Origin: a virus
Lineage: Duplodnaviria; Caudoviricetes
Virus record (IMG/VR): IMGVR_UViG_3300033066_001786
Location: 1-64,000 of that record
Length of the DNA: 64,000 nucleotides
Direction: 5' to 3' (one strand)
Positions 1-64,000 of this stretch are shown here, in pieces. The position numbers were made by a program, and so were the translations under genes. A model generated the notes under the pieces. The model had not been told where the DNA came from, did not search any database, and saw only the letters and a program-made list of their open reading frames with translations. The number at the start of each line of letters is the position of its first letter. The first letter of the stretch is position 1.

Positions 1-1226
1 CCTCTTACAGCCATTTTCAGAACAGAAAGATCGTAAGGTTCTGACACTAAAGGCGCAGTAGAATATAAAGTATTTGCTTTAATATTACCAGTTGAGTCCC
101 TTTGTACTATAGTATTTGCTGTTTCGTTTACGTCGTTTGTTAAGTCGTTGAGTAAAACTGAATTATCTGCGGTTCCCTTAAAGTTAGTAGCAAAAACCTC
201 GTTAAATTTTAATGTAGCCGTTCCTAAATCTAAAGAATTATTACTTATAGGTGTTATAGGACCATTTAAAATAAAACCGGCATCGGTTAATACTTTTTCG
301 GTTCCTTTCCAAGTAATACCCGTTGCAGAAACTGATAAATCGGTATACGTTATATCTACCCCTGAAGTACCTGTGTTTGCAACTGATAATTTTATAGTAC
401 CATTTTTACTTCCTGTTTCGAATGATATTTTTGCAGCACCGTTATTCGTTGTTGCATACTTATCTGCAGTACCAATAGTAGTATAATACGATCCTGCTTT
501 AACGAATATATCGTTGTTGTATACTTCGATAAAAGATTTCCCATTATCGAGTGTTATCGGTTTACCAGAAGTAGTGCTAAACAATGCACTTTTTATAAAA
601 GTGATATCGCCATCGGCAGTATCGTTTATATCAGATCTTAAAAATTGAGTAGAACTTATTCCAGATAACGATGTTGCATCGGCTACCCCACCGCCAGATA
701 CGATAAAATTTGCATCTATGTATGCTTTGTCGTATACATTTAAATTATTTCTTGCACTTACAACGTCAGTTAAATCTGATAAGTTATTAGCAGCAACTAA
801 TTGTGTTGCATTGATAACATTGCTAAGGCCTATTTGTGCTTTTGTTACATTGTGCGGGTTGTTAAAATCTAGTAAATGAGAAGAAAAATCGTTAAGTGAA
901 ATTTCGAAAGGTTTTACCCAGTCGTTAATTAATGTGCTATCTCCGCCGTTTCTTGTGTCTTCGCCGTCGTACACGTATATTATTTTCTCGGTTTTGTTAT
1001 ACCATATTTGACCTTGTACTGCATTTGCAGGAGGCGTATCGCCTGCAAAGTTTTCTAAGCTCCAAAGAATTGCTTCTTGCAAAGGCTTAGGATAATCTTC
1101 ATAATATAATCCGATTAAAGGAATAGATATCTGACTGCTATCTAAAGTTTCGTCTCTTATAATAAAAGGCTGTTGGTTATTAGTTGAAAGGCCTTTTTCG
1201 GAATATCTTACTATTTGTGTGCTCAT
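1..1226 (-). CDS. Tail fibre / virion structural protein (3' end runs off the window)
   Basis: Not in the ORF track. ATG at 1226 on the minus strand, open to the window edge: MSTQIVRYSEKG...LENFAGDTPPANAVQGQIWY...NPHNVTKAQIGL...FLRSD..., motifs typical of phage fibre proteins. Preceded by a minus-strand GATAAATA. Confidence 0.75.
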   Translation of the reverse strand, partial: MSTQIVRYSEKGLSTNNQQPFIIRDETLDSSQISIPLIGLYYEDYPKPLQEAILWSLENFAGDTPPANAVQGQIWYNKTEKIIYVYDGEDTRNGGDSTLINDWVKPFEISLNDFSSHLLDFNNPHNVTKAQIGLSNVINATQLVAANNLSDLTDVVSARNNLNVYDKAYIDANFIVSGGGVADATSLSGISSTQFLRSDINDTADGDITFIKSALFSTTSGKPITLDNGKSFIEVYNNDIFVKAGSYYTTIGTADKYATTNNGAAKISFETGSKNGTIKLSVANTGTSGVDITYTDLSVSATGITWKGTEKVLTDAGFILNGPITPISNNSLDLGTATLKFNEVFATNFKGTADNSVLLNDLTNDVNETANTIVQRDSTGNIKANTLYSTAPLVSEPYDLSVLKMAVR

Positions 1227-1250
1227 ATCTTCTCAAAACAAGGTTTTATA

Positions 1251-1285
1251 TATTTATCAAAAAAACATGGTGCGATTGATAAATA
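1251..1285. promoter_or_regulatory. Divergent pair of putative late promoters (TTGATAAATA)
   Basis: tatttatcaa at 1251-1260 (minus strand) and ttgataaata at 1276-1285 (plus strand) between two divergent genes. Confidence 0.65.
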
Positions 1286-1306
1286 CTACGTTAATTGGGA
1301 GTTATT

Positions 1307-1714
1307 ATGTCTGACGAAGAACATTTAAAAATAGAATGTAAAGTACCAATCGAGACTGCAAAGGAAAGAAAAATAAGAATAGATGCAAGTCTTGCATTTC
1401 TTACTTTCTTTATAGTTTTAATGATTATATTGTGTACAGGCGGTGTATATTATTTGTTCATGGGTAAAGCTAACTGGTTATTAATAATTATCAGTACACA
1501 TTTTATGCCATTGTTTATTCCTCCTTTGTTAATGATTGCCTCGTTAGCAGTAGTGCTATCTCTTAGACAAGCATCTGGGCCACTTGAATTTAAAGTTCTT
1601 GGATTTGAAGTAAAAGGTTCTGCAGCACCTATTATAATGTGGGTGTTGATATTTTTGTGCTTTGTATATGCTGTCCAGATGTTTTGGCCGATGTTTACCT
1701 TACCGCCAACGTAA
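1307..1714 (+). CDS. Hypothetical membrane protein (about 3 TM segments)
   Basis: ATG at 1307 after GGGAG; three hydrophobic stretches. Confidence 0.65.
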   Translation: MSDEEHLKIECKVPIETAKERKIRIDASLAFLTFFIVLMIILCTGGVYYLFMGKANWLLIIISTHFMPLFIPPLLMIASLAVVLSLRQASGPLEFKVLGFEVKGSAAPIIMWVLIFLCFVYAVQMFWPMFTLPPT

Positions 1715-1715
1715 T

Positions 1716-1723
1716 GATAAATA
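1716..1723 (+). promoter_or_regulatory. Putative late promoter upstream of the polyamine cluster
   Basis: GATAAATA 27 nt before the speD start; GGAG RBS follows. Confidence 0.55.
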
Positions 1724-1750
1724 AACTATTGTTTATATGGAGTAACAATA

Positions 1751-2101
1751 GTGGCAGATTATAAAGGCAAGCATGTTGTTTGTGATATGATATTAAAAGA
1801 GAATGTTGATATTTCGCAATTAATGGTTTATATTGAGGAATCGATAAAACATGCGAAAATGAACGTAGTTGACGTATTACATAAGCCTTTTGACCCGCAT
1901 GGTGACACAGTAGTTTGGATTTTATCGGAATCACATTTTTCCTTGCACACCTACCCCGAAAGCTGTTATATTAGCGTTGATTGTTATACTTGCGGAGAAG
2001 AAGGTGACCCGCATGCAGCAATTAATTATTTAAGAAAGGTATTACAACCAAAGAACACATCTGAAACTTTTTTATTAAGAGGTATGGTCGGTGAAGATTA
2101 A
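1751..2101 (+). CDS. speD: S-adenosylmethionine decarboxylase proenzyme (pyruvoyl-dependent, class 1b SpeD/SpeH family)
   Basis: Self-cleavage motif LSE|SHFSLHTYPE, DCYTCG, F.PHG.T, 116 aa. Confidence 0.9.
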   Translation: MADYKGKHVVCDMILKENVDISQLMVYIEESIKHAKMNVVDVLHKPFDPHGDTVVWILSESHFSLHTYPESCYISVDCYTCGEEGDPHAAINYLRKVLQPKNTSETFLLRGMVGED

Positions 2102-3203
2102 AGTTTCCCCATCTGAAGAAGAAAACGTCTACAAATCGTATGTAACAGACGAAAGAGCAACTTTAATACTTAATAAAGGCATAGTAGCAGAGCAGTACAA
2201 AAAAATAACAGCAGCACTTCCTAGCGTAACCATGTATTATGCTATTAAGTCTATGCCGGATAAAGAAGTAATTAACACATTATACGAATGCGGATGTAAT
2301 TTTGATGTTGCAACATCAGGCGAAATCGATATCCTTAAAGAGCTATCAGTTGAATCTGAAAAAACTATTCATACGCACCCTATTAAAACTCAATTTGAAA
2401 TAGAAAAAGCAATCGAGTATGGTTGTGAAGTATTTGTAGTTGACAACTTACATGAACTTCTTAAATTTATACCATATAAAGATAAAGTATCGGTTTTGGT
2501 ACGGGTTAGCTTTAGAAGCGCAAATGCAAAGATTGATCTGTCTAAAAAGTTTGGTTGTAATGCAGACAAGATAGAAGAAATGCTTAGTAATGCAAGATCG
2601 CTAGGTATTAAAGTGATAGGCCTTTCGTTTCATGTCGGGTCTCAAAATACAGACCCTTCTATGTATGTTACTGCTATTAGTAAATGTGCAACAGTTTTCG
2701 AAAACTACACAAATTTAAAAGTGTTAGATATTGGCGGAGGGTTCCCTATTGCATACGATGGCGACGATATTAATATTGTTGAGTTTTGTGCGCCAATTAA
2801 TACAGCACTTGAACTAATACGTAAAGATGTAAAGGTAATTGCAGAACCAGGTAGATTTATATCTGGTCCAAGCGTAAAAGCAGTTACTACTATTGTCGGC
2901 AAAGCAATTAGAGATGACCGGGTTTGGTATTATTTAAACGACGGAGTCTACGGTTCTTATAGTGGTACTATTTTTGACCATGTTGCATATCCTATTCAAG
3001 TTTTTAGCGATAGCGACGAACTTCAGAAATGTGTACTTGCAGGCCCAACGTGCGATAGCGTCGATGTTATTGCAGAAGATATAATGCTACCAGATTTAGA
3101 AATAGGCGATATAATTGTAGGACATCAAATGGGGTCGTATACGCATGCGACTACTACGGAATTTAACTGTATTAAAAAGCCGAGGATTATTTATGTCTTA
3201 TAA
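2091..3203 (+). CDS. Ornithine (or lysine/ornithine) decarboxylase, PLP fold-type III
   Basis: YYAIKS (PLP lysine), FDVATSGE, KFG, SFHVGSQ, DIGGGF, EPGRF, DGVYGS, GPTCDS. Confidence 0.9.
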   Translation: MKIKVSPSEEENVYKSYVTDERATLILNKGIVAEQYKKITAALPSVTMYYAIKSMPDKEVINTLYECGCNFDVATSGEIDILKELSVESEKTIHTHPIKTQFEIEKAIEYGCEVFVVDNLHELLKFIPYKDKVSVLVRVSFRSANAKIDLSKKFGCNADKIEEMLSNARSLGIKVIGLSFHVGSQNTDPSMYVTAISKCATVFENYTNLKVLDIGGGFPIAYDGDDINIVEFCAPINTALELIRKDVKVIAEPGRFISGPSVKAVTTIVGKAIRDDRVWYYLNDGVYGSYSGTIFDHVAYPIQVFSDSDELQKCVLAGPTCDSVDVIAEDIMLPDLEIGDIIVGHQMGSYTHATTTEFNCIKKPRIIYVL

Positions 3204-3333
3204 GATATCTTTGTTTTTGTTGCTATTTACGACAATGGTAGGTTGTACAAATAAAACAACATTTGATATTAGGATCGACGAATTATGCAAAGATCCGGCT
3301 AATTTAAAATATAAAGAATGTAAAGGAAAATAA
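3193..3333 (+). CDS. Small putative lipoprotein (46 aa)
   Basis: ATG at 3193 after GAGG; MSYK, hydrophobic core, MVG-C lipobox-like motif. Confidence 0.55.
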   Translation: MSYKISLFLLLFTTMVGCTNKTTFDIRIDELCKDPANLKYKECKGK

Positions 3334-3334
3334 T

Positions 3335-3493
3335 ATGAATAGAAAAGTATGGTTAATAATCGCAGTTGCTAGTTTAAGTATGGCATTATTTGTGCCTGAT
3401 TGGAAAAGCGGAGTAATTGCACAAGAATACAATTACTCGGTTAATTCAACATACGTCGGTTCTAATATTAAAGAAAATTCTACAACTAAATAA
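3335..3493 (+). CDS. Small secreted/membrane peptide (52 aa)
   Basis: MNRKVWLIIAVASLSMALFV...; fills the gap exactly, and its TAA overlaps the next ATG. Confidence 0.55.
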   Translation: MNRKVWLIIAVASLSMALFVPDWKSGVIAQEYNYSVNSTYVGSNIKENSTTK

Positions 3494-4545
3494 TGGGCAA
3501 AATAACTCTTGCTAATTGGTACGGGGAATCTTTTATTAAAAAAGAGAGGGTTATGTTTGACCCTTTTTCCCCTTATTTGAATTGTTACGGTCACGTCGAT
3601 CAATTCGAAAACAACGATGCAAATGTAATTTTTAATAAAGACGAACCGGGTATTTTAGTAGTAGAAGACGGGAAAAATGCTAATATCGTTCGCAATGCAT
3701 GCTCTCATCGTCAAGCAATAATTGCAAGCGATACTTGCAAAAGGAAATCATTAAGGTGCCCTGCACACGCATGGAATTATGATTTATCTGGTACATTATT
3801 GCATACACCGTTATATCAAGGCGATTGCGGTAAATCTCTCAAAAAAACACCGTTAGATAAAATTAAAGGGTTGATGTATAGCGGAAATACAGAGTCAGTT
3901 GTTGATTTTTATAGAAATTTTTATCTAGCTGAGGATCTTTTTAATTTCGAAGATTTGAATTTGTACTCGAGTCAAACAGAGACTTACGATTTTAACTGGA
4001 AAACATTCTTGGATGTATATCTAGAGTTGTACCATGTTAAACCTGTTCACCCTGGACTTGGTAATTTTGTTGACGGTGTTAATTATAAGTGGTATTTTGG
4101 CAAAGGGTGGTCGGCACAAGTAATGCCCCTTAGCACTAAAAAATGCCCTTTTAGTTCGCATTGGAAAAACTATCAAGACATAGTTTTTGCAGATAAAGAA
4201 CTAGTAGAACAGAATATTGCTGCTATATGGGTGTTATTATATCCAGGTGTTATGTTAGAATGGTACCCGCATGCAAAAGTAATTTCTACACTTAAACCTG
4301 CACCAAATGGCAAATGCCTAAACAAAGTAGAAGTGTACTCTAATAGCAACACCTCAACTTTAGAACTTTTAACTAGTGCATATAATGAAAGTGCAAACGA
4401 AGATGCAAGTGCATGTTTAGGCATAGAACAAGGAAGAAAGATAATGTGGGATGCAGAAGAATACGTTGACTACTCTAAGACAGTATACGTAGATAAACAC
4501 GAAGATGGGATCCCACATTTTTATAATTGGTTAGCTAATCGTTAG
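3493..4545 (+). CDS. Rieske non-heme iron oxygenase, putrescine 2-hydroxylase-like
   Basis: Rieske CSH...CPAH ligands; mononuclear Fe region NWKTFLDVYLELYHVKPVHPGLGNFV; AIWVLLYPGVMLEWYPH; distal NED; C-terminal EDGIPHFYNW. Confidence 0.8.
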   Translation: MGKITLANWYGESFIKKERVMFDPFSPYLNCYGHVDQFENNDANVIFNKDEPGILVVEDGKNANIVRNACSHRQAIIASDTCKRKSLRCPAHAWNYDLSGTLLHTPLYQGDCGKSLKKTPLDKIKGLMYSGNTESVVDFYRNFYLAEDLFNFEDLNLYSSQTETYDFNWKTFLDVYLELYHVKPVHPGLGNFVDGVNYKWYFGKGWSAQVMPLSTKKCPFSSHWKNYQDIVFADKELVEQNIAAIWVLLYPGVMLEWYPHAKVISTLKPAPNGKCLNKVEVYSNSNTSTLELLTSAYNESANEDASACLGIEQGRKIMWDAEEYVDYSKTVYVDKHEDGIPHFYNWLANR

Positions 4546-4582
4546 ATTTCTGATAAATATAAGAAATGACTAGGCGGTTACT

Positions 4583-4762
4583 ATGTTTTCTAGTATCAAA
4601 CACCATGTTAGGGATATTATATTAAGCGAGTGTGACGATTTAATAATCGATATACTTAAAGAGAAGCTCGATATATCTGTTACTAGGGAAAAAGATAATA
4701 TTGTTTTTGTAGTAAAGTTTGGCGGTGTACTAGTTAAACAAGATTCGGTTTCTGTTAAATAA
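4583..4762 (+). CDS. Hypothetical protein (59 aa)
   Basis: Below the ORF-track cutoff; GATAAATA at 4552-4559, AGGCGG RBS, stop overlaps the next ATG. Confidence 0.6.
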   Translation: MFSSIKHHVRDIILSECDDLIIDILKEKLDISVTREKDNIVFVVKFGGVLVKQDSVSVK

Positions 4763-5571
4763 TGTTTTATAGTTTATTACAAGAAAAAACATCACACGAA
4801 ATAGGCTTAGATTTAATATCTACAGTTGTTGCTGATTATATTGTAAATGATTATATACCGTCTACTAAGAAACTAATAAGATCTAAAAACACAGTAACTG
4901 ATAGTAAAAATCCATATTTAGAATTTTGTTTTTTGTCCGGCGAAAAACCAAAAAACGGTTATTTAGGCGGAGAAGAAATAGACGTTAATCAATACACTTT
5001 ATTCGTGTTTGATACCGGGAAAGTTGGTAATAATATACCCGATAACATACGGTCCAAAATAGATTCAGATGTGTACGAATCTATTAAGAACTGCAAAGTA
5101 TGTTTAGAGCCGATATCTAGCGGCATAGACGGATATTTTAATAAAACAGATAAAACTGTTGCTCTTAATATACTAACAATGAATAACAATAACAAATGGT
5201 TAAAATCAAAAATTAAAACAAATTTAGTACATGAATTTAGGCATTTTTTAGATTCTAAGATGTCCAAAGGAAAAGCTAAATTTCACTATTACGATGATAC
5301 ACAAGAAACCGTAACAGATGCTTACTTGAAGAATCCGGCTGAAGCTAATGCTAGATTTTCTCAAGCCACGTCCGATATGATTAGTAAATTAAAAAGAGAA
5401 AAGAACAACACAGCCTTTACTAAAGAAGAATTTATAAAGTATGTAGATCTTCTTTTTCGAAGGCATAACATCAAAGTAAAAGGTCAAATATTAACACACA
5501 ACAATAAGCAATATTCTAGGTTTTTTAATAGGGCTTTAAATTTATACGACGAGATTAGAGGAACAAAATGA
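4762..5571 (+). CDS. Putative zincin-like (HExxH) metalloprotein
   Basis: LVHEFRHFLD plus downstream Y..NPAEANAR. Confidence 0.55.
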   Translation: MFYSLLQEKTSHEIGLDLISTVVADYIVNDYIPSTKKLIRSKNTVTDSKNPYLEFCFLSGEKPKNGYLGGEEIDVNQYTLFVFDTGKVGNNIPDNIRSKIDSDVYESIKNCKVCLEPISSGIDGYFNKTDKTVALNILTMNNNNKWLKSKIKTNLVHEFRHFLDSKMSKGKAKFHYYDDTQETVTDAYLKNPAEANARFSQATSDMISKLKREKNNTAFTKEEFIKYVDLLFRRHNIKVKGQILTHNNKQYSRFFNRALNLYDEIRGTK

Positions 5572-5996
5572 TATTATGTGATTTGTTTGAAGATAATGCA
5601 TACGTGCAAAAATTCGAGGAAGATAAGCTTCTTACTAAAGAGCAGTTAGACCAAATAGAACATAAACTTAGAAATCTATTTGCAAGCGATAATATTATTT
5701 TTAGGTTCTCGGCTCACTTTTTAGAGCAGGTAAACTTAAAAAGGAATAAAGAGCCTATTACTGAACAAGAAATACTCTTAATGTTTACTAAATTGCATGC
5801 AAGATACATTGCCCATTTAAAAAAATTAAACATTAAAAGAGTTGAGATGGTAGTTAAAGATCAAGAAACTGATTTAAATGCCCCGCTAGTATATGAGTTC
5901 GACCGCAATGCGAGAAAAATGCTTTTTTATGTAAAAACTATTATGCGGAAAAAGAATTTCTTCTCGCAAGAGTCTGATGTTGTATTGGTTGTATAA
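5568..5996 (+). CDS. Hypothetical phage protein, possible BECR/RelE-like fold
   Basis: FSAHF...RN..PI...KTIMRKKNF pattern; overlaps neighbouring genes. Confidence 0.45.
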   Translation: MILCDLFEDNAYVQKFEEDKLLTKEQLDQIEHKLRNLFASDNIIFRFSAHFLEQVNLKRNKEPITEQEILLMFTKLHARYIAHLKKLNIKRVEMVVKDQETDLNAPLVYEFDRNARKMLFYVKTIMRKKNFFSQESDVVLVV

Positions 5997-6217
5997 TGAG
6001 AATATCTGATGTAATTATCTTGTGCGAAAAAAAAGTCCAGTCATCCTGGCTGTCAAGTGTTACTAGGCGCGGTAAAAATGCACTAATTGTGACTAACGGC
6101 GGACAACAATATACCGTACATGGTGTACCGCAAGACATAATTAAATTATGGATTGCTTCGCAATCTAAAGGTCAATTTTTCCACCAGAACATAAAAGGAA
6201 AATACGTTATAACTTAA
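5996..6217 (+). CDS. KTSC domain protein
   Basis: VQSSWLSSV...G.QYTVHGVP......I.SQSKGQFFHQNIKGKY, the KTSC pattern. Confidence 0.75.
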   Translation: MRISDVIILCEKKVQSSWLSSVTRRGKNALIVTNGGQQYTVHGVPQDIIKLWIASQSKGQFFHQNIKGKYVIT

Positions 6218-6270
6218 TTCGGGTTATCCTCTACCATTTAGTGATAAATAATGGATAGTAGAGGATAATC

Positions 6271-9200
6271 ATGGATACATCTGCAGGATCAAATAGTACA
6301 CCTACAAACATCGACGGTAATGCATCTACAGCAACAGCATTACAAACACCTCGGAATATACAAGGTGTTAAGTTTGACGGCACAGAAGATATTAAGCTCG
6401 ACATTAAAGCCGAGGAATTATCTGGCACTACACTCTCTTCTAATATTACTAAATCTAATTTAACTAGTGTTGGTGTTTTAACTGATCTAACAGTTATTAA
6501 TCCTATTAAAGGTACAATTATAGGATCAGATGTATCTATAATTGGTAATGCAGGTTCTGCTACGAAACTCGAAAATGCAAGAAATATAAACGGTGTGCCT
6601 TTTGACGGTACACAAGATATTGTTGTAGTAGCTGATGCAAATACTTTAACAGGCGACACAATACCAACGAATATAAAATATTCTTCGTTAACTTCAGTCG
6701 GAGTATTAGATTATCTTACTGTTAGAACACCTATAGTAGGTGATTTAACAGGTAACGCAGATACTGCTAACTTAGCAACTAATGTTTTAACAAACGCAAA
6801 TTTATCAGGTGATGTATCGAGTGTTGGCAATGTTACTACGATAAATTCTCACAAAGTAATTAATTCAATGTTGCAAACAGTTGCAACATCTACTTTTAAA
6901 GGTAGAATTACATCCGGCACTGGAGACGTAGAAGATCTTACAAGTACACAAGCCACTTCGATACTTAATACAATGGTAGGCGATAGTGGATCAGGCGGCA
7001 CCAAAGGTTTAGTGCCTGCCCCCATAACAGGCGACTCTACTAAATTTTTAAGAGGCGACGGAACCTGGGCACCGGCAAGTTATAGTTCTGGCGTAATGTG
7101 GGACTATAAAGCAAATACAGTTGCCACATCAGGTTCCCCTTCTAGTGGCCATTTACTATGGAATAATGCAACTCAGATTAGTGCAACAGAATTACATGTA
7201 CATAAGTTAGCAGATGACGGTATAGATCTTAGTATATTTTTATCTTTACTTGATACTGCATACTTATTGTATATTCAAGATGTTAATAATGCTGCAAATT
7301 ACCAAACTTGGCAAATAAGCGGTACTACTACTGATGTAGGATCAGTTTATTGGGTTGTACCGGTAACACTTGTTAATTCCGGAGGCACAGGAACAACAGG
7401 TTTTTCAAATAATGCCCAGATATTAGTTATAAACAAAACGTCTGCATCTTCGTTTGTTTCTTCTGTTTCGGTAGTTGCTGCAAACGGTTTCGACGGCACA
7501 GTAGCAAATGCATATACTAATCCCGCTATAACATTAAAAACTACAATTACAGGCATAATAAAAGGTAACGGCACTTCTATTTCGGCTGCGATATCCGGGA
7601 CAGATTATCAACCGGCACTAGGTTTTACACCTGAAGATGTAGCAAATAAACAAACAGACTTAACAGCAAGTGCCACAAAGTACCCAACTGTAAATGCAGT
7701 TAATACTGGATTATCAAATACGCTTTCCGCAGCTGAAACGTATTCTGCTAATCCTGCTAATATAACACAAGACAGCACACATAGGTTTTCTAGCGACTCT
7801 GAAAAATCTACATGGAACGGTAAACAAGATGCTTTAGGTTTTACACCTGAAGATGTAGCAAATAAACAAACAAACTTAACAGCAAGTGCTACAAAGTATC
7901 CAACTGTAAATGCAGTTAATACTGGCTTAGGTCTTAAAGTTGACCAAACAACAACAGTTAACGGGCATGCATTAACTTCTAACATTTCGCTAAGTTATTC
8001 CGATGTAGGTGCTGATGCATCCGGTGCAGCCGCATCAGCACTATCTTCGGCTCAGTCTTATGCAGATGGAAAAGTACAAAATAGTTTAGTTGCATCTACT
8101 ACTATTGCACCTTCTGCAAGTGCTGTTAATACAGGTTTATCAGGTACATTAACAACAGCAGAAGGATACACAGACACGCAAATCGGAATTGAAGCTTCGT
8201 CTAGATCAACAGCCGATACTAGACTACTTTCTCCTAACTCTGGTGTATTAACCGGCCTTGCAGTAACAATTAATGTAGACCCTACTAAATTTGACATTGC
8301 AGCAGGAACAGGCATAGTAGTTGATTGGACAACCCCTGCTACACCAACTATTACGTATGTATCTTATGCTGGAAGTACAGGTAATACAATACCTTCTATG
8401 GCAGCAGGATACACAAGAATATATATAGATAAAACCGGAACATTAATTAAATCGTCCGGCGGACTTGATACAGCTTCATTTAGACGTAATTACATTGTGT
8501 TGCCAATTTTATATCACCCCGATCATGCAACTATAACAAATGTTTCAACAGATAGAAAACCTGCATACGAAGAAGTAGAAGCGTTAAACGATTATGTTAA
8601 AGCATTAGGGCCGATTAATACTGGTAACGGAATTACTGCAAACGGTGCAAATTTAAATATCAATAAAGCAGCAGGTGTTTTTACTGTGTTATGGGCAAAT
8701 CAATCAACTGATGGACAAGACCCATGCAACGTAACAATGTCATCTGCTACTTCGCCTTCTTTTGCTACAGTATACAGAAATGGTAGCGGAGGTAATACTG
8801 AAACAGTTCCAGCGTCAACTGTTGATGTTACACATTACGACGACGGTTCAGGTACACTTGCAACTCTAACTGCTAGTTACTGGGTTAATAATAGATTTTA
8901 TGTTTTTCCTAATAATCAGATTGTTATGGCCTACGGTCAGAGCCAATATAAAACATCTGCAGACGCTGTAGCAGCAATATACACTGAAACATTTGTTGCA
9001 CCTGTTGGATATACACAAGGAAAAGCCGTTACTGTTGTGTCTGTGCAAAAAAGTTCTACAAATTTAAGCACACAGGCAATTTTTACAAATTTAAACACTC
9101 TTACAGCAGGCGGGTTAAATGTAACTATACCGTCTTTGCAGGCAGCATTTAATGCATCACCCGTTTCTCCTACTCCTGATATTATTACTAATAGTGTAAA

Positions 9201-10053
9201 TAAAACTTTCAGCATACAAGGCGGATCGGGCTCTGATACAGATAGTAATTTCTCATCCTATGATAATGCAGGGTCTCTAACTGCAAGCATAACAGCAGCA
9301 GGTGTTATAACTGGTTCAAGCATAACAGATACCACAGTTGGAAGTTCAATAAGCGGTGCTACTGCAAAAACAACACCTGTTAGTGCAGACAGTGTAGGTG
9401 TAAGCGATAGTGCAGATTCTAATAAACTAAAAAAGACAACTTTTGCAAATATTGCATCATGGATTAGTGCAAACGTTAATGCGTTAACTTCTACAACGTT
9501 GCAAACTGCAAGAAATATAGACGGTCAGTCTTTTGACGGGTCAACTAGTATCACAGTTATTGCACCAGGTACACATGCTGCGACATCAAAAACAACCCCA
9601 GTTGATGCAGATGAGTTGCCTATAGTTGACTCTGCAGCATCTAATATTTTAAAAAAATTAACATTTGCAAATTTAAAAGCATGGATAAAAACATATACAG
9701 ATACTTTATATTTAAGTATAACCCAGCCAACAACAACTCTTAGCAGTTCGAGCGGTGTTGTAACTATTGATCTTTCTTTAAACTATCGTAGATATGAACT
9801 TACATTAACTGAAAACGTTACTAGCTGGGTATTTACTAACGTGCCTGCGTCTGGATATTTTAGAGAAATAATAGTAGTAGTTATTCAGCATGCATCTGCA
9901 GCTAAAACAGTGATTACGCCAGCAACATCAGGGCGTACAGCCGGCGGTATAGCATGGGTTGCTTCGACTACACTCTCTTCGAGGGAAGCATTAGTTTTGC
10001 ACATTTTAAGCGATAGCACAGTTACTTTATATCCTACAGGTGTACAAGTATGA
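6271..10053 (+). CDS. Long tail fibre protein (1260 aa)
   Basis: Thr/Ser/Gly-rich; repeated ATxLxTARNIxGVxFDGTxDI, SxLTSVGVL, LGFTPEDVANK and KTTPVxAD modules; GATAAATA at 6243-6250 upstream. Confidence 0.85.
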   Translation: MDTSAGSNSTPTNIDGNASTATALQTPRNIQGVKFDGTEDIKLDIKAEELSGTTLSSNITKSNLTSVGVLTDLTVINPIKGTIIGSDVSIIGNAGSATKLENARNINGVPFDGTQDIVVVADANTLTGDTIPTNIKYSSLTSVGVLDYLTVRTPIVGDLTGNADTANLATNVLTNANLSGDVSSVGNVTTINSHKVINSMLQTVATSTFKGRITSGTGDVEDLTSTQATSILNTMVGDSGSGGTKGLVPAPITGDSTKFLRGDGTWAPASYSSGVMWDYKANTVATSGSPSSGHLLWNNATQISATELHVHKLADDGIDLSIFLSLLDTAYLLYIQDVNNAANYQTWQISGTTTDVGSVYWVVPVTLVNSGGTGTTGFSNNAQILVINKTSASSFVSSVSVVAANGFDGTVANAYTNPAITLKTTITGIIKGNGTSISAAISGTDYQPALGFTPEDVANKQTDLTASATKYPTVNAVNTGLSNTLSAAETYSANPANITQDSTHRFSSDSEKSTWNGKQDALGFTPEDVANKQTNLTASATKYPTVNAVNTGLGLKVDQTTTVNGHALTSNISLSYSDVGADASGAAASALSSAQSYADGKVQNSLVASTTIAPSASAVNTGLSGTLTTAEGYTDTQIGIEASSRSTADTRLLSPNSGVLTGLAVTINVDPTKFDIAAGTGIVVDWTTPATPTITYVSYAGSTGNTIPSMAAGYTRIYIDKTGTLIKSSGGLDTASFRRNYIVLPILYHPDHATITNVSTDRKPAYEEVEALNDYVKALGPINTGNGITANGANLNINKAAGVFTVLWANQSTDGQDPCNVTMSSATSPSFATVYRNGSGGNTETVPASTVDVTHYDDGSGTLATLTASYWVNNRFYVFPNNQIVMAYGQSQYKTSADAVAAIYTETFVAPVGYTQGKAVTVVSVQKSSTNLSTQAIFTNLNTLTAGGLNVTIPSLQAAFNASPVSPTPDIITNSVNKTFSIQGGSGSDTDSNFSSYDNAGSLTASITAAGVITGSSITDTTVGSSISGATAKTTPVSADSVGVSDSADSNKLKKTTFANIASWISANVNALTSTTLQTARNIDGQSFDGSTSITVIAPGTHAATSKTTPVDADELPIVDSAASNILKKLTFANLKAWIKTYTDTLYLSITQPTTTLSSSSGVVTIDLSLNYRRYELTLTENVTSWVFTNVPASGYFREIIVVVIQHASAAKTVITPATSGRTAGGIAWVASTTLSSREALVLHILSDSTVTLYPTGVQV
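7619..7925 (+). repeat. 91-bp direct repeat inside the fibre gene (7619-7709 and 7835-7925)
   Basis: Both copies encode LGFTPEDVANKQT(D/N)LTASATKYPTVNAVNTG; 3 mismatches seen. Confidence 0.9.
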
Positions 10054-12914
10054 TTAGTGCTGCTAATGATTTATCAATGCAAAGAGCCGCGATGGTTGCG
10101 GCTGACTTCAACTTCGCAAACTGTGGAGCAGTAACAACTCTCCCACCATTCCTAACAGCACTCAACGCAACTTACACCCGCCCCAGTGTAATGAATGTGT
10201 TGCAAGGCACAACGCTAGTGCAACTCTCCTCAGACCAATTCGGTACCCACCGTGACGGTGTGCCAGTTGCATACAGCGAGAAAAACAAACTCCGTTTCAC
10301 GCAAGAATTCGACAACGCATTTCATACTAAAAACAATCTAACTGTAACTGCTAACGCTGCAAATGATAGCGATGGTAACGCAACGGCGGATAAGTTGTGT
10401 GAGTCTTCAACGTCAAATGTTGCGCATTATCTCGGGAGTTACACGCACCTCGGCATTGGTGTATTACAGACTTTTTCTGTCGAAGTGCGAGCTGCTGAAC
10501 GCACTCAGTGTTACATACAGCTCGGCGCTGCCGGTGTATTTTTTAACCTGTCTACAGGTGCAGTAATATCTGGGACAGGTGGCACTATAACTTCACTCGG
10601 CGGAGGTTTGTACCGTTGCTCAGTAACGGGCGCTCCAACTAACAATAATCTATTTTTCGGTTTAGCAAGTTCTAGTAGCCCAAGCTACGCAGGCACAGTA
10701 GGCTACGGACTCTACGTTTCCAAAGTACAACTAGAATTCGGTGGACTTACTGCGTACGAAAGAAACTACGATGGCGTCACTGGTAAGTATGGTGCGCTGA
10801 TTGAAGGTGCTGCGACGAATATCCTGACATATTCGGAACAGTTTGATAATGCTGTTTGGTCAAAAGTTCAGTCTAGCATTACCGCCAATGCTGCCGTAGC
10901 TCCTGACGGAAATACAACCGCAGACAAGCTAATCCCCAACACAGCTCTGTCGCAGCACCGTGTGGACCTAACTTCAACCTCTACCGCAGCAACTTATACT
11001 TTCAGTGTTTTTATAAAAACCGCTGGATATAACTATGCGTTTATTAGGATAGGAGCCACGGCGGGCGTGGTGGTGAATCTGACAAACGGCGCGACTGTTT
11101 TAACCGGCGCGGCCTCAAACCCTTTAGCTGAAAGTTATGGCAATGGTTGGTATAGATGCTCTTTTTCCTGCACAGCTGGCGTGAACGATACTGTCAGAAT
11201 AAATGTAGAGGAAGCATCCAACAGCACTGATTTCACGGGCGACGGGACGTCAGGAATTTATATATGGGGCGCACAGCTAGAAACCGGAAACATCGCCACA
11301 TCTTACATACTCACAACCTCATCAACCGCAACCCGCGCGGCAGCAAAACTTCTTGTGCCCTTGTGGAAGAACAATCTCAAATATTCTACTGATCCAACTG
11401 GTACAGGTTGGAGTCGCACTAACGTAACGCTAACTACAGGGCAATCAGATAGCTCCGGTGGAACGACTGCGGTAAAAGTGGAAGCTACTACAACCGCTGC
11501 TACAAACCTTGTACAAAACACAATTACTGCCCCGGCAGGAGTTGTGACCTACAGCATAAAAGTCAAAGCGGGCACTGGCCCAACAAGTTTGTTTTTTCTT
11601 TTACGTAATCAAGGCACCTCTACTAACTTTCAGCTTGGAACCTTCACCACTGCAACAGGCGCAATTTCTGGCACAGGGTGGACTTCTACTGCGGATAGCA
11701 ACGGCTACTACAAATTAACTTTCACACAATCAACTGGAATATCCGTTGGTGACAATTTGTTTTGTTATGTTGGGTGGACTGGAGGATCAGTCACAGCAGG
11801 ACACAACTTCTATTACGAATCCCCACAGCTTGAGTCTGGCGCAACTGCTACAACTTACGTTCCGACAACTTCGACGCTTGATGTAACAGGTAACGCAACC
11901 ATTCCAGGATTTAAAAGCGGAGATTTATTATCCGTTCCAGTGTATAAAAACGTCCTTAAATACTCTGGAGATTTAACTAATGCTTATTGGGTGCAGACAG
12001 GGCTTTCATCTCTAGTAGGTGGGCAGTCTGATCCAGATAGCGGAAGCAATGCGTTTCTTCTAACAGAGAACAGCTCTACCAGTAACCACTTTGTTGTACC
12101 GCAAGCTGCCACAACTGGCGCAATTATGCGTATGAGAGTGAAAGCAAAATCAAACGGACGACACCTTTTCATGGAAATCGGCGGTACCGCTTATGGGTCA
12201 ATAAATCTAACAACAGGCGCTGTAATATCTTCTACCGGATGCACAATAACTACTACCTCGCTCGGAAGCGGTTGGTGGCTATGTGACTTTCTAACTTCTT
12301 CCGCATCAACCTCAACTGGAGCGTACTTCGCACTATCCACAGCAGCAGGTAATACCAATTACGCAGGGGGTGGGGCGTCGGGAATCTATTTATATCGTCC
12401 GCAACTATCCGTAAGTTCCGAAGTGCAGACTTATGTAGAAACAACTAGCACGTTAGACGTTACCGATAATGCTATCAACGCAGGTTTCTCAAGCGCAGGT
12501 TACACGCTGGCTGCGGATTGGCGGAGTATTGCTGCAAGGACTACAGCAGTAGGGCTGATGGAGTTAAACGACAATACATCATCAAACCGATCGAATCTAC
12601 TGGTCTCAAACTCCGATCTTTTCAACCCCAATTCAGTAACAGGCGGGGCTTCGCAGATGTCTATTGTGGGAGCGGCGTGTACAACATTGCGGCGAAAAGG
12701 GGCTGCTAGTTATCAGGCTAATAATTTCCTTGCAGCTAACAACGGCGTGGCGCTGACAGCAGACACATCCGGCACCATGCCGACAGGAATGCTTTTACTT
12801 AATCTCGGCTCCCTCAACACAGGAGCTAGTTCGTTCAATGGCGGCCCAATCTTCCGCCTCCAACTCATCCCAAAGGCGCTCTCTCAAGCACAAGTCAACG
12901 GATGGTCAACATGA
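10050..12914 (+). CDS. Fibre/spike receptor-binding protein with four tandem carbohydrate-binding-like domains
   Basis: Four repeats starting N.L.(Y/F)(S/T) and ending QL(E/S)....T.Y; visibly more GC-rich than flanking genes. Confidence 0.75.
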   Translation: MISAANDLSMQRAAMVAADFNFANCGAVTTLPPFLTALNATYTRPSVMNVLQGTTLVQLSSDQFGTHRDGVPVAYSEKNKLRFTQEFDNAFHTKNNLTVTANAANDSDGNATADKLCESSTSNVAHYLGSYTHLGIGVLQTFSVEVRAAERTQCYIQLGAAGVFFNLSTGAVISGTGGTITSLGGGLYRCSVTGAPTNNNLFFGLASSSSPSYAGTVGYGLYVSKVQLEFGGLTAYERNYDGVTGKYGALIEGAATNILTYSEQFDNAVWSKVQSSITANAAVAPDGNTTADKLIPNTALSQHRVDLTSTSTAATYTFSVFIKTAGYNYAFIRIGATAGVVVNLTNGATVLTGAASNPLAESYGNGWYRCSFSCTAGVNDTVRINVEEASNSTDFTGDGTSGIYIWGAQLETGNIATSYILTTSSTATRAAAKLLVPLWKNNLKYSTDPTGTGWSRTNVTLTTGQSDSSGGTTAVKVEATTTAATNLVQNTITAPAGVVTYSIKVKAGTGPTSLFFLLRNQGTSTNFQLGTFTTATGAISGTGWTSTADSNGYYKLTFTQSTGISVGDNLFCYVGWTGGSVTAGHNFYYESPQLESGATATTYVPTTSTLDVTGNATIPGFKSGDLLSVPVYKNVLKYSGDLTNAYWVQTGLSSLVGGQSDPDSGSNAFLLTENSSTSNHFVVPQAATTGAIMRMRVKAKSNGRHLFMEIGGTAYGSINLTTGAVISSTGCTITTTSLGSGWWLCDFLTSSASTSTGAYFALSTAAGNTNYAGGGASGIYLYRPQLSVSSEVQTYVETTSTLDVTDNAINAGFSSAGYTLAADWRSIAARTTAVGLMELNDNTSSNRSNLLVSNSDLFNPNSVTGGASQMSIVGAACTTLRRKGAASYQANNFLAANNGVALTADTSGTMPTGMLLLNLGSLNTGASSFNGGPIFRLQLIPKALSQAQVNGWST

Positions 12915-12970
12915 CAACTCCTACAGTTTATTTAAAGTTTTCCTTGTAGTTTAATGTATTAAAATTTAAT

Positions 12971-12990
12971 AACATATTTTAAAATATGTT
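12971..12990. repeat. Perfect 20-bp palindrome AACATATTTTAAAATATGTT
   Basis: Seen directly in the intergenic region. Confidence 0.7.
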
Positions 12991-13045
12991 TGTATTTTCT
13001 GCTTTGCGATGTTAAGTTGTTAAAATAACAAAACGGAGGCACACA

Positions 13046-14152
13046 GTGGCTAAGAAAATATCAATTAAAAAACTCGAATTTGATAATGTTAATCCTGAAA
13101 GCCCAACTTATAATTCTCAGTTAATATTAACAGCATCATACGTAAACGAACTAGTTGAAGTTAAAGATAGAAAAAAATATGCTTTAAAGTGGATCTCTAA
13201 AAACATGGAATTAGACATTAAAGAGGTATCTAAAATGTCAGATACTTACTTTGATGCAATTAGCAAGTATTGTTATATCGCAGAAAACGGCGGCGTATTA
13301 AGCAACCAACATGTACAATCTTTAAAAACACAAATAACAAATCAATTTAGTATTTACAACCGATGTAAGAATTCTTCAGTCGATATAGAAGACGAGCCCA
13401 AACAAAAAACAGAAGAAAAGAAAGGTATACAAGATTATATTAAAGATAAAGCAGCCGAAGTATGCAGCGAAATTGATTTTTGGATAGATGAATTTGTCAA
13501 AGATCCTAAGAATTGCGATTTTAAGATTAGAGATTTAAAAAAGTATTTTTCATCGTGTGATATGAAACCTGCACATTATCGATACGTAGTAACTTTTTAC
13601 GAAAAAACGCTTGCAGAAATAATTGAAACACTGGAAGGTTTAGATGAGCAGTTAGTGGAAGGGTATTCGCATATATCTAAACCAAATCTTAAAAAATTAC
13701 AATTGTTTTTAGAAGAAATAATGTCTGTTTCTGACCATCTTAAAAAATCAGGTAACAGTAAGCCTAGAAAAGCAAAACCTGTAAATGTATCTAAAATTGC
13801 GTCAAAAGTAAAATACAAAAAAGAAGATACTGAATTTGATATTAAGAGTATAAATCCCGTGCATGTAGTTGGATCACAAGCAGTATGGGTATTAAACACC
13901 AAAACGAGAAAAATCGGTGTTTATTATGCATCAGATGCAAGCGGTCTTACATTTAAAGGTACTAGTATAAAAAACTTTAAAACGACAAGCACAGAAAAGA
14001 CATTAAAAAAATCATCAAAGTTAAATGTAAAAGAATTTGCTTCTAATACTAAGCAAGCACGTAAGAAGAAATTCGATGAGATTGTTTCAATTGACGTAAA
14101 ATTAAACGGACGTATAAACGAACATTGCGTTTTGCTTGCGGTTGATAAATAA
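13046..14152 (+). CDS. Hypothetical phage protein (basic C-terminal domain)
   Basis: 368-aa ORF, GGAGG RBS. Confidence 0.7.
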   Translation: MAKKISIKKLEFDNVNPESPTYNSQLILTASYVNELVEVKDRKKYALKWISKNMELDIKEVSKMSDTYFDAISKYCYIAENGGVLSNQHVQSLKTQITNQFSIYNRCKNSSVDIEDEPKQKTEEKKGIQDYIKDKAAEVCSEIDFWIDEFVKDPKNCDFKIRDLKKYFSSCDMKPAHYRYVVTFYEKTLAEIIETLEGLDEQLVEGYSHISKPNLKKLQLFLEEIMSVSDHLKKSGNSKPRKAKPVNVSKIASKVKYKKEDTEFDIKSINPVHVVGSQAVWVLNTKTRKIGVYYASDASGLTFKGTSIKNFKTTSTEKTLKKSSKLNVKEFASNTKQARKKKFDEIVSIDVKLNGRINEHCVLLAVDK

Positions 14153-14173
14153 TACAAAAGAAACGGATTTTAT

Positions 14174-14920
14174 ATGTCAAGTACACCTCGTAACACATTA
14201 ACAAAACAGCTTGAATTGTTAATGGGCGGGATAATGGTTGAAGTCGAGACCGAAGCGCCACATTATGAATTAGCAATAGATATGGCAATAGAAAGATACC
14301 GACAAAGATCAGACGGTTCTCTTTCCGAACAAGTTATATTTTTAACATTAGAAGCAAATGTAAACGAATACACTCTACCGCACGAAGTGCAAGTGGTTCG
14401 ACGTGTACATAGGCGCGGAAACGGTTCTATTGGTTCATCGGGTATTAATTTTGATCCATTTGATGCAGCACTAGGTAACCAATATTTCTTACAATGGGGC
14501 AGAACAGGTGGGCTTGTAACGTGGGAATTGTTAAGCGAATACAAAAAAACACTATCTAGATTATTTTCAGGTGAGATAGATTTTATATGGGATCTCCCTA
14601 CTAGGAAATTAACAGTTGCTAGAAAATTTGGCGGATCAGAAACTGTAATGATTACAGTGTACGCACAAAGACACGAAGATGATATTATTTCTAGCGAATA
14701 TTCTAAACCGTGGATTAGGGATTATGCACTTGCTAAGTGTAAACAAATGCTAGGCGAAGCCCGAGAAAAATTCCCAAGTGGTATACCTGGTCCAGCCGGG
14801 AATGTTGTATTTAACGGGTCACAATTAAAATCGGAAGCACTTGCTGAAATGCAACGATTAGAAATAGAGTTGCAGAATTTTGTTGCAAGCGATTACGGTA
14901 TGCCTTTTATAATTGCATGA
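14174..14920 (+). CDS. Neck protein (T4 gp13-like)
   Basis: WIRDYALAKCKQMLGEAREKF..IPGPAG.V.FNG..LK.EA pattern; position upstream of sheath. Confidence 0.8.
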   Translation: MSSTPRNTLTKQLELLMGGIMVEVETEAPHYELAIDMAIERYRQRSDGSLSEQVIFLTLEANVNEYTLPHEVQVVRRVHRRGNGSIGSSGINFDPFDAALGNQYFLQWGRTGGLVTWELLSEYKKTLSRLFSGEIDFIWDLPTRKLTVARKFGGSETVMITVYAQRHEDDIISSEYSKPWIRDYALAKCKQMLGEAREKFPSGIPGPAGNVVFNGSQLKSEALAEMQRLEIELQNFVASDYGMPFIIA

Positions 14921-15534
14921 TAATCGGTTTGCTAGGTGTAATGGGTTCCGGAAAAGACACAGTTGCTAATATTCTTGTTGAATCATATGGTTATTCTAAA
15001 ATCTCCTGTGCTGACTCTTTAAAAGACGTATGCTCTGCTGTATTCAGCTGGGAAAGAATGCTGTTAGAAGGCGATACGCTTAGTTCTAGGGTATGGAGAG
15101 ACACAGTTGACGAGTGGTGGGCAGAACGATTAAATATAAGTGATTTTACACCTAGAAAAGCAATGCAGCTAATCGGTACTGATTTATTTAGGGAACATTT
15201 TAATAAAGATATATGGGTTAATACGCTAAGAAGAAAAATATCACATCAAAAAAACATAGTAGTATCTGATGTGAGGTTCCTAAATGAAATAAAAGCAATA
15301 AGGCAGGAAAACGGTATTTTAGTTGAAGTAAGAGGTAGAAAAAATTACGACTGGTACAATGTTGCATATCGGGCAAATACGGGTTGTTTGAAATCTAAGA
15401 ACGAATTGGAAACATGGTACTCTAATGTTCACCGAAGTGAATGGGAATGGATTTCGACTAAGGTAGACTACGATATACATAATAATAAAGACTTTAATAA
15501 TTTAAAAATAGAAATCGAAAAAATATTTAAATAA
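14917..15534 (+). CDS. Deoxynucleoside monophosphate kinase (T4 gp1-like)
   Basis: MIIGLLGVMGSGKDT, ADSLKD, TPR..MQ..GTD..R, SDVRF.NE, H.SE. Confidence 0.9.
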   Translation: MIIGLLGVMGSGKDTVANILVESYGYSKISCADSLKDVCSAVFSWERMLLEGDTLSSRVWRDTVDEWWAERLNISDFTPRKAMQLIGTDLFREHFNKDIWVNTLRRKISHQKNIVVSDVRFLNEIKAIRQENGILVEVRGRKNYDWYNVAYRANTGCLKSKNELETWYSNVHRSEWEWISTKVDYDIHNNKDFNNLKIEIEKIFK

Positions 15535-15610
15535 TTTAGCCCTTGTATAACCCATGTTTTTTGGTTGTTTCTGATAAATATTAGCAACAACACAAAACAA
15601 GGAGTTTTAA

Positions 15611-18424
15611 ATGGCAAATCTTGTTTCGCCTGGCACTAGTGTCAGCGTAATCAACGAAAGTTTTTATACTTCTGCAGGTCCAGGTACTGTCCCTCTAGTA
15701 ATTATTGCAACAGATGATAACAAATTAGATGCATCAGGTACACAGATAGCAGAAGGAACTAAACCAGAAAATGCAGGTAAAGTTTACACTATTACTTCAC
15801 AGAGAGAGTTGCTTCAGACTTTCGGTGTACCACACTTCCATTCTTTTCCGGGTCATCCTACTAGCGAGTACGGTCTTTTAGCTGCACATTCTTATTTAGG
15901 TGTGTCGAATAAAATTAACCTTTTAAGAGCAGATATTAATTTAGGCGACTTAGATCCTACTACAGAACCACCTGCAAGAGACCCGGACGTCGGAACATAT
16001 TGGTTAAAAGGCGAGGAAATAGATGCCGCAGTATACGAATGGGACGGTGCTAAATGGGTTAAACAATCAGTATTACCTATACAAGGTAGTCAAGTAATCG
16101 AAATAGACAACGGTGTAGATCCTGTTTATTTAAGTTTAGTAGATGTGCCCTCGTCATATAAATATGCAGTGAGTTGTAGCAACACTGAGATAGACGGTTC
16201 GATTACTAATTTGTTTACTAACATGATATGGGTTAGACAATCAGGTAAATGGGTATGGCTCTTCGATAATACAATTCCTAATCAGTCCTTATATTTTTTA
16301 AAGGATTTCCAATATTCTAAAGTTTACCCTACAAAAAGAAATGACGGTATTGCAGCTTTACAATCGGGCGACATATGGATTAGCATCGACGAACAGAAGT
16401 ATCCTGTTTATTATTTCCAAGATTCGGTTACTCGTTTTGTAAAATGCGACATGTATTACAATATGACACAGAACGAAATGGTTGAAACTCAAGGCTACTC
16501 TACACTTTCTCATACTGACATATTTGTTGAGAACGGCGATTTATTTGCATATGCTACTGGACCTAAAGGTGCGGCAGTTAATATAATGAGAACATGGGTA
16601 GCAGGTAATGTTGTACCTGAAGAATTAAGCTTTGTTCCTTTTGTTCCGGGCGCAGTAATCCCTAGTATAGCACTTAGAGCATACCGAGTAGTAGCAGGCG
16701 GCACCGGGACAGCCGATATTATTAATCTTACATTTACTAACAAGACAATAGAAGAAATAATCGTAACAGTTAATAGTAATGCTAATGCTATCAATTTTGG
16801 TATTTCTCTTAGTTTAGACTTAAATGGATATGTTGTTGCAAGATCTCTCTTAAGAAAAACATTCGTACTAGATGGTCTTGAATTTCATAACGCATCCGTA
16901 GGCGGCTTTTCTAAAAGCGGCATATCGATTGTATGCTCTTCAACTGAACCGACAGGGTCTATACAGGACGGTTCAGTATGGTACAACGATGATATCGTAG
17001 TTGATGTATTGCAAAATAGCGGAACAAACTGGGATAATTTTGGATTTGTTATATATGCACAGTATAGTAAACCAACAGGCGTAAGTTTAAACGCAGGCGA
17101 TTTGTGGTTAGATACTAGCGACCTCGTAAACTATCCTTTGTTTAAAAGGTGGTCAGGCAGTGCATGGGTTACTATAGATAATAGCGATTCTAGAACACCG
17201 AACGGTATTATTTTTGCTGATGCAAGACCTTCGGCAACGTACGGTACTTCACTAGGCGTGAACAACGGCGGCGGCAATGGAGACCCTGACTTAGATATAG
17301 ATGCACCAAATCCTTTATTTTATCCTGCAGGTTTATTATTGTTTAATGCGCGAGCTTCGAGCAGATGCGTAAAAACATTTGTCGAACCGTATATTTACGA
17401 AGGCGATACAGCAGCAACATATAACGGGTCAACAGGTCGCTGGGTTTCTCAGAATTTGCTCAAAGAAGACGGATCACCTTACATGGGAGAAGAATCTGTT
17501 CGCAGAAAAATCTCATTAAGTATGCAAGCTGCAATTCAAAGCAACGAATATATTCGTTCTGAGGATTTGTATTTTAATTTAATTGCTGCACCGGGATGCA
17601 TCGAGTTAATAGACGAAATGGTAGCTTTAAATATAGATCGTAAAGAAACTGCGGTAGTTATAGGTGATACACCTTTTACTCTTAAGCCGGATGCAACTTC
17701 TTTACAAAGCTGGTTAACCAACGAAGCCAACCAGACAACAAATAATAAGTACGGTCTTGTAACTGCAAGTGACAACTTGGCATTATATTATCCTTCTTGT
17801 GGTTTGACTACTAATGTTGATGGTTCTGATGTTATTGTTCCGTCTTCTCATGCATTACTTCGCACGTATGCATTGAACGACCAAATGGCTTACCCATGGT
17901 TTGCACCTGCAGGTTTACAACGAGGAGTTGTTTCTAACTTATCAAGTGTTGGTTATGTAGACGATAACACAGGAGAATACAAAAGCGTATCTTTAAACGA
18001 AGGTCAACGCGATGTATTGTATTTAAATAACGTTAATCCTGTTCGTTCTATACCTAACAAAGGCATTATTGTATGGGGACAAAAAACAAGAGCACCTTCG
18101 GAATCTGCACTTGATAGAGTTAATGTTGCACGTTTAGTTAACTACATTAGATATCAAGCAGAAAAAATATCTCAGCCGTTTTTGTTTGAGCCTAACGACG
18201 ATACTACTCGTTTGTTCGTTACAAAAGCATATGAAACATTCTTAAGCGAATTAGTTCTTTTACGGGGTTTGACGGATTATGCAGTTCAGTGTAATAAATC
18301 AAACAACACTGAATTGAGAATTGATCGAAACGAATTATGGGTAGATTTATATATATTGCCAGAAAAAGCAATTGAGTTTATTTATATTCCAATTCGTGTA
18401 CGAGGTAATGTACAAGGTGTGTAA
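15611..18424 (+). CDS. Tail sheath protein with large insertion domains
   Basis: LVSPG N-terminus, YPWFAPAG..RG, LY...VNP, WGQKT, SALDRVNVARL, EFIYIP; GATAAATA at 15573-15580. Confidence 0.95.
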   Translation: MANLVSPGTSVSVINESFYTSAGPGTVPLVIIATDDNKLDASGTQIAEGTKPENAGKVYTITSQRELLQTFGVPHFHSFPGHPTSEYGLLAAHSYLGVSNKINLLRADINLGDLDPTTEPPARDPDVGTYWLKGEEIDAAVYEWDGAKWVKQSVLPIQGSQVIEIDNGVDPVYLSLVDVPSSYKYAVSCSNTEIDGSITNLFTNMIWVRQSGKWVWLFDNTIPNQSLYFLKDFQYSKVYPTKRNDGIAALQSGDIWISIDEQKYPVYYFQDSVTRFVKCDMYYNMTQNEMVETQGYSTLSHTDIFVENGDLFAYATGPKGAAVNIMRTWVAGNVVPEELSFVPFVPGAVIPSIALRAYRVVAGGTGTADIINLTFTNKTIEEIIVTVNSNANAINFGISLSLDLNGYVVARSLLRKTFVLDGLEFHNASVGGFSKSGISIVCSSTEPTGSIQDGSVWYNDDIVVDVLQNSGTNWDNFGFVIYAQYSKPTGVSLNAGDLWLDTSDLVNYPLFKRWSGSAWVTIDNSDSRTPNGIIFADARPSATYGTSLGVNNGGGNGDPDLDIDAPNPLFYPAGLLLFNARASSRCVKTFVEPYIYEGDTAATYNGSTGRWVSQNLLKEDGSPYMGEESVRRKISLSMQAAIQSNEYIRSEDLYFNLIAAPGCIELIDEMVALNIDRKETAVVIGDTPFTLKPDATSLQSWLTNEANQTTNNKYGLVTASDNLALYYPSCGLTTNVDGSDVIVPSSHALLRTYALNDQMAYPWFAPAGLQRGVVSNLSSVGYVDDNTGEYKSVSLNEGQRDVLYLNNVNPVRSIPNKGIIVWGQKTRAPSESALDRVNVARLVNYIRYQAEKISQPFLFEPNDDTTRLFVTKAYETFLSELVLLRGLTDYAVQCNKSNNTELRIDRNELWVDLYILPEKAIEFIYIPIRVRGNVQGV

Positions 18425-18427
18425 AAT

Positions 18428-18454
18428 AAAAAGGGCTTGAAAAAGCCCTTTTTT
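18428..18454 (+). terminator. Intrinsic terminator (potentially bidirectional)
   Basis: AAAAAGGGCT-TGAAA-AAGCCCTTTTTT after the sheath stop. Confidence 0.8.
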
Positions 18455-18532
18455 AATGACTATAAAACCGTCTTTTAGAAAATTAGCCAAATTTGATAAA
18501 TAATATAAAGCTAATTTGTTCGGGAGATTAAA

Positions 18533-19144
18533 ATGGCAGATTTAACAAAATTCGGTGTACCAATGCCGGGCGGCATTAGAAATGGTATTTTGCAACCGAA
18601 ACAAGATTATAGATTCAGAGTCCTATTGAAAGGGTTCGGCACCGGCCAGTTTTTGCGAGAATTGACACAGAATGTAATGGAGTGTGATCGTCCGACTTTT
18701 AAAGATGATGTTATTAAGTTATCGGCATATAACTCAACTGCATACATTCGTGGTAAACACGAATGGGAATCAATAAAAATCAAGTTTCGTGATGACATTA
18801 CAAATGCAGTAACATCTGCAGTTGGGTCGCAAATACAGAAGCAAATTAACCACTTTGAACAGACTAGTTCTGTTGCAGGTATTAATTATAAATTCGATAT
18901 GGAAATACATGCACTTGACGGTACAAACGGCGACGAATTAGAAAGCTGGGAATTAAATGGCTGTTTCATTGCTAACACTGCGTATTCGGGTGGTAAATAT
19001 GAAAGCGGCGAAGTGCAAACAATTGAAGTTGAAGTTCGGTATGATAATGCAACATTGTTACGCGGGCCTGGCGGCGACGGTATTACTGTAGGTACTGATC
19101 CATATCCAAACAACCCAAGTCTAGTTGGCGGAACAAGAGCTTAA
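18533..19144 (+). CDS. Tail tube protein (gp19-like)
   Basis: LQPK..YRFRV, GKH.W, E.W.L.GCF, RYDNA; directly after sheath; GATAAATA at 18495-18502. Confidence 0.9.
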   Translation: MADLTKFGVPMPGGIRNGILQPKQDYRFRVLLKGFGTGQFLRELTQNVMECDRPTFKDDVIKLSAYNSTAYIRGKHEWESIKIKFRDDITNAVTSAVGSQIQKQINHFEQTSSVAGINYKFDMEIHALDGTNGDELESWELNGCFIANTAYSGGKYESGEVQTIEVEVRYDNATLLRGPGGDGITVGTDPYPNNPSLVGGTRA

Positions 19145-19156
19145 TAAGGACAGATA

Positions 19157-20389
19157 ATGTCTATATTTGATAGCGGTGGGTTCATAGGTCGAACTGTTGG
19201 CGGTTCACTTGACAGTATATCTAGCGGCGTTAGTGGCATCTTAAATGATGCCATTGGCGGTGCAATATCTGGTTTGTTCGGCAGCGAATTCGTCCCGTAT
19301 ATGAGAGACAGTAGGAGTGCTGCATTTAGTTTCGGGCAGTATTCTACATACATGCAAGAAAACTACCCACGGTTAAAATTTAATTATTTTGTAAGAATTA
19401 GAATAAACCCAGATCCGGAAGTATCTAATTTTGCTGCAATGTATATGGGTACTCGAGATTTAGAATTATTAATACCCCTTATTAAAAGAGTTGATATGCC
19501 AGGTTTTAAAGTCGAATCTAGCATTCTTAACCAATATAACAAAAAAAGAGTTTCGCAGACAAAAGTTACATTTGAAGAAGTACAAATGGTATTTTACGAT
19601 GTAGTAGACGGAAAAAGTTTAAGATTTTGGGAAATGTACTACGAGTATTATTTTAAAGACGGTGAAGTGCTTAGTAAATTAAAACCGTCAAACGGATCGT
19701 TAAAAACTGATGTATTTCAGGACGACATAATAAGTGACGGTTGGGGAGACTTTGAAACCGGTTTCGGTCACTATTCACAAATTAAAAGTAAATATCTAAT
19801 CGAGTCAATTGATATATATCAAGTACATGCAGGAAACTTTAGTAGAGTTTCACTAGTACACCCCAGAATAACATCTTTTAAACATGATTCATTACAGTAT
19901 TTGGAATCGACACCTGTAGAAATTACAATGTCTTTTCAACCCGAAGATGTAGTGTATTATAATTTCTACAAAGGGTACGACGATAGCACCGAAGGTGAGA
20001 ACCCATATAAGAATAGTGGTGCTAAAGAATTAAAAATGCATACAGTAAAAACACCTCTAATTGTGCCCGTAAGAGAAAGTAGGGATACTTTGTTAACAGG
20101 CGCCGGAGGAGTAACAGATACAAGTGTATTAGGCGCGCTCGAACGTAATGTTAAATCGTATATAGAGAATTTACCCGAACAAGTAGCAAGGGCAGCATCT
20201 TCTGCTATTTTTACAGGCAAAGCAGAATTTCCCATAAACCCTAAAGAAGCAGCAAAAAGTATCTTAACAAATTCAGGTCGGCAGATTACAGGTGTAGGCC
20301 GTAGGACTTTCAATACAGCAGTAACGGCAGGTGTAGGTGCAGTAACAGGCGTAATACTTTCTCCGTTTAAGGACAACTCAAGACAATGA
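19157..20389 (+). CDS. Tail-tube-like baseplate/tube initiator (gp54/gp48-like)
   Basis: DMPG...NQYNKKR, L..P.ITSF.HD.L.Y tube-fold motifs; follows the tube gene. Confidence 0.6.
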   Translation: MSIFDSGGFIGRTVGGSLDSISSGVSGILNDAIGGAISGLFGSEFVPYMRDSRSAAFSFGQYSTYMQENYPRLKFNYFVRIRINPDPEVSNFAAMYMGTRDLELLIPLIKRVDMPGFKVESSILNQYNKKRVSQTKVTFEEVQMVFYDVVDGKSLRFWEMYYEYYFKDGEVLSKLKPSNGSLKTDVFQDDIISDGWGDFETGFGHYSQIKSKYLIESIDIYQVHAGNFSRVSLVHPRITSFKHDSLQYLESTPVEITMSFQPEDVVYYNFYKGYDDSTEGENPYKNSGAKELKMHTVKTPLIVPVRESRDTLLTGAGGVTDTSVLGALERNVKSYIENLPEQVARAASSAIFTGKAEFPINPKEAAKSILTNSGRQITGVGRRTFNTAVTAGVGAVTGVILSPFKDNSRQ

Positions 20390-20829
20390 ACCGATCGAGT
20401 GTAGATAGTATAACCAGGCAAGGTGTTACAAAGACAATCCAAGTAAAAGACGGAACCTTTAAAAACACATATGCTAACGCAACTAGTCCACAATATGCAG
20501 CCGACCCTAGTGCTGTTTATTTTGCATCTAATAAACTTGAAAAGAATTTTTACAATAGCTTTAGTTATAACACTATTGTGGGTAAATTTTTAAATGCCGG
20601 TACGTCACATACGAATGCACATAGTATGGCTAAATTAGTAATAGATGTTGCAAAGTTAAAAAATATAGATGCAAGAGATATACAAATTAGTGTAGTAGAC
20701 GGCAAGATAGATTTGCCAAACGACATTTTATTATATATGAATATTTTACGTGACCCGAGTTCTAAAGTAGTTAAATTGCTAACAGGTCTAAATAGAAGAA
20801 GCATACTTGGACGAGAAATAATCGGATGA
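20386..20829 (+). CDS. Hypothetical structural-region protein
   Basis: 147-aa ORF translationally coupled on both sides. Confidence 0.6.
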   Translation: MNRSSVDSITRQGVTKTIQVKDGTFKNTYANATSPQYAADPSAVYFASNKLEKNFYNSFSYNTIVGKFLNAGTSHTNAHSMAKLVIDVAKLKNIDARDIQISVVDGKIDLPNDILLYMNILRDPSSKVVKLLTGLNRRSILGREIIG

Positions 20830-21254
20830 GTAGGACGTATAGGGGTTTTTATGAAATTAAAAATCTCTCTAAATATATAGGTAGTAATAAACCCTATGCA
20901 AGAAGTACATGGGAATTAGCTTTCATGCGATTCTGCGATGAAAATACCAATGTATTGCATTGGGGCAGCGAAACAATTAAGATTCCGTACCTAAATCCTA
21001 TCACGCATAAATACACAGTGTATGTGCCTGATTTTTTTGTAGTATATGTTGATAAGAACGGTAAGCAACATGCAGAATTAATCGAAGTAAAGCCAAAAAA
21101 AGAAGCAGCATTAAGCGAAGCAAAATCAGTAAGAGATAAAATTAGATTAACAATAAATGCTGCAAAATGGGCAGCCGCTTTAGAATTTTGTAAAAAGAAA
21201 GGGATATTCTTCCGCATAGTAACTGAGGATGATCTTTTTAGGAAATACAAATGA
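20826..21254 (+). CDS. Head completion nuclease (T4 gp4-like, TnsA-type PD-(D/E)XK)
   Basis: KY.G...ARSTWE..FM.FCD....W.SE...IPY....Y.PDF....LIEVKP...N.AKW.AA. Confidence 0.9.
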   Translation: MSRTYRGFYEIKNLSKYIGSNKPYARSTWELAFMRFCDENTNVLHWGSETIKIPYLNPITHKYTVYVPDFFVVYVDKNGKQHAELIEVKPKKEAALSEAKSVRDKIRLTINAAKWAAALEFCKKKGIFFRIVTEDDLFRKYK

Positions 21255-21685
21255 ACACAAATACAAACTTAGAGAATATGTTTAATATGGGCGAGTGCAT
21301 AGTTGAAACGCCAGAAGAATGTAAAGACTTAACAATTAATAGTAACGAAGATGATGTATTAGTTGTTAAAAATTTAAATGAACACGATGGCGAAATGGAT
21401 CATATTGCAAGCGAAGCAATGAGTGCATACGATGATCTGTGCAGCTTAGGTGCAAATATGTCAGATGCACATGCTGGGAAGATATACGAAGTTGCAGCAA
21501 CGATGCTGAAAATTGCACTTGATGCAAAAGACGCAAAATCAAATAGACGATTAAAAACGATTGAGCTACAAATTAAACAAATGAAAACATCGGGCGAAGA
21601 AGCTAATATTCCGCGCGGCAATCAATTCGACAGAAACGATTTGTTAAAGTTAATTCGTGTTGAGAATAAGAATTCTGATAAATAG
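21251..21685 (+). CDS. Hypothetical protein, candidate terminase small subunit
   Basis: Helical 144-aa protein with KIYEVAATML, reminiscent of the gp16 RAYEV motif; near terL. Confidence 0.4.
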   Translation: MNTNTNLENMFNMGECIVETPEECKDLTINSNEDDVLVVKNLNEHDGEMDHIASEAMSAYDDLCSLGANMSDAHAGKIYEVAATMLKIALDAKDAKSNRRLKTIELQIKQMKTSGEEANIPRGNQFDRNDLLKLIRVENKNSDK

Positions 21686-21690
21686 TAATA

Positions 21691-22335
21691 TTGACACTTA
21701 TGGAACATAAAATGGATAAATCTTTTGTAGATTATTTTAAAGAAAGAGATAGTAGAGAATACGAATTTAAAGCAAAGTTTGCGGTTTGCGATGAACCCGA
21801 TGTTGCCAAAATTAAAAAGTATCTTGAGAAATTTGAATTCATATCTCTTTCTGATGTAAGAAGAACTCCAATACAAGAAAGTCCTTTAGACTTTCCAAGT
21901 ATAAAAAATTCAGAAGTGTTTATTTTAGATTTAAGTGTAAAGTACCCAGTTACACCTGATGCACTTAGAAGAGAATTAGCACAGTTACTAGGTTATTCGG
22001 AAATGTGTGTTTCTATTAGATCTAAGAAAGATACAAGAGACGAAGAATTAAACCCTATGAAATCACCTTATGTGCCAGCTTTAGGATCAGAACCGAAGTT
22101 TGATAAAGAACCAGAATACGGCCAGAAAGTAATAGACGGTATGGTTGCACAGATAAAAGATAGAGAACAGACTAAACCAGTTACAAACAAATTAATACCT
22201 GATCAAGTAGTAGATAAAAAAGCATGGTCAGGCGATGAAAAAGGACAAGTAGGCACTAAATCAGTTTTTAATAATCCTGATAAATTAAATAAGCCTGTAG
22301 TAAAAAAGAACACGTACTTCTCAAAAAACGTATAA
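21691..22335 (+). CDS. Hypothetical virion protein
   Basis: GATAAATA at 21677-21684 upstream; true start may be ATG 21700 or 21712. Confidence 0.6.
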   Translation: MTLMEHKMDKSFVDYFKERDSREYEFKAKFAVCDEPDVAKIKKYLEKFEFISLSDVRRTPIQESPLDFPSIKNSEVFILDLSVKYPVTPDALRRELAQLLGYSEMCVSIRSKKDTRDEELNPMKSPYVPALGSEPKFDKEPEYGQKVIDGMVAQIKDREQTKPVTNKLIPDQVVDKKAWSGDEKGQVGTKSVFNNPDKLNKPVVKKNTYFSKNV

Positions 22336-22347
22336 GGATTTATAAAA

Positions 22348-23943
22348 ATGGATAATATTTTAAGATTGTTAGAATTAGCAGGTGCCTCAGAGCAGAAACT
22401 CGAAGAATATCGTAAAAAGAAAGAAGATTCGCTTGCAACCGACGAAGACGAATTAGGCGATTTTGAAAACGAAATGCCAGGTGAATTTCATTTAATGGAC
22501 GTCGAAGAAGAACCAGTAAGCGCCGATGCATGGGCAGGCGAAACAAGATCGCGTCCTAGATACGATCATAGTCAAGAAGATTCGTTTGATAGTCTCCCTA
22601 TGTTTGATGATATTTCGGACGACATCTTAGCAGAACCAGAAGATGACTTTGAAAAATCATTATCCGGTAAAAAACATAACATAGTAGATGTTGGAGACGA
22701 CGATGATTTATTTGCTGACTTTACTGATGACGATGATTTATCCGACTTAGGTTTTAACCAACACAAATACACAGAAGCTGCCAAACCAAAAGTAGACGAC
22801 GATTGCGATGTAACAGAAGATGATTTCGATAGAGCTATTGCAAAAAAAGGTATAGTAGATGTTGGTGATGAAGACGACTATTTAAGCAGTGACGATGATT
22901 TATCTGATTTAGGTTTTGGCAAACACCAATACAACGAGTCAATTGACATTAATGCAATAAGATCACTTATACAAAAAACAGCCGAAGGTGTTAGGCATGC
23001 TACTAAACAAGGTAATAATGGTTTAGCAGATAGGTGGGCTATTAAATTAAAGAATGAACTCGAAAACCAAGGTTACAATTGGAAAAGAGACCCGTATGCT
23101 TTAGAAATACTAGGTGATTATTTAGATGAGTCACAACACCAATACAACGAAGCCGAACACGATGACCCATTATCAGATATATATGTTGGGAGAAACGGTG
23201 AAGAAAAAACTGCCGAAGAATGGTTAGACGATATTGGCGGGATAGAAACACTTTTAGGTAGAAAACTATTCGGCGCCCCAACACAAGAATTAATAAGAGA
23301 CCATCTCTTCCAGCAAGGTATAACACCTAAAGTAACAGAAGCCGCCAAACCAAAAGTAGAAGACGAAACAGAAGAAGATGATTTTGAAAAATCATTATCC
23401 GGTAAGAAACATAACATAGTAGATGTTGGAGACGACGATTATAACGACGATTACGAAGACAAAGAATATGTTAAATCGTTATTCGACGATGTTTCCGATT
23501 TACCAACTAGCGATATTACCGCCGCAGTAGAACATTTAATGGGTACATTACGCGGTATGATGTACGCTGGTGACGAAAAACAACAAAAAGCAGATAAAGT
23601 GTTAGCCGATTATGGTTTCAAAGGCGATTCTTTTGAAGAGCTACAAGAGTTCCTCGAAACAATGAATGTTGACGAATTGGCTAAATTAACAGATGCAGTA
23701 CAGTCAGATTGGGTTCCAGAGTCAAGCGAAAACAATGGTTTTGGCGAAGATAAAAATTATGGCAGCGCATATACTAATCCTTTTTTCCCGAACGGTGCAG
23801 AAGGTACAGCAGCAACAAGATCACTTGGCCCAACATCTGCTAAACAGTCTGATAATCCTATGCGTAATAGTATGATGAGCGAAGAACAAAAACAAATACA
23901 TGAAAAATTAGTAGAATCTTACAAATTATTCCTCAAAAAATAA
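22348..23943 (+). CDS. Very acidic repeat-containing protein, probable head core/internal protein
   Basis: Asp/Glu-rich; MDNILRLLELAG start; repeated EDDFEKSLSGKKHNIVDVGDDD, DDDLSDLGF, H(K/Q)Y(T/N)E and EAAKPKV. Confidence 0.6.
   Translation: MDNILRLLELAGASEQKLEEYRKKKEDSLATDEDELGDFENEMPGEFHLMDVEEEPVSADAWAGETRSRPRYDHSQEDSFDSLPMFDDISDDILAEPEDDFEKSLSGKKHNIVDVGDDDDLFADFTDDDDLSDLGFNQHKYTEAAKPKVDDDCDVTEDDFDRAIAKKGIVDVGDEDDYLSSDDDLSDLGFGKHQYNESIDINAIRSLIQKTAEGVRHATKQGNNGLADRWAIKLKNELENQGYNWKRDPYALEILGDYLDESQHQYNEAEHDDPLSDIYVGRNGEEKTAEEWLDDIGGIETLLGRKLFGAPTQELIRDHLFQQGITPKVTEAAKPKVEDETEEDDFEKSLSGKKHNIVDVGDDDYNDDYEDKEYVKSLFDDVSDLPTSDITAAVEHLMGTLRGMMYAGDEKQQKADKVLADYGFKGDSFEELQEFLETMNVDELAKLTDAVQSDWVPESSENNGFGEDKNYGSAYTNPFFPNGAEGTAATRSLGPTSAKQSDNPMRNSMMSEEQKQIHEKLVESYKLFLKK
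22639..23439 (+). repeat. 66-bp direct repeat (22639-22704 and 23374-23439) plus degenerate copies
   Basis: Near-identical DNA encoding EDDFEKSLSGKKHNIVDVGDDD. Confidence 0.85.
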
Positions 23944-23967
23944 ATAGGGGGCGAAAGCCCCTTATTT
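23942..23967 (+). terminator. Stem-loop / likely intrinsic terminator
   Basis: AAATAGGGGGC-GAAA-GCCCCTTATTT with a GNRA loop. Confidence 0.7.
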
Positions 23968-23986
23968 CACTTCAACAGAGTAAACC

Positions 23987-24340
23987 ATGGACGACTTAAT
24001 TAAGAAACCTGGACAATTAGTATCCTATACACCTAAAGAAATTGAAGAACTTAAAGCTTGTGCAGACCCATCGTCTGGCCCTTTATACTTTATGGAAAAT
24101 TTTATATATGTCCAACATCCAGTAGATGGTCGCATAAAATTTAACCCCTACCCTTTCCAACGAGAACTTATATACAACTATCATAATTTCAAGAGCAATA
24201 TTTGTTTAGTATCGAGGCAAAATGGTAAATGTTTAGTGGGCAACGAAATGATAAATATAAGAAACAAAAAAACAGGTGAGATTAAAAAAGTCACCTTTAA
24301 AGAATTTAAAGAGATTGTTAAAGATGGAAAAACAGGATAA
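23987..24340 (+). CDS. terL: Terminase large subunit N-extein (81 aa) fused to split-intein N-fragment (36 aa)
   Basis: gp17-like P.YF..NF.Y..HP..G...F..YPFQ...SRQNGK, then C(1)LVGNEMINIR... starting at 24230. Confidence 0.9.
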   Translation: MDDLIKKPGQLVSYTPKEIEELKACADPSSGPLYFMENFIYVQHPVDGRIKFNPYPFQRELIYNYHNFKSNICLVSRQNGKCLVGNEMINIRNKKTGEIKKVTFKEFKEIVKDGKTG

Positions 24341-25767
24341 AAGATGCAAAACTTGCGATACTGTTATTTGTAATCCAATTAGAAATCAATTTTTTTGCAA
24401 AATAGAATGTAAGCCTTCGTTTCGTAGGTCGAAGCCCACAGTTGAGTTAAATTGTAACTATTGCGGTAATGTATTTGAGACTAACAGAAAGCGGGTTACT
24501 TGTTGTTCTAAAGAGTGCAGAAGGTTATATAATCAAGATGTATATCGTATAAGACATAGCGAAGGAAAACCTTCAATAATTTGTAAGGTTTGTAATATGC
24601 CATTTCGATCACTTATGGGACATCTTTCGAAGAAGCATAATATTACGTCGCAAGAGTACAAAAAGTTATATCCAGGCGAAATAGTAATAGCCGATGATAT
24701 TAAAGAGATGTTTTCTAATAATATGAAAGGGGAAAAGAACCCAGGTTATCAACATGGTGGTACGATGTCGCCATGGTCAAACAAGAATAAATATTTCAGT
24801 GCAGAACAAATAGAAGCATCGAAACAAAAAGCAATGGCAAACATCATTAATGGTACAATGTTAGAATATTATACTAACAAAGGCCATTCTATGGAAGAGG
24901 CAATAAAATTACGTTCTGATAGGCAGCGTACATTTACTTTGGCAAAGTGTATAGTAAAACACGGAGAAGAAGAAGGTAAAAAAGTGCATCGTGCCCGCCA
25001 GGAAAAATGGGCTAAAAGTTATAAAAAAAGTAATTTTTCAAAAATATCACAGGAATTATTTTGGGGAATTATTGCACAGGCAGGGATGAAAGAATCGTAT
25101 TTTTTTGCAACTAACAATAAAGGTGAAAAATCTACAGATTCGATTAACTACGAAACAGTGCTTACCTTAAATGACGGGGTAATAAGACCGGACTTCGTAT
25201 GTGTAGATAAAAAATGCATAATAGAATTTGACGGTGACTACTGGCATAGCGAAGCCAGGGGAAACCAAAATAGAGATGCAGAAAGGGATAAAAAAGCAAC
25301 AGATTCCGGATATAACGTTTTACGTATAAAAGAAAGAGATTATAGGAAAGACAAAAAATTTGAAATACAAAAGTGTATTTCTTTTTTAAACGGAAATTTT
25401 TAAGAAAATGTTAAGTAATACAACATATAGAAAGTTCACTGAAGTTATAGATGTTAGTGATTGGGAAGTAGAAACACAAGACGGATTTGTTGATGTTCTA
25501 AATTTCAACACAACTATACATTACGGTGTGTGGTTAATTGAGTTAGATAACGGCCTTACATTAAAAGGTGCAGACACACACATATTAATACAAGATAATG
25601 GGCAAGAAGTATATATAAAAGATTCTCTTGGGTGTTTTATTAATACTAAGTACGGACCATCTAAAGTAACAAATGTTGTTGATTTAGGTTACGAAGAAGA
25701 GATGTATGATTTAACAATAGATAGCAAAGACCACACATATTATACAAGTGATATATTAAGTCATAAT
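24230..25767 (+). mobile_element. Split intein plus homing endonuclease cassette interrupting terL
   Basis: IntN 24230-24337, endonuclease 24324-25403, IntC 25408-25767 ending SHN before Thr+1. Confidence 0.85.
24324..25403 (+). CDS. Free-standing Vsr-like (EDxHD/DUF559-type) homing endonuclease with Zn-finger and NUMOD-like motifs
   Basis: CxxC clusters, CKVC...HLSKKH, GEKNP, PDF.....IIEFDGDYWH...RD..RD.....GY.VLRI; lies between the two intein halves; ATG 24324 preferred over GTG 24276. Confidence 0.85.
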   Translation: MEKQDKRCKTCDTVICNPIRNQFFCKIECKPSFRRSKPTVELNCNYCGNVFETNRKRVTCCSKECRRLYNQDVYRIRHSEGKPSIICKVCNMPFRSLMGHLSKKHNITSQEYKKLYPGEIVIADDIKEMFSNNMKGEKNPGYQHGGTMSPWSNKNKYFSAEQIEASKQKAMANIINGTMLEYYTNKGHSMEEAIKLRSDRQRTFTLAKCIVKHGEEEGKKVHRARQEKWAKSYKKSNFSKISQELFWGIIAQAGMKESYFFATNNKGEKSTDSINYETVLTLNDGVIRPDFVCVDKKCIIEFDGDYWHSEARGNQNRDAERDKKATDSGYNVLRIKERDYRKDKKFEIQKCISFLNGNF

Positions 25768-27093
25768 ACAGTTTGCGCCGCCTGCTATTTATTGTGGTAT
25801 GCAATGTTTGTACCAGATTCGACTATTTTAGTTGCTTCTAAATCTGGTGCAGATGCTAAAGAGATTATGATACGTATTAGATATGCATATGAAGAATTAC
25901 CAAATCATATTAAAGCAGGTGCAAGAGACTATAACAAGCAATCGTTAACGTTCGACAACGGTTCTCGAATAGTTTCGGCGACTACGACAGAGAACACTGG
26001 CCGAGGTATGTCTATTTCTTTAGTTTACTTGGATGAATTCGCATTTGTCCCCCCTAGAGTAGCTAAAGAACTGTGGACCTCATTGTCCCCTACTTTGTCA
26101 ACGGGCGGTCGATGCATAATGACAAGTACACCTAGTAGCGACGAAGATCAGTTTGCAGAATTATGGTTTGATGCTAACAAAAGGATAGACGAATACGGCA
26201 ATGAAAAAGAAGTTGGTAAAAACGGATTTAGGCCGTTTTTTGCAACATGGCGAGATAACCCTACTAGGGGAGAAGAATGGGCAGCAGAAGAAGAAGGTAA
26301 AATTGGCACTGATAGATTCGGAAGAGAACACGAATGTAAATTCTTGATATTCCAAGAGACTTTAGTTAATTCGTCTAAGCTTGCTAAAATCGACGGCTTG
26401 CCTATTATACAAAAAACAGGAGAAATACGATGGTACAAACGTATCGACCAAAATTGTACGTACATTGTATCTCTTGACCCTGCTATGGGGACAGGTGGAG
26501 ATAATGCTGCTATTCAAGTGTACGAGCTCCCCTCGTTGATACAAGTTGCCGAGTGGCAACATAACAAGACAAACATTGAAGGTCAAATGCGTATATTACG
26601 TCAAATATTGCAGGATATCTATTCTCAAGGTCAACCTGAGATATATTGGTCAGTTGAAACTAATTCGTTAGGCGAAGCTGCACTTGTTATTATACGTGAA
26701 ACAGGTGAAGAATATTTCCCAGGTACAATGTTACATGAACCTAAAACAGGGGAAGGTAAACGTAGACGCGGGTTTACAACTACCAATAGAAGCAAGCTCG
26801 AAGCTTGTGCTAAGTTAAAAACTTTAATAGAGTCTGAAAAATTAACAATATCATCTAAGAACTTAATAAGTGAATTAAAAACCTTTATTGCTAAAGGTAA
26901 TTCATATGAGGGTAGATCCGGTTGTACAGACGACCTCGTGTCGGCTACATTACTTGCAGTTAGAATGCTCCAAGTTGTTGCAGCATGGGATGATAATTGT
27001 GCTGCTAAGTTATCCTCTACTATATTAGATGGTGACGAGGGTTATGAAGACGATGACGACTATGAGGCTCCAATGCCTGCAGCGTTTTGTTAA
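25408..27093 (+). CDS. terL: Split-intein C-fragment (120 aa) fused to terminase large subunit C-extein (441 aa)
   Basis: ADTH block B, MYDLTI...HTYY block F, ILSHN|T; then Walker B LVYLDEFAF, TSTP, nuclease SLDPAMG...DN and DDLV. Confidence 0.9.
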   Translation: MLSNTTYRKFTEVIDVSDWEVETQDGFVDVLNFNTTIHYGVWLIELDNGLTLKGADTHILIQDNGQEVYIKDSLGCFINTKYGPSKVTNVVDLGYEEEMYDLTIDSKDHTYYTSDILSHNTVCAACYLLWYAMFVPDSTILVASKSGADAKEIMIRIRYAYEELPNHIKAGARDYNKQSLTFDNGSRIVSATTTENTGRGMSISLVYLDEFAFVPPRVAKELWTSLSPTLSTGGRCIMTSTPSSDEDQFAELWFDANKRIDEYGNEKEVGKNGFRPFFATWRDNPTRGEEWAAEEEGKIGTDRFGREHECKFLIFQETLVNSSKLAKIDGLPIIQKTGEIRWYKRIDQNCTYIVSLDPAMGTGGDNAAIQVYELPSLIQVAEWQHNKTNIEGQMRILRQILQDIYSQGQPEIYWSVETNSLGEAALVIIRETGEEYFPGTMLHEPKTGEGKRRRGFTTTNRSKLEACAKLKTLIESEKLTISSKNLISELKTFIAKGNSYEGRSGCTDDLVSATLLAVRMLQVVAAWDDNCAAKLSSTILDGDEGYEDDDDYEAPMPAAFC

Positions 27094-27129
27094 AAATTTG
27101 ATAAATACTAGAAATTAGGGTTTTCTAGT

Positions 27130-30100
27130 ATGGTAAATTTTGAAAAAGTAGCAAAGAGAGTTTTCCAACTTTTAAAAGGTCACAATTACGATCTAAAAGT
27201 ATACAGTAAAGTCGGAAAAGAAACTCCAGTACCAGAAGAAGGTAGATTCTTTTTTGTTAAAGAACCAAATATGATGGTTATTATTTCCCCCGAAACAGGG
27301 ACAATAACATTAAATAAAAGTAAAGAAAGCCCACTCGAAGATTATAACGATTTAATTCAGCAGTTAAGATACCTGACTGGTAATTATATGTTACGCTTTG
27401 CCACTAGAAGCCTAGGTAAAGTTATCCAACCCAAAGATTTTTCATACCACGCCAAAAAACAGGAGAAAACAGATAAAATGTCAAATATTAACGAATCGAC
27501 CATGTATGGGTCAAATAGAACCAGTTACCAAATGGTTGAAGATGTTAAAATTATCGTCAAGCACAGAAAGCCAATAGATGAAAATGTGCGAGGTGCAAGA
27601 TCAAGACATATACATTCTATTTTCTTAGAAAAAGATAATAACAGATATGAAATGCCAGTTAAAAGTTTATCCGGTGCAAGAGCATTAGCTAGACATGCAT
27701 CTAAAGGTGGTTCGTATGACGATTCTGTTGCAAATTATATTCTAGAAAATTCAAAGAACTTATTAAAGTTAGTAGAGTTTGTAAAATATACAAAACGTAA
27801 TAAACTTGTAAATGAAGATACGTCTTCTACTATAGAGTTAGTAAAAGAAAATGCAGAAGCCATTTCTCACACGTTAAAGCAGTTTTCAGGTTACAAAAGT
27901 TACGATTTAGCTGTTGCACGTATATCTGAAAGTTCCGAATCTATGATAACCGAAGAAGAAAGTGCAGCATTACAAGATATGTTTACAGTTAAACATTTTG
28001 ATTCTTCTCAAGGTGAAGTTCTCCCTATTATTAGTAAAATGGTAGCAGAGAGACAAAACTATCTGTCCTATATACAAGAAATGTCAGAGAATGTCATATT
28101 TATTTCCCCTGATAAAAATGTACTTGAAGATACAGTGCAGTATACTTCTGATAAATCAAAATTTGGAAATAAATTAGTATCTCTTTCAAGTCGCGTACTT
28201 GGTAGCGACGAGTTAAGTAAATATGTAAGAAAAATAGGCGATAAGCTAATTGCAGAACAAGATTTATCTGCTTTCGAACAAGGCATAGTTGAAAATGTTT
28301 TAAGTAATGTAACTGTTAAAACAGAAGATCAAAAAAGTAGTGCGGGATTGGTAACTGAGGCACTACAAAGTATAGATTTTAAATTGGGAAAATACGGTAG
28401 GTTTTTGTTAAAAGAAGACGAGACAAATATACCTTCAGATGCTGAAATATTTGCACAGTTGAAAGAATTAGGCATGCGTTTAAAAAGCATCCAACAAGAT
28501 GTTAAAAGTGTAAAAGAAGATATAGCAACCGGTGCAGATTTAAGAAAAGAGTTCGGACAGGCAGTATTTCGATTTGAAGCAGCAAAGAAAGGTTTAGGAA
28601 TTGCAAATAAGTTACGTAACCCAGAAGATAAAAAGAAACATTTATCTAGAGTTATGTCTAATATTAACGTGCTAAGAAACATGGTTAACCGCTTAGAAAA
28701 AGAAGTTGGTAAATCACAGGAATTAAAAATGCCAACAGATGATCAAACTGTTAAGGGTGTTAATTACAATAAGAAAAGAGTTTTAATTACTTGTGCAAAC
28801 TTAGAAAGTTTAACACGATTAAAAGAAGAGTTGTACAAAAAGCACATTGAGTTTATGGTTTACAACAGACAGAAAAATGAAATTCTTGTTAAGTTAGGTG
28901 ATACTTCGATAGGCGATATTCAGGAATTGTTAGGCGATGGTTCCGATTATACACTTGGCGAAATTAGAGAATCTTTAGAAGAAGGCGTAAATAATAATCC
29001 TGATTATTTGTATTATGTATTACGTGACACAAAAAGAGGTATTAAAATAGATAGTGGGTGGGAATACAAAGAAGACGCAAAAGAACGTATTGCAGATATG
29101 GAAGTACCAGGTAAAGCATACCATAAAAGTAAATTAGGTGCGATTGACCCATCTGATGATAATTGGTGGACAAATGCATCCGATCTAGAAAATAGCGTAA
29201 CCGAAGATACTGATTGTGCCGATCAAAATGTAAATAAGATCGAAGATACGTTCTATGTGACTATTAATGGAAATCGTGCAGAAGTTAGTACAAGCGAAAT
29301 TAAAAAATACATAGAAGGTGCACAAGATGCAATATATGCACATTTAGATGATTTATCAGTTTATCCGTTATCTGCTAACAACCCAAAAGAAAAACAAATA
29401 ATTGATTGTTTAGTCAAAGAGTTTGAAAAAGATAACGTAACCGAAGAAGTACAAGAAGGACCGATAGTATTAGGTGATTTAAGTGCATCAAGTAAAGTAT
29501 CAATGGGGAAAAGCAAAACGCCTCACCGTGCAGTATTAATTAAAAGTACAAAAACAGACGAACCTGTTATTCAAGTTGAACAATGCATTAACGGTAAATG
29601 GTATGGCACACCTGGTCGCTGGTTTTTAAGTACCTTAACAGAGCGTGGTATTAGCGATTCAATATGGATCGACCACGGACAAGAATGGGGAATCGATGCA
29701 GGTATGAGAGCAGCGATAAAAAAAGCCCAAGAAATAGTAAATGGAAATCAGACTGTAACTGAATCAATAGTCCTAAAAGAAAAAACTTTAGAAGATGTAC
29801 TTTCTATAGTTGCACAATTAACAGGTGTTCCGCAAGAATCAATTTACCCAGGTTCTAATGTAACAGTAAACGGATACCCTGCAACAATTGAAGATAACAC
29901 AGAAAGTAATCATATCGATTTTGTTGCTGTGGATAGCGATGCAGCGAAAGGCATAAAAGGTGCCTTAATGACAGCAGGTCTTAACACGGTACGTATTGAT
30001 AAAGCTACTAATACTGTTATGGTTTCCTTTGGTTCATTACAAGAAGGATTTTCCCTGGATCAGTTATTGCAAGATTTAGAAGATGCTAAAGAAGATTTAA

Positions 30101-30816
30101 AAATGGCACAAGAGTCCGGAGAAAGTAAAGACATTGTGCGAGATCTTCGAGTCGAAGTTGAAGACGCACAGGAAAGAGTAGACGAATATAGAGCATCTCA
30201 ACAACCTTCAGAAATCAACGAAAGTGAATCGGAAGAATTGTTTACTGTTCAGACTTGGAAAAACGATAAAGTTTCGAAGAAATTAGAATGTAGTGCCGAT
30301 GTTATTACTCGAAAATTGTTAGGGTATTATAGTAACGATGCAACACCTATCATCGACGGTTTACATAAAGCAAGAACACAAAAAGACGGATGGCAAATCA
30401 TCAACGGCGATGCAATTATGGTAATTCGTTTAGCACAACCGACTGAAATCGACGAAGGCGGTAACTACACAATATCTATTGATGAAGATACTAATACGAT
30501 TAAACAAACAAGTAATTATACTGTAAGACTTAGCAACGGAAACGACGAAGAAATGACCGGCAGCGAGCTCTTAGATAAGATTAAACATAATCCAGATTCG
30601 GTACACGAGTACCTAGAGAAATGTAATGAAGCTGCACCCGATAAAGATTCTGACATGACACTACAGCGATTAATAAGCCGAGTAGAATGTGCAAACGAAG
30701 ATTATATTACGGCCCGAAGAGACGGAGAAGACGAATATGTGCTACGCGAACTTGCTAATAAATTAGCAGACGCAAACGAAAACTTAGAAAATTACGAGAG
30801 TCGAGTGTATGGATGA
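27130..30816 (+). CDS. Large modular head-core/internal virion protein (1228 aa)
   Basis: N-terminal RSRHI.SIF...GARALARH...GG..DD domain, then many short modules bounded by (I/V/L)-x-E motifs; GATAAATA at 27100-27107. Confidence 0.6.
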   Translation: MVNFEKVAKRVFQLLKGHNYDLKVYSKVGKETPVPEEGRFFFVKEPNMMVIISPETGTITLNKSKESPLEDYNDLIQQLRYLTGNYMLRFATRSLGKVIQPKDFSYHAKKQEKTDKMSNINESTMYGSNRTSYQMVEDVKIIVKHRKPIDENVRGARSRHIHSIFLEKDNNRYEMPVKSLSGARALARHASKGGSYDDSVANYILENSKNLLKLVEFVKYTKRNKLVNEDTSSTIELVKENAEAISHTLKQFSGYKSYDLAVARISESSESMITEEESAALQDMFTVKHFDSSQGEVLPIISKMVAERQNYLSYIQEMSENVIFISPDKNVLEDTVQYTSDKSKFGNKLVSLSSRVLGSDELSKYVRKIGDKLIAEQDLSAFEQGIVENVLSNVTVKTEDQKSSAGLVTEALQSIDFKLGKYGRFLLKEDETNIPSDAEIFAQLKELGMRLKSIQQDVKSVKEDIATGADLRKEFGQAVFRFEAAKKGLGIANKLRNPEDKKKHLSRVMSNINVLRNMVNRLEKEVGKSQELKMPTDDQTVKGVNYNKKRVLITCANLESLTRLKEELYKKHIEFMVYNRQKNEILVKLGDTSIGDIQELLGDGSDYTLGEIRESLEEGVNNNPDYLYYVLRDTKRGIKIDSGWEYKEDAKERIADMEVPGKAYHKSKLGAIDPSDDNWWTNASDLENSVTEDTDCADQNVNKIEDTFYVTINGNRAEVSTSEIKKYIEGAQDAIYAHLDDLSVYPLSANNPKEKQIIDCLVKEFEKDNVTEEVQEGPIVLGDLSASSKVSMGKSKTPHRAVLIKSTKTDEPVIQVEQCINGKWYGTPGRWFLSTLTERGISDSIWIDHGQEWGIDAGMRAAIKKAQEIVNGNQTVTESIVLKEKTLEDVLSIVAQLTGVPQESIYPGSNVTVNGYPATIEDNTESNHIDFVAVDSDAAKGIKGALMTAGLNTVRIDKATNTVMVSFGSLQEGFSLDQLLQDLEDAKEDLKMAQESGESKDIVRDLRVEVEDAQERVDEYRASQQPSEINESESEELFTVQTWKNDKVSKKLECSADVITRKLLGYYSNDATPIIDGLHKARTQKDGWQIINGDAIMVIRLAQPTEIDEGGNYTISIDEDTNTIKQTSNYTVRLSNGNDEEMTGSELLDKIKHNPDSVHEYLEKCNEAAPDKDSDMTLQRLISRVECANEDYITARRDGEDEYVLRELANKLADANENLENYESRVYG

Positions 30817-31330
30817 GGAATATCTAAGTAAGTTTGTAACTTTTAAAGAAGGTTATGACAGCCCTACTGCAAAACAAATGGGGATAGACAATACACCGCC
30901 TGCAGAGCTAGTAAAAAATATGAGATCGACTGCAATTAAAGTGTTTGATCCAACAAGGTCTAGATTTGGTGTGCCCATCGGCGTCAATAGTTTTTATCGT
31001 AGTAAGAGATTAAATGATGCAGTAGGATCAACCGATGCATCCGATCACAGATACGGTTTTGCAATAGATATGGATATTGAAAAATATCCCGAAGGTAAAG
31101 AAAAATATACAAATGCTGAAATGTTTCTATGGATGTGTGATCACTTAGAGTTTTCTCAAATTATATGGGAAATGGGCACAGATTTAAACCCAAAATGGGT
31201 ACACGTTGCATATAATGTAAATAATTTAAGAAATAAAAAAATTACAATTGCTAGACCCGGTCAAGGTTATAAGCCTTTTGACTTAGATGTAGCAAAACTT
31301 AAACAGTATTATAAAAATTTGAGGTCTTAA
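30809..31330 (+). CDS. Endolysin, peptidase M15 family
   Basis: SFYRS..LN..VG....SDH..G.AID ... WVHV zinc-peptidase motifs; followed by spanin-like genes. Confidence 0.8.
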   Translation: MDEEYLSKFVTFKEGYDSPTAKQMGIDNTPPAELVKNMRSTAIKVFDPTRSRFGVPIGVNSFYRSKRLNDAVGSTDASDHRYGFAIDMDIEKYPEGKEKYTNAEMFLWMCDHLEFSQIIWEMGTDLNPKWVHVAYNVNNLRNKKITIARPGQGYKPFDLDVAKLKQYYKNLRS

Positions 31331-31331
31331 T

Positions 31332-31784
31332 ATGCTTTCTTTCTTTGGTAATTTTTTTAGCAGTGAAAATCCGATTACAATGTACTTAAAAATCGGTTTA
31401 GTTATTATTTTTGTTGCTTTAGTAATCGGAGTTGTAGTACAATATAATGTAATAAGTTCTAAGAACGAAGCGATCGGTGGTCTAAAAGAAAAACAAAAAG
31501 AAGCCGATGCAACTATATTAGCATTAAATAAAGATATCGGCGATTTAAGGGACAAAAGAGTAGAAGATCAACAATCTATAATTGATATGCAGCAAGCATA
31601 TAACGAAGCATATTTAAAATATTTAAATGAAAAATCCTCTTTTGAAAAATATAAAAACGAAAATGCAGTAGTGTATGCAAAAACATCACTTGTTGAAAAG
31701 AAAGCAAATGCAGCAACTTTGCGTGTTTTTAACGAGATAGATTGCATAACAGGCAACTGCAACGACAAGAGTATAAAAAGATGA
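31332..31784 (+). CDS. Putative i-spanin (Rz-like)
   Basis: N-terminal TM helix, coiled coil, C-terminal Cys pair; after the endolysin. Confidence 0.7.
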   Translation: MLSFFGNFFSSENPITMYLKIGLVIIFVALVIGVVVQYNVISSKNEAIGGLKEKQKEADATILALNKDIGDLRDKRVEDQQSIIDMQQAYNEAYLKYLNEKSSFEKYKNENAVVYAKTSLVEKKANAATLRVFNEIDCITGNCNDKSIKR

Positions 31785-32170
31785 AAAATATATCAGTTAA
31801 AAAATTAAGGACTATAGCCGTATCATTATTAACACTATATGCTGTTTTACTTATTATTAGTTTAGTAGCATGTACACCGACTACTAAAAAAACCGACAGC
31901 GGGAAAGTGTTACCAACTATACATGCACAGCGCCCCCAACCAATCGAGTTGCTTCCAGTAAAATGGGTATTTGTGAATTATAAAAACAAAGATGCAGTTA
32001 TTCTCGATGATAAAAACACTTATACTTGTTTATCTTGGGACGATTATATAACTATGTCCGAGAATATGTCGATGATTAAAACAAACATGATACAGACAAA
32101 TAAGTTACTTTGCAACTACAGAAAAGACCTAAACGAAGTCGAATGTCGCATACCTCAAAATCAAAAATAA
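31781..32170 (+). CDS. Putative o-spanin lipoprotein (Rz1-like)
   Basis: ATG 31781 overlaps the upstream TGA; basic N-region, hydrophobic core, LVA-C lipobox, Pro-rich segment. Confidence 0.7.
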   Translation: MKNISVKKLRTIAVSLLTLYAVLLIISLVACTPTTKKTDSGKVLPTIHAQRPQPIELLPVKWVFVNYKNKDAVILDDKNTYTCLSWDDYITMSENMSMIKTNMIQTNKLLCNYRKDLNEVECRIPQNQK

Positions 32171-32181
32171 TTTAAATATTT

Positions 32182-32221
32182 GATAAATAAACTTGCAATA
32201 AGAATTAACCTGCTATATAAT
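32182..32221 (+). promoter_or_regulatory. Tandem late (GATAAATA) and sigma70-like (TTGCAA-N17-TATAAT) promoters of the ssb gene
   Basis: GATAAATA 32182-32189; TTGCAA 32193-32198; TATAAT 32216-32221. Confidence 0.7.
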
Positions 32222-32301
32222 TATTAATATTACGATAGCAGATTAATTTGTTGCAATCGAAAAAGTAAAACAAAAAAGAAAAACAAAAAAGGAAAATAAA
32301 A

Positions 32302-33294
32302 ATGTCTAGTAAACTTGACGAAATCCGTCAGAAGCTCAAAGCTCTCGAAGAAAAACGCTCCCCTAATAAACCACAACCTAAAAAAACATCAGGTATTGGG
32401 TATCCTTTTTGGGATATACCCATGGAAAGTACAGCTACTCTCCGTTTGTTACCAGACGGCGACCAAAACAATACCTTTTTCTGGGTTGAAGATCAAACTA
32501 TTAAAATTCCATTTCCAGGTATTAAAGGCGGCGACGAAAATAAAAAAGTAACAGTGTTTGTTCCGTGTGTAGAAATGTGGGGAGATCCGTGCCCGATACA
32601 TGCAGAAATTAGACCGTGGTATAAAACTGAAGACGAAGAATTAAAAAAACTTGCATCAGTATATTGGAAAAAACGTTCATACTACATGCAAGGTTTCGTA
32701 CGTAAAGACCCTATGGGAGAAGCTGAACCGCCAGAGTGTCCAATTCGTAGATTTAAATTTACTCCGCAGTTGTTTAATATTGTTAAAGCTATACTGTTAG
32801 ATGAACAAGTTGCAGATGAACCTACAGATTTAGAAAACGGTATCGATTTTAATATTAAGAAATCGCAAAAAGGCGGCTTTCCAGACTACACCCAAAGTCA
32901 ATATTCTCGTGTAAGTTCTCCTTTAACACAAACTGAACGCGATGCTATTGAAAAATACGGATTGACAAAACTGTGCGATTATTTGCCTAAACGTCCCGGT
33001 GCAGATGAAGTCGCAGCAATGTATGATATGTTTCAAGCATCAATGGCCGGCGAATTGTACGATGTTGAAAAATGGGGAGCATATTATCGTCCTTATGGTG
33101 TACAGTTTAGTAAAACCGAGAAAGGTGAGAAATCAAAAACAGAAGACCTCGAAATAGTCGAAAGCGGAAACGATTCGATTTCTTTTGAAGAACCAAGTGT
33201 AACTGTAACAGTTGAAGAAACTATTAGCGAACCAGTTGAGCCAAAACAGTCTACACAAGATATATTGGCAATGATTCGCAATCGTAACAAATAA
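32302..33294 (+). CDS. Single-stranded DNA-binding protein (T4 gp32-like)
   Basis: LRLLPDGD..NTFFW, PC.EMWG..CPI, YWKKRSY, acidic C-terminal tail. Confidence 0.9.
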   Translation: MSSKLDEIRQKLKALEEKRSPNKPQPKKTSGIGYPFWDIPMESTATLRLLPDGDQNNTFFWVEDQTIKIPFPGIKGGDENKKVTVFVPCVEMWGDPCPIHAEIRPWYKTEDEELKKLASVYWKKRSYYMQGFVRKDPMGEAEPPECPIRRFKFTPQLFNIVKAILLDEQVADEPTDLENGIDFNIKKSQKGGFPDYTQSQYSRVSSPLTQTERDAIEKYGLTKLCDYLPKRPGADEVAAMYDMFQASMAGELYDVEKWGAYYRPYGVQFSKTEKGEKSKTEDLEIVESGNDSISFEEPSVTVTVEETISEPVEPKQSTQDILAMIRNRNK

Positions 33295-33357
33295 GATAAA
33301 ACAAAATACGGATATAATTCAGGGAGATAATCTCTCCCTAGAATTAAAGGAATAATT

Positions 33358-34425
33358 ATGGCTAAACCATTAGATTTAACAAAATTTAGAAAATCAATTA
33401 CAAAATCAATCGAAGGTATATCTTTTGGGTTTAATGACCCAACTGATTGGATATCGACTGGTAACTATGCACTTAACTACCTTATTAGCGGAGATTTTAA
33501 CAAAGGTGTACCGCTCGGTAAAGTTACAGTATTTGCAGGTTCTTCCGGTGCTGGTAAATCTTATTTTGTTTCGGGTAATATTGTAAAACATGCACAAGAT
33601 ATGGGAATTTTCCCTATAGTAATTGACACAGAAAATGCACTTGACGAAACATGGTTGCATGCACTCGGTGTTGATACATCTGCTGATAAAATGCTCAAGC
33701 TGAGCTTGTGTATGATAGATGACGTTGCAAAAACTATTTCCGAGTTTATGGCGGATTATAAAACATTACCAGAAGAAGATAGACCTAAAGTTTTATTTGT
33801 CATTGATAGTTTAGGTATGTTGCTTACGCCTACAGATGTTAATCAATTTGAAGACGGTAATTTAAAAGGCGATATGGGTAGAAAACCAAAAGCATTAACA
33901 GCACTTGTTCGTAACTGTGTAAATATGTTCGGGTCATATAACGTGGGCATGGTATGTACTAATCATACATATGCAAGTCAAGATATGTTCGATCCAGATG
34001 ACAAAGTGAGTGGCGGTCAGGGTTTCATCTATGCTTCTTCTATAGTAGTAGCTATGAAAAAACTAAAACTAAAAGAAGACGACGACGGCAACAAAACAAC
34101 AGAAGTAAACGGAATAAGATCTGCTTGTAAAATAATGAAAACTAGGTATGCAAAACCGTTTGAATCTGTGCAGGTAAAAATTCCGTATTCTACAGGAATG
34201 AGCCCGTTCAGTGGATTAGTTGATTTGTTTGAAAGCGAAAGCATACTTAAAAAAGAAGGTAATAGTTTATTCTATACTTGTAGCGACGGAACAGTATTGA
34301 AATTCTTCAGAAAAGGATGGGAAGCAAACAAAGAAGGTTGTTTAGACATTGTCATGTCGGAGTTTAGTAATAAAAAAGATCTAGAAGTCAAACCAGAAAT
34401 AGAACAACTTGAAGACGAAGAATAA
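33358..34425 (+). CDS. uvsX: RecA/UvsX-like recombinase
   Basis: STGNYALN..ISG, Walker A GSSGAGKS, IDTENALD, VIDSLG, NHTY, SGG.G..YASS. Confidence 0.95.
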   Translation: MAKPLDLTKFRKSITKSIEGISFGFNDPTDWISTGNYALNYLISGDFNKGVPLGKVTVFAGSSGAGKSYFVSGNIVKHAQDMGIFPIVIDTENALDETWLHALGVDTSADKMLKLSLCMIDDVAKTISEFMADYKTLPEEDRPKVLFVIDSLGMLLTPTDVNQFEDGNLKGDMGRKPKALTALVRNCVNMFGSYNVGMVCTNHTYASQDMFDPDDKVSGGQGFIYASSIVVAMKKLKLKEDDDGNKTTEVNGIRSACKIMKTRYAKPFESVQVKIPYSTGMSPFSGLVDLFESESILKKEGNSLFYTCSDGTVLKFFRKGWEANKEGCLDIVMSEFSNKKDLEVKPEIEQLEDEE

Positions 34426-34436
34426 GAGAATAAACA

Positions 34437-34649
34437 ATGTCAAAAGATGTGGAATTAATAACAGATATTTGGTCGGCTATTAAACCTTATTTAAATCCTA
34501 AAGAAAAATTTGATGCAGCATTACAGCTAGTTGAAGTTTTTGATGATCACGGTTTAACTGAGTCGTTCGAAGAAGAACACGTTTCGGATCGTTCATTGCA
34601 AAAAGCATTAAACGAATATTTTGGATTAGACGAGAAGGAAGATGACTGA
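34437..34649 (+). CDS. Hypothetical protein
   Basis: 70-aa acidic ORF in operon context. Confidence 0.6.
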   Translation: MSKDVELITDIWSAIKPYLNPKEKFDAALQLVEVFDDHGLTESFEEEHVSDRSLQKALNEYFGLDEKEDD

Positions 34650-34923
34650 TTATATTAATAAGTTAAAAGAAACAATAAAAACAAAAGACCGGGAAGCAAC
34701 TCTAGTCGTATTAGCTGAAATGCAAGAAGAATTAAAAAATAACGAGACATTAGTTATGGAAATAACTATGCCTGCAGTTATCACAGAATTGCATATGTTG
34801 TTAGTATCAGAGATGAACATTGTACAAAGATTGTTGCAATTAAGAGCAAGGGTTGCAAATAGGCATCGTCGGGCACATTTGTTTTTACAAACTATGATGA
34901 ACGGTGTAAGGCTATCCCCGTGA
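34642..34923 (+). CDS. Hypothetical protein
   Basis: 93-aa ORF overlapping both neighbours. Confidence 0.6.
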   Translation: MTDYINKLKETIKTKDREATLVVLAEMQEELKNNETLVMEITMPAVITELHMLLVSEMNIVQRLLQLRARVANRHRRAHLFLQTMMNGVRLSP

Positions 34924-35384
34924 GTAATTGGTTTAGAACTGTATCAAAGGATATATCTAAAATTCCAGATTGTATTGATTTTTTCGAATCAGAACTTGTA
35001 TCTGCTAGGGTCGAACTTTCAATGAAAGGTAAGACCTTAGAAAAAAACGAAGCAGAATTACCGGGTATTATGGAATATCGTTTTAGGCAACTTCAGGAAA
35101 TTGAAGCAATACTCGAATACTTAAATACTACACTGTCTAAAAAAAGATCTGATACTTTTAAGAAGATATTTGAAAAAAGCGATCGTGCTCTAACTGCAAG
35201 TGTAGCAGAAAAATATGTAAACGGAGATCAAGAAATATACGATTACATGTTACTTGTTAATGAGTTTGCATTGTTGCGTAATCAATACCTTGCAATTACA
35301 AAAGGATTAGAAAGCAAAGGCTGGTGCATGTCTAATATTGTTAGATTACGTTGTGCCGGCTTAGATGATGCTAGGATAGATTAA
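34920..35384 (+). CDS. uvsY: Recombination mediator, UvsY-like
   Basis: Helical protein with EKYV.GD and KGLESK...NIVRLR.AG; between uvsX and uvsW. Confidence 0.8.
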   Translation: MSNWFRTVSKDISKIPDCIDFFESELVSARVELSMKGKTLEKNEAELPGIMEYRFRQLQEIEAILEYLNTTLSKKRSDTFKKIFEKSDRALTASVAEKYVNGDQEIYDYMLLVNEFALLRNQYLAITKGLESKGWCMSNIVRLRCAGLDDARID

Positions 35385-36835
35385 TGAAACAATGTACGTT
35401 ACATATTTTAGACGAAGTAAATGTTAAATTTGAAGGCTTAGATGTATTAACCAGAAATAAAATGGTTAAGGATTTAAGCTTCTTCTTACCGCATGCGAAA
35501 TTTTCGGCAGCATATAAATTAGGAAGATGGGACGGTAAGATAAGTTTTTGTACTGTGGGCGGAGGTACTTATTTAAATTTATTAGATAAGGTTCTACCAA
35601 CAGTACAATCTTCAGGTTATGAAGTTGCCATAGAAGATCATAGACAGCAGTATGATTTTAGTTTCGAGTCGATTAATGTTAATAGTTATTCCCATTTAAA
35701 ATGGCCAGAGAAACATAATTTAGCAGGTCAGCCAATTATATTAAGAGACCACCAAGTAGAAGCTGTAAATTCGTATTTGCAAAATTTACAAGGGATGGGA
35801 AAGGTCTCCACAGGAAGTGGGAAGACTATTATAACAACAATATTAAGCCACAAAGTTGAAAAATATGGCCGCTCTATTTTAATTGTGCCAAATAAAGATC
35901 TAGTCACACAAACAGAAAGAGACTATAAAAACTTTGGATTAGATGTGGGCGTATTCTATGGCGATAGAAAAGAAATAAATAAAACTCATACTATTTGTAC
36001 TTGGCAAAGTTTGGAAGTTTTAGATAAAAAATCAAAAGATTTTGATTTAGATTTTACAATAGAAGATTTTATGGAAGGTGTAGTTGCTGTAATATGCGAC
36101 GAAGCACATCAAAATAAAGCGGACGTACTTAAGAAACATTTAACAACAACATTTAAAAATATCCCAATACGCTGGGGGATGACAGGTACAATACCTAAAG
36201 CAATAAACGACCAGTATTGCTTATTGCTTACAATAGGACCTGTTATATGCGAAGTTAATGCGTCCGATTTACAAGAAAAAGGTATACTGAGTAAATTACA
36301 TATAAACGTATTGCAAGTTCAAGATTTTGCAACTAATTTTTCAGATTATCAAGCCGAATTGCAGTATTTATTAAGTGACACAAACCGACTAGAAATTCTA
36401 GCAGATAAATTTCAACAAATAGCAGAGACTGGTAATACATTAATTTTAGTAGACAGGATTGAAAGCGGTCAAAAATTATGTAGTATGATAGAAGGCGCAG
36501 TTTTTATTAGTGGTCAAGATAAAGCAAAAGATAGAAAAGAACAATATTCTTCTTTTAGCGATGATGGAAAAATATTAGTTGCTTCTTATGGTATAGCCGC
36601 AGTAGGCATAGACGTTTCTAGAATTTTTAATTTAATATTACTTGAACCTGGAAAAAGTTTTGTTCGTGTTATACAATCGATAGGACGGGGGGTAAGAACA
36701 GCAGCAGATAAAGACTTTGTTAATATATATGATATTACGTCTACTGCAAAATATTCAAAAAAGCACCTAACTGAACGTAAACGTTTTTACAAAGAAGAAA
36801 AATACCCATTTACAATTGAGAAATTAAAATTATAA
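35384..36835 (+). CDS. uvsW: SF2 DNA helicase, UvsW-like
   Basis: G.WDGKI, LRDHQ, TGSGKT, DEAH, MTGT, QSIGRG.R. Confidence 0.93.
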   Translation: MKQCTLHILDEVNVKFEGLDVLTRNKMVKDLSFFLPHAKFSAAYKLGRWDGKISFCTVGGGTYLNLLDKVLPTVQSSGYEVAIEDHRQQYDFSFESINVNSYSHLKWPEKHNLAGQPIILRDHQVEAVNSYLQNLQGMGKVSTGSGKTIITTILSHKVEKYGRSILIVPNKDLVTQTERDYKNFGLDVGVFYGDRKEINKTHTICTWQSLEVLDKKSKDFDLDFTIEDFMEGVVAVICDEAHQNKADVLKKHLTTTFKNIPIRWGMTGTIPKAINDQYCLLLTIGPVICEVNASDLQEKGILSKLHINVLQVQDFATNFSDYQAELQYLLSDTNRLEILADKFQQIAETGNTLILVDRIESGQKLCSMIEGAVFISGQDKAKDRKEQYSSFSDDGKILVASYGIAAVGIDVSRIFNLILLEPGKSFVRVIQSIGRGVRTAADKDFVNIYDITSTAKYSKKHLTERKRFYKEEKYPFTIEKLKL

Positions 36836-38595
36836 TGAAAGACAAACTGTTATATATAATTAATAGTGTCGGCAACGACACTAGGGAAATTATAAAAAAA
36901 ATTAAAGAAGATTTTAATCTTTATTCTTTTCTATTGTTAGAGATAGGGGAAATAAGCGGCAAAAGTTTATATGATTATATTTACCCTGAGAAGATAAAAG
37001 TATGTACAAGCGAAAAAAATGGAGTATGTAAATATCAATGCTTTTCTGTAGGTTATAGGTTTTGTGGGCCAAGTAATAAATGCGAATGTGCAAAAAAGTC
37101 TGTCAGCGAAAAAACCAAAAATAATAAGTTAATGTATAACGAAGAAAAGAAAACGGAAATAAGAGAAAAAAGAAGGAATACGAACAAAGAAAAATACGGA
37201 GTTATCAATGTTTTTCAACTAGACTATATAAAAAACAAATCGAGAGAAACTAGCATGGAGAAATACGGTGTTAGTTCTCCTAGAAAAGCAGAAATAGTAA
37301 AACAAAAAACAAAAGAAACGTGTTTACAGAAATACGGAGTTGATAATCCGTTAAAGTCTACTAGTGTGCAGCAGAAAACGAAAGAAACATGTTTAGATAG
37401 GTACGGTGTTGAAAATCCGTTAATGCTATCTAGTATAAGAAATAAAGCAAAAGAAACATGCGTGGAAAGATATGGCGTCGAAAACCCTAATAGCGATGTA
37501 AATATAAGAAATAAAGCAAAAGAAACATGTATAGATAAGTACGGAGTTGAAAACCCTGCATATAAACATATGTCAGTTGGTCTTCTTGAAAAATTAGAAA
37601 ATAGTCACGAGATACATAAGCTAAATGAAACTAATAGTATTTTTGGTATTTCTAAACTTTATAATGTGTCCCCGAGTGCAATAGAAAAATCATTAACAAA
37701 AGGTGGATACGAAATAGTAAGACATACTAATAGTTCTCATTACGAAGACTTTATCTACAACATAGTTATTAATAACGGTGTTAATGCAATTAAGAACGAT
37801 AGGACTATTTTATCTCCAAGAGAAATCGATGTATATATACCTGAAGAAAAATTAGCAATTGAAGTAAATGGTTCGTATTATCATTGTGAAAAAGGTGGTA
37901 AGAAAACGAGCAATTACCATTTACAAAAAACATTAGACTGCGAAGAAAAAAATATCAGGCTAATACATTTTTCTTCGGTAGAAATAGACACTAAACCAAA
38001 AATTGTCGAATCTATTACGGCTACAAGCCTTGGCAAATATAAGAATAAATATTATGCTAGAAAATGCACCGTTGGACGATTAGACTATAAAGACATGGAA
38101 CTTACATCGTTTTTAAATAATACTCATCTTCAAGGGTACACCGGTTGTAAAATTGCATATGTTTTAAAAGTGGAAGATAAAATTGTATCAGCTATGACAT
38201 TTGGTAAGCCTAGATACAACAATAAGTACGATTGGGAATTAATAAGATACGCTGTAGATTTAAACACTACAATAGTCGGCGGTGCCGAAAGATTGTTTTC
38301 TTCTTTTATTAAGGACATAAAACCTGAAAATGTCATATCTTATTGCGATATATCTAAATTTAAAGGAAATGTTTATCCTAAATTGGGTTTTACTTTCTTG
38401 CATCGTTCTAAACCTAGTTATAAATATACTAAAGACTATATAGTCTTTGAAAGTAGGGTAAAATATCAAAAACATAAACTGCCTAATATTTTGAAAGAAT
38501 ACAACGAAGAAAATTCAGAATGGGAGAACATGTTAGCTAATGGATATGACCGTTATTGGGATTGTGGAAACGATGTATGGGTTTGGAAAAATTAA
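36835..38595 (+). CDS. Hef-like putative homing endonuclease with six KETC..(K/R)YGV.NP repeats
   Basis: 23-aa tandem repeats; EIDVYIP...AIEVNGSYYH nuclease motif; C-terminal HLQG...MTF...WELIRY...SYCD...LGF...WDCG domain. Confidence 0.75.
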   Translation: MKDKLLYIINSVGNDTREIIKKIKEDFNLYSFLLLEIGEISGKSLYDYIYPEKIKVCTSEKNGVCKYQCFSVGYRFCGPSNKCECAKKSVSEKTKNNKLMYNEEKKTEIREKRRNTNKEKYGVINVFQLDYIKNKSRETSMEKYGVSSPRKAEIVKQKTKETCLQKYGVDNPLKSTSVQQKTKETCLDRYGVENPLMLSSIRNKAKETCVERYGVENPNSDVNIRNKAKETCIDKYGVENPAYKHMSVGLLEKLENSHEIHKLNETNSIFGISKLYNVSPSAIEKSLTKGGYEIVRHTNSSHYEDFIYNIVINNGVNAIKNDRTILSPREIDVYIPEEKLAIEVNGSYYHCEKGGKKTSNYHLQKTLDCEEKNIRLIHFSSVEIDTKPKIVESITATSLGKYKNKYYARKCTVGRLDYKDMELTSFLNNTHLQGYTGCKIAYVLKVEDKIVSAMTFGKPRYNNKYDWELIRYAVDLNTTIVGGAERLFSSFIKDIKPENVISYCDISKFKGNVYPKLGFTFLHRSKPSYKYTKDYIVFESRVKYQKHKLPNILKEYNEENSEWENMLANGYDRYWDCGNDVWVWKN

Positions 38596-38644
38596 AATTG
38601 TAATAATGCTAATTTAATGTTAGTATAAATAAAAAGAGAATAAC

Positions 38645-39148
38645 ATGTTAATACTTACTCCCGAAAACAGATCATATGATTTAAATAAAGTACCTTCCGA
38701 AGTAGAAGATCTTAGATATTGTGTTTTAGATTGTTCTAATAAAAAAGACATTGATTATTATTATCTACCTCTTGTATTTTTAGAAAGTTACACTTCGCCT
38801 GCTATTGTTTTAGAAATAGGCGATAAAATAGTACAAATGCCACTTGATTGGTCGATACTGGTTTGCGACGAAGACTACAGCACAATCGAAATAATGTCAC
38901 TTACTAAACTAGACGAGAGAGGATTGCATACATTAGTTTATAATCCTTTTAAACATATGTTTCCTGTTCCTGCAGAAGTAAATGTAGTTAATGTGTTTGC
39001 CGAAGTAAAATGGTATTTTCCAAAATTAAAAAACGGCCACGTATTAGTAGTGCCAATTGAAGAAGGCGATACTCCTAAATGTGTGTTGTTTGTGAAGGAT
39101 TTATCTAAATTACCAGATTCGATTGATGTAGCCGAATTGTTCCAATAG
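38645..39148 (+). CDS. Hypothetical phage protein
   Basis: 167-aa beta-rich ORF; TATAAATA at 38624-38631 upstream. Confidence 0.65.
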   Translation: MLILTPENRSYDLNKVPSEVEDLRYCVLDCSNKKDIDYYYLPLVFLESYTSPAIVLEIGDKIVQMPLDWSILVCDEDYSTIEIMSLTKLDERGLHTLVYNPFKHMFPVPAEVNVVNVFAEVKWYFPKLKNGHVLVVPIEEGDTPKCVLFVKDLSKLPDSIDVAELFQ

Positions 39149-39339
39149 TGGTTACTAGGTTTGAAACAGATATACCTTCTACTTTTTATAACGACTATAA
39201 AAAGAAGTTAAAAGATAAGAATATAACAGTAGGTGTTAATTTCGCCAAAAAGACACTTTATTTTCTAGTTACAAACTCAAAAGAAGCAATGTTATTAAAA
39301 TTAAAAGGCAACGAAGCATTTAAAGAATGGCTAAATTAG
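39148..39339 (+). CDS. Hypothetical protein
   Basis: 63-aa ORF coupled to neighbours. Confidence 0.5.
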   Translation: MVTRFETDIPSTFYNDYKKKLKDKNITVGVNFAKKTLYFLVTNSKEAMLLKLKGNEAFKEWLN

Positions 39340-39779
39340 ATTTAAAACAAGTTTTACAAAAAGCAGATTGCAACGACTACGGCTTTTACAGTAAATTAGA
39401 AGCAGACGAAAAGAAAGAAATTTCACCTTGGGTTCTTATGCGCTTCATGAGTAGTTGTAGCGGAGTATACCCGGAGCACTATTTACTTTGTGTAAACGAT
39501 ATTGTAAATTGCGATTTTAATACATTATCAAAACATAAAGAATTACAATGGAAATTATTATCTGTGTGCGGAGTAGGTAATAAACAGTACCACCCGTGGA
39601 TTGCCCCAGGTAAAGGGCAAAAAAAGAATAAAATAGAACTATTTGTGTTAGAACTGTATCCGCATTTTAAGAACGACGATATAGAATTATTTTTGTTAAA
39701 ACACACAGTTGATGACTTGATATTGTTGGCTAAACAACACGGTTACAGTGATGATGAAATTGAAAATTTCACAAAATGA
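39327..39779 (+). CDS. Clamp loader small subunit-like (gp62-like)
   Basis: SPWVLMRFMS...VN...H..LQW.LL...(Y)HPWI pattern; replication block. Confidence 0.6.
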   Translation: MAKLDLKQVLQKADCNDYGFYSKLEADEKKEISPWVLMRFMSSCSGVYPEHYLLCVNDIVNCDFNTLSKHKELQWKLLSVCGVGNKQYHPWIAPGKGQKKNKIELFVLELYPHFKNDDIELFLLKHTVDDLILLAKQHGYSDDEIENFTK

Positions 39780-40443
39780 GTGTAAGTTCTGTAAGAAAAC
39801 TTTTTCAACTGAGAGGACTCTTTCGGTTCATAAGTGCGTAAAGAAACAGCGATATTTAGACAAAGACACAGTTGGCAGCAAGTTAGGGTTTAGGGTATAC
39901 CAACGTTTTTATGAATTGTCAACTGTAACTAAGAACCCTAAATCTTTCCTTGATTTTATAGATAGCAAATACTACCTCTCTTTTATAAAATTTGGGCGAC
40001 ACTTAGTTGATTTAAATCCAGTTGATACAAATTCGTTTGTTGATTATGTTATTATGGAAGGTGTAAGATTAGACGACTGGTGTAAAGATAAGGTGTATTA
40101 CGCATTCCTTAAAAAGTTCATTGAGAATGAATCAGTTGATAGGGCACTTGAGCGTACAATATTAGAAATGGAAAACTGGTGTAATATAAATAACACACAG
40201 CTTGTAGATTTCTTCTCAGATATAGGCACAATAGAAGCTACTTTTTTAATAAGAAGTGGAAAAATTAGTCCATGGGTGTTATATATATCGAATACTTCTT
40301 CGAATTTATTAAACCAGATGACAACTGAACAAGGTAATATGCTAAAAGAAGTAATAGACCCATTATTCTGGGCTGACATATTTTCTAAAAAAACCAACGA
40401 TGTGCAATTTGCTAAACAAGTATTGGAAGCGGCAAAATTATGA
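39748..40443 (+). CDS. Hypothetical protein with N-terminal C2HC zinc finger
   Basis: CKFCKKTF..E.TL..H.C; GKISPW. Confidence 0.65.
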   Translation: MMMKLKISQNECKFCKKTFSTERTLSVHKCVKKQRYLDKDTVGSKLGFRVYQRFYELSTVTKNPKSFLDFIDSKYYLSFIKFGRHLVDLNPVDTNSFVDYVIMEGVRLDDWCKDKVYYAFLKKFIENESVDRALERTILEMENWCNINNTQLVDFFSDIGTIEATFLIRSGKISPWVLYISNTSSNLLNQMTTEQGNMLKEVIDPLFWADIFSKKTNDVQFAKQVLEAAKL

Positions 40444-41033
40444 TATATCAAGTATACGATACTGACGTAGACATCGATATATTACATCGAGATAAGGCAT
40501 TGGAATTATTTCCAAGTGCTGTCCCATCGATGATACTAAAAGACGATAAATGCACAAAACATAATTCCGGTGTTTATTTCCAAGATATGTACGTTGACCC
40601 ATATACTAATATAAGTACGATAGACTATAAAGATGCTGAGAATTTTGGATTTTTTAAAATTGATTTCTTAACAAACACTTTCTACGAAGGCGTTAAAGAT
40701 GAAAAACATCTTGTAAAATTAATAAATGAAGAACCAGATTGGGATTTATTAATGTACGAAGAGGTTGTTAGCAACCTTTTTCAGATTAGTAATTATTACA
40801 ACTTAATAGTTCAGAAGAAGCCAAAATCAGTTGAAGAATTGGCAATGTTTATTGCATTATTACGCCCTGGAAAAGCACAGTATAAGAATTTAACCTGGGA
40901 AGAAATATCTAAAGTTATATGGGTTAAAGATAACAACGAAAAATATCATTTTAAGAAAAGCCACAGTATAGCTTATGCAACAGTTATTGTGGTTCAATTA
41001 AATTTGTTAAAAGATCTTACTTCTGCTTCTTAA
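40440..41033 (+). CDS. Miniature DNA polymerase III alpha (DnaE)-like protein, 197 aa
   Basis: DVDID, KHNSGVY, FFKIDFL, LFQI, LLRPG, FKKSHSIAYA in the DnaE order. Confidence 0.75.
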   Translation: MIYQVYDTDVDIDILHRDKALELFPSAVPSMILKDDKCTKHNSGVYFQDMYVDPYTNISTIDYKDAENFGFFKIDFLTNTFYEGVKDEKHLVKLINEEPDWDLLMYEEVVSNLFQISNYYNLIVQKKPKSVEELAMFIALLRPGKAQYKNLTWEEISKVIWVKDNNEKYHFKKSHSIAYATVIVVQLNLLKDLTSAS

Positions 41034-41376
41034 CTAAGGATATGTGCCGTCTTTTTACTCTTCGCTGTAGTATATCGTTTAAAGAAGTGCAAGGACCGAC
41101 TATATCTTCTATATCCTTCCTTGGTATATTTTTAATACAATATCTAAATTTACGCATTTCTTCTCCAACGAAAATAGATATTGGTAATAAACGATTAGAT
41201 TCGTTCCACCAGTTATCGCCGTGTTTTAAAAATTCTTCTTTGTGTGAGGCTTTTACAGTTGCAAAATCGTAAAAACTTAACATTTCGTCATCTGAATTTA
41301 AAATTATACCTACTAGCTCTTCTTCTAGGTATTTAACTATGCTTAAAAATGGAAATGCGCTTAAAATATCACTCAT
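41017..41376 (-). CDS. Hypothetical protein
   Basis: 119-aa minus-strand ORF with its own GATAAATA (41382-41389); WW.ESNR..PI motif. Confidence 0.7.
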   Translation of the reverse strand: MSDILSAFPFLSIVKYLEEELVGIILNSDDEMLSFYDFATVKASHKEEFLKHGDNWWNESNRLLPISIFVGEEMRKFRYCIKNIPRKDIEDIVGPCTSLNDILQRRVKRRHISLVKKQK

Positions 41377-41412
41377 ACCTTTATTTATCTTTTTAAAAAC
41401 CGATAAGCCAAT

Positions 41413-41441
41413 TTGCGGAATAAGTTATAATGTTGTATACT
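41413..41441 (+). promoter_or_regulatory. Sigma70-like promoter of the primase-helicase genes
   Basis: TTGCGG-N17-TATACT. Confidence 0.5.
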
Positions 41442-41464
41442 GTGAAAAATAAGAATAATAGAAT

Positions 41465-42481
41465 GTGATAATAGACGACCTTAAAAATCATATAACTTCT
41501 CGTGTACCGGGTCTTAAAGATTCTAAGCGATGGAAAAAAGCAAATTGCCCTGTTTGTAGTTTGCGAGGGGAATCTATTGACAAAAGAAGAAGGTTCGGTG
41601 TTATTTTTCAAGATGATAAAGTAGGTCTCCATTGTTTCAATTGTAAGTTCAAAGCCAGATATACCAACGGAGAGCACATATCTAAAGATATGTGCTGGTT
41701 CTTATCCGCAGTAGGTGTTGATTTCCATGAAATAGAAAGATTGAAATTTAATTCAAATCATCAACTATATAAGAATGGTTCTGTTTTAATTAAAAGAGAT
41801 AAAAAAAATATAGCCGATGCATGGGGAGAAATTTTATTACCTGAAGGTGCTAATACTTTAGAAAATTTAGCCATATCTGATTGTCAGGATGCTAAATTTA
41901 TAGAAGTGTGTGCTTATGTGATAAATAGAAAGCTCACCTGCTTTGATAAATTAATGTGGACACCGTCCTCGGAACATAACTTAGATCGTAAATTAATGAT
42001 CCCATGTTATTATAAAGATAAGACGTGCGGATACATTGCAAGGTCTTTAACTACAACCACTAAAAACATACCTAAATATTTTAAATCTGTGCCTGATAAT
42101 TTTGTATTTAATTTAGATGCACAACAAGGTAGAAAATATTGTATTTTAAGTGAAGGTGCCCTAGATGCATTAGTAACCGAAGGCATAAGTTGCCTGGGAA
42201 ATAATATAAATCAAGATCAAGCAGACTTAATAAATTCTATGGGAGTTAGTATTATTGTTTGCCCTGACAGGGAAGAATCCGGACAAGGGTTAGTTGACAT
42301 TGCCTTAAAAAACGACTGGGCAGTAAGTTTTCCAAAGTGGGAGAACAATATAAAAGATGCTGCCGAAGCAAATGCAAAATACGGTAAACTGTATACGATA
42401 AAGAGTATACTAGACGGTGCAGAGAATAATAAATTAAAAATAAATGTATTGAGAAAATTGGAGAAGAATAGGTGGAAATAA
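41465..42481 (+). CDS. DNA primase (gp61-like)
   Basis: Zn ribbon CPVC...HCFNC; TOPRIM EGALDA and PDRE; KDA. Confidence 0.88.
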   Translation: MIIDDLKNHITSRVPGLKDSKRWKKANCPVCSLRGESIDKRRRFGVIFQDDKVGLHCFNCKFKARYTNGEHISKDMCWFLSAVGVDFHEIERLKFNSNHQLYKNGSVLIKRDKKNIADAWGEILLPEGANTLENLAISDCQDAKFIEVCAYVINRKLTCFDKLMWTPSSEHNLDRKLMIPCYYKDKTCGYIARSLTTTTKNIPKYFKSVPDNFVFNLDAQQGRKYCILSEGALDALVTEGISCLGNNINQDQADLINSMGVSIIVCPDREESGQGLVDIALKNDWAVSFPKWENNIKDAAEANAKYGKLYTIKSILDGAENNKLKINVLRKLEKNRWK

Positions 42482-43857
42482 AGAAATATACAAAAGAAGT
42501 GGAAGATTTATTTATACAATTTTTTATAACAGATCCTGAGATATTCGTAAGGTGTATAGGTATATTAGATAAAGATCATTTCCAAGACCCAACAAATAAA
42601 AAAACCATAGAGTTCATGAAAGAGCATTGCAAGACATACTCTAGGTTACCAACACACGAACAGATGTTTGCCATTACGGGCAAAACAGTAGAAAAAATAC
42701 AAGAGTACGACCCCTCTTACTCTGATTGGTGTTTATTGGAATTTGAAGAATTTTCACGTTACCGTCAGATGGAAAAAGTAATATATAAAGCACCGGATAT
42801 GATTGCAGAAGGAAGGTACGGCGAAGTAGAGAAGCAAATAAAGGATGCAGTGTCAATAGGTCTTGTTAAGGACTTAGGCACGGACTATTTTAGCGACCCG
42901 ATTGCCAGGTTAACAGCTATCCGCGATAATAAGTCGATGATATCCACTGGCTGGAAAACAGTTGATAAAATACTGTATGGCGGGCTTAATAGGGGAGAGC
43001 TAACTATATTTTGTGCGCAATCGGGGCACGGAAAGAGCATTTATTTGCAGAATCTAGCTGTTAACTATGCACAGCAGGGGCTGAATGTAGTTTACATTAC
43101 ACTGGAGCTTAGTGAAAACCTTTGTTCTATGCGTTTAGACGCTATGACTACTGGATATGCAACTACAGAAATTATGAGAAACATGGAAGATGTTGCCCTT
43201 AAGGTATCAAGCTTTAAGAAAAGACACGGTGGCACATTGCGCATAAAGCAGTTAAAGAATAACTGCACATCTAATGATATTAAAGCATATATCAAAGAAT
43301 ATGAAACACAAACTAAAGTTAAAGTCGATGTTATTATAGTTGATTATTTAGATTTGTGTATGCCGTCTGATATACGTATATCCCCTTCTGATTTGTTTGT
43401 TAAGGACAAGTATGTAAGTGAGAATTTAAGGGCATTAGCGATAGAGCTAAATGTCATCTTACTTACAGCGAGTCAATTAAACCGTTCTGCCGGCGAATCA
43501 ATCGAATTTGGCCAACATCACATAGCAGGTGGCAAGTCTAAGATAGATACAGCAGATAATGTAATAGCCATATTTACAACAGCAGCAATGAAAGAACAAG
43601 GCAGATATCAATTACAGTTTATTAAGACTCGTTCGAGTTCAGGTGTGGGTACGTTTTTAGATATGATATTTAATACTAAAACCCTAAGAGTTGAAGATAT
43701 GCCGGAAGGTGCACCTGGATCGGTAGCGATGCAAACTACAAATGTATTAGATACGTTAAAAAGAAACAATAATATGGTTTCTAAAACAGAAGAAAAGGAC
43801 AAAAGCCCATTAAAAGGTGCAATGGATTTGCAAAGCATACTACGTAATATTAAATAA
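42472..43857 (+). CDS. Replicative DnaB-like helicase (gp41-like)
   Basis: STGW..VD..L.GG, AQSGHGKS, ITLEL, IVDYLD, TASQLNR, KTR. Confidence 0.93.
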   Translation: MEIKKYTKEVEDLFIQFFITDPEIFVRCIGILDKDHFQDPTNKKTIEFMKEHCKTYSRLPTHEQMFAITGKTVEKIQEYDPSYSDWCLLEFEEFSRYRQMEKVIYKAPDMIAEGRYGEVEKQIKDAVSIGLVKDLGTDYFSDPIARLTAIRDNKSMISTGWKTVDKILYGGLNRGELTIFCAQSGHGKSIYLQNLAVNYAQQGLNVVYITLELSENLCSMRLDAMTTGYATTEIMRNMEDVALKVSSFKKRHGGTLRIKQLKNNCTSNDIKAYIKEYETQTKVKVDVIIVDYLDLCMPSDIRISPSDLFVKDKYVSENLRALAIELNVILLTASQLNRSAGESIEFGQHHIAGGKSKIDTADNVIAIFTTAAMKEQGRYQLQFIKTRSSSGVGTFLDMIFNTKTLRVEDMPEGAPGSVAMQTTNVLDTLKRNNNMVSKTEEKDKSPLKGAMDLQSILRNIK

Positions 43858-43875
43858 GTTTTTGATAAATACTAG

Positions 43876-44484
43876 ATGCGACTACAAGACCTAATATGTG
43901 AATCTACAAATCAACCGTTAGTTATAGTTGATATACAGCCTGCTTATAGTAAATATATTGGCTTTAATATTCATCAGTTTTTTTCCTTTGTGGGCAACTA
44001 TAAGGGAAAAATTCTGTGGATGTACAATTCCGAAGAAGAAGGTTTTACCGAAGATAGTCAACATTCTATGGTTGAATGGCTATATGATAACAACCTTGAT
44101 ATACACGAACATAGTAATATTAAACTATTCTCTAAAGGGTATGGTAATTTTAGAAGTTGGATAGATTACGGTATAGACGACGATATAATAATTCAAGTTA
44201 TACGGGAATTAGTTGCCCAGAACAAAAACGATAGTAGAGAATTATTCGGCCGAGATGAAGACAAAATAGATAAATATTTCGCTGCATTAGGTATGGCAGA
44301 AGATGATATACAGATGGCAAAAGACGATGCTATTCATTTAGCTTATGTGTGTATTCCTACGTTAAAATCTTATAATAATTGTACTTTAGTTGGCGGCGGT
44401 AGAAATGAGTGCCTAGCAGAAATGGTTCTTTTGTTTGACGCACTAAGAATTAAATACAAACTTTTAAATCAATTCATATACTAA
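43876..44484 (+). CDS. Isochorismatase/cysteine-hydrolase-like protein
   Basis: LVIVDIQP, FSKGYG, LVGGGRNECL (candidate Asp-Lys-Cys triad); GATAAATA at 43864-43871. Confidence 0.6.
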   Translation: MRLQDLICESTNQPLVIVDIQPAYSKYIGFNIHQFFSFVGNYKGKILWMYNSEEEGFTEDSQHSMVEWLYDNNLDIHEHSNIKLFSKGYGNFRSWIDYGIDDDIIIQVIRELVAQNKNDSRELFGRDEDKIDKYFAALGMAEDDIQMAKDDAIHLAYVCIPTLKSYNNCTLVGGGRNECLAEMVLLFDALRIKYKLLNQFIY

Positions 44485-44491
44485 GGCTATA

Positions 44492-44728
44492 ATGAAAGGC
44501 ACAATATTTGAAGAATTAAGTAAATATGTACCTACTAAATCGTTAAGCGATGCAGTTGAAGCTAAAGCCAACCACATTATTGTATCTGCTATTAATTTAA
44601 TAGAGTACATATATGAGAATTTCCCCGAAGAACAAGCACAGTTAATGGAAAAGCGTTTCTTTAGTAGTATTAAAGGAAAGGATCCTGCTAGATTTAAAAG
44701 GGCATCCAAATTAGATAAAGGTGAATAA
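44492..44728 (+). CDS. Hypothetical phage protein
   Basis: A.HII.SAINLIE.I...R...SIK..DP.RF.R pattern. Confidence 0.65.
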   Translation: MKGTIFEELSKYVPTKSLSDAVEAKANHIIVSAINLIEYIYENFPEEQAQLMEKRFFSSIKGKDPARFKRASKLDKGE

Positions 44729-45049
44729 GTGGCTGAGATCTTAAACCCTAAAGTTAGAGAATTAATAAAAGGCTGGTTACTCTATTTAAAGACTAACAAC
44801 ATAGGCGAACCCGAAGATACCGATTTGAAGAAATATCTTTCGACTAAGGGATATGATGCAAAGTTATTGGATAATTTAATTGCTAAGTTACCCGAAAAGA
44901 AACCAGAAATTGGAAACGAACCTCAACCAGAAGAAAATAAAGAGGTGGAATTAAATCCTGTGCAGAAAAGTTTACTTGGCAAGTTAGATGGTTTTTTCAG
45001 AAGTCTTAAATTGGACGACTTAAAGGCTATCATGAAGGGGCTTCAATGA
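44729..45049 (+). CDS. Hypothetical protein
   Basis: 106-aa ORF abutting neighbours. Confidence 0.6.
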   Translation: MAEILNPKVRELIKGWLLYLKTNNIGEPEDTDLKKYLSTKGYDAKLLDNLIAKLPEKKPEIGNEPQPEENKEVELNPVQKSLLGKLDGFFRSLKLDDLKAIMKGLQ

Positions 45050-46488
45050 AAGAACATTTATTATTAATAGAACACTTTGAAGATTTAAATCGTATAGATC
45101 TTATTATAAACGAATCTTTTTTAGTAGAATATAATTCTCACACTACTTTAAATATTGCAGAAATAGAAGAGATATTCAAAGCCGCTGCCAAGTATGTTGA
45201 AAACGGTGCAGTGCAAGATGTTATTGCGGGCACTAAAGCACAATCTAAAAAAGTATACGATTCTATTAAAAATAAAATATCTCAACATAAAACAAATAAG
45301 CAAGACAAAGCTTTTTTAGTTGACTTAAAGAGAATATCTCCGGATTTAAAAAAGAAAATCGTGCAAGATGGACTGAGCGGAAATTTACCAACCATAGTGA
45401 CTAAGCTTGAAAATTTAGTAACTGCCGATGTCACACAAGCACCTATGGTTTATTCTCTTTTAAAGAGTGTAGATGCCGCATTAGAAGACGGCAACGTTGA
45501 TTATGCAAAAGATGCGCTTGTGCAAATGGCCAAAGATTACCTGGGAGAATCTGTAGTATTAAAAGAAGGGCCTGCAAGCTTGTTCCATACTTTAAAAAAG
45601 AATGTAAGGCTCAATCAAAAAAAGGCATCCTACGAACAAATTTTAAAATATTGGGAAAAAAGCGGAAGCCCAAGAGATAGTAATTCGATTATAAGTATGC
45701 TCGAAGAGTTGTTAGGATTAAGCAAAAACGAAATTGCAACGATATTTCAACGTGCAGGAAAAGTAGAAAGAAACGCCGATGCTAGATATTCTAATGTAGT
45801 AAATCGAATTAAAGATTCAGGAATTCAAAAACAAGCATACGATCTTGCAGATAAGATATTAAAAGACAAAGAGTCGGTTTTTTCTGAATCCTTAAATGAA
45901 ATGAAAATAGATAATGCAGATATTAGAAAACTATTTATTGAACTCGAACCTAACTCAACTGAATCTAAAGAACAGCTAGCAAAAGATAAAGAAAAAGCAC
46001 ATGTTGTTATGGGTAATTATGTTAAGAAGTGGAAAATTGCTTTTGATAAAATACAAGAAAAGAATCAAAAAATGCAAATGATAAAAGAAATAGTTAACTT
46101 CTTAGCAGATAGGCACGGCACTGCCGAGTGGCAAAACTATAGTAAATTTGTACAGAATTTAATAAAGCAAGAACAAACAGTAGGCGACAAAAAGGGATAC
46201 GATGCATTAAAAACTAGCCTGGGGTTAATTAATAAGATTAAGGATCCCGACGAAAGAAATAAACAGAAATCAAGGGTTATGTCTAAGATGAACTCTTTGC
46301 GGAAGTCTGCAAATTCCCAAGATGTACAATATAATGATTTTTTAAATGCTGCAATCGCATCTATTGCTGCTGGAAAATTAATGGAGTCTAAATTAGTAGT
46401 ACCTGGATCCGGTTTAGGACTAAAAGAGTTTTTTACATTATTAGTAGAATCAAGCAATAATATAAATTTAGGAAGATTTAAGAAATGA
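45046..46488 (+). CDS. Hypothetical helical protein, probably head-associated
   Basis: 480 aa; INES, LKEG, LNEM and LVES motifs; shares a module with the 1228-aa protein. Confidence 0.6.
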   Translation: MKEHLLLIEHFEDLNRIDLIINESFLVEYNSHTTLNIAEIEEIFKAAAKYVENGAVQDVIAGTKAQSKKVYDSIKNKISQHKTNKQDKAFLVDLKRISPDLKKKIVQDGLSGNLPTIVTKLENLVTADVTQAPMVYSLLKSVDAALEDGNVDYAKDALVQMAKDYLGESVVLKEGPASLFHTLKKNVRLNQKKASYEQILKYWEKSGSPRDSNSIISMLEELLGLSKNEIATIFQRAGKVERNADARYSNVVNRIKDSGIQKQAYDLADKILKDKESVFSESLNEMKIDNADIRKLFIELEPNSTESKEQLAKDKEKAHVVMGNYVKKWKIAFDKIQEKNQKMQMIKEIVNFLADRHGTAEWQNYSKFVQNLIKQEQTVGDKKGYDALKTSLGLINKIKDPDERNKQKSRVMSKMNSLRKSANSQDVQYNDFLNAAIASIAAGKLMESKLVVPGSGLGLKEFFTLLVESSNNINLGRFKK

Positions 46489-47357
46489 AAATGTTCGAAT
46501 CATTATTAGCAGAGTTTGAGAAAAGTTTAAAAGGCGATATTGTGAAAAGTAACCTACAAAAAGACCTTCCTAAGCCAATTAAAGAATACACAGGTTCTTT
46601 TGTAGGTCTTTATAGTAGAGCAATTAATCTTGCTGTAAGAAAAATAGAAACTGGGTTAGAAGAATACGAACGTATGTATGATGTTTCCGAGGAAGCTCTA
46701 CTAAACGATGAAGAATTTCAGCGCGATGTAGTTGACTTGACTTTAGAAGAAATTAACAAATCGTTTAGTAGCAACGATTGGTTTAATTATGACGATTTTA
46801 AAGAAGAAGTAATAGCCAAAGTTAAACAGGATCTTGGGATTATAGTCGAAGATCTAGCCCAGATGCCTAATAATGCATTAACGTCTTGGGTAGTAAATAA
46901 CATAGTAAAGGAAATTAAAACATACCATAACCCAAGTAACAGTTTAGTAGGTTTATTAAAATCTGACAAATTTAAAAATGATGTATTTTACCCATGGATA
47001 GAAGAAGCATTAAAAAAGCCACATCGGAGTAATCCAGCTTTTTGTAACGAAGTTATGGGAGAAGTACAGAAAAAACTTGGGTTAACAGAGGGATACGGTC
47101 GCCCTTCTAATATATACGGCAATTTTTTCAAAGACATTATTCATTTGCCTGCAGTTGCAAAAGTAGTTAAAGATCATGCAACGTCAAACGGGCATGCCTT
47201 TTTAGTTAGAACTAAAGACGGTAATGCATACGAGATAACAGTGACGCCTGCTGCATATGCTAAATATTTTGCCGATGCAAGAAAAGAAGAACAATATAAG
47301 AAAAGAAAAGAAGAAGAAAAACAAAAAGGTACTTTTTTTGGAAAAAATGATAAATAA
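46485..47357 (+). CDS. Hypothetical protein, probably head-associated
   Basis: MKMFESLLAE start; internal KQDLGIIVED and QKKLGLTEG module ends. Confidence 0.6.
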   Translation: MKMFESLLAEFEKSLKGDIVKSNLQKDLPKPIKEYTGSFVGLYSRAINLAVRKIETGLEEYERMYDVSEEALLNDEEFQRDVVDLTLEEINKSFSSNDWFNYDDFKEEVIAKVKQDLGIIVEDLAQMPNNALTSWVVNNIVKEIKTYHNPSNSLVGLLKSDKFKNDVFYPWIEEALKKPHRSNPAFCNEVMGEVQKKLGLTEGYGRPSNIYGNFFKDIIHLPAVAKVVKDHATSNGHAFLVRTKDGNAYEITVTPAAYAKYFADARKEEQYKKRKEEEKQKGTFFGKNDK

Positions 47358-47402
47358 ATATGTAATCGGAAAAACCGATATAAAGTTTAGGAGAATATAA
47401 AA

Positions 47403-47750
47403 ATGGCATCAGCTACAAAAGCAACTTGGGCAGTCCCACAGGATTTGGCCGGTTCTATCGATCACTTGGTTATTACTGTTACTGGCGGCACCGGCGACAT
47501 GACTACTTCTGCAGATTTAGGCGCAGTATTGCGTATTATTCAACAACGTGCTACTACTGTTTTAGCTTATTCACCGTCTGCTTTAATTTTGTATGTAGGC
47601 TTAGAAAATGCAGGCAACCATGCTTGGTTGGTAACTGCAGACGCTGGCGGCGCACACACCGATTCTGGTTCTTTAGCTAACCAAATCAAAGGCGCAATGA
47701 CTGGTTCTTCTGCTGTTACAGTTGTACGCGGTAACTACAAAGTAGCATAA
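47403..47750 (+). CDS. Small Ala/Gly/Thr-rich virion protein (decoration-like)
   Basis: Own GATAAATA (47349-47356), AGGAG RBS, own terminator. Confidence 0.55.
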   Translation: MASATKATWAVPQDLAGSIDHLVITVTGGTGDMTTSADLGAVLRIIQQRATTVLAYSPSALILYVGLENAGNHAWLVTADAGGAHTDSGSLANQIKGAMTGSSAVTVVRGNYKVA

Positions 47751-47761
47751 TAACTACTTTA

Positions 47762-47789
47762 AAGAAAAGGCGCATATGCGCCTTTTCTT
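47762..47789 (+). terminator. Intrinsic terminator, perfect 28-bp palindrome
   Basis: AAGAAAAGGCGCATATGCGCCTTTTCTT. Confidence 0.8.
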
Positions 47790-47835
47790 ATGACTTAAGA
47801 ATCAGATAAATAGTACAAACTTAGAATTAAAGCAT

Positions 47836-48303
47836 ATGTTTAATGTTTGTAAATCAGAATCATTTCAGACCCTGTCTAACGATGTTGAAAGTTATATTGT
47901 TTATACAGTGTGTAGGGGAATATTAAATAAAGACTTTGCAAAATCAGGTGTAGACATCGGAGTCACAGGTAACATCAGAGACACATCGCAAAAGAATTTT
48001 GAAATATTAATACAGTCTGTTGGACTAAGAGCAATGCCTGTTGCAATGACAGATCCGATCATTACTAGTGATTTAGCAATGGCCGGATCTAAGTCGTTTA
48101 ACGGCGAAGGTTATGTATGGAAATTTTCAGTTGACCAAAAAGAAGTTTTTGTGTCAGAAGACAATAATGTGATAAATAATGTTGGGCTTCTAATTGAAGA
48201 AATAAACGGTATAGTTTTAGCAGACGGGACTGTACTTTCAACTAAAGGCAAGTCTAAAAACATCGAGTTTAGAAAATTGGAGGTTAATAGTGGGAATCAA
48301 TGA
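47836..48303 (+). CDS. Hypothetical protein
   Basis: GATAAATA at 47805-47812; 155 aa. Confidence 0.6.
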   Translation: MFNVCKSESFQTLSNDVESYIVYTVCRGILNKDFAKSGVDIGVTGNIRDTSQKNFEILIQSVGLRAMPVAMTDPIITSDLAMAGSKSFNGEGYVWKFSVDQKEVFVSEDNNVINNVGLLIEEINGIVLADGTVLSTKGKSKNIEFRKLEVNSGNQ

Positions 48304-48847
48304 AGGTTTAACACAGATGATACCGAAGCAAGAAAACGAGTTAATGTCTAGATTGACTTTAATGTTCGGTGTACCTGAAGAAAAAATAAGAAAGCTAGTA
48401 TCTTATTTAGATTTCTCTGATTATATAGAACTTGCAAATGCAGTAGAAGCAGAAGACAAAAAGAAAGTATTACGCATATTAGGTGTCGGTGAAAAAATAC
48501 AAGAAATAAGTGCAGACCCGTACCAAAAAGTAGACACTACGCCGCAAAAAACATCAGATAATACAACTACCGACAAAAAACAAGAACAACCTAACTCGAA
48601 TAGTGAGAGTAACGGTGACTTAACTATTAAAGCAGACAAACTTGCAGGTTTAAACCCAGATGAAAAGAAAGAGTTAGAAGATATTAAAAAACTCGCTGGT
48701 CTTCCAACAGACGAAGTAAACGAGACAGCAACAATGGGTGCTATAACACACGGTGCAATGTCCGGTGCAGTAATGCCATTGAACAAACTAAAGAGATTAA
48801 CACATGTCGACAAAAAACCTGGACCAAAAACAGGAAATAAAAAATAA
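48290..48847 (+). CDS. Hypothetical protein, probably head-associated
   Basis: IKKLAGL and VNETATMGA motifs. Confidence 0.55.
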   Translation: MGINEGLTQMIPKQENELMSRLTLMFGVPEEKIRKLVSYLDFSDYIELANAVEAEDKKKVLRILGVGEKIQEISADPYQKVDTTPQKTSDNTTTDKKQEQPNSNSESNGDLTIKADKLAGLNPDEKKELEDIKKLAGLPTDEVNETATMGAITHGAMSGAVMPLNKLKRLTHVDKKPGPKTGNKK

Positions 48848-49229
48848 ACTATTAAAGTCTTTTGATGATTCAATCGATACAGTAATACGCGGTGTTTTTT
48901 CTTTTAAAGAAGGAAAAATAGAAAACAAAGATTATAAAGTTGTTAAAAAGAAAGGGTACTATTTAGTATATTACTGCGGGACAACACATTACGGTATAAT
49001 ATACAGTAAATGTTTTGCAGAAAAATTAGTATCTGTTTTAAAAAGCGGTAAACGTGGCAAATTAAACGACCTTAATAAGTTAGGTAAAGACCTTAATAAG
49101 CACTATTTAGATATAGTTTTTTACAATCACAGGATTAGTAAAAAAGAAGATGCTGCTATATTCGAAACTAGAAAGGTAGAATCTATGCTACATATACAAG
49201 AAATCGAAGAAAGACTAAAATATTTCTAA
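48804..49229 (+). CDS. Hypothetical protein
   Basis: 141-aa ORF. Confidence 0.55.
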   Translation: MSTKNLDQKQEIKNKLLKSFDDSIDTVIRGVFSFKEGKIENKDYKVVKKKGYYLVYYCGTTHYGIIYSKCFAEKLVSVLKSGKRGKLNDLNKLGKDLNKHYLDIVFYNHRISKKEDAAIFETRKVESMLHIQEIEERLKYF

Positions 49230-49268
49230 ATTTGATAAATAATATAATAAAGTATCGTAAGGGCCAAG

Positions 49269-50702
49269 ATGCTATTAAATGACATTACTATAACTAATGA
49301 ACATAAAGTTGCGAAGATAAATACCTTTCTTAAGGAAAAGTATGGGTTTTCCTTACCAACTAATGCAAGTGTAGATAAACTTGAAGAAGCATATGATTAT
49401 TTAAAAAATAGTCTAGTTGACATGAAAAGAAGAAAAATGTCACCTAATGACCCAGATTATATTAAGGGCCTGCTTGTATTTGAAGGTGTACAAGTTCTAC
49501 TTGATAGGGAATATGTTAATAGCAACATACCTAATCGCACTTTTAGAAAAGTGATTACAGATTTAGTAGATAAAGGCATAAACTTAATACGCCTAGGCGA
49601 TACATTCAAAGAAGCCATGAATAGCTTAATGCGAGATTACAGATCGAGTATATATCGTTACAATGATTCCACTATCGAATCTGAAGTATCAAACGGATTA
49701 AAGGGTTTTTTTAAAAAAGAATTAGCAGAAATGGAAGCTGAACATATGCAAACAACAAATAATGAAATTTTAGAAAATGAATTACAATGCGGCGCAGAAG
49801 TCCAGCCCATATTAAACGACGAAGAACGCGATCAATTAATTGCAAATGACTATGTAATACACGATGTGTGTGTATTAGTTAAATTACTTGATTATTATAG
49901 CGACGAAATTAGCAGCTCAGGTATTGACGCAGCTGACACTGACGCCCTTATCGATTGTGTAAGAAGTTACTTAGCAAGAGATATCGGCGGGATGGAACAA
50001 GAAGCATATGATTACAGAAAAGAAGCACCGGTTAATAGAAAAGACAGAGAAGAGATATCCAGAGAAGTAAGAGATGCAGCCTCAGTATATTTAAAAAATA
50101 AAGATAGCAAGTTAAGTGTTATGGGTTTAGAACCAAAAACAGATGACGGACGTCAAACTTTTATACACCCTAAATTCATCAAGAAAGAAAGTATCGATGA
50201 ATCATATATTAAGAGAGTGCGCTCTTTACTTGAAAGCGAAGTGGGCCAAGCAGAAGTTTTAATGGCAGCAAAAGGCTTTGCTAAAGATTTGCAAGAAATG
50301 ATAGAAAAATTAGGAAGACTAGTTAACGAAGATTTAGGCCCGGTAGTTGATCAAATGAGAGAAACATACGGCATGGATGTTGCGGAACATTTTTCAGATA
50401 CTATGAGAAGCGATATGGACAGTGCTTTAGATTTGTTACTTTCGTTAAAAGACAATATTGAATTATCTGTACATAACATTGCAGACGGAGAATACAATTC
50501 CCAAGAAAACGACATGGATGTTATGCCTAGCAACGACAAAACAGATTTGAGTGTAGATTTAGGTGCTAACGCAGAGTTTGGCGATGATTTCGGCGATGTT
50601 TCAACTGAAGAACCATTAGGAAGACCAACTAAAGAATCAGTTGAACACTTAAGAGCACAAATTACCGAAATGAAAAATGCACTCAAAAAAGTCAAGAAAT
50701 AA
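49269..50702 (+). CDS. Putative prohead core/scaffold-like protein
   Basis: Acidic helical; LLESEV.QAEV.MAAK....LQ.MIE motif; EEPLGR..KES C-terminus; GATAAATA at 49234-49241. Confidence 0.55.
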   Translation: MLLNDITITNEHKVAKINTFLKEKYGFSLPTNASVDKLEEAYDYLKNSLVDMKRRKMSPNDPDYIKGLLVFEGVQVLLDREYVNSNIPNRTFRKVITDLVDKGINLIRLGDTFKEAMNSLMRDYRSSIYRYNDSTIESEVSNGLKGFFKKELAEMEAEHMQTTNNEILENELQCGAEVQPILNDEERDQLIANDYVIHDVCVLVKLLDYYSDEISSSGIDAADTDALIDCVRSYLARDIGGMEQEAYDYRKEAPVNRKDREEISREVRDAASVYLKNKDSKLSVMGLEPKTDDGRQTFIHPKFIKKESIDESYIKRVRSLLESEVGQAEVLMAAKGFAKDLQEMIEKLGRLVNEDLGPVVDQMRETYGMDVAEHFSDTMRSDMDSALDLLLSLKDNIELSVHNIADGEYNSQENDMDVMPSNDKTDLSVDLGANAEFGDDFGDVSTEEPLGRPTKESVEHLRAQITEMKNALKKVKK

Positions 50703-51031
50703 TGAGACTATACGAGATCGATTCAGGTTATGATGTGTCTACTTTAAAAGTAGACACTGAATCGCTTCTTATGAACTTATTAGCGGATGGCGTTACAAAA
50801 GTTGATACTGCCAAAGTAGTAAATTATTTAAACCAATTAGGTAATACTGTTACTACTGATTCGATTCAATCTATATTACATGCAATACCTAATGTAGTAG
50901 AATCTAATAGCGAATATATTACGTTAGGTAACGACGAAGCAACTGGATCCGACGAAAATACCAAAGATGATAATGCAGATGCTGTAGAAAAGATGGCAAT
51001 AGATTCTGCAGAAAAGAGTATAAACAAATGA
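50702..51031 (+). CDS. Hypothetical acidic protein
   Basis: MRLYEI start; V.KMA...A C-terminus. Confidence 0.6.
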   Translation: MRLYEIDSGYDVSTLKVDTESLLMNLLADGVTKVDTAKVVNYLNQLGNTVTTDSIQSILHAIPNVVESNSEYITLGNDEATGSDENTKDDNADAVEKMAIDSAEKSINK

Positions 51032-51363
51032 GTTGCGAATCAAAAGGTTTTTTAACAGCAGTAGATGCACGTAGTTCATCTAGAGACTATCAGACAATTT
51101 TTTCTGAAATATGCACAATAGAGCATGCGATTTTAGATTCTGTTGATTCTAAGCTTTTTAGTGCATTAGTTGACCATAATAGTGCTTCTATTATGACTAC
51201 TGACGAAGCGTACTATAATTCCTATAATAAAATTTCTGTTAGTAGAGAAATCGACGACCAAATTCAATATGTTAGCAGCTATTTTACTTCACTCGGTTAC
51301 ACTTTTAGAATACAAACAGACCCAAGCACAACAAATACACTTCAATGGTATATCTCCTGGTAA
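51028..51363 (+). CDS. Hypothetical protein
   Basis: 111 aa ending YF..LGY......W.ISW. Confidence 0.6.
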   Translation: MSCESKGFLTAVDARSSSRDYQTIFSEICTIEHAILDSVDSKLFSALVDHNSASIMTTDEAYYNSYNKISVSREIDDQIQYVSSYFTSLGYTFRIQTDPSTTNTLQWYISW

Positions 51364-51428
51364 TTTAGAAATTTGCTTGTTTTATTTTGTTTAAACTGTA
51401 TAATTTATACAAATAAGAAGAAAAACAA

Positions 51429-52109
51429 ATGCAAATCTCGAATACATACACTTTCCCCGTTTTAAATAGAATAGATTCGGATTCCGGAAGAAAATACGTA
51501 ACCCCGGAAGGTGAACACTTACCTTCTGTTACTACTATACTTTCCGCAACAAAAGAAAATGAAATAGGTTTAATAAAGTGGAGAGAAAGGGTAGGGGAAG
51601 ACGAAGCAAACCGAATTGTTAAAGAATCGACAGATATAGGTACAGCACTACATAGTAACTTAGAGAATCATTTATTAACTAATACACCGCCTACAGGGTC
51701 TGTATTAGTTAAATTAATGACAAAGTTAGTCATAGACAAAGGCCTAACAAATGTGTCAACAGTGTGGGGTTTAGAATCACCGTTATACGCTAAGGGATTA
51801 TTTGCAGGAACAACTGACTTGATTGCAACATATAAAGGTAATTTGGCAATTGTCGACTATAAGAATAGTAAAACAATTAAAAAAGAAGAATATGTTTTAG
51901 ATTATTATACTCAACTTTGTGCATATTCGATGGCATTCAACGAAATGTTCAACGAGAACATTAAAGTTGGTTATATTTTAATGGCATCGAGAGATTTAAA
52001 ATTTAAAGAATATGAATTATCCGGTAGTAACTTTATAAAACATAAAAGCATTTGGGACAGTAAACTAGAGAAGTTCTACGGTTCAGATAAATACAATAAT
52101 AAGATTTGA
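51429..52109 (+). CDS. PD-(D/E)XK exonuclease (Cas4/RecB-like superfamily)
   Basis: R.Y.TP.G..LPSVTTIL, GT..H..LE, AGTTD, IVDYK, QL.AY. Confidence 0.85.
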   Translation: MQISNTYTFPVLNRIDSDSGRKYVTPEGEHLPSVTTILSATKENEIGLIKWRERVGEDEANRIVKESTDIGTALHSNLENHLLTNTPPTGSVLVKLMTKLVIDKGLTNVSTVWGLESPLYAKGLFAGTTDLIATYKGNLAIVDYKNSKTIKKEEYVLDYYTQLCAYSMAFNEMFNENIKVGYILMASRDLKFKEYELSGSNFIKHKSIWDSKLEKFYGSDKYNNKI

Positions 52110-52116
52110 GGATAAT

Positions 52117-53610
52117 ATGCCATCTGACCAATTTGGGAATAGAATTTATTCGCGTATGTTAAATAGGCGCGGTAATCGTGTTAATTTACCGCAACCTTTA
52201 GAACCCGCCGAATTAGGTTGGGCAACTGATGTTAAGAAGTTATATATCGGTTTAGATGATGCCAATGCTCTTCCTATAATTGATTTGTATGAAGGCGTAG
52301 GGCTATTAGCAGAAGCTGAAAACAACATTAACAATAAGATGTTAGAATTTAATACTGTACCTTTTAGATTGTCTACAGTGTCTAATATTTCAGTAACAGG
52401 TTTGGGTATATTTAGCGAAGAAGGGTTAGTTGATAAATTAGACGAAATACCGTCGTCGTTAATGATATCTGAGAATAATAGACAGCCGTTAAATAATATA
52501 GAAAACAATTTGATGTTTTTTGGCGCAGCAAAATCAACAATGAATGATTTGTTAGCAGAATACGGCCAACATCAGTATGTTTATGCATACGATTGGGCTA
52601 AATTACCTAATGTGACAGCTACAGCGTCGGCCTCTATTCTCTTTGGAAATCTTGTATCTGTTAATATTATCGATTATGGTTTAGGTTATTATTCAACAGT
52701 TCCAAATATTACTATAACAGGCGATGGATCAAATGCCGCTGCATCTGCAACTATATCAAATGGAAGATTATCAGGTATTAATATAGATAATTCTGGTTCA
52801 GGTTATACTACACTTTCTATTACGATTGATCCTCCAGAGTTGCCCGGTATAGGGGAATCTGCATTAAATTACATCTTCACTTTTCATATGGGTATTTTAG
52901 ATTTAAACGACGGCACAGAAATAACAAATGCAAATCTTAAAAGTATTCAAGACGGAATAATAGCATCTGATATTTTTTACGATTGCGGTGTAGTAGGTGT
53001 TAACGCATATTCGGGTTTAGATACTTACCAAAAAAGCTATGCTTTCGTTGACAACGTAATGACGTTGTTATCAACGCCAAGGGCTACTGCAAATATAGCA
53101 GGTATTATAAATAGATTATCTGCAGATTCGTATATTAGCGGATTAGTCAACGTTAGACAGAATGTTGAAATTTTAACTAGTTTATCAGGAGTAGGAGGCG
53201 CAACTACAGATGAAGTTGTACTTACCTTTGTTTTAGCACCTAGTGCAGTGTTAGTTGATATTTATAGTGTAGAAAATGGTTATTTAGCATGGGATACTGC
53301 TGTAACTGAAAATCAAGTAGTTGAGTATGCATTGGGTTTCGAGGATTCGTTTTGTAGAACCGGACGTTTAAATGTTTCAACATTAAACGCATCGTTAAGT
53401 AGTGGTATAGTAGGTGACGATTATGTAGACAGTCGAGACGGAGTTTTACCGGTAGATATCGGTGGCCCAGATTTTAATTTTTATGCACACCATGACACTG
53501 GAGACGGTTTTGTGTATTTGCGATACTGTCATGATTTTCCAGACGTAGTTACTTTAAGAGTGCATGTCGAATTAGAATGGCAAGCGTTCCCTTTTGAAGG
53601 TCCAATCTAA
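52117..53610 (+). CDS. Virion structural protein (baseplate/tail associated)
   Basis: RRG....LPQPL...ELGWA.D...LYIG N-terminus; G.GY...P.ITITGDG repeats; GATAAATA at 52086-52093. Confidence 0.6.
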   Translation: MPSDQFGNRIYSRMLNRRGNRVNLPQPLEPAELGWATDVKKLYIGLDDANALPIIDLYEGVGLLAEAENNINNKMLEFNTVPFRLSTVSNISVTGLGIFSEEGLVDKLDEIPSSLMISENNRQPLNNIENNLMFFGAAKSTMNDLLAEYGQHQYVYAYDWAKLPNVTATASASILFGNLVSVNIIDYGLGYYSTVPNITITGDGSNAAASATISNGRLSGINIDNSGSGYTTLSITIDPPELPGIGESALNYIFTFHMGILDLNDGTEITNANLKSIQDGIIASDIFYDCGVVGVNAYSGLDTYQKSYAFVDNVMTLLSTPRATANIAGIINRLSADSYISGLVNVRQNVEILTSLSGVGGATTDEVVLTFVLAPSAVLVDIYSVENGYLAWDTAVTENQVVEYALGFEDSFCRTGRLNVSTLNASLSSGIVGDDYVDSRDGVLPVDIGGPDFNFYAHHDTGDGFVYLRYCHDFPDVVTLRVHVELEWQAFPFEGPI

Positions 53611-53635
53611 CTAGTAAGAAAAAGGCAGATTATTG

Positions 53636-54049
53636 ATGCAGTGGAACAATAGTACCTTGCAGTCTAAAATATTAGACTGGCGAGTTTTTAGAAGTAATTT
53701 AGAAGCATTAACATTAGAAGAACAACTAAGAAGAATTGCAGAATATTTCTCAACTATACCTACTACTAGTAGATTATTAGATTACTACGATTCTTCCACT
53801 TGGCCGACGCCTTGGGAAATATTGGATTATTCTGTATTAGATGCAAATTATGTGTCTCTTCTAATGTATCACACTTTAAAGTTGATAAATGTTAGTTCTG
53901 AATTACATCTAATAGAGTCGCCCGATAATAAATACATCGTATTATTAGTTGAACAAAAATATCTGTTAAATTACATTCACAAAGAAGTTGTTAATTTAAA
54001 CGATTACGTCAGAGAAATAAAATTTTTAGAAAAGCATACTGGAGTATAA
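53636..54049 (+). CDS. Hypothetical phage protein
   Basis: WR.FR...WPTPWE motif. Confidence 0.6.
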   Translation: MQWNNSTLQSKILDWRVFRSNLEALTLEEQLRRIAEYFSTIPTTSRLLDYYDSSTWPTPWEILDYSVLDANYVSLLMYHTLKLINVSSELHLIESPDNKYIVLLVEQKYLLNYIHKEVVNLNDYVREIKFLEKHTGV

Positions 54050-56503
54050 ATGCGAGCAATATTAATTAAAAAAAGAGACGGAAGTAAAGAAGAATTTGAT
54101 GCTGAAAAAATTCATAAAATATTATTTTGGGCGACAGAAGGTATTGCAGGTGTTTCAGTTTCCCAGATAGAAATGAAATCACAGCTTCAAATGTATGCAG
54201 GCATTAAATCTACAGATATACATGAAATTTTGATTGCGGCAGCCCACGAACTTATATGCGAAGATACTCCGAATTATCAATGGGTTGCGGCCCGATTAAG
54301 ATTGTTTCAGATACGTAAAGAAGCAATAGGTCAATATGAGCCGATCCCGCTTTTAGATTTAGTTAAAAGAAATGTTAAATTAGAATATTATACAGGTGAA
54401 TTGCTTAGTTGGTACACTGAAGAAGAATGGGAAACAATTGATAGTTTCATTCAGCACGACAGGGATTATTCCTATGCATATGCAGGCATTGAACAAATTA
54501 GAGGAAAATATTTAGTACAGAACAGAGTTTCGAAAACTGTATATGAAACTCCTCAATATATGAATGTGTTAATTGCAGCAACAGTTTTTAATAATTATCC
54601 AAAATCTACAAGATTACATTTCGTTAAAGAGTTTTATGATTCTTTAAGTAAAATGCAAATATCCTTACCTACACCTATCATGTCAGGTTTGAGGACAAAA
54701 GTTAAACAGTTTTCTTCTTGTGTTTTAATTGAATCCGATGATAGTTTGCAGTCGATAAATGCAACGACTAGTTCTATTGTTAATTACATAAGTCAGAAAG
54801 CCGGCATCGGCATAGAAGCAAGTAAAATTAGGGCAGTTAATTCTCCTATTAGAAACGGAGATGCAAAGCATACAGGTGTTACACCGTTTTTCAGATTGTT
54901 TCAAGCTGCTGTTAAAAGCTGTAGCCAAGGCGGAGTCAGAGGTGGAGCCGCAGTATTAAATTCTGTTTTTTGGCATTTGGAAATTGAGAACATACTCCAG
55001 TTGAAAAACAACAAAGGCACCGAAGAAAATTCCGCAAGGCAACTTGATTACTGTGTTTTATTCAATGGCTTTGCATATGAGCGTTTATTGTCGGGCGGAG
55101 ATTTAACTTTATTTAATCCTTCCGAAGTAAAAGATTTACATGCAGCTTTTTATTCCGATCAGGCAAAATTTAAAGAATTATACGAGAAATACGAAAAGAC
55201 TCCAGGATTAATGAAAAAGACTATTCCTGCTAGGGATTTATTTTCGTTGTTTCATACTGAGAGAAAAGAAACTGGACGAATTTATAAATTAAATATTGAC
55301 CATGCAAACAGTCACGGCGCATTTAATCCTGAGGTTGCCCCAATTAAAATGTCAAACCTCTGTTTGGAGGTCATACTTCCAACTAATCCAGTTAATGATA
55401 TTAATGGGGGATTTGAAAAAACATACATAAAAGTACCGTATGAAAAGTTAGATGATTATTTTGTCTGGAAGGCATTAAATAAAGAATGTGTGTTACGTTC
55501 CGGTCTTAATAAATATTTCTTTGATGCTATGGGCGAAGAAGGAAAAGAGTCAATTGAATATGTATATTTTAATGAATTAGTTGAAATTGAGAAAGCACCG
55601 GAAATTGCACTTTGTACATTAGCCGCAATCAATATGGGACAAATAAAAGAGTCGATCGATTTTAAAAAGCCCACAGAATTACTTGTCCGTGCATTAAATG
55701 AAATATTAGATTATCAAGATTATCCAGTTGACGCTGCTAAAATTGCAACTATGAAACGTAGACCGTTAGGTGTAGGTTTTATTAATATTGCATACTGGCT
55801 GGCTAAAAACGGTTTTACTTATAGTGGAATGGAAGGTCTTTCTAGATGGCACGAAATGACAGAAGCTTTCCAATATTATTTAATTTCTGCAAGTGTAGAA
55901 GTAGCAAAAGAAAAAGGAATGCCGTGTGCGGCATTTTCCGAAACAAAATATTCAAAGGGTATATTGCCAATTGATACTTACAAGAAGACGATCGATTCCG
56001 AAATTGGCAAGATTGATTTAAAGCTCAATTGGGAAAGATTAAGACAAGATGTATTGACTTACGGTATGTATAATAGTACATTATCTGCAGGGATGCCGTC
56101 GGAAGCAAGTTCGCTAGTAAGTAATGCAACAAACGGATTTGAAGCACCTAGGAGTTATGTTAGTGTTAAAGGCTCAGGAGAAGGCAGATTAAAACAAGTT
56201 GTGCCAGGTTTCCCAAAGCTAAAATCTAAATACGAATTAATGTGGGATCAGAAAGATTGTAGGGGATATTTGCGAATTTGTGCAATTGCACAAAAATTCT
56301 TCGATCAGACTATTTCCACTAATACGTTTTATAATCCTGACTTCTATGGCGGAGACGTGCCAATGTCAGAATTAATTAAAGATGACATTTATGCATACAA
56401 GCTTGGGTTAGCAACATTGTATTACTGTAATACATATGATGGTCAATCAGACGAAGTAAACGACAAAGACGATGATTGCGCAGGCGGCGCATGTAAAATA
56501 TAA
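54050..56503 (+). CDS. nrdA: Ribonucleotide reductase class Ia alpha subunit with ATP cone
   Basis: IKKRDG ATP cone, QFSSCVL, CSQGGVRGG, SNLCLE, EIALCTL, TLYY, C-terminal CAGGACKI. Confidence 0.97.
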   Translation: MRAILIKKRDGSKEEFDAEKIHKILFWATEGIAGVSVSQIEMKSQLQMYAGIKSTDIHEILIAAAHELICEDTPNYQWVAARLRLFQIRKEAIGQYEPIPLLDLVKRNVKLEYYTGELLSWYTEEEWETIDSFIQHDRDYSYAYAGIEQIRGKYLVQNRVSKTVYETPQYMNVLIAATVFNNYPKSTRLHFVKEFYDSLSKMQISLPTPIMSGLRTKVKQFSSCVLIESDDSLQSINATTSSIVNYISQKAGIGIEASKIRAVNSPIRNGDAKHTGVTPFFRLFQAAVKSCSQGGVRGGAAVLNSVFWHLEIENILQLKNNKGTEENSARQLDYCVLFNGFAYERLLSGGDLTLFNPSEVKDLHAAFYSDQAKFKELYEKYEKTPGLMKKTIPARDLFSLFHTERKETGRIYKLNIDHANSHGAFNPEVAPIKMSNLCLEVILPTNPVNDINGGFEKTYIKVPYEKLDDYFVWKALNKECVLRSGLNKYFFDAMGEEGKESIEYVYFNELVEIEKAPEIALCTLAAINMGQIKESIDFKKPTELLVRALNEILDYQDYPVDAAKIATMKRRPLGVGFINIAYWLAKNGFTYSGMEGLSRWHEMTEAFQYYLISASVEVAKEKGMPCAAFSETKYSKGILPIDTYKKTIDSEIGKIDLKLNWERLRQDVLTYGMYNSTLSAGMPSEASSLVSNATNGFEAPRSYVSVKGSGEGRLKQVVPGFPKLKSKYELMWDQKDCRGYLRICAIAQKFFDQTISTNTFYNPDFYGGDVPMSELIKDDIYAYKLGLATLYYCNTYDGQSDEVNDKDDDCAGGACKI

Positions 56504-56515
56504 TGGAAGAAAATA

Positions 56516-57652
56516 ATGAAGTATAAGACTTTTGAAACAGAAAAAAATGATATTTTAAAAGAGCCGATGTTCTTTGGTAATCCAATTAACATTTCTAGGT
56601 TCGATAAACAAAAATATCCATTTTTCGAAAAGCAAACAAAAAAACAATTAAGTTTCTTTTGGATACCCGAGGAAATTAGTTTAGATCAAGATTCGTCTAA
56701 TTTTCATAAGAATCTTGATGCAGCTAGTCAGCACATATTTACGTCTAATTTGAAGTATCAGATTATACTAGATTCTGTCCAAGGCAGGGCACCTAATATT
56801 GCCCTTCTTCCTCACACTTCTTTGCCTGAGCTTGAATCTTTTATTGAAACTTGGACAATGTTTGAGAATTTACATTCTCGTTCTTATACTCACTTAATTA
56901 AAAATATATACCCAGATCCGGGTAAAATATTAGACGATGTAGTTGATGTAAAAGAAATAGTAGAACGTGCGCAAGCAGTTACTAGTTATTATGATAGTTT
57001 TATTGAATATGCTAACTGGTATAATATGTTAGGTTATGGCAAACATATTGTTAACGGTGAGGAAATATACATAAATGAAGTAGAATTGCATAAGAAGTTA
57101 TTCCTTATGTTAGTTGCAATTAACATCCTCGAAGGTGTTCGTTTTTATGTGAGTTTTGCATGTACTTGGGGATTCTCCGAAGCACTCGGTTTAATGAATA
57201 AAAGTGCAAAGATAATTAAAATGATATGCAGAGATGAAAATTTGCATCTTGCAGTTACTTCTACTATAATTAAAAAATTCTTAGATGGCAGCGAAGGCGA
57301 GTTGATTAAGAGAGTTGCAAACGATTGTAAAGAAGAAGTTTACAATATGTATTCAATTGCAGTAGAACAAGAGAAAGAATGGGCAGATTATTTATTTAAA
57401 GATGGGTCTATAATAGGGCTAAATGCAGAAATTCTTAAAGATTATGTAGAATATATTGCAGACCGGCGTTTAAAAGGAATTGGACTAGAACCAATGTTTA
57501 AGCAAACTAGTAATCCGTTACCTTGGACAGAGCACTGGATCGGGTCAAAAGAAACACAAGTTGCCCCGCAAGAAGAAGAAATAACTTCGTATCTTGTAGG
57601 TGGTATTAAAAATGATCTCGGCGATGATAGTTTCGCCGGACTAAGTTTATAA
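56516..57652 (+). CDS. nrdB: Ribonucleotide reductase class Ia beta subunit
   Basis: FFWIPEE, LDSVQGR, E.LHSRSY, LEGVRFYVSF, RDENLH, APQE.EI.SY. Confidence 0.97.
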   Translation: MKYKTFETEKNDILKEPMFFGNPINISRFDKQKYPFFEKQTKKQLSFFWIPEEISLDQDSSNFHKNLDAASQHIFTSNLKYQIILDSVQGRAPNIALLPHTSLPELESFIETWTMFENLHSRSYTHLIKNIYPDPGKILDDVVDVKEIVERAQAVTSYYDSFIEYANWYNMLGYGKHIVNGEEIYINEVELHKKLFLMLVAINILEGVRFYVSFACTWGFSEALGLMNKSAKIIKMICRDENLHLAVTSTIIKKFLDGSEGELIKRVANDCKEEVYNMYSIAVEQEKEWADYLFKDGSIIGLNAEILKDYVEYIADRRLKGIGLEPMFKQTSNPLPWTEHWIGSKETQVAPQEEEITSYLVGGIKNDLGDDSFAGLSL

Positions 57653-57662
57653 GGTACATATA

Positions 57663-57950
57663 ATGTTACAAGAAATAAAAACTAACAACGTAAAAGGGTT
57701 TGTTTTTTCAAATGGGTTAGAATCTATTTGTAAAATAATAGAAGAAACAGAATCTACATATGTTGTAGAATGCTTGCGTTTAATAATTATGAACCCAGTT
57801 GGGGAATTGGCACTTAAACCTTTCCCGAATACAATTAACGATAATGAAAAACTAACAGTATACAAGAACGGTTTAACGATGGAATTTGATCCCGAATCGA
57901 ACATTGTTAAACAGTATAGTCAATTAACTACTACTATCGCCTTAATCTAA
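57663..57950 (+). CDS. Small hypothetical protein (Sm/SH3-like)
   Basis: NG.E.I.KI.EE....Y pattern; Y.Q.TT.I C-terminus. Confidence 0.55.
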   Translation: MLQEIKTNNVKGFVFSNGLESICKIIEETESTYVVECLRLIIMNPVGELALKPFPNTINDNEKLTVYKNGLTMEFDPESNIVKQYSQLTTTIALI

Positions 57951-58339
57951 TGCATTACGACCTAAGTAGGAATCTATGTGAGATTCTAGAGGAGTCTGAC
58001 TCCGTTAAGCATCTGATAAAATACAATAGCGATTTTGCAGGCGAATTATATTCTTCATTGTGTAATATTGAGTGGGTAGATTTAGAAGCTAAATTACCAG
58101 AAGGTGTTGATGCAATGGTTGATAAACTTAACGGAGTTACATACAATACTACATGGTCGTGTTCCTGGCGAGCAGCAGGTGGCATAGTAGCCGATCTTAG
58201 AAATAAGTACCTAAAAGCAAACGAAGATTACATGGACTGGTATTGTCGTGGAAACGAAGGTTATGTTAGCGATTTAGTTTTACACACTCTTGCACAGCAT
58301 GGTTTTAAACCGAGGGAAATATCTTGCGAAACTATTTAA
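57950..58339 (+). CDS. Hypothetical phage protein
   Basis: LY..LCN..W...WSCSWRAAGGIVADLR....DYMDWYC...EG.V. Confidence 0.65.
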   Translation: MHYDLSRNLCEILEESDSVKHLIKYNSDFAGELYSSLCNIEWVDLEAKLPEGVDAMVDKLNGVTYNTTWSCSWRAAGGIVADLRNKYLKANEDYMDWYCRGNEGYVSDLVLHTLAQHGFKPREISCETI

Positions 58340-59178
58340 ATTTATTAAGTGAAATATTAGAAGAAGGTACAGATTATGATGATCGTACTGGAGTAGGTTC
58401 TAAAAGTATTTTTGGTTCGACTATGAGGTGGGATTTATCTAAAGGTTTCCCAATTATAACAACTCGCAAAGTACCCTTTAGGTTTGCATTTGAAGAAACT
58501 ATGTTATTTTTGCGCGGACAAACAGATACTAAAATACTAGAAGAAAAAAACATCAACATATGGCAAGGCAACACCTCCCGAGAATTTTTAGACAGTAGAG
58601 GACTATTTGATTTAGAAGACGGTTCGCTAGGATTAGGTTACTCGCACCAATGGCGTAATTTCGGGGGAGAATTAAATATTGAAGGGTCAGGGGTTGACCA
58701 AATTAAGAATTTACTTAACGGTTTAAAAAACAACCCAAACGATAGAAGACACATTGTAACAGCATGGAACCCAACCCAGCTTAGTGGCACACCGTTGCCT
58801 CCCTGCCATTTAATGAACATGTATGCAGTAGAGAACGGCAAACTTAATAGCTGTTGGATACAAAGGTCCTGCGATACTGTCTATGGCATCCCAATGAACA
58901 TAATGTGTTATGCATTCTTAAATATTGCATTTTCTAAGATATTAGGATTAGAACCCGGTAAGCTAGTGTTTTTTGGGTGGAACGTACACATATATAATAA
59001 TCAGATAAGTATAGCTTCTGATCAAATTACACGTAAACCTTTTAGTTTGCCAACTCTTAATATTGCAAAAGATTTAACTTGTTTAGAAGATTTATTGCTG
59101 TTACAATATGAAGATATAAAAATAGAAAACTATATTTCTCACCCTGATTATCCAAATAAACCTAAAATGGCAACTTGA
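58324..59178 (+). CDS. thyA: Thymidylate synthase
   Basis: DRTGVG, FP..TTRK, Y..QWR, RR....WNP, LPPCH, QRSCD...G.P.N, HIY. Confidence 0.95.
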   Translation: MRNYLNLLSEILEEGTDYDDRTGVGSKSIFGSTMRWDLSKGFPIITTRKVPFRFAFEETMLFLRGQTDTKILEEKNINIWQGNTSREFLDSRGLFDLEDGSLGLGYSHQWRNFGGELNIEGSGVDQIKNLLNGLKNNPNDRRHIVTAWNPTQLSGTPLPPCHLMNMYAVENGKLNSCWIQRSCDTVYGIPMNIMCYAFLNIAFSKILGLEPGKLVFFGWNVHIYNNQISIASDQITRKPFSLPTLNIAKDLTCLEDLLLLQYEDIKIENYISHPDYPNKPKMAT

Positions 59179-59179
59179 T

Positions 59180-59566
59180 ATGCTCGACGAAGTCACAGTT
59201 AGTAAATTAGATGAGGCAATATCTTATCTGCTATATTTGCATTCTACTCAAGATTGCCAGACATTCTTAATGGCTAAGAAATTAGAAACTGGCGTTAATA
59301 CTAACGTTACTATTTTTAATTCTATTTTAGCAAGACTTGATGCAACAGAAGATGCAATAATAGATTGCGAAGCCAACGTAGATAGTTGTAGAAAAGATGT
59401 TTCTAGTTTAGATGATTTAGTAGACGATGCAAATAAGTTTGCCATGCAGTTAGAATCGAAAATAGAAGATGTGTCGGATAATATAGATTTGGCAGAAAGA
59501 GAATTAAAAGAAATCGAAAAAAGAATTAGTAGCTTAGAATATGATGTAAGTAGGATAGAGACATGA
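59180..59566 (+). CDS. Coiled-coil hypothetical protein
   Basis: Heptad-rich C-terminal half. Confidence 0.6.
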   Translation: MLDEVTVSKLDEAISYLLYLHSTQDCQTFLMAKKLETGVNTNVTIFNSILARLDATEDAIIDCEANVDSCRKDVSSLDDLVDDANKFAMQLESKIEDVSDNIDLAERELKEIEKRISSLEYDVSRIET

Positions 59567-60096
59567 TAAGCCAAAAATACGCAGGTAGTTTTAAAACTAG
59601 TAGCTTATATCCGCCATTTGAGGAAATTGCAAATATATTTGGTGAATTTTTATTTTATTACAGCCAATACAAAAACGAATTCGCTCAAGACATCAATAGT
59701 ATTGCAGACTTACTGTTATTTGCTCAGAATATTGAAAAATACAAAACAGTAGGAAAGTTAAAACACGGTTTTGTCCCATATCCGAATATATGGTATCTAC
59801 AAGAGGAATTACGTGCTGGTCTGCCAGCATATGTAGATATGAGATTTAACGATTTTGTTATTGAAATAAATAATTTGTTAGGTAAATCTCATTTAAATGA
59901 TCAACGTATAACTAATCAACAAGTTGAAATTCAACGTCTTAAGGTTCAACTTGAAGATAGTGATAGAAAAATGGAAGAATTACAAAACCAGATAAATAGC
60001 ATTGTAAGCAACAACGATAGGTTGCATACTTTTCAAAAACGAGTAAGGAGAACAGCAATTAAACGTTCGCATCCTCCTATAAAAAATAAAACATGA
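59563..60096 (+). CDS. Hypothetical protein with C-terminal coiled coil
   Basis: 177-aa ORF. Confidence 0.6.
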   Translation: MISQKYAGSFKTSSLYPPFEEIANIFGEFLFYYSQYKNEFAQDINSIADLLLFAQNIEKYKTVGKLKHGFVPYPNIWYLQEELRAGLPAYVDMRFNDFVIEINNLLGKSHLNDQRITNQQVEIQRLKVQLEDSDRKMEELQNQINSIVSNNDRLHTFQKRVRRTAIKRSHPPIKNKT

Positions 60097-60106
60097 GGAA
60101 ATATAA

Positions 60107-60802
60107 ATGTCATTTAATAAAACAAAAACTGACCCAGAGTTAGGAAGAAAAGTTCACGCACATTTAAGATCTTTGGGATTAGAAACCCCAGTAATAGACA
60201 GCAAATTAAATGTTGATGCAAAAGATAAAATCGAAAGCATCGAGAAACATATGACTAAAATTTTAGAAACTATGGGTATGGATTTATCCGACGATTCGTT
60301 AATCGAAACACCTAAGCGTGTTGCAAAGATGATGGTGTTAGAACAAGGGTGGGGATTAAAACCTGAGAATTTCCCGAAATGTACTGTAGTTGATAATAAA
60401 ATGAACTACGACGAGATGGTAGTCGAGAAGTGCTCAGTAAACTCAATCTGCGAACATCATTGGATTTTCTTCGGTTCCATACATAGTCCGGAATTGGGCG
60501 CGTGGATAGCGTATATCCCTAAGAAAAAAGTAGTAGGATTAAGTAAGCTAGGTAGGGTCATGGAGTATTTCTCTGCAAGGCCGCAAATACAAGAAAGACT
60601 TACTCAGCAAGTATTAGAAACTTTAAAATTTATTTTAGAAACAGAAGATGTTGCCGTTGTTATAAAAGCCCAGCATTTTTGTGTTCTTACTCGCGGAGTT
60701 GAAGACGCACAAGCAAACACTATTACAAGTGCGTTATCGGGCTCGTTTAAAACAGATTTACAAACTAGGTCAGAGTTTATGGCCCACATACGGAAAGGCT
60801 AA
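60107..60802 (+). CDS. folE: GTP cyclohydrolase I
   Basis: GLETP, DDSL.ETP.RVAKM, S.CEHH, GLSKL.R, RPQ.QERLT, H.CV..RGV. Confidence 0.95.
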   Translation: MSFNKTKTDPELGRKVHAHLRSLGLETPVIDSKLNVDAKDKIESIEKHMTKILETMGMDLSDDSLIETPKRVAKMMVLEQGWGLKPENFPKCTVVDNKMNYDEMVVEKCSVNSICEHHWIFFGSIHSPELGAWIAYIPKKKVVGLSKLGRVMEYFSARPQIQERLTQQVLETLKFILETEDVAVVIKAQHFCVLTRGVEDAQANTITSALSGSFKTDLQTRSEFMAHIRKG

Positions 60803-61986
60803 TGTTTTTCGGTATACTTACACTTTTAACATCGTTGCTGTTAGCTCTGGTATCGGGTTGGTTCTCGATAGCAGGGCTGATGGCTATCTTCTCCGGTATA
60901 AAAGTTGCAGGTCTTGCAGCAGGTGTAGTGTGCGAAATTGGTAAGTTAGCAGGTGTAAGTTGGCTGTACCGCACATGGTCTGATAAAGTTTGGTTTAGAT
61001 ACCCATTACTTCTTGTTACTATTGTGGCAATGTTTGTTACTAGCTTCGGTGTTTTCGGGTATCTATCTAAAGCACACAATGACCAAGGTGCACCAGTTGC
61101 TAATAGTTACGCTATGATTAAAAACATAGACGAAAAGATAAACCGAGAAAAATCTAAAATAATCGATTATCAGCGAAATCTAGATATATTAGATCAACAG
61201 TTGCAAGTGTTAATCGAATCTAAGAAAGTAAACGATACAGGTAAAAAGAAAGGCGTACTATCTGTTAAACAAGATCAACAAAACGAAAGAGATCAGTTAT
61301 CTGCCAGTATTAAACAATCTAGAGAAATAACTGATTCGCTCGAAAATGAGAAATTAAAAATCAGCCAAACTATACGTGATTTTGAAATAGACGTAGGTCC
61401 AGTTTTATATATTGCTCAGCTTTTTTATGACAACCCAAAAGATAATTTAGAAAAAGCAGTTAAGATAGTAGTGTTGTTAATAGTAATAACATTAGACCCT
61501 ATGGCAATATTACTACTTATGGGTGCAAATCATATATTCCTTCGAAGGAATGCAAATCTTGTGCAAAATACTACCGAAATAGTAGAAGAAAATAGCAAAA
61601 AAACAGAAGAAGATTTACATTCTCAAATCAGCGAAGAAGAGTTAAACGAATCTGCCATTGCATCGTCGTTGAGTATCGAAGAACAATTTCTTGCAGATGC
61701 AGAGTTAGGCAATGAAGTAATAGCAGATTCTTTTGATTATAATATTGCCGTAAAACCGTATACTAGAGATATTAGTGATTTGGAAGGGTTATGGGCAGTC
61801 GATCAAAAAACTGACGAAAAAATAATAGCCGAAAATAAAGAGCAAGAACCTATTCAGATAAATACACATACTAGTAGATATGGTTCTCAAAGAAACCACG
61901 ACGAAAAGATTGCAGAGGCCCGGCAGAAAATAAGCCAGAGCCCTAAAAATTGGATAAATAGTTTAACAAGACCCAACAATGAGTAA
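60802..61986 (+). CDS. Membrane protein with coiled coil
   Basis: Three N-terminal TM segments, E.GK, FGYLSKAH, VGP..YIA, DP.A..LL. Confidence 0.65.
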   Translation: MFFGILTLLTSLLLALVSGWFSIAGLMAIFSGIKVAGLAAGVVCEIGKLAGVSWLYRTWSDKVWFRYPLLLVTIVAMFVTSFGVFGYLSKAHNDQGAPVANSYAMIKNIDEKINREKSKIIDYQRNLDILDQQLQVLIESKKVNDTGKKKGVLSVKQDQQNERDQLSASIKQSREITDSLENEKLKISQTIRDFEIDVGPVLYIAQLFYDNPKDNLEKAVKIVVLLIVITLDPMAILLLMGANHIFLRRNANLVQNTTEIVEENSKKTEEDLHSQISEEELNESAIASSLSIEEQFLADAELGNEVIADSFDYNIAVKPYTRDISDLEGLWAVDQKTDEKIIAENKEQEPIQINTHTSRYGSQRNHDEKIAEARQKISQSPKNWINSLTRPNNE

Positions 61987-61991
61987 CTTGC

Positions 61992-63209
61992 ATGGCTGCA
62001 CCTATAACTTGCACATTTTGTTCTAAAGGTAAAAAAGAAGTAAAAAAATTATTTGCAGGTCCTACTCTAAATAAGGTAAAGATATATATCTGCAACGAAT
62101 GTATAAATTCAGCATATCAATGTGTAAATGAAATAAAACCCAAAGAAAAAAGTACAGATATTGGCGAAATAACACCCGAAACAATAAAAGCCCACTTAGA
62201 TGAATATGTGATAGGCCAGGAATCTGCAAAAAAAGTATTAAGTGTTGCAGTGTATAATCATTATAAAAGAATAAATAACCCTTCGTATAACGGGGTAGAG
62301 TTAGATAAATCAAATATTATAATGGTTGGCCCAAGTGGCACTGGAAAGACTTTATTAGTATCGACCATAGCAAAGATTTTAAACTTACCGTACGTTGTTG
62401 TAAATTCTACTTCCCTTACTGAATCGGGTTACTCCGGTAAAGATGTAGAATCTATATTTGAAAGATTATATATTTCGGCAGGTAGCGATTTAGAATTAGC
62501 ACAAAAAGGTATAGTCTTTATAGACGAGATTGACAAGAAAAGTAAGAAAGTTGTGCATGGTTCTGATTCTAGGGATGTATCCGGCGAAGGTGTACAACAA
62601 GCATTGTTACGTTTAGTCGAAGGAGAATTAGTACAAATTGAACATTCCGAATCTATGTTCGAGAATGATACTATTGATTTTAATACTAAAGATGTTTTGT
62701 TTATCGCGAGCGGGGCATTTATAGGCATAGATGAAATCATACAAAAAAGAGTACACACTGGAAATTCGATAGGTTTTGGTTCGAATTTAAAAAGTAATAA
62801 GATGTTAAATGTGTTAGAATACATCGATGCAGAAGATTTACACGAATACGGAATGATTCGAGAATTCGTAGGAAGATTTCCAATCATTGCCCCGTTGCAT
62901 GATCTAGATGTGAATTTATTATCTCAAGTTTTAACTGAAACTAAAAATTGTCTAACATTACAGTATGCGAGTTTGTTCTCGATGGACGGTGTTGATTTGA
63001 CATTTGATAAGGATTTTATTGGTAGCGTATCGCGGCAATGTATATCTAAAAAAGTAGGCGCAAGGGGTTTAAGATCTATAATGGAAAAAGTGTTACAACC
63101 TGTACAATATGAGTTACCATCCCTGAAAAAGAAAGGCATTAAAAAAATACATATAAATTCAACCGGCGAAGCAATTTGCCAAAATCAAGTAAAGGAAAAT
63201 AAGAAGTGA
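61992..63209 (+). CDS. clpX: ATP-dependent Clp protease ATPase subunit ClpX
   Basis: CTFC...CNEC Zn domain, VIGQ..AK..L.VAVYNHYKR, GPSGTGKT, IDEIDK, RDVSGEGVQQALL, IGF loop, GARGLR. Confidence 0.95.
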   Translation: MAAPITCTFCSKGKKEVKKLFAGPTLNKVKIYICNECINSAYQCVNEIKPKEKSTDIGEITPETIKAHLDEYVIGQESAKKVLSVAVYNHYKRINNPSYNGVELDKSNIIMVGPSGTGKTLLVSTIAKILNLPYVVVNSTSLTESGYSGKDVESIFERLYISAGSDLELAQKGIVFIDEIDKKSKKVVHGSDSRDVSGEGVQQALLRLVEGELVQIEHSESMFENDTIDFNTKDVLFIASGAFIGIDEIIQKRVHTGNSIGFGSNLKSNKMLNVLEYIDAEDLHEYGMIREFVGRFPIIAPLHDLDVNLLSQVLTETKNCLTLQYASLFSMDGVDLTFDKDFIGSVSRQCISKKVGARGLRSIMEKVLQPVQYELPSLKKKGIKKIHINSTGEAICQNQVKENKK

Positions 63210-63451
63210 GTAGCGAATTTAGAAAAATGCCAGTTAGAATTTCTGGTTTAGCAGTTGAAGTAAAAAACGGTAACGTTGATAAAGCTTTGCGTTTGCTAAG
63301 TAAAAAAGTTCAAAGTTCGGGTATTTTACGCGAATACAGAGAAAGACAAGAATACGAAAAGCCCTCGGTTAAAAAAAGAAAAGCAAAAAAAGCTGCAATT
63401 AAAAAGTATGCAAAAATGCTCGAGGAAGCAAAGAATCCTACTTACGATTAA
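63206..63451 (+). CDS. rpsU: 30S ribosomal protein bS21
   Basis: V.VK..NVDKALR...KKV...G.L.E.R.R..YEKPS.K.R. Confidence 0.9.
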   Translation: MSSEFRKMPVRISGLAVEVKNGNVDKALRLLSKKVQSSGILREYRERQEYEKPSVKKRKAKKAAIKKYAKMLEEAKNPTYD

Positions 63452-63523
63452 AACTTACTTGTTATTTTATGCAAAAAAACAATAAATACTATACGGTATA
63501 TTGTTTTTGCATAAAGACAAGGG

Positions 63524-63961
63524 GTGTTAGTGAGAAGAATGCTATCTTTAAATACCAAAAAAGGTATCATATCTGTAGTTACAGTATTCGTGACTGTGAT
63601 CATTCCTACCCTTTTTTTAAAGGTTCCTATGCCTGCTACCCAGAAAGATATACAAGTAGTGGAAGATAAACATGCAAAGTTATCTAAAAGGGTAGACGAA
63701 TTAAACGGCGACACTGCAAGAATATACATGATAGAAAAAGACGGTCTTACGAGACTTAGGGATTTCTATGTTGCCCAAAAAATAACAACCACAAAAGCCA
63801 TGGATAAAATTGTAAAATCTGGTGCAGATTTACCAGACGTATATCCAACTGAACTTTCCAGGATAGATAAAAATATAAAAGAAATAGATGATACTATAGT
63901 ATTTATTAATACTAATATCGAAAATATTACAATAAAGAAATTTGAAGAAAAAGATAAATAA
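63524..63961 (+). CDS. Hypothetical protein with N-terminal TM segment and coiled coil
   Basis: GIISVVTVFVTVIIPTLFL; start may be ATG 63539. Confidence 0.6.
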   Translation: MLVRRMLSLNTKKGIISVVTVFVTVIIPTLFLKVPMPATQKDIQVVEDKHAKLSKRVDELNGDTARIYMIEKDGLTRLRDFYVAQKITTTKAMDKIVKSGADLPDVYPTELSRIDKNIKEIDDTIVFINTNIENITIKKFEEKDK

Positions 63962-63962
63962 A

Positions 63963-63994
63963 TTTAAGTATTCCCAATGGCGGGAATACTTAAA
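63963..63994. other. 13-bp perfect stem-loop
   Basis: TTTAAGTATTCCC-AATGGC-GGGAATACTTAAA. Confidence 0.7.
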
Positions 63995-64000
63995 CTGGCA

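Follow-up and report, generated by a model that had tools for sequence, protein, structure and literature searches.

Several enzymes of polyamine metabolism have been described in phages and viruses, namely PLP-dependent ornithine decarboxylases (ODC), pyruvoyl ODC/ADC enzymes derived from SpeD, S-adenosylmethionine decarboxylases (AdoMetDC), spermidine and homospermidine synthases, an acetyltransferase and others (Li, Liang, Baniasadi, Phillips and Michael, PNAS 2023; PMC9992855). No hydroxylase, oxygenase or Rieske protein is included in that survey (PMC9992855), and the recent map of viral polyamine metabolism, which covers synthesis, acetylation and deacetylation, lacks carbon hydroxylation. 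In bacteria, AlcE has been described as an Fe-S protein that performs a C-hydroxylation in alcaligin synthesis (PMC3510459). Among polyamines, 2-hydroxyputrescine serves as a marker of betaproteobacteria, and Li et al. 2016 are credited with the Bordetella and Ralstonia hydroxylases (PMC10385936, PMC7857480). Here we describe a phage locus in which enzymes of both kinds are found together. Like the phage systems already surveyed, it contains SpeD and ODC genes, which are sometimes clustered in those phages too, and it would likewise boost or reshape the polyamines of the host. It differs from them in that a putative C-hydroxylation step is added and a single operon holds a canonical SpeD, a PLP-dependent lysine/ornithine decarboxylase (L/ODC) and a Rieske oxygenase. 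A gene for a viral Rieske polyamine hydroxylase was not found in the papers searched, in keeping with the original remark that none was known to be clustered with phage ODC and SpeD genes.

The DNA analysed, a stretch of 64 kb (the window), is part of a 113-kb IMG/VR record that represents about 32% of a genome of roughly 350 kb, and its source is a very large, T4-like phage. The locus occupies positions 1716-4545 and consists of a plus-strand operon of five overlapping or abutting genes with one GATAAATA motif in front. The first gene (1751-2101) codes for a SpeD homologue of 116 aa, a class-1b pyruvoyl S-adenosylmethionine decarboxylase; the second (2091-3203) for a PLP-dependent fold-III lysine/ornithine decarboxylase homologue of 370 aa; the third (3193-3333) and fourth (3335-3493) for peptides of 46 and 52 aa; and the fifth (3493-4545) for a complete alpha-only Rieske non-haem-iron oxygenase of 350 aa. 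Consecutive genes overlap by 11, 11 and 1 nt, and the remaining pair lies 1 nt apart, which is consistent with translational coupling. Open reading frames together with Pfam and equivalog profiles confirmed the gene order, families and coordinates first proposed, and the interpretation built on them was supported in part. Directly 5' of the operon, on the same strand, a gene for a predicted multi-pass membrane protein of 135 aa (1307-1714) has been kept together with it in records L090-L092. No tRNAs were found in the window, and the operon nucleotides gave no match among isolated phages.

The regulation of the operon can be approached through the GATAAATA motif. The copy at 1716-1723 (plus strand), 27 nt 5' of the speD start, is the sole promoter-like element before the operon, and the next copy on this strand (4552-4559), 23 nt 5' of a 59-aa ORF, marks its downstream edge; no convincing terminator was found in the operon interior. 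Two further copies lie upstream, one 5' of the membrane protein gene (1278-1285, plus strand) and the other facing a divergent tail-fibre/collar gene (1251-1258, minus strand). The window holds 26 copies of the motif where 7.4 are expected, and 24 of the 26 are on the plus strand; in the 113-kb record there are 33 copies on the plus strand and 4 on the minus strand. Most of them stand 4-46 nt 5' of start codons, and they precede genes for the sheath, tail-fibre, gp13-like, baseplate-wedge and virion proteins. The 50 nt that precede the UvsX, helicase, DnaB, NrdA/B, ThyA and FolE genes contain no copy. The motif resembles a T4-type late promoter, with a TATAAATA-like octamer, coding-strand enrichment and a position before virion genes. 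Sigma-70-like sites did not exceed the shuffle expectation (19 versus 25.3 expected). The operon is probably transcribed as one unit late in infection, as had been proposed from the same motif. The related claim that the motif precedes both the sheath and the tube genes holds for the sheath; at the tube gene, the motif precedes a 203-aa ORF that lies directly upstream of it.

The two decarboxylases can be assigned with some precision. SpeD matches the Pfam family AdoMet_dc (8e-24) and scores 95.4 bits with TIGR03330 (cut-off 75.65); it is of the canonical type, with the processing site ...LSESHFSLHTYPE, whose seSH segment aligns with the AdoMetDC of PDB 2III. Both the equivalog score and the self-processing Glu-Ser site place it in class 1b of the AdoMetDCs, and some lineages among the phages closest to it have AdoMetDCs that were validated; the Pelagibacter HTVC201P-type match was absent from these relatives. 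Spermidine synthase is the obligatory partner of SpeD, and its absence has been considered a flag for neofunctionalised SpeD (PMC10407285). No match to spermidine synthase (PF01564) was found in the 113-kb record, which is about 32% complete. A 269-aa protein encoded downstream was also considered for this function and ruled out, as it has no Pfam match and carries a HEFRH motif. The second enzyme contains PF02784 (Orn_Arg_deC_N, 2.5e-50) and a C-terminal PF00278 domain (8.6e-20), is about 50% identical to bacterial proteins named ornithine decarboxylase and scores 166.7 with the lysA model, below its cut-off of 297.9. Its two Pfam domains and its active-site motifs are those of the eukaryote-like/bacterial ODC group and not of DAP decarboxylase. 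Its initial description as a fold-III ornithine decarboxylase was right regarding fold and family; the closest solved relative is the dual lysine/ornithine enzyme of Vibrio vulnificus (2PLJ/2PLK), to which it is about 52% identical over its full length (E 1.7e-111 with 2PLJ), with the YAIKS, NDGVYGS and GPTCDSVD motifs aligned. The phage-encoded enzyme is slightly shorter (370 aa) than the Vibrio one, and it may accept lysine besides ornithine. When viral contigs were scanned with single ODC and SpeD sequences, nothing beyond this phage or a few relatives was retrieved.

The fifth gene product matches the Pfam families Rieske (2.4e-11) and Ring_hydroxyl_A, and the [2Fe-2S] ligands C70/H72/C89/H92 are present in it and invariant in the family alignment. 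The mononuclear iron site H181/H186/D304 and the bridging E178 correspond by alignment to H208/H213/D323/E205 of CntA. With CntA and other group V monooxygenases of quaternary ammonium compounds (GbcA, Stc2, choline monooxygenase) the protein has in common an alpha3-type architecture and a bridging Glu instead of Asp. By structure, the protein is closest to CntA (Foldseek E 1e-15, TM about 0.7) and to stachydrine demethylase, and both of these enzymes act on small cationic amines. However, the identity to CntA is about 17%, Glu256 takes the place of an Asn, no CntB/GbcB-type reductase gene lies nearby, and the score with the GbcA equivalog model is 33.5 bits (cut-off 670). Moreover, no Fer2 or NAD_binding_1 domains (ferredoxin, reductase) were found in the 113 kb of this record (about 32% complete). 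The GbcA score, the separate clade described below and the lack of these reductase domains in the record all place the protein outside the CntA/GbcA group and its partner reductases. The sole matches to the protein among isolated phages were CntA sequences of bacterial type, from Acinetobacter records that are mislabelled, and the ESM Atlas yielded nothing but generic names for it.

A much closer similarity exists with a betaproteobacterial family of 365-375 aa (E about 1e-50, versus about 1e-10 for CntA). In a tree obtained by a quick method with six outgroups, the bacterial family and the viral sequences form one clade (SH-aLRT 100), and CntA-like and other paralogues fall outside it. The phage Rieske protein is therefore a member of the betaproteobacterial/AlcE-type family, i.e., a putative putrescine 2-hydroxylase, in a divergent phage subclade, and does not fall with CntA, GbcA or aromatic dioxygenases; the earlier suggestion was that it matches the putrescine 2-hydroxylase family better than aromatic dioxygenases. 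The blocks on which that suggestion relied (NWKTF..VYLE.YHV..HPGLG, AIW..YP..M.EWYPH and EDG..HF) fall in invariant or near-invariant columns common to the betaproteobacterial family.

In one betaproteobacterial order, a match to this family (E <= 1e-40) was found in 130 of the 151 genomes sampled (about 86%), as a single copy in all of them except one. Among the best 80 genome loci, titles were either betaproteobacterial or unresolved, with other groups named in none, and the gene adjoins xseB(-ispA-dxs) in 63. The exceptional genome has its second copy within a siderophore cluster of the alcaligin type (alcA-MFS-alcB-alcC-x-Rieske), and the identity of this copy to the query homologue is 62%. 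The single-copy gene and this AlcE-like paralogue belong to a common sequence family and share the invariant blocks around the iron site with the phage protein. Another AlcE candidate, from Bordetella-labelled MAGs, was discarded because the second match was a 159-aa fragment with no siderophore cluster around it. In the 2016 work of Li et al. in ACS Chem Biol (11:2782), the putrescine 2-hydroxylase of Bordetella bronchiseptica and Ralstonia solanacearum is reported to be a Rieske-type non-haem-iron protein. From this work, the distribution of the gene and its AlcE-type paralogue, we take the xseB-adjacent/AlcE-type family to be the putrescine 2-hydroxylase. The phage protein resembles the Bordetella and Ralstonia enzymes and AlcE in being an alpha-only Rieske protein (about 350-370 aa) whose gene lacks a reductase neighbour, and its linkage to a predicted putrescine-forming enzyme fits the same picture; it differs from them in being phage-encoded and in having an identity of about 30-37% to the bacterial proteins. 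The family link to AlcE and the betaproteobacterial distribution make putrescine the candidate substrate.

Since SpeD, the decarboxylase and a Rieske protein of the putrescine 2-hydroxylase family are packed in one operon, this phage is likely to produce a diamine of its own and to hydroxylate it. The physiological scheme that we prefer, with moderate confidence, is that of a late-expressed auxiliary polyamine module in which a diamine is produced and C-hydroxylated to 2-hydroxyputrescine, with SpeD feeding its extension. In this scheme, the PLP-dependent lysine/ornithine decarboxylase would form putrescine and possibly cadaverine, and the alpha-only Rieske oxygenase, receiving electrons from host reductases, would hydroxylate a carbon of the diamine to yield 2-hydroxyputrescine, as betaproteobacteria do. 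Decarboxylated SAM would come from the canonical-type SpeD, and with it a spermidine synthase of the host, or one encoded by the phage outside the portion of its genome in the record, could extend the diamine. The likely purpose would be to keep up a supply of host-type polyamines during replication, translation and packaging of a genome of about 350 kb.

The exact substrate of the Rieske protein is uncertain because the protein has a very long branch within a phage-only subclade, keeps 66 of the 111 family-invariant positions (59%; CntA keeps 44, and other viral members 71-102) and has Leu at position 179, two residues before the first iron His, where the family has a near-invariant Asp. The pocket may thus hold a ligand other than a free diamine. 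One explanation would be that this phage subclade has changed its substrate to another small cationic compound (an N-substituted or longer polyamine, agmatine or a quaternary amine) or to a SpeD-dependent product, so that the operon would be amine-related but would not yield 2-hydroxyputrescine. The 45 invariant positions lost are in favour of it, and so is the pocket itself, which, when mapped through the alignment to CntA, shows a more hydrophobic set of residues, including a Leu where the family has mostly Glu (at the position of CntA Tyr315, in a weak alignment). In addition, position 179 varies (D, N, L, A, G, I, V and others) among 50%-identity representatives of the wider family, suggesting that several specificities exist in it, and the closest relatives have no decarboxylase in the 8 kb on each side of their Rieske genes. 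However, Y176, E256 and Y297 are kept, with Tyr176 at the position of the cation-pi Tyr203 of CntA and the invariant Glu256 at that of CntA Asn270, and Leu179 is also found in one bacterial orthologue in the conserved housekeeping position. The Rieske gene is, moreover, co-transcribed here with a diamine-forming decarboxylase and coupled to a pyruvoyl ODC/ADC-type gene in a sister clade, and on balance we regard a changed substrate as unlikely, if well worth considering.

That second linkage was found among the viral relatives. Relatives of the Rieske gene occur in at least 32 further contigs, comprising 29 IMG/VR viral records and 3 metagenome contigs with phage hallmark genes. In the five records of the sister viral clade, three have a SpeD homologue of the HTVC201P type; in IMGVR_UViG_3300042691_045951 this gene overlaps the Rieske start by 8 nt and is translationally coupled to it. 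Members of the HTVC201P-type SpeD clade have been shown experimentally to be pyruvoyl ODCs or ADCs (PMC9992855). With SpeD homologues of this type in the sister clade, the oxygenase gene is linked to a decarboxylase for a second time, independently of the first. As to the synteny of ODC and Rieske genes in other phages, proposed earlier as a check, a different diamine-forming type of decarboxylase, the HTVC201P-like SpeD, is thus linked to the Rieske gene in the sister clade, while the pairing with a PLP-dependent ODC is restricted to the lineage described here: 0 of the 29 other Rieske-bearing IMG/VR records have such an ODC anywhere, and none was seen within 8 kb of the gene in the 3 metagenome contigs.

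Other neighbourhoods might suggest that the genes of the operon are chance neighbours in a moron/AMG hot spot of the tail-fibre module and that the Rieske protein has a role unrelated to polyamines, for example in pterin or 7-deazaguanine metabolism (FolE, PTPS). Of the 32 other viral or phage loci, 15 have PTPS close to the Rieske gene and 10 have FolE there, and the three closest relatives, which are sister metagenome contigs, have NAD-salvage, kinase-like, YqeY and PTPS genes as neighbours. The phage itself encodes FolE (60107-60802) and a QueE-like protein, and SpeD and ODC are both missing from complete or near-complete records such as G216 that have the Rieske gene. Nevertheless, 56 kb of the window separate FolE from the Rieske gene, whereas the decarboxylases lie in its own overlapping operon; phages of putrescine-making hosts would need the hydroxylase alone; and the kinship to AlcE, with its betaproteobacterial setting, points to putrescine. 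We know of no role for Rieske oxygenases in pterin or preQ0 synthesis, which also counts against this explanation, and a fortuitous arrangement appears quite improbable.

Finally, in phage phiW-14 putrescine is used in thymine hypermodification (alpha-putrescinylthymine), and its host contains 2-hydroxyputrescine (PMC5977210). A supply of (hydroxy)diamine for covalent attachment to the phage DNA, an option of the original prediction that this precedent and the apparent late expression would favour, found no support and is highly improbable, as the ThyA of the phage scores as canonical (TIGR03284, 244 bits versus a cut-off of 108), a weak argument against a 5-hydroxymethyl-dU route, and the kinase and pyrophosphorylase of that pathway are absent beside the operon, which is weak evidence since about 32% of the genome is covered.

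If the preferred scheme of diamine synthesis and hydroxylation is true, a hydroxylated polyamine would matter enough during infection for a virus to encode the hydroxylase and, here, the synthesis of its substrate as well, and the module would be a compact system for probing the role of 2-hydroxyputrescine, the signature polyamine of betaproteobacteria. The Rieske gene could also serve as a marker of host range for uncultured freshwater jumbo and T4-like phages, and its diverged clades in phages offer naturally occurring variants of an amine hydroxylase that activates C-H bonds. A broader and rather doubtful proposal is that at least two phage lineages captured the betaproteobacterial putrescine 2-hydroxylase, and that one of them wired it repeatedly to non-homologous decarboxylases (the PLP-dependent L/ODC and the pyruvoyl SpeD-derived ODC/ADC), giving self-contained viral pathways of C-hydroxylated polyamines. 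The Asp to Leu change in the pocket of the clade described here might then give a new product (hydroxycadaverine or hydroxyspermidine), packed in the capsid with the DNA.

Of the two small peptides encoded between the decarboxylase and the Rieske oxygenase, neither the 52-aa one nor the longer reading frame of the 46-aa one gave a Pfam match. The 52-aa peptide has a hydrophobic N-terminal segment typical of a signal or anchor and is identical across records L090-L093. The 46-aa peptide, identical across L090-L092, has a hydrophobic N-terminus that resembles a signal sequence and ends in a lipobox-like ...TTMVG|C, and is a probable small lipoprotein.

The operon at 1716-4545 opens with the motif GATAAATA (1716-1723), followed by genes for a SpeD protein (1751-2101), a fold-III PLP-dependent decarboxylase (2091-3203), two small peptides and a 350-aa Rieske oxygenase (3493-4545), and a further copy of the motif lies at 4552-4559. 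The peptides, of 46 aa (3193-3333, with a hydrophobic leader ending MVG/C) and 52 aa (3335-3493, with a hydrophobic segment at the N-terminus), are predicted to be exported and belong to no recognisable family. Neighbouring genes share 11, 11 and 1 nt or are separated by a 1-nt gap; no convincing terminator was found within the operon, and sigma-70-like sites show no excess over the shuffle expectation. The window contains 26 copies of GATAAATA (7.4 expected), of which 24 are on the plus strand, and the whole 113-kb record (genome C1) holds 33 copies on the plus and 4 on the minus strand, most of them 4-46 nt ahead of a start codon. The genes behind it include those of the sheath, fibre, gp13-like, baseplate-wedge and virion proteins and a 203-aa ORF directly 5' of the tube gene, and no copy lies in the 50 nt that precede the UvsX, helicase, DnaB, NrdA/B, ThyA and FolE genes. 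The motif shares seven of eight bases with the T4 late promoter, TATAAATA. From this distribution and this likeness, late expression of the operon may reasonably be inferred. At 1251-1285, two oppositely oriented copies, 20 nt apart between minus-strand collar/fibre and plus-strand membrane-protein genes, look like a divergent late promoter pair.

The window Rieske protein closely matches (E about 1e-50) a family of 365-375-aa proteins. Among the best 80 of 583 confirmed genome loci, titles are betaproteobacterial or unresolved and other groups are named in none; moreover, of 151 genomes sampled from the corresponding GTDB order, 130 contain a match at E <= 1e-40, in single copy in all but one (the sample includes one unpublished genome, G027, which adds one count and on which the tally does not depend). 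In 63 of the 80 best loci (L007-L086), the gene is divergently adjacent to xseB(-ispA-dxs); this xseB-adjoining copy is presumably the Ralstonia hydroxylase gene. The sole two-copy genome of the sample, G134, combines a housekeeping copy with an AlcE-like copy in a cluster of alcaligin layout (alcA-like, MFS, alcB-like, alcC-like, unknown, Rieske), in which L178:2990-10147 encodes a Lys/Orn N-monooxygenase, an MFS protein, a GNAT acyltransferase, an IucA/IucC-FhuF protein, a 408-aa unknown protein and the Rieske protein. AlcE has been described as an iron-sulfur protein carrying out C-hydroxylation in alcaligin synthesis (PMC3510459), and 2-hydroxyputrescine is a characteristic polyamine of betaproteobacteria, with hydroxylases identified in Bordetella and Ralstonia (PMC7857480, PMC10385936). 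Because of the betaproteobacterial distribution, the xseB synteny, the alcaligin-type paralogue and this literature, the family is probably that of putrescine 2-hydroxylase. No curated NCBIfam model for this family was found, and the AlcE-like copy matches only GbcA, a quaternary-ammonium Rieske monooxygenase, at 66 bits.

The bacterial family and all viral sequences form one clade (SH-aLRT 100) with respect to six outgroups (CntA, the carnitine monooxygenase; a CntA-like paralogue; and four other Rieske paralogues from Cupriavidus and Burkholderia), both trees having been built by a quick method with long branches included. The placement of the protein outside the choline/carnitine and aromatic oxygenases, anticipated in the original prediction, is thus borne out. 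The family splits into three lineages: the bacterial one, to which the AlcE-like copy belongs, a viral clade of 13 IMG/VR sequences, and a second viral clade of five IMG/VR sequences together with, on a long branch, the window protein and its three closest relatives (35-41% identity). The latter come from metagenome contigs with phage hallmark genes, one of 334 kb and two of the three with the Gp23 major capsid gene. Of the 111 positions conserved in at least 97% of the bacterial sequences, the window protein keeps 66, other viral sequences 71-102 and CntA 44. The window protein has every cluster and iron ligand as well as the bridging Glu, and its AlphaFold model (pLDDT 82) is best matched by CntA and stachydrine demethylase, alpha-only Rieske monooxygenases acting on small cationic amines, although by sequence it is distant from the CntA/GbcA type (E 1e-10; 33.5 bits with the GbcA model versus 670). 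Mapping by alignment to the CntA pocket (PMC7948474), Y176 (the cation-pi Tyr), E256 (an invariant Glu at the position of CntA Asn270) and Y297 are retained throughout. Two positions ahead of the first iron His, a nearly invariant Asp is replaced by Leu in the window clade and by Asn in the sister clade, which leaves room for a window-clade enzyme with an altered substrate; however, one bacterial orthologue in the housekeeping position likewise has Leu at this site, so the change is not disqualifying.

Regarding the decarboxylases, SpeD passes the NCBIfam AdoMetDC equivalog (95.4 bits; cut-off 75.65) and retains the Glu-Ser self-processing site. Among isolated phages, its closest relatives are proteins annotated as AdoMetDC in Pseudomonas, Bacillus, Thermus and Croceibacter phages and in cyanophages, several of these lineages having experimentally validated enzymes (PMC9992855), and no relation to the neofunctionalised clade typified by Pelagibacter phage HTVC201P was detectable. 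The PLP decarboxylase shares about 50% identity with bacterial proteins that bear the name ornithine decarboxylase (ODC). Among solved structures, its best match is the lysine/ornithine decarboxylase of Vibrio vulnificus (E 1.7e-111), and the active-site motifs of the two align. Putrescine would be the likeliest product, with cadaverine as a possible one. No spermidine synthase was found in the 113 kb of this roughly 32%-complete record.

Rieske genes of the family are present in at least 32 other contigs (GC 33-52%, up to 334 kb), 29 of them IMG/VR viral loci (L094-L122) and three the metagenome contigs with phage hallmarks (L001, L003 and L005), and the xseB-ispA-dxs genes that adjoin the bacterial copies are absent from all of these loci. 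Synteny with ODC in other phages, which the original prediction proposed as a check, was not found for the PLP enzyme, which is missing from all 29 IMG/VR records, but a SpeD-type decarboxylase is linked in the sister clade. Across the 29 IMG/VR loci and the three sister contigs, neither ODC nor window-type SpeD lies within 8-10 kb of the Rieske gene, and 38 viral ODC loci share no contig with any of these Rieske genes. Among these records, contigs and loci, the PLP-ODC/Rieske arrangement is therefore specific to the window phage, which turned up with hardly any changes in several samples. A SpeD-family gene occurs in 4 of the 29 records, three of them in the five-member sister clade, whose remaining two records are fragments (15-19% complete). 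These three homologues share 65-72% identity among themselves and 37% with that of HTVC201P, and read LATSHASIH where the window type has SESH. In L182:1456-2974 (IMGVR_UViG_3300042691_045951), the HTVC201P-type SpeD gene runs 8 nt into the start of the Rieske gene, in what looks like a minimal two-gene decarboxylase-hydroxylase module. The HTVC201P protein acts as a pyruvoyl arginine decarboxylase, and homologues of it from freshwater myoviruses act as pyruvoyl ornithine decarboxylases (PMC9992855). Thus, two different kinds of diamine-forming decarboxylase, the PLP enzyme in the window and the HTVC201P-type SpeD in the sister clade, are coupled to a viral Rieske gene, and this dual coupling is the best contextual evidence that the substrate would be the decarboxylation product. 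An unrelated role of the viral enzyme is a less likely alternative, in favour of which are a complete 165-kb record with the Rieske gene and no decarboxylase partners and the PTPS/QueD-like (15 loci, including L096, L097 and L109) and GTP cyclohydrolase I (FolE; 10 loci) genes found within a few kb; the 165-kb record also fits phages whose hosts already make putrescine. In L001, L003 and L005, the Rieske gene adjoins AAA_28/AAA_18 kinase-like, YqeY and DUF2828 genes, and in L005 also NAMPT and NMNAT-Nudix genes.

Under the diamine-hydroxylation reading, the operon would be transcribed from the GATAAATA promoter late in infection, the PLP enzyme would convert ornithine (perhaps lysine) into a diamine, and a Rieske trimer would take electrons from a host reductase and hydroxylate it; no phage ferredoxin or reductase was found in the 113-kb record, and the bacterial family gene likewise stands alone. 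SpeD would provide decarboxylated SAM, with aminopropylation by a host enzyme or a phage enzyme not yet seen. The products might serve as counter-ions when a very large genome is packaged, support translation or imitate host-type pools. The supply of an amine for covalent DNA modification, also proposed originally, finds no support, and ThyA scores as a canonical thymidylate synthase (weak evidence against it). The survey of viral polyamine enzymes includes no hydroxylase, oxygenase or Rieske protein (PMC9992855) and a literature search combining Rieske, phage and putrescine gave no relevant paper, which agrees with the earlier view that a viral polyamine hydroxylase is undescribed. The operon would join an established enzyme family to viral polyamine genes of known kinds, a new combination that brings in a type of reaction new to polyamine metabolism in viruses.

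The window phage is a T4-like or jumbo myovirus; its 113-kb record is about 32% complete (CheckV), and therefore the full genome would be roughly 350 kb. The operon is embedded in the tail-fibre module, flanked by a minus-strand collar/fibre gene on one side and by a 1260-aa fibre gene on the other. Just 3' of it, a 269-aa protein without any family match (4762-5571) has an HEFRH (HExxH-like) motif and is kept alongside the operon in other samples. Further genes encode the tail sheath (15611-18424), tube protein, tail fibres, gp32-like SSB, UvsX, helicases, NrdA/B, ThyA and FolE. The large terminase is interrupted by an HNH/homing endonuclease: its region (23987-27093) is split into a 375-aa ORF with HNH endonuclease similarity (24276-25403) and, directly after it, the TerL ORF (25408-27093). 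A full-length ClpA homologue (737 aa; genome C1:82620-84833) shares about 55-62% identity with many ClpA proteins from metagenomes. Finally, FolE (60107-60802) scores above the equivalog cut-off and a protein at genome C1:99523-100449 has a QueE-like N-terminus (radical-SAM 7-carboxy-7-deazaguanine synthase), which together suggest a 7-deazaguanine pathway in this phage.

Follow-up and report, generated by a model that had tools for sequence, protein, structure and literature searches.

Fractured genes consist of two same-strand open reading frames (ORFs), each of which encodes part of the host protein and one half of a split intein, between which lies a gene for a Vsr-like or GIY-YIG endonuclease in overlapping frames (Dassa, London, Stoddard, Schueler-Furman and Pietrokovski 2009, NAR; PMC2677866). 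That study included a single terminase, from Lake Gatun, described as 'fractured at an unusual point'; its 122-aa C-part holds every N-motif except N1 (PMC2677866). The class 1 inteins AceL-TerL, GOS-TerL and consensus Cat-TerL (PDB 6dsl) of large terminases (TerL) have the S2 split, located after helix α1, which yields an N-terminal fragment (IntN) of 25–37 aa and a C-terminal fragment (IntC) of 104–115 aa. VidaL (PDB 6vgv) is split after β2, with a 16-aa IntN, and gp41-1 (PDB 6qaz) is canonically split; the known natural short IntNs range from 15 to 37 aa. I-Bth0305I (PMC3239194; PDB 3r3p), which carries NUMOD repeats, is the prototype of the EDxHD endonucleases, a class tied to phage introns, inteins and fractured genes.

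Here we analysed a stretch of 64,000 nt (the window) from IMG/VR virus record IMGVR_UViG_3300033066_001786, which belongs to an uncultured giant phage, a PA5oct-like jumbo. An earlier reading of the letters (the original prediction) had proposed that a TerL gene is fractured there by an atypically split intein. This proposal is supported by the homology of the parts, by conserved motifs, by an extein junction that is exact and by a layout shared with relatives. We consider it very probable that terL is a fractured gene here, with a class 1 intein split at an atypical position and a free-standing Vsr-like endonuclease gene, and that its two halves would be trans-spliced into TerL.

The locus comprises three ORFs on the plus strand, with the halves of the host gene, each joined to half of an intein, on either side of an endonuclease ORF, as in the fractured genes defined by Dassa et al. 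(2009). ORF1 (23987–24340; 117 aa) encodes 81 aa of TerL (N-extein, 23987–24229), which end in SRQNGK, the first part of the Walker A motif, and match a PHROG terminase (E 3e-15). The 36-aa IntN follows (24230–24340, with the amino acids encoded by 24230–24337); it starts with Cys1 (ORF1 residue 82, codon 24230–24232) and ends in KDGKTG, directly before the stop codon TAA (24338–24340). ORF2 (24324–25403; 359 aa) encodes the endonuclease in another frame; its 5′ end overlaps ORF1 by 17 nt and its 3′ end lies 4 nt short of the ORF3 ATG. ORF3 (25408–27093; 561 aa) begins with its own ATG and encodes the 120-aa IntC (25408–25767), with blocks B, F and G, and the 441-aa TerL C-extein (25768–27093), which starts at Thr+1; ILSHN occupies residues 116–120 and is followed by TVCAA. 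The ORF ends and the position of SHN/TVCAA (a slash marks each splice junction or break) thus confirm the predicted lengths of both intein fragments. The predicted ORFs and coordinates were borne out, with one correction, in that the middle ORF most plausibly starts at the ATG at 24324 rather than at a GTG further upstream (24276).

This compact arrangement also bears on a reading at the RNA level, of the kind given for Campylobacter phage IBB_35, in which a group I intron holds the middle ORF and RNA splicing produces a contiguous intein-containing terL mRNA. EDxHD endonucleases are indeed known from group I introns. However, the 17-nt overlap with ORF1 and the 4-nt gap before the ORF3 ATG leave an intron core no room outside coding sequence, no Rfam family matched 23800–26000 at E ≤ 1, and the Met that starts IntC and the stop that ends IntN are conserved family-wide. 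We therefore rejected this reading, for want of an Rfam match and of non-coding room, as exceedingly improbable.

The intein-free TerL of Pseudomonas phage PA5oct (531 aa) locates the junction exactly. Its residues 14–93 (...GRQLGK) align with ORF1 residues 2–81, and its residues from S94 onward align with ORF3 from T121 onward, so that the break falls at GK/S with zero residues lost or gained. The N-extein is 51% identical to residues 14–97 of the PA5oct protein, and the C-extein is 63% identical to its counterpart. T4 gp17 aligns likewise across the break (SRQLGKT), and T4 gp17 structures match at E 4e-33. The C-extein, which opens with Thr+1, holds the Walker B motif (LVYLDE) and an RNaseH-like nuclease domain, and its Pfam matches (Terminase_6N, E 1e-12; Terminase_6C, E 1e-11) score above the cutoffs, identifying a T4-type large terminase. 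The Walker A motif is complete (GK/T) only once both exteins are joined. As originally predicted, splicing would restore RQNGKT and, with 81 and 441 residues, a TerL of 522 aa.

The terL gene lies in a conserved structural-gene neighbourhood, as in PA5oct, and the 113-kb contig (the genome is probably larger) contains no second terL, second intein or further endonuclease copy. An IntN-like match at 19511–19618 is weak (E 0.017), lies within a 410-aa structural ORF and was dismissed as a chance match. Since the contig is incomplete, one might suppose that the locus is a decaying terL pseudogene in pieces and that another terminase, encoded outside the 113 kb, packages the DNA; decay does occur in the family, where an in-frame stop interrupts the IntC of relative L073. 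By contrast, all three ORFs here are intact, the exteins retain their motifs and 51–63% identity to PA5oct TerL, the structural-gene neighbourhood is conserved and 113 kb hold no other terL. Moreover, the nearest relative has an equal 117-aa N-half and an M-initiated IntC, at 63–73% identity, with 25/36 identical residues in IntN, 47/81 in the N-extein, 88/120 in IntC and 310/435 in the C-extein (the nearest relatives, P0002, P0092 and P0265, are known here as proteins). The intein halves are thus as conserved as the essential exteins, which argues against decay, and we regard this reading as very unlikely; the endonuclease of the nearest relative is just 39% identical.

The two intein fragments together contain all class 1 catalytic residues. 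IntN consists of block A, strands β1–β2, helix α1 and a short tail; when IntNs were aligned by themselves (alignment A5), it aligned without gaps with 21 other split IntNs (consensus C....T.I.IRNKKTGE....TIGEF.E), and Cys1, the position 1 residue of class 1 inteins, was invariant in the 26 IntNs aligned. IntCs were aligned together with contiguous inteins (A4). The IntC here has block B (ADTH, residues 55–58) with His58, block F with Asp101 and His109, and block G with His119–Asn120 (codons 25762–25767). The family alignments (A1 and A4) show little or no variation at H58, D101, H109, H119, N120 and T121, and the same is true of A55 and D56 of block B across the family. The placement of block B in the C-fragment, its ADTH in place of TxxH and the Thr nucleophile at +1, directly after SHN, had all been read correctly in the original prediction. 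Ala replaces the block B Thr throughout the family, in which the +1 residue is Thr or Ser. In block A, the copy here has Glu at position 6, where Thr or Ser is usual in the family; both the block B Ala and Glu6 could slow splicing. The predicted charge asymmetry likewise held, with a basic IntN (pI 9.6; 9 K+R, 5 D+E) and an acidic IntC (pI 4.25; 7 K+R, 21 D+E). A short IntN with block A only, and an IntC with blocks B, F and G in a separate ORF, constitute an S2-type split.

The A4 profile, which includes the IntC here, matches the solved inteins VidaL (6e-12), gp41-1 (8e-12) and CatC (4e-7). The fold was assessed not on the two pieces here but on L088, a natural one-piece intein of the family that is inserted at the same site. 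Its predicted structure (pLDDT 87.9, pTM 0.80) supports a HINT fold, as its top Foldseek matches are all inteins, the best being VidaL (E 5.5e-9, TM 0.83, target-normalised). IntN maps to residues 1–33 of the model (β1–β2–α1), and the sole disordered part, residues 34–57 (pLDDT < 50), matches the split position here. The model thus places the split in a disordered linker after helix α1.

Complementary charges and a completed HINT fold are also what one would expect of mere association, in which the intein fragments bind without splicing and TerL is a non-covalent heterodimer that carries the folded intein; 'genes in pieces' that are not spliced exist, such as NrdA, whose fragments assemble through interaction domains. 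Nevertheless, the break separates Lys from Thr within the P-loop, and a 156-aa domain left between them should wreck ATP binding; moreover, the residues needed solely for the chemistry (C1, H58, D101, H119, N120 and T+1) are strictly conserved in hundreds of split copies. Association without splicing is accordingly very unlikely.

The original prediction of a free-standing Vsr-like endonuclease also stands. ORF2 matches Pfam DUF559 (E 2.3e-8; 34.3 bits versus a cutoff of 20.6), and a profile of its nuclease domain (25176–25400, residues about 285–359) matches I-Bth0305I (3r3p, E 3.9e-5) and Vsr (1vsr/1cw0, E about 0.01). All family-invariant nuclease residues (D290, E301, G304, W307, H308 and E337) are kept. 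The catalytic Glu, Asp and His positions (D290, E301, D303 and H308), mapped to I-Bth0305I by alignment only, vary little or not at all across 27 relatives. In total, 306 relatives of ORF2 were found. The domain thus has the hallmarks of a Vsr fold of the EDxHD family and presumably cleaves DNA. It shares with I-Bth0305I a C-terminal Vsr-fold nuclease with conserved acidic and His residues (here by sequence), but differs in its DNA-binding part, which consists of a Ros/MucR-type zinc finger (24546–24671, residues 75–116) preceded by CxxC zinc-ribbon-like repeats instead of NUMOD repeats. The zinc-finger profile matches PDB 2jsp (E 3.8e-6), the Pfam ROS_MUCR match (E 1.9e-5) falls slightly below the cutoff, and C87, C90 and H105 are invariant.

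The locus is real but ordinary, in that it belongs to a large natural family whose layout has been known since 2009. IntC occurs in 689 protein clusters (50% identity), in most of which it forms the N-terminal start, in more than 537 IMG/VR stretches and in 308 GenBank phage records. The original description of such loci as rare therefore applies to characterised examples and not to sequence data. About 50 of the 82 IMG/VR loci inspected have the two- or three-ORF layout with a conserved, M-initiated IntC, and an ORF2-like gene adjoins IntC in 44. A metagenome scan for terL loci returned matches that were all intein-free or distant. Every stage is represented among relatives, from the empty site, through the mini-intein in one piece and the contiguous intein within which an endonuclease gene is nested out of frame, to the split intein with the endonuclease and the split intein without it.

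Contiguous forms exist as mini-inteins (L030, L052, L088 and L102) and with a nested endonuclease gene (L028/L031), so that the three ORFs could in principle be a contiguous intein with an in-frame endonuclease domain that sequencing or assembly errors have broken. This would require at least two compensating frame changes. Furthermore, the ORF1, ORF2 and ORF3 proteins are each recorded identically on 4 contigs, the N-half of the nearest relative is likewise 117 aa long and ends at a stop, the IntC of that relative starts with Met, the stop and start positions are shared by dozens of independent loci, and the layout recurs in the roughly 50 independent loci and in the finished genome of a cultured phage. 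Such errors are an extremely unlikely source of the split, which we take to be natural.

That finished genome belongs to Campylobacter phage F379, in which an N-half, an endonuclease and a C-half are encoded by three ORFs, as here; its junction lies two residues upstream (PRQ/C...SHN/SSKST), and the middle ORF there resembles GIY-YIG and not Vsr-like endonucleases. The TerL inteins of Ackermannviridae (Vibrio phages Kuja and VAP7 and Salmonella phage heyday) occupy the identical site (GK/C...SHN/T) but are one-piece mini-inteins of cultured phages, in contrast to the split form here. The inteins of both groups, including the Campylobacter phages of the F379 and CP220 group, are 35–43% identical to the IntC here and form one family with it.

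The locus has the same anatomy as the Lake Gatun terminase, with an IntC of 120 aa here and a C-part of 122 aa there, as compared by description; if that terminase is GOS-TerL, its residues would be Ser1/Cys+1, in contrast to Cys1/Thr+1 here. With AceL-, GOS- and Cat-TerL it shares a natural TerL host, a split after α1 and the combination of a short IntN with a long IntC. CatC aligns with residues 12–111 of the family profile, so the split is at an equivalent position. However, the +1 residue, a proxy for the insertion site, is Cys in those inteins and Thr (Walker A GK/T) here, and CatC matches the profile (E 4.2e-7) but not the single sequence (at E ≤ 10); AceL and GOS were compared by description. 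Some relatives with several inteins have a separate TerL site with short IntNs (QEVx/C...HN/CEF), which, judging from its Cys+1 alone, may be the AceL/GOS site. The family described here is a subfamily distinct from, and distantly related to, AceL/GOS/Cat. VidaL and gp41-1, the best profile matches, also come from phage-like metagenomic DNA but differ in split position, host gene and insertion site.

These comparisons suggest a course of events. A mobile element, consisting of a class 1 intein and a homing endonuclease gene, would have invaded the terL codons for the Walker A P-loop (GK/T), with the endonuclease gene sitting in the flexible linker after the first helix of the intein. That gene is read in a different frame, from a start codon to a stop codon of its own, so that both the intein and terL would have been divided into two parts. 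Three products, probably from one transcript, would result: TerL(1–81)–IntN36, the endonuclease and IntC120–TerL(82–522). The basic IntN would dock with the acidic, nearly complete IntC and finish the HINT fold; Cys1 would then undergo an N–S acyl shift, Thr+1 would attack the thioester, and Asn120 cyclisation and an O–N shift would release a 522-aa TerL joined without a scar, its P-loop intact. During co-infection, the most likely targets of the endonuclease are terL alleles that lack the intein or the endonuclease gene, and repair of the cut would copy the element in. We infer splicing, the activity and target of the endonuclease, and co-transcription from the sequence, and found no published splicing of any member at the Walker A site.

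Signals flanking and within the locus suggest how the halves may be expressed. A G+C-rich hairpin (23946–23963, plus strand) followed by a T-run separates the stop of the upstream gene (23943) from the start of terL-N. This structure resembles a terminator, and expression of terL-N therefore probably relies on read-through. The octamer GATAAATA occurs at 24250–24257 (plus strand), within the IntN codons and 66 nt ahead of the endonuclease ATG. It is over-represented in the genome (26 matches versus 7.4 expected), with most copies 15–30 nt upstream of plus-strand genes, and resembles a late promoter, making the copy here a possible internal promoter. A sigma-70 promoter scan performed no better than on shuffles.

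A wider proposal, which we offer tentatively and would on balance not expect to hold in full, is that the Walker-A-site clade comprises uncharacterised, highly mobile, atypically split inteins that hop among unrelated P-loop NTPases (TerL, ClpB-like AAA+, DnaB and SMC/ABC) via shared GK[ST] codons, that the copy here is an efficient Cys1/Thr+1 pair orthogonal to Cat/AceL/GOS and VidaL, and that its halves may be unequally expressed via the late promoter in the IntN codons.

Natural split inteins with a short IntN serve protein semisynthesis, and those characterised so far are few (AceL, GOS, Cat, VidaL and PolB16). Hundreds of natural variants with Cys1/Thr(Ser)+1 chemistry are available in the Walker-A-site clade as candidates for this purpose, to which the single copy here adds little. 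The original suggestion of a new short-IntN tool retains modest value, as an IntN of 36 aa is not especially short and lies near the top of the known range. The locus illustrates how an endonuclease gene lodged in the linker of a one-piece intein turns it into a split intein. DNA packaging in this phage would, on sound grounds, depend on protein trans-splicing and, if splicing is true, the packaging ATPase would be one more essential phage enzyme that exists only after trans-splicing.

The terL gene of the window is carried by three ORFs. ORF1 (23987–24340; 117 aa) encodes a TerL N-extein that closes with SRQNGK, followed by a 36-aa, Cys-initiated IntN with the C terminus KDGKTG and a stop codon. 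The middle ORF (24324–25403), which overlaps ORF1 by 17 nt in a different frame, encodes a 359-aa endonuclease from an ATG at 24324 (the listed start is a GTG at 24276), and this ATG gives a protein start matching that of relatives. ORF3 (25408–27093; 561 aa) starts 4 nt past the end of the middle ORF and encodes IntC and the TerL C-extein, with ILSHN at residues 116–120 followed by TVCAA. These coordinates bear out the three ORFs and the ends claimed for them in the original prediction, which had also described a basic IntN and an acidic IntC (calculated here as pI 9.6 versus 4.25) and a joined TerL of 522 aa, the summed length of the two exteins. An intron was ruled out, as there is no Rfam match at E ≤ 1 in 23800–26000 and no non-coding room.

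The break in TerL is exact. Pseudomonas phage PA5oct, which has the same structural-gene neighbourhood, encodes an uninterrupted TerL of 531 aa, in which residues 14–93 (ending in GRQLGK) pair with ORF1 residues 2–81, and S94 onward pairs with ORF3 from T121 (63% identity), with zero residues lost or duplicated across the break. The Walker A motif of T4 gp17, SRQLGKT, aligns across the break in the same way, so that both gap-free alignments uphold the prediction that joining restores Walker A; that the halves instead assemble non-covalently is unlikely. The nearest extein relatives (53–57% identity; IMG/VR and JGI metagenomes) are mostly intein-free, with RQMGK/ST or RQSGK/TT at the site (slashes within motifs mark junctions). 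The insert is therefore sporadic in this TerL lineage, as would be expected of a mobile element.

Sequence motifs and a predicted fold identify the insert as an intein. The window IntC contains block B (ADTH), block F (Asp101 and His109) and block G (His119-Asn120). Among 18 IntC-bearing proteins with differing hosts, H58, D101, L117, S118, H119 and N120 are invariant and A55, D56 and H109 nearly so, and the alignment of IntCs and contiguous inteins (46 sequences) has the same conservation pattern. Because it is conserved in both alignments, the block B Ala, in place of the usual Thr, is a trait of the family and not a defect of this copy; ADTH had been correctly placed in the C-fragment. The profile of the 46-sequence alignment matched the solved inteins VidaL (6e-12), gp41-1 (8e-12) and CatC, the IntC chain of the AceL/GOS-TerL consensus intein Cat (4e-7). 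For L088, a natural relative in one piece (171 aa) that occupies the same site (GK/C...SHN/S), the predicted structure had pLDDT 87.9 and pTM 0.80; residues 1–33 (two strands and a helix) and 58–171 are confident, residues 34–57 are disordered, and every Foldseek match was an intein or a HINT domain, VidaL ranking first (TM 0.83). The window IntN aligns without gaps with 21 other split IntNs and with the first 30-odd residues of one-piece forms. The IntC start falls in the linker disordered in the L088 model, and thus the split is at the 'S2' position, after helix α1, as reported for AceL-TerL and GOS-TerL; the CatC N terminus maps to the equivalent position. Together with the motifs, profile matches and fold, this agrees with an atypically split TerL intein.

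Fractured genes were defined by Dassa et al. 2009 (PMC2677866). Among theirs was one terminase, 'fractured at an unusual point', in which N1 is the sole motif missing from the 122-aa C-part. The characterized atypical TerL inteins, AceL-TerL (25 and 104 aa), GOS-TerL (37 and 115 aa) and Cat (30 and 104 aa), all have Cys+1, whereas the +1 residue of the window intein, at Walker A, is Thr, and the relationship between this intein and the other three is only distant. A literature search found no test of any Walker-A-site split TerL intein, although this absence is weak evidence, as many subscription papers lay outside its reach.

The middle ORF matched the Pfam model DUF559 above the cutoff. The related models REase_MTES_1575 and Vsr matched less strongly, and ROS_MUCR fell slightly short of its cutoff. 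A profile of the endonuclease from 27 relatives matched the Ros zinc finger (2jsp; 3.8e-6), I-Bth0305I (3r3p; 3.9e-5) and Vsr (~0.01), and the window protein retains the family-invariant D290, E301, G304, W307 and H308. By these similarities, which favour the predicted free-standing Vsr-like endonuclease between the halves, the gene belongs to the Vsr-like/EDxHD homing-endonuclease family, present in half of the fractured loci of Dassa et al. (PMC2677866) and characterized by Taylor et al. (PMC3239194), but its DNA-binding front end differs, being of zinc-finger type. In 44 of 82 IMG/VR loci, the end of an ORF2-like gene falls no more than a few bases from where IntC starts. A terminator-like hairpin lies upstream of ORF1, and none was found between the three ORFs. 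The octamer GATAAATA is over-represented in the genome (26 copies in the window versus 7.4 expected by shuffling), usually 15–30 nt ahead of + strand genes. Its copy at 24250–24257, which lies among the IntN codons, 66 nt ahead of the ATG of the endonuclease, could be an internal late promoter; if active, it might yield a transcript of the endonuclease and the terL C-half without the N-half. Elsewhere in the window, 10001–12000 has a G+C content of 0.465 versus ~0.35 in the remainder, and a 142-aa ORF among structural genes (20826–21254; ...PDFFVVYVD...ELIEVKP...) looks by eye like a putative small PD-(D/E)xK nuclease.

Other relatives differ in arrangement. Two IMG/VR phage loci (L028:2834-5653 and L031:2780-5653) encode terL as one ORF of 939 or 957 aa, in which the intein at the GK/C site is contiguous and 421 aa long, and an intact 279-aa ORF2-like endonuclease gene (3177–4016 in both) is nested out of frame in the intein-coding region. 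Both frames stay open across ~840 nt, which suggests selection for contiguity. A third locus (L030) has this type of intein without the endonuclease insert (192 aa), and comparable out-of-frame endonucleases have been reported in actinophage inteins (bioRxiv 10.1101/2025.01.02.630785). Multi-intein relatives have two more TerL sites, Walker B and QEVx/C...HN/CEF, the latter with IntNs of 26–30 aa; from Cys+1 alone, we infer that it is the AceL/GOS site. Proteins of ~330 aa (P0019, P0022, P0024, P0025, P0027, P0045, P0046, P0066 and P0070) consist of a Walker-A-site IntC, TerL extein residues 1–190 and a second short IntN past QEVx/C, so that two atypically split inteins link the three pieces in which these phages encode TerL. 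Two further proteins (P0028 and P0039) each contain three inteins within a single TerL, at Walker A, Walker B (..SHVY/C...HN/CDE) and QE../C...HN/CEF.

The window IntC matched 308 GenBank phage records. Ackermannviridae phages (Kuja, VAP7 and heyday) have a one-piece mini-intein at the identical GK/C...SHN/T site. In Campylobacter phage F379 (L122, MT932329; 1373–4719), terL is three ORFs with an intein of the same family: a 167-aa N-half ending in PRQ/C plus 30 aa, a 381-aa GIY-YIG-like middle gene and a 573-aa C-half with IntC at its start, although the junction (PRQ/C...SHN/SSKST) lies two residues upstream of that in the window. In the IBB_35 paper (PMC3322345), terL arranged as in F379 was interpreted as containing 'an intein and an intron', and annotation names such a middle gene an intron-associated endonuclease. 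Because cultured phages with the family are viable, they argue indirectly that it splices. In Kuttervirus phages, a free-standing F-LimIX-like homing endonuclease gene (1632–2513 in Salmonella phage heyday, L124) lies directly upstream of, and overlaps, the terL with the contiguous Walker-A-site intein.

Searches with the window IntC gave 90 clusters at 90% identity, with IntC starting at residues 1–4 in ~80, and, when exhaustive, 689 clusters at 50% identity (373 with E ≤ 1e-10), in the best 150 of which IntC mostly opens the protein. Two short IntC motifs matched >591 IMG/VR stretches, 537 of them confirmed. In ~50 of the 82 inspected loci, the N-half ends in GK/C, and an IntN of 32–59 aa and then a stop codon follow. 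Of these loci, roughly 25 have a 306–497-aa ORF ahead of IntC, and in ~17 the gap is merely −11 to 250 nt. Some of the 82 have one-piece forms. This recurrence, with conserved stops and starts, rules out assembly error, which had been raised as a refutation. One relative (L073:4001-4360) has a single in-frame stop within IntC, perhaps through decay of the copy or through an error in sequencing.

Identities between the window and its nearest relative are 25/36 for IntN, 47/81 for the N-extein, 88/120 for IntC, 310/435 for the C-extein and 39% for the endonuclease. Judged by these values, the intein is at least as constrained as the essential enzyme and the endonuclease turns over faster; that the locus is a pseudogene is unlikely. 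The feature is real and its original interpretation correct, and its kind is already known and abundant in nature. IntC hosts are mainly TerL, and also ClpB-like AAA+ proteins, DnaB, SMC and ABC ATPases. In 47 of 48 TerL C-halves, IntC is closer to that of the window than the extein is (medians 56% versus 29%), which indicates that the family spreads horizontally.
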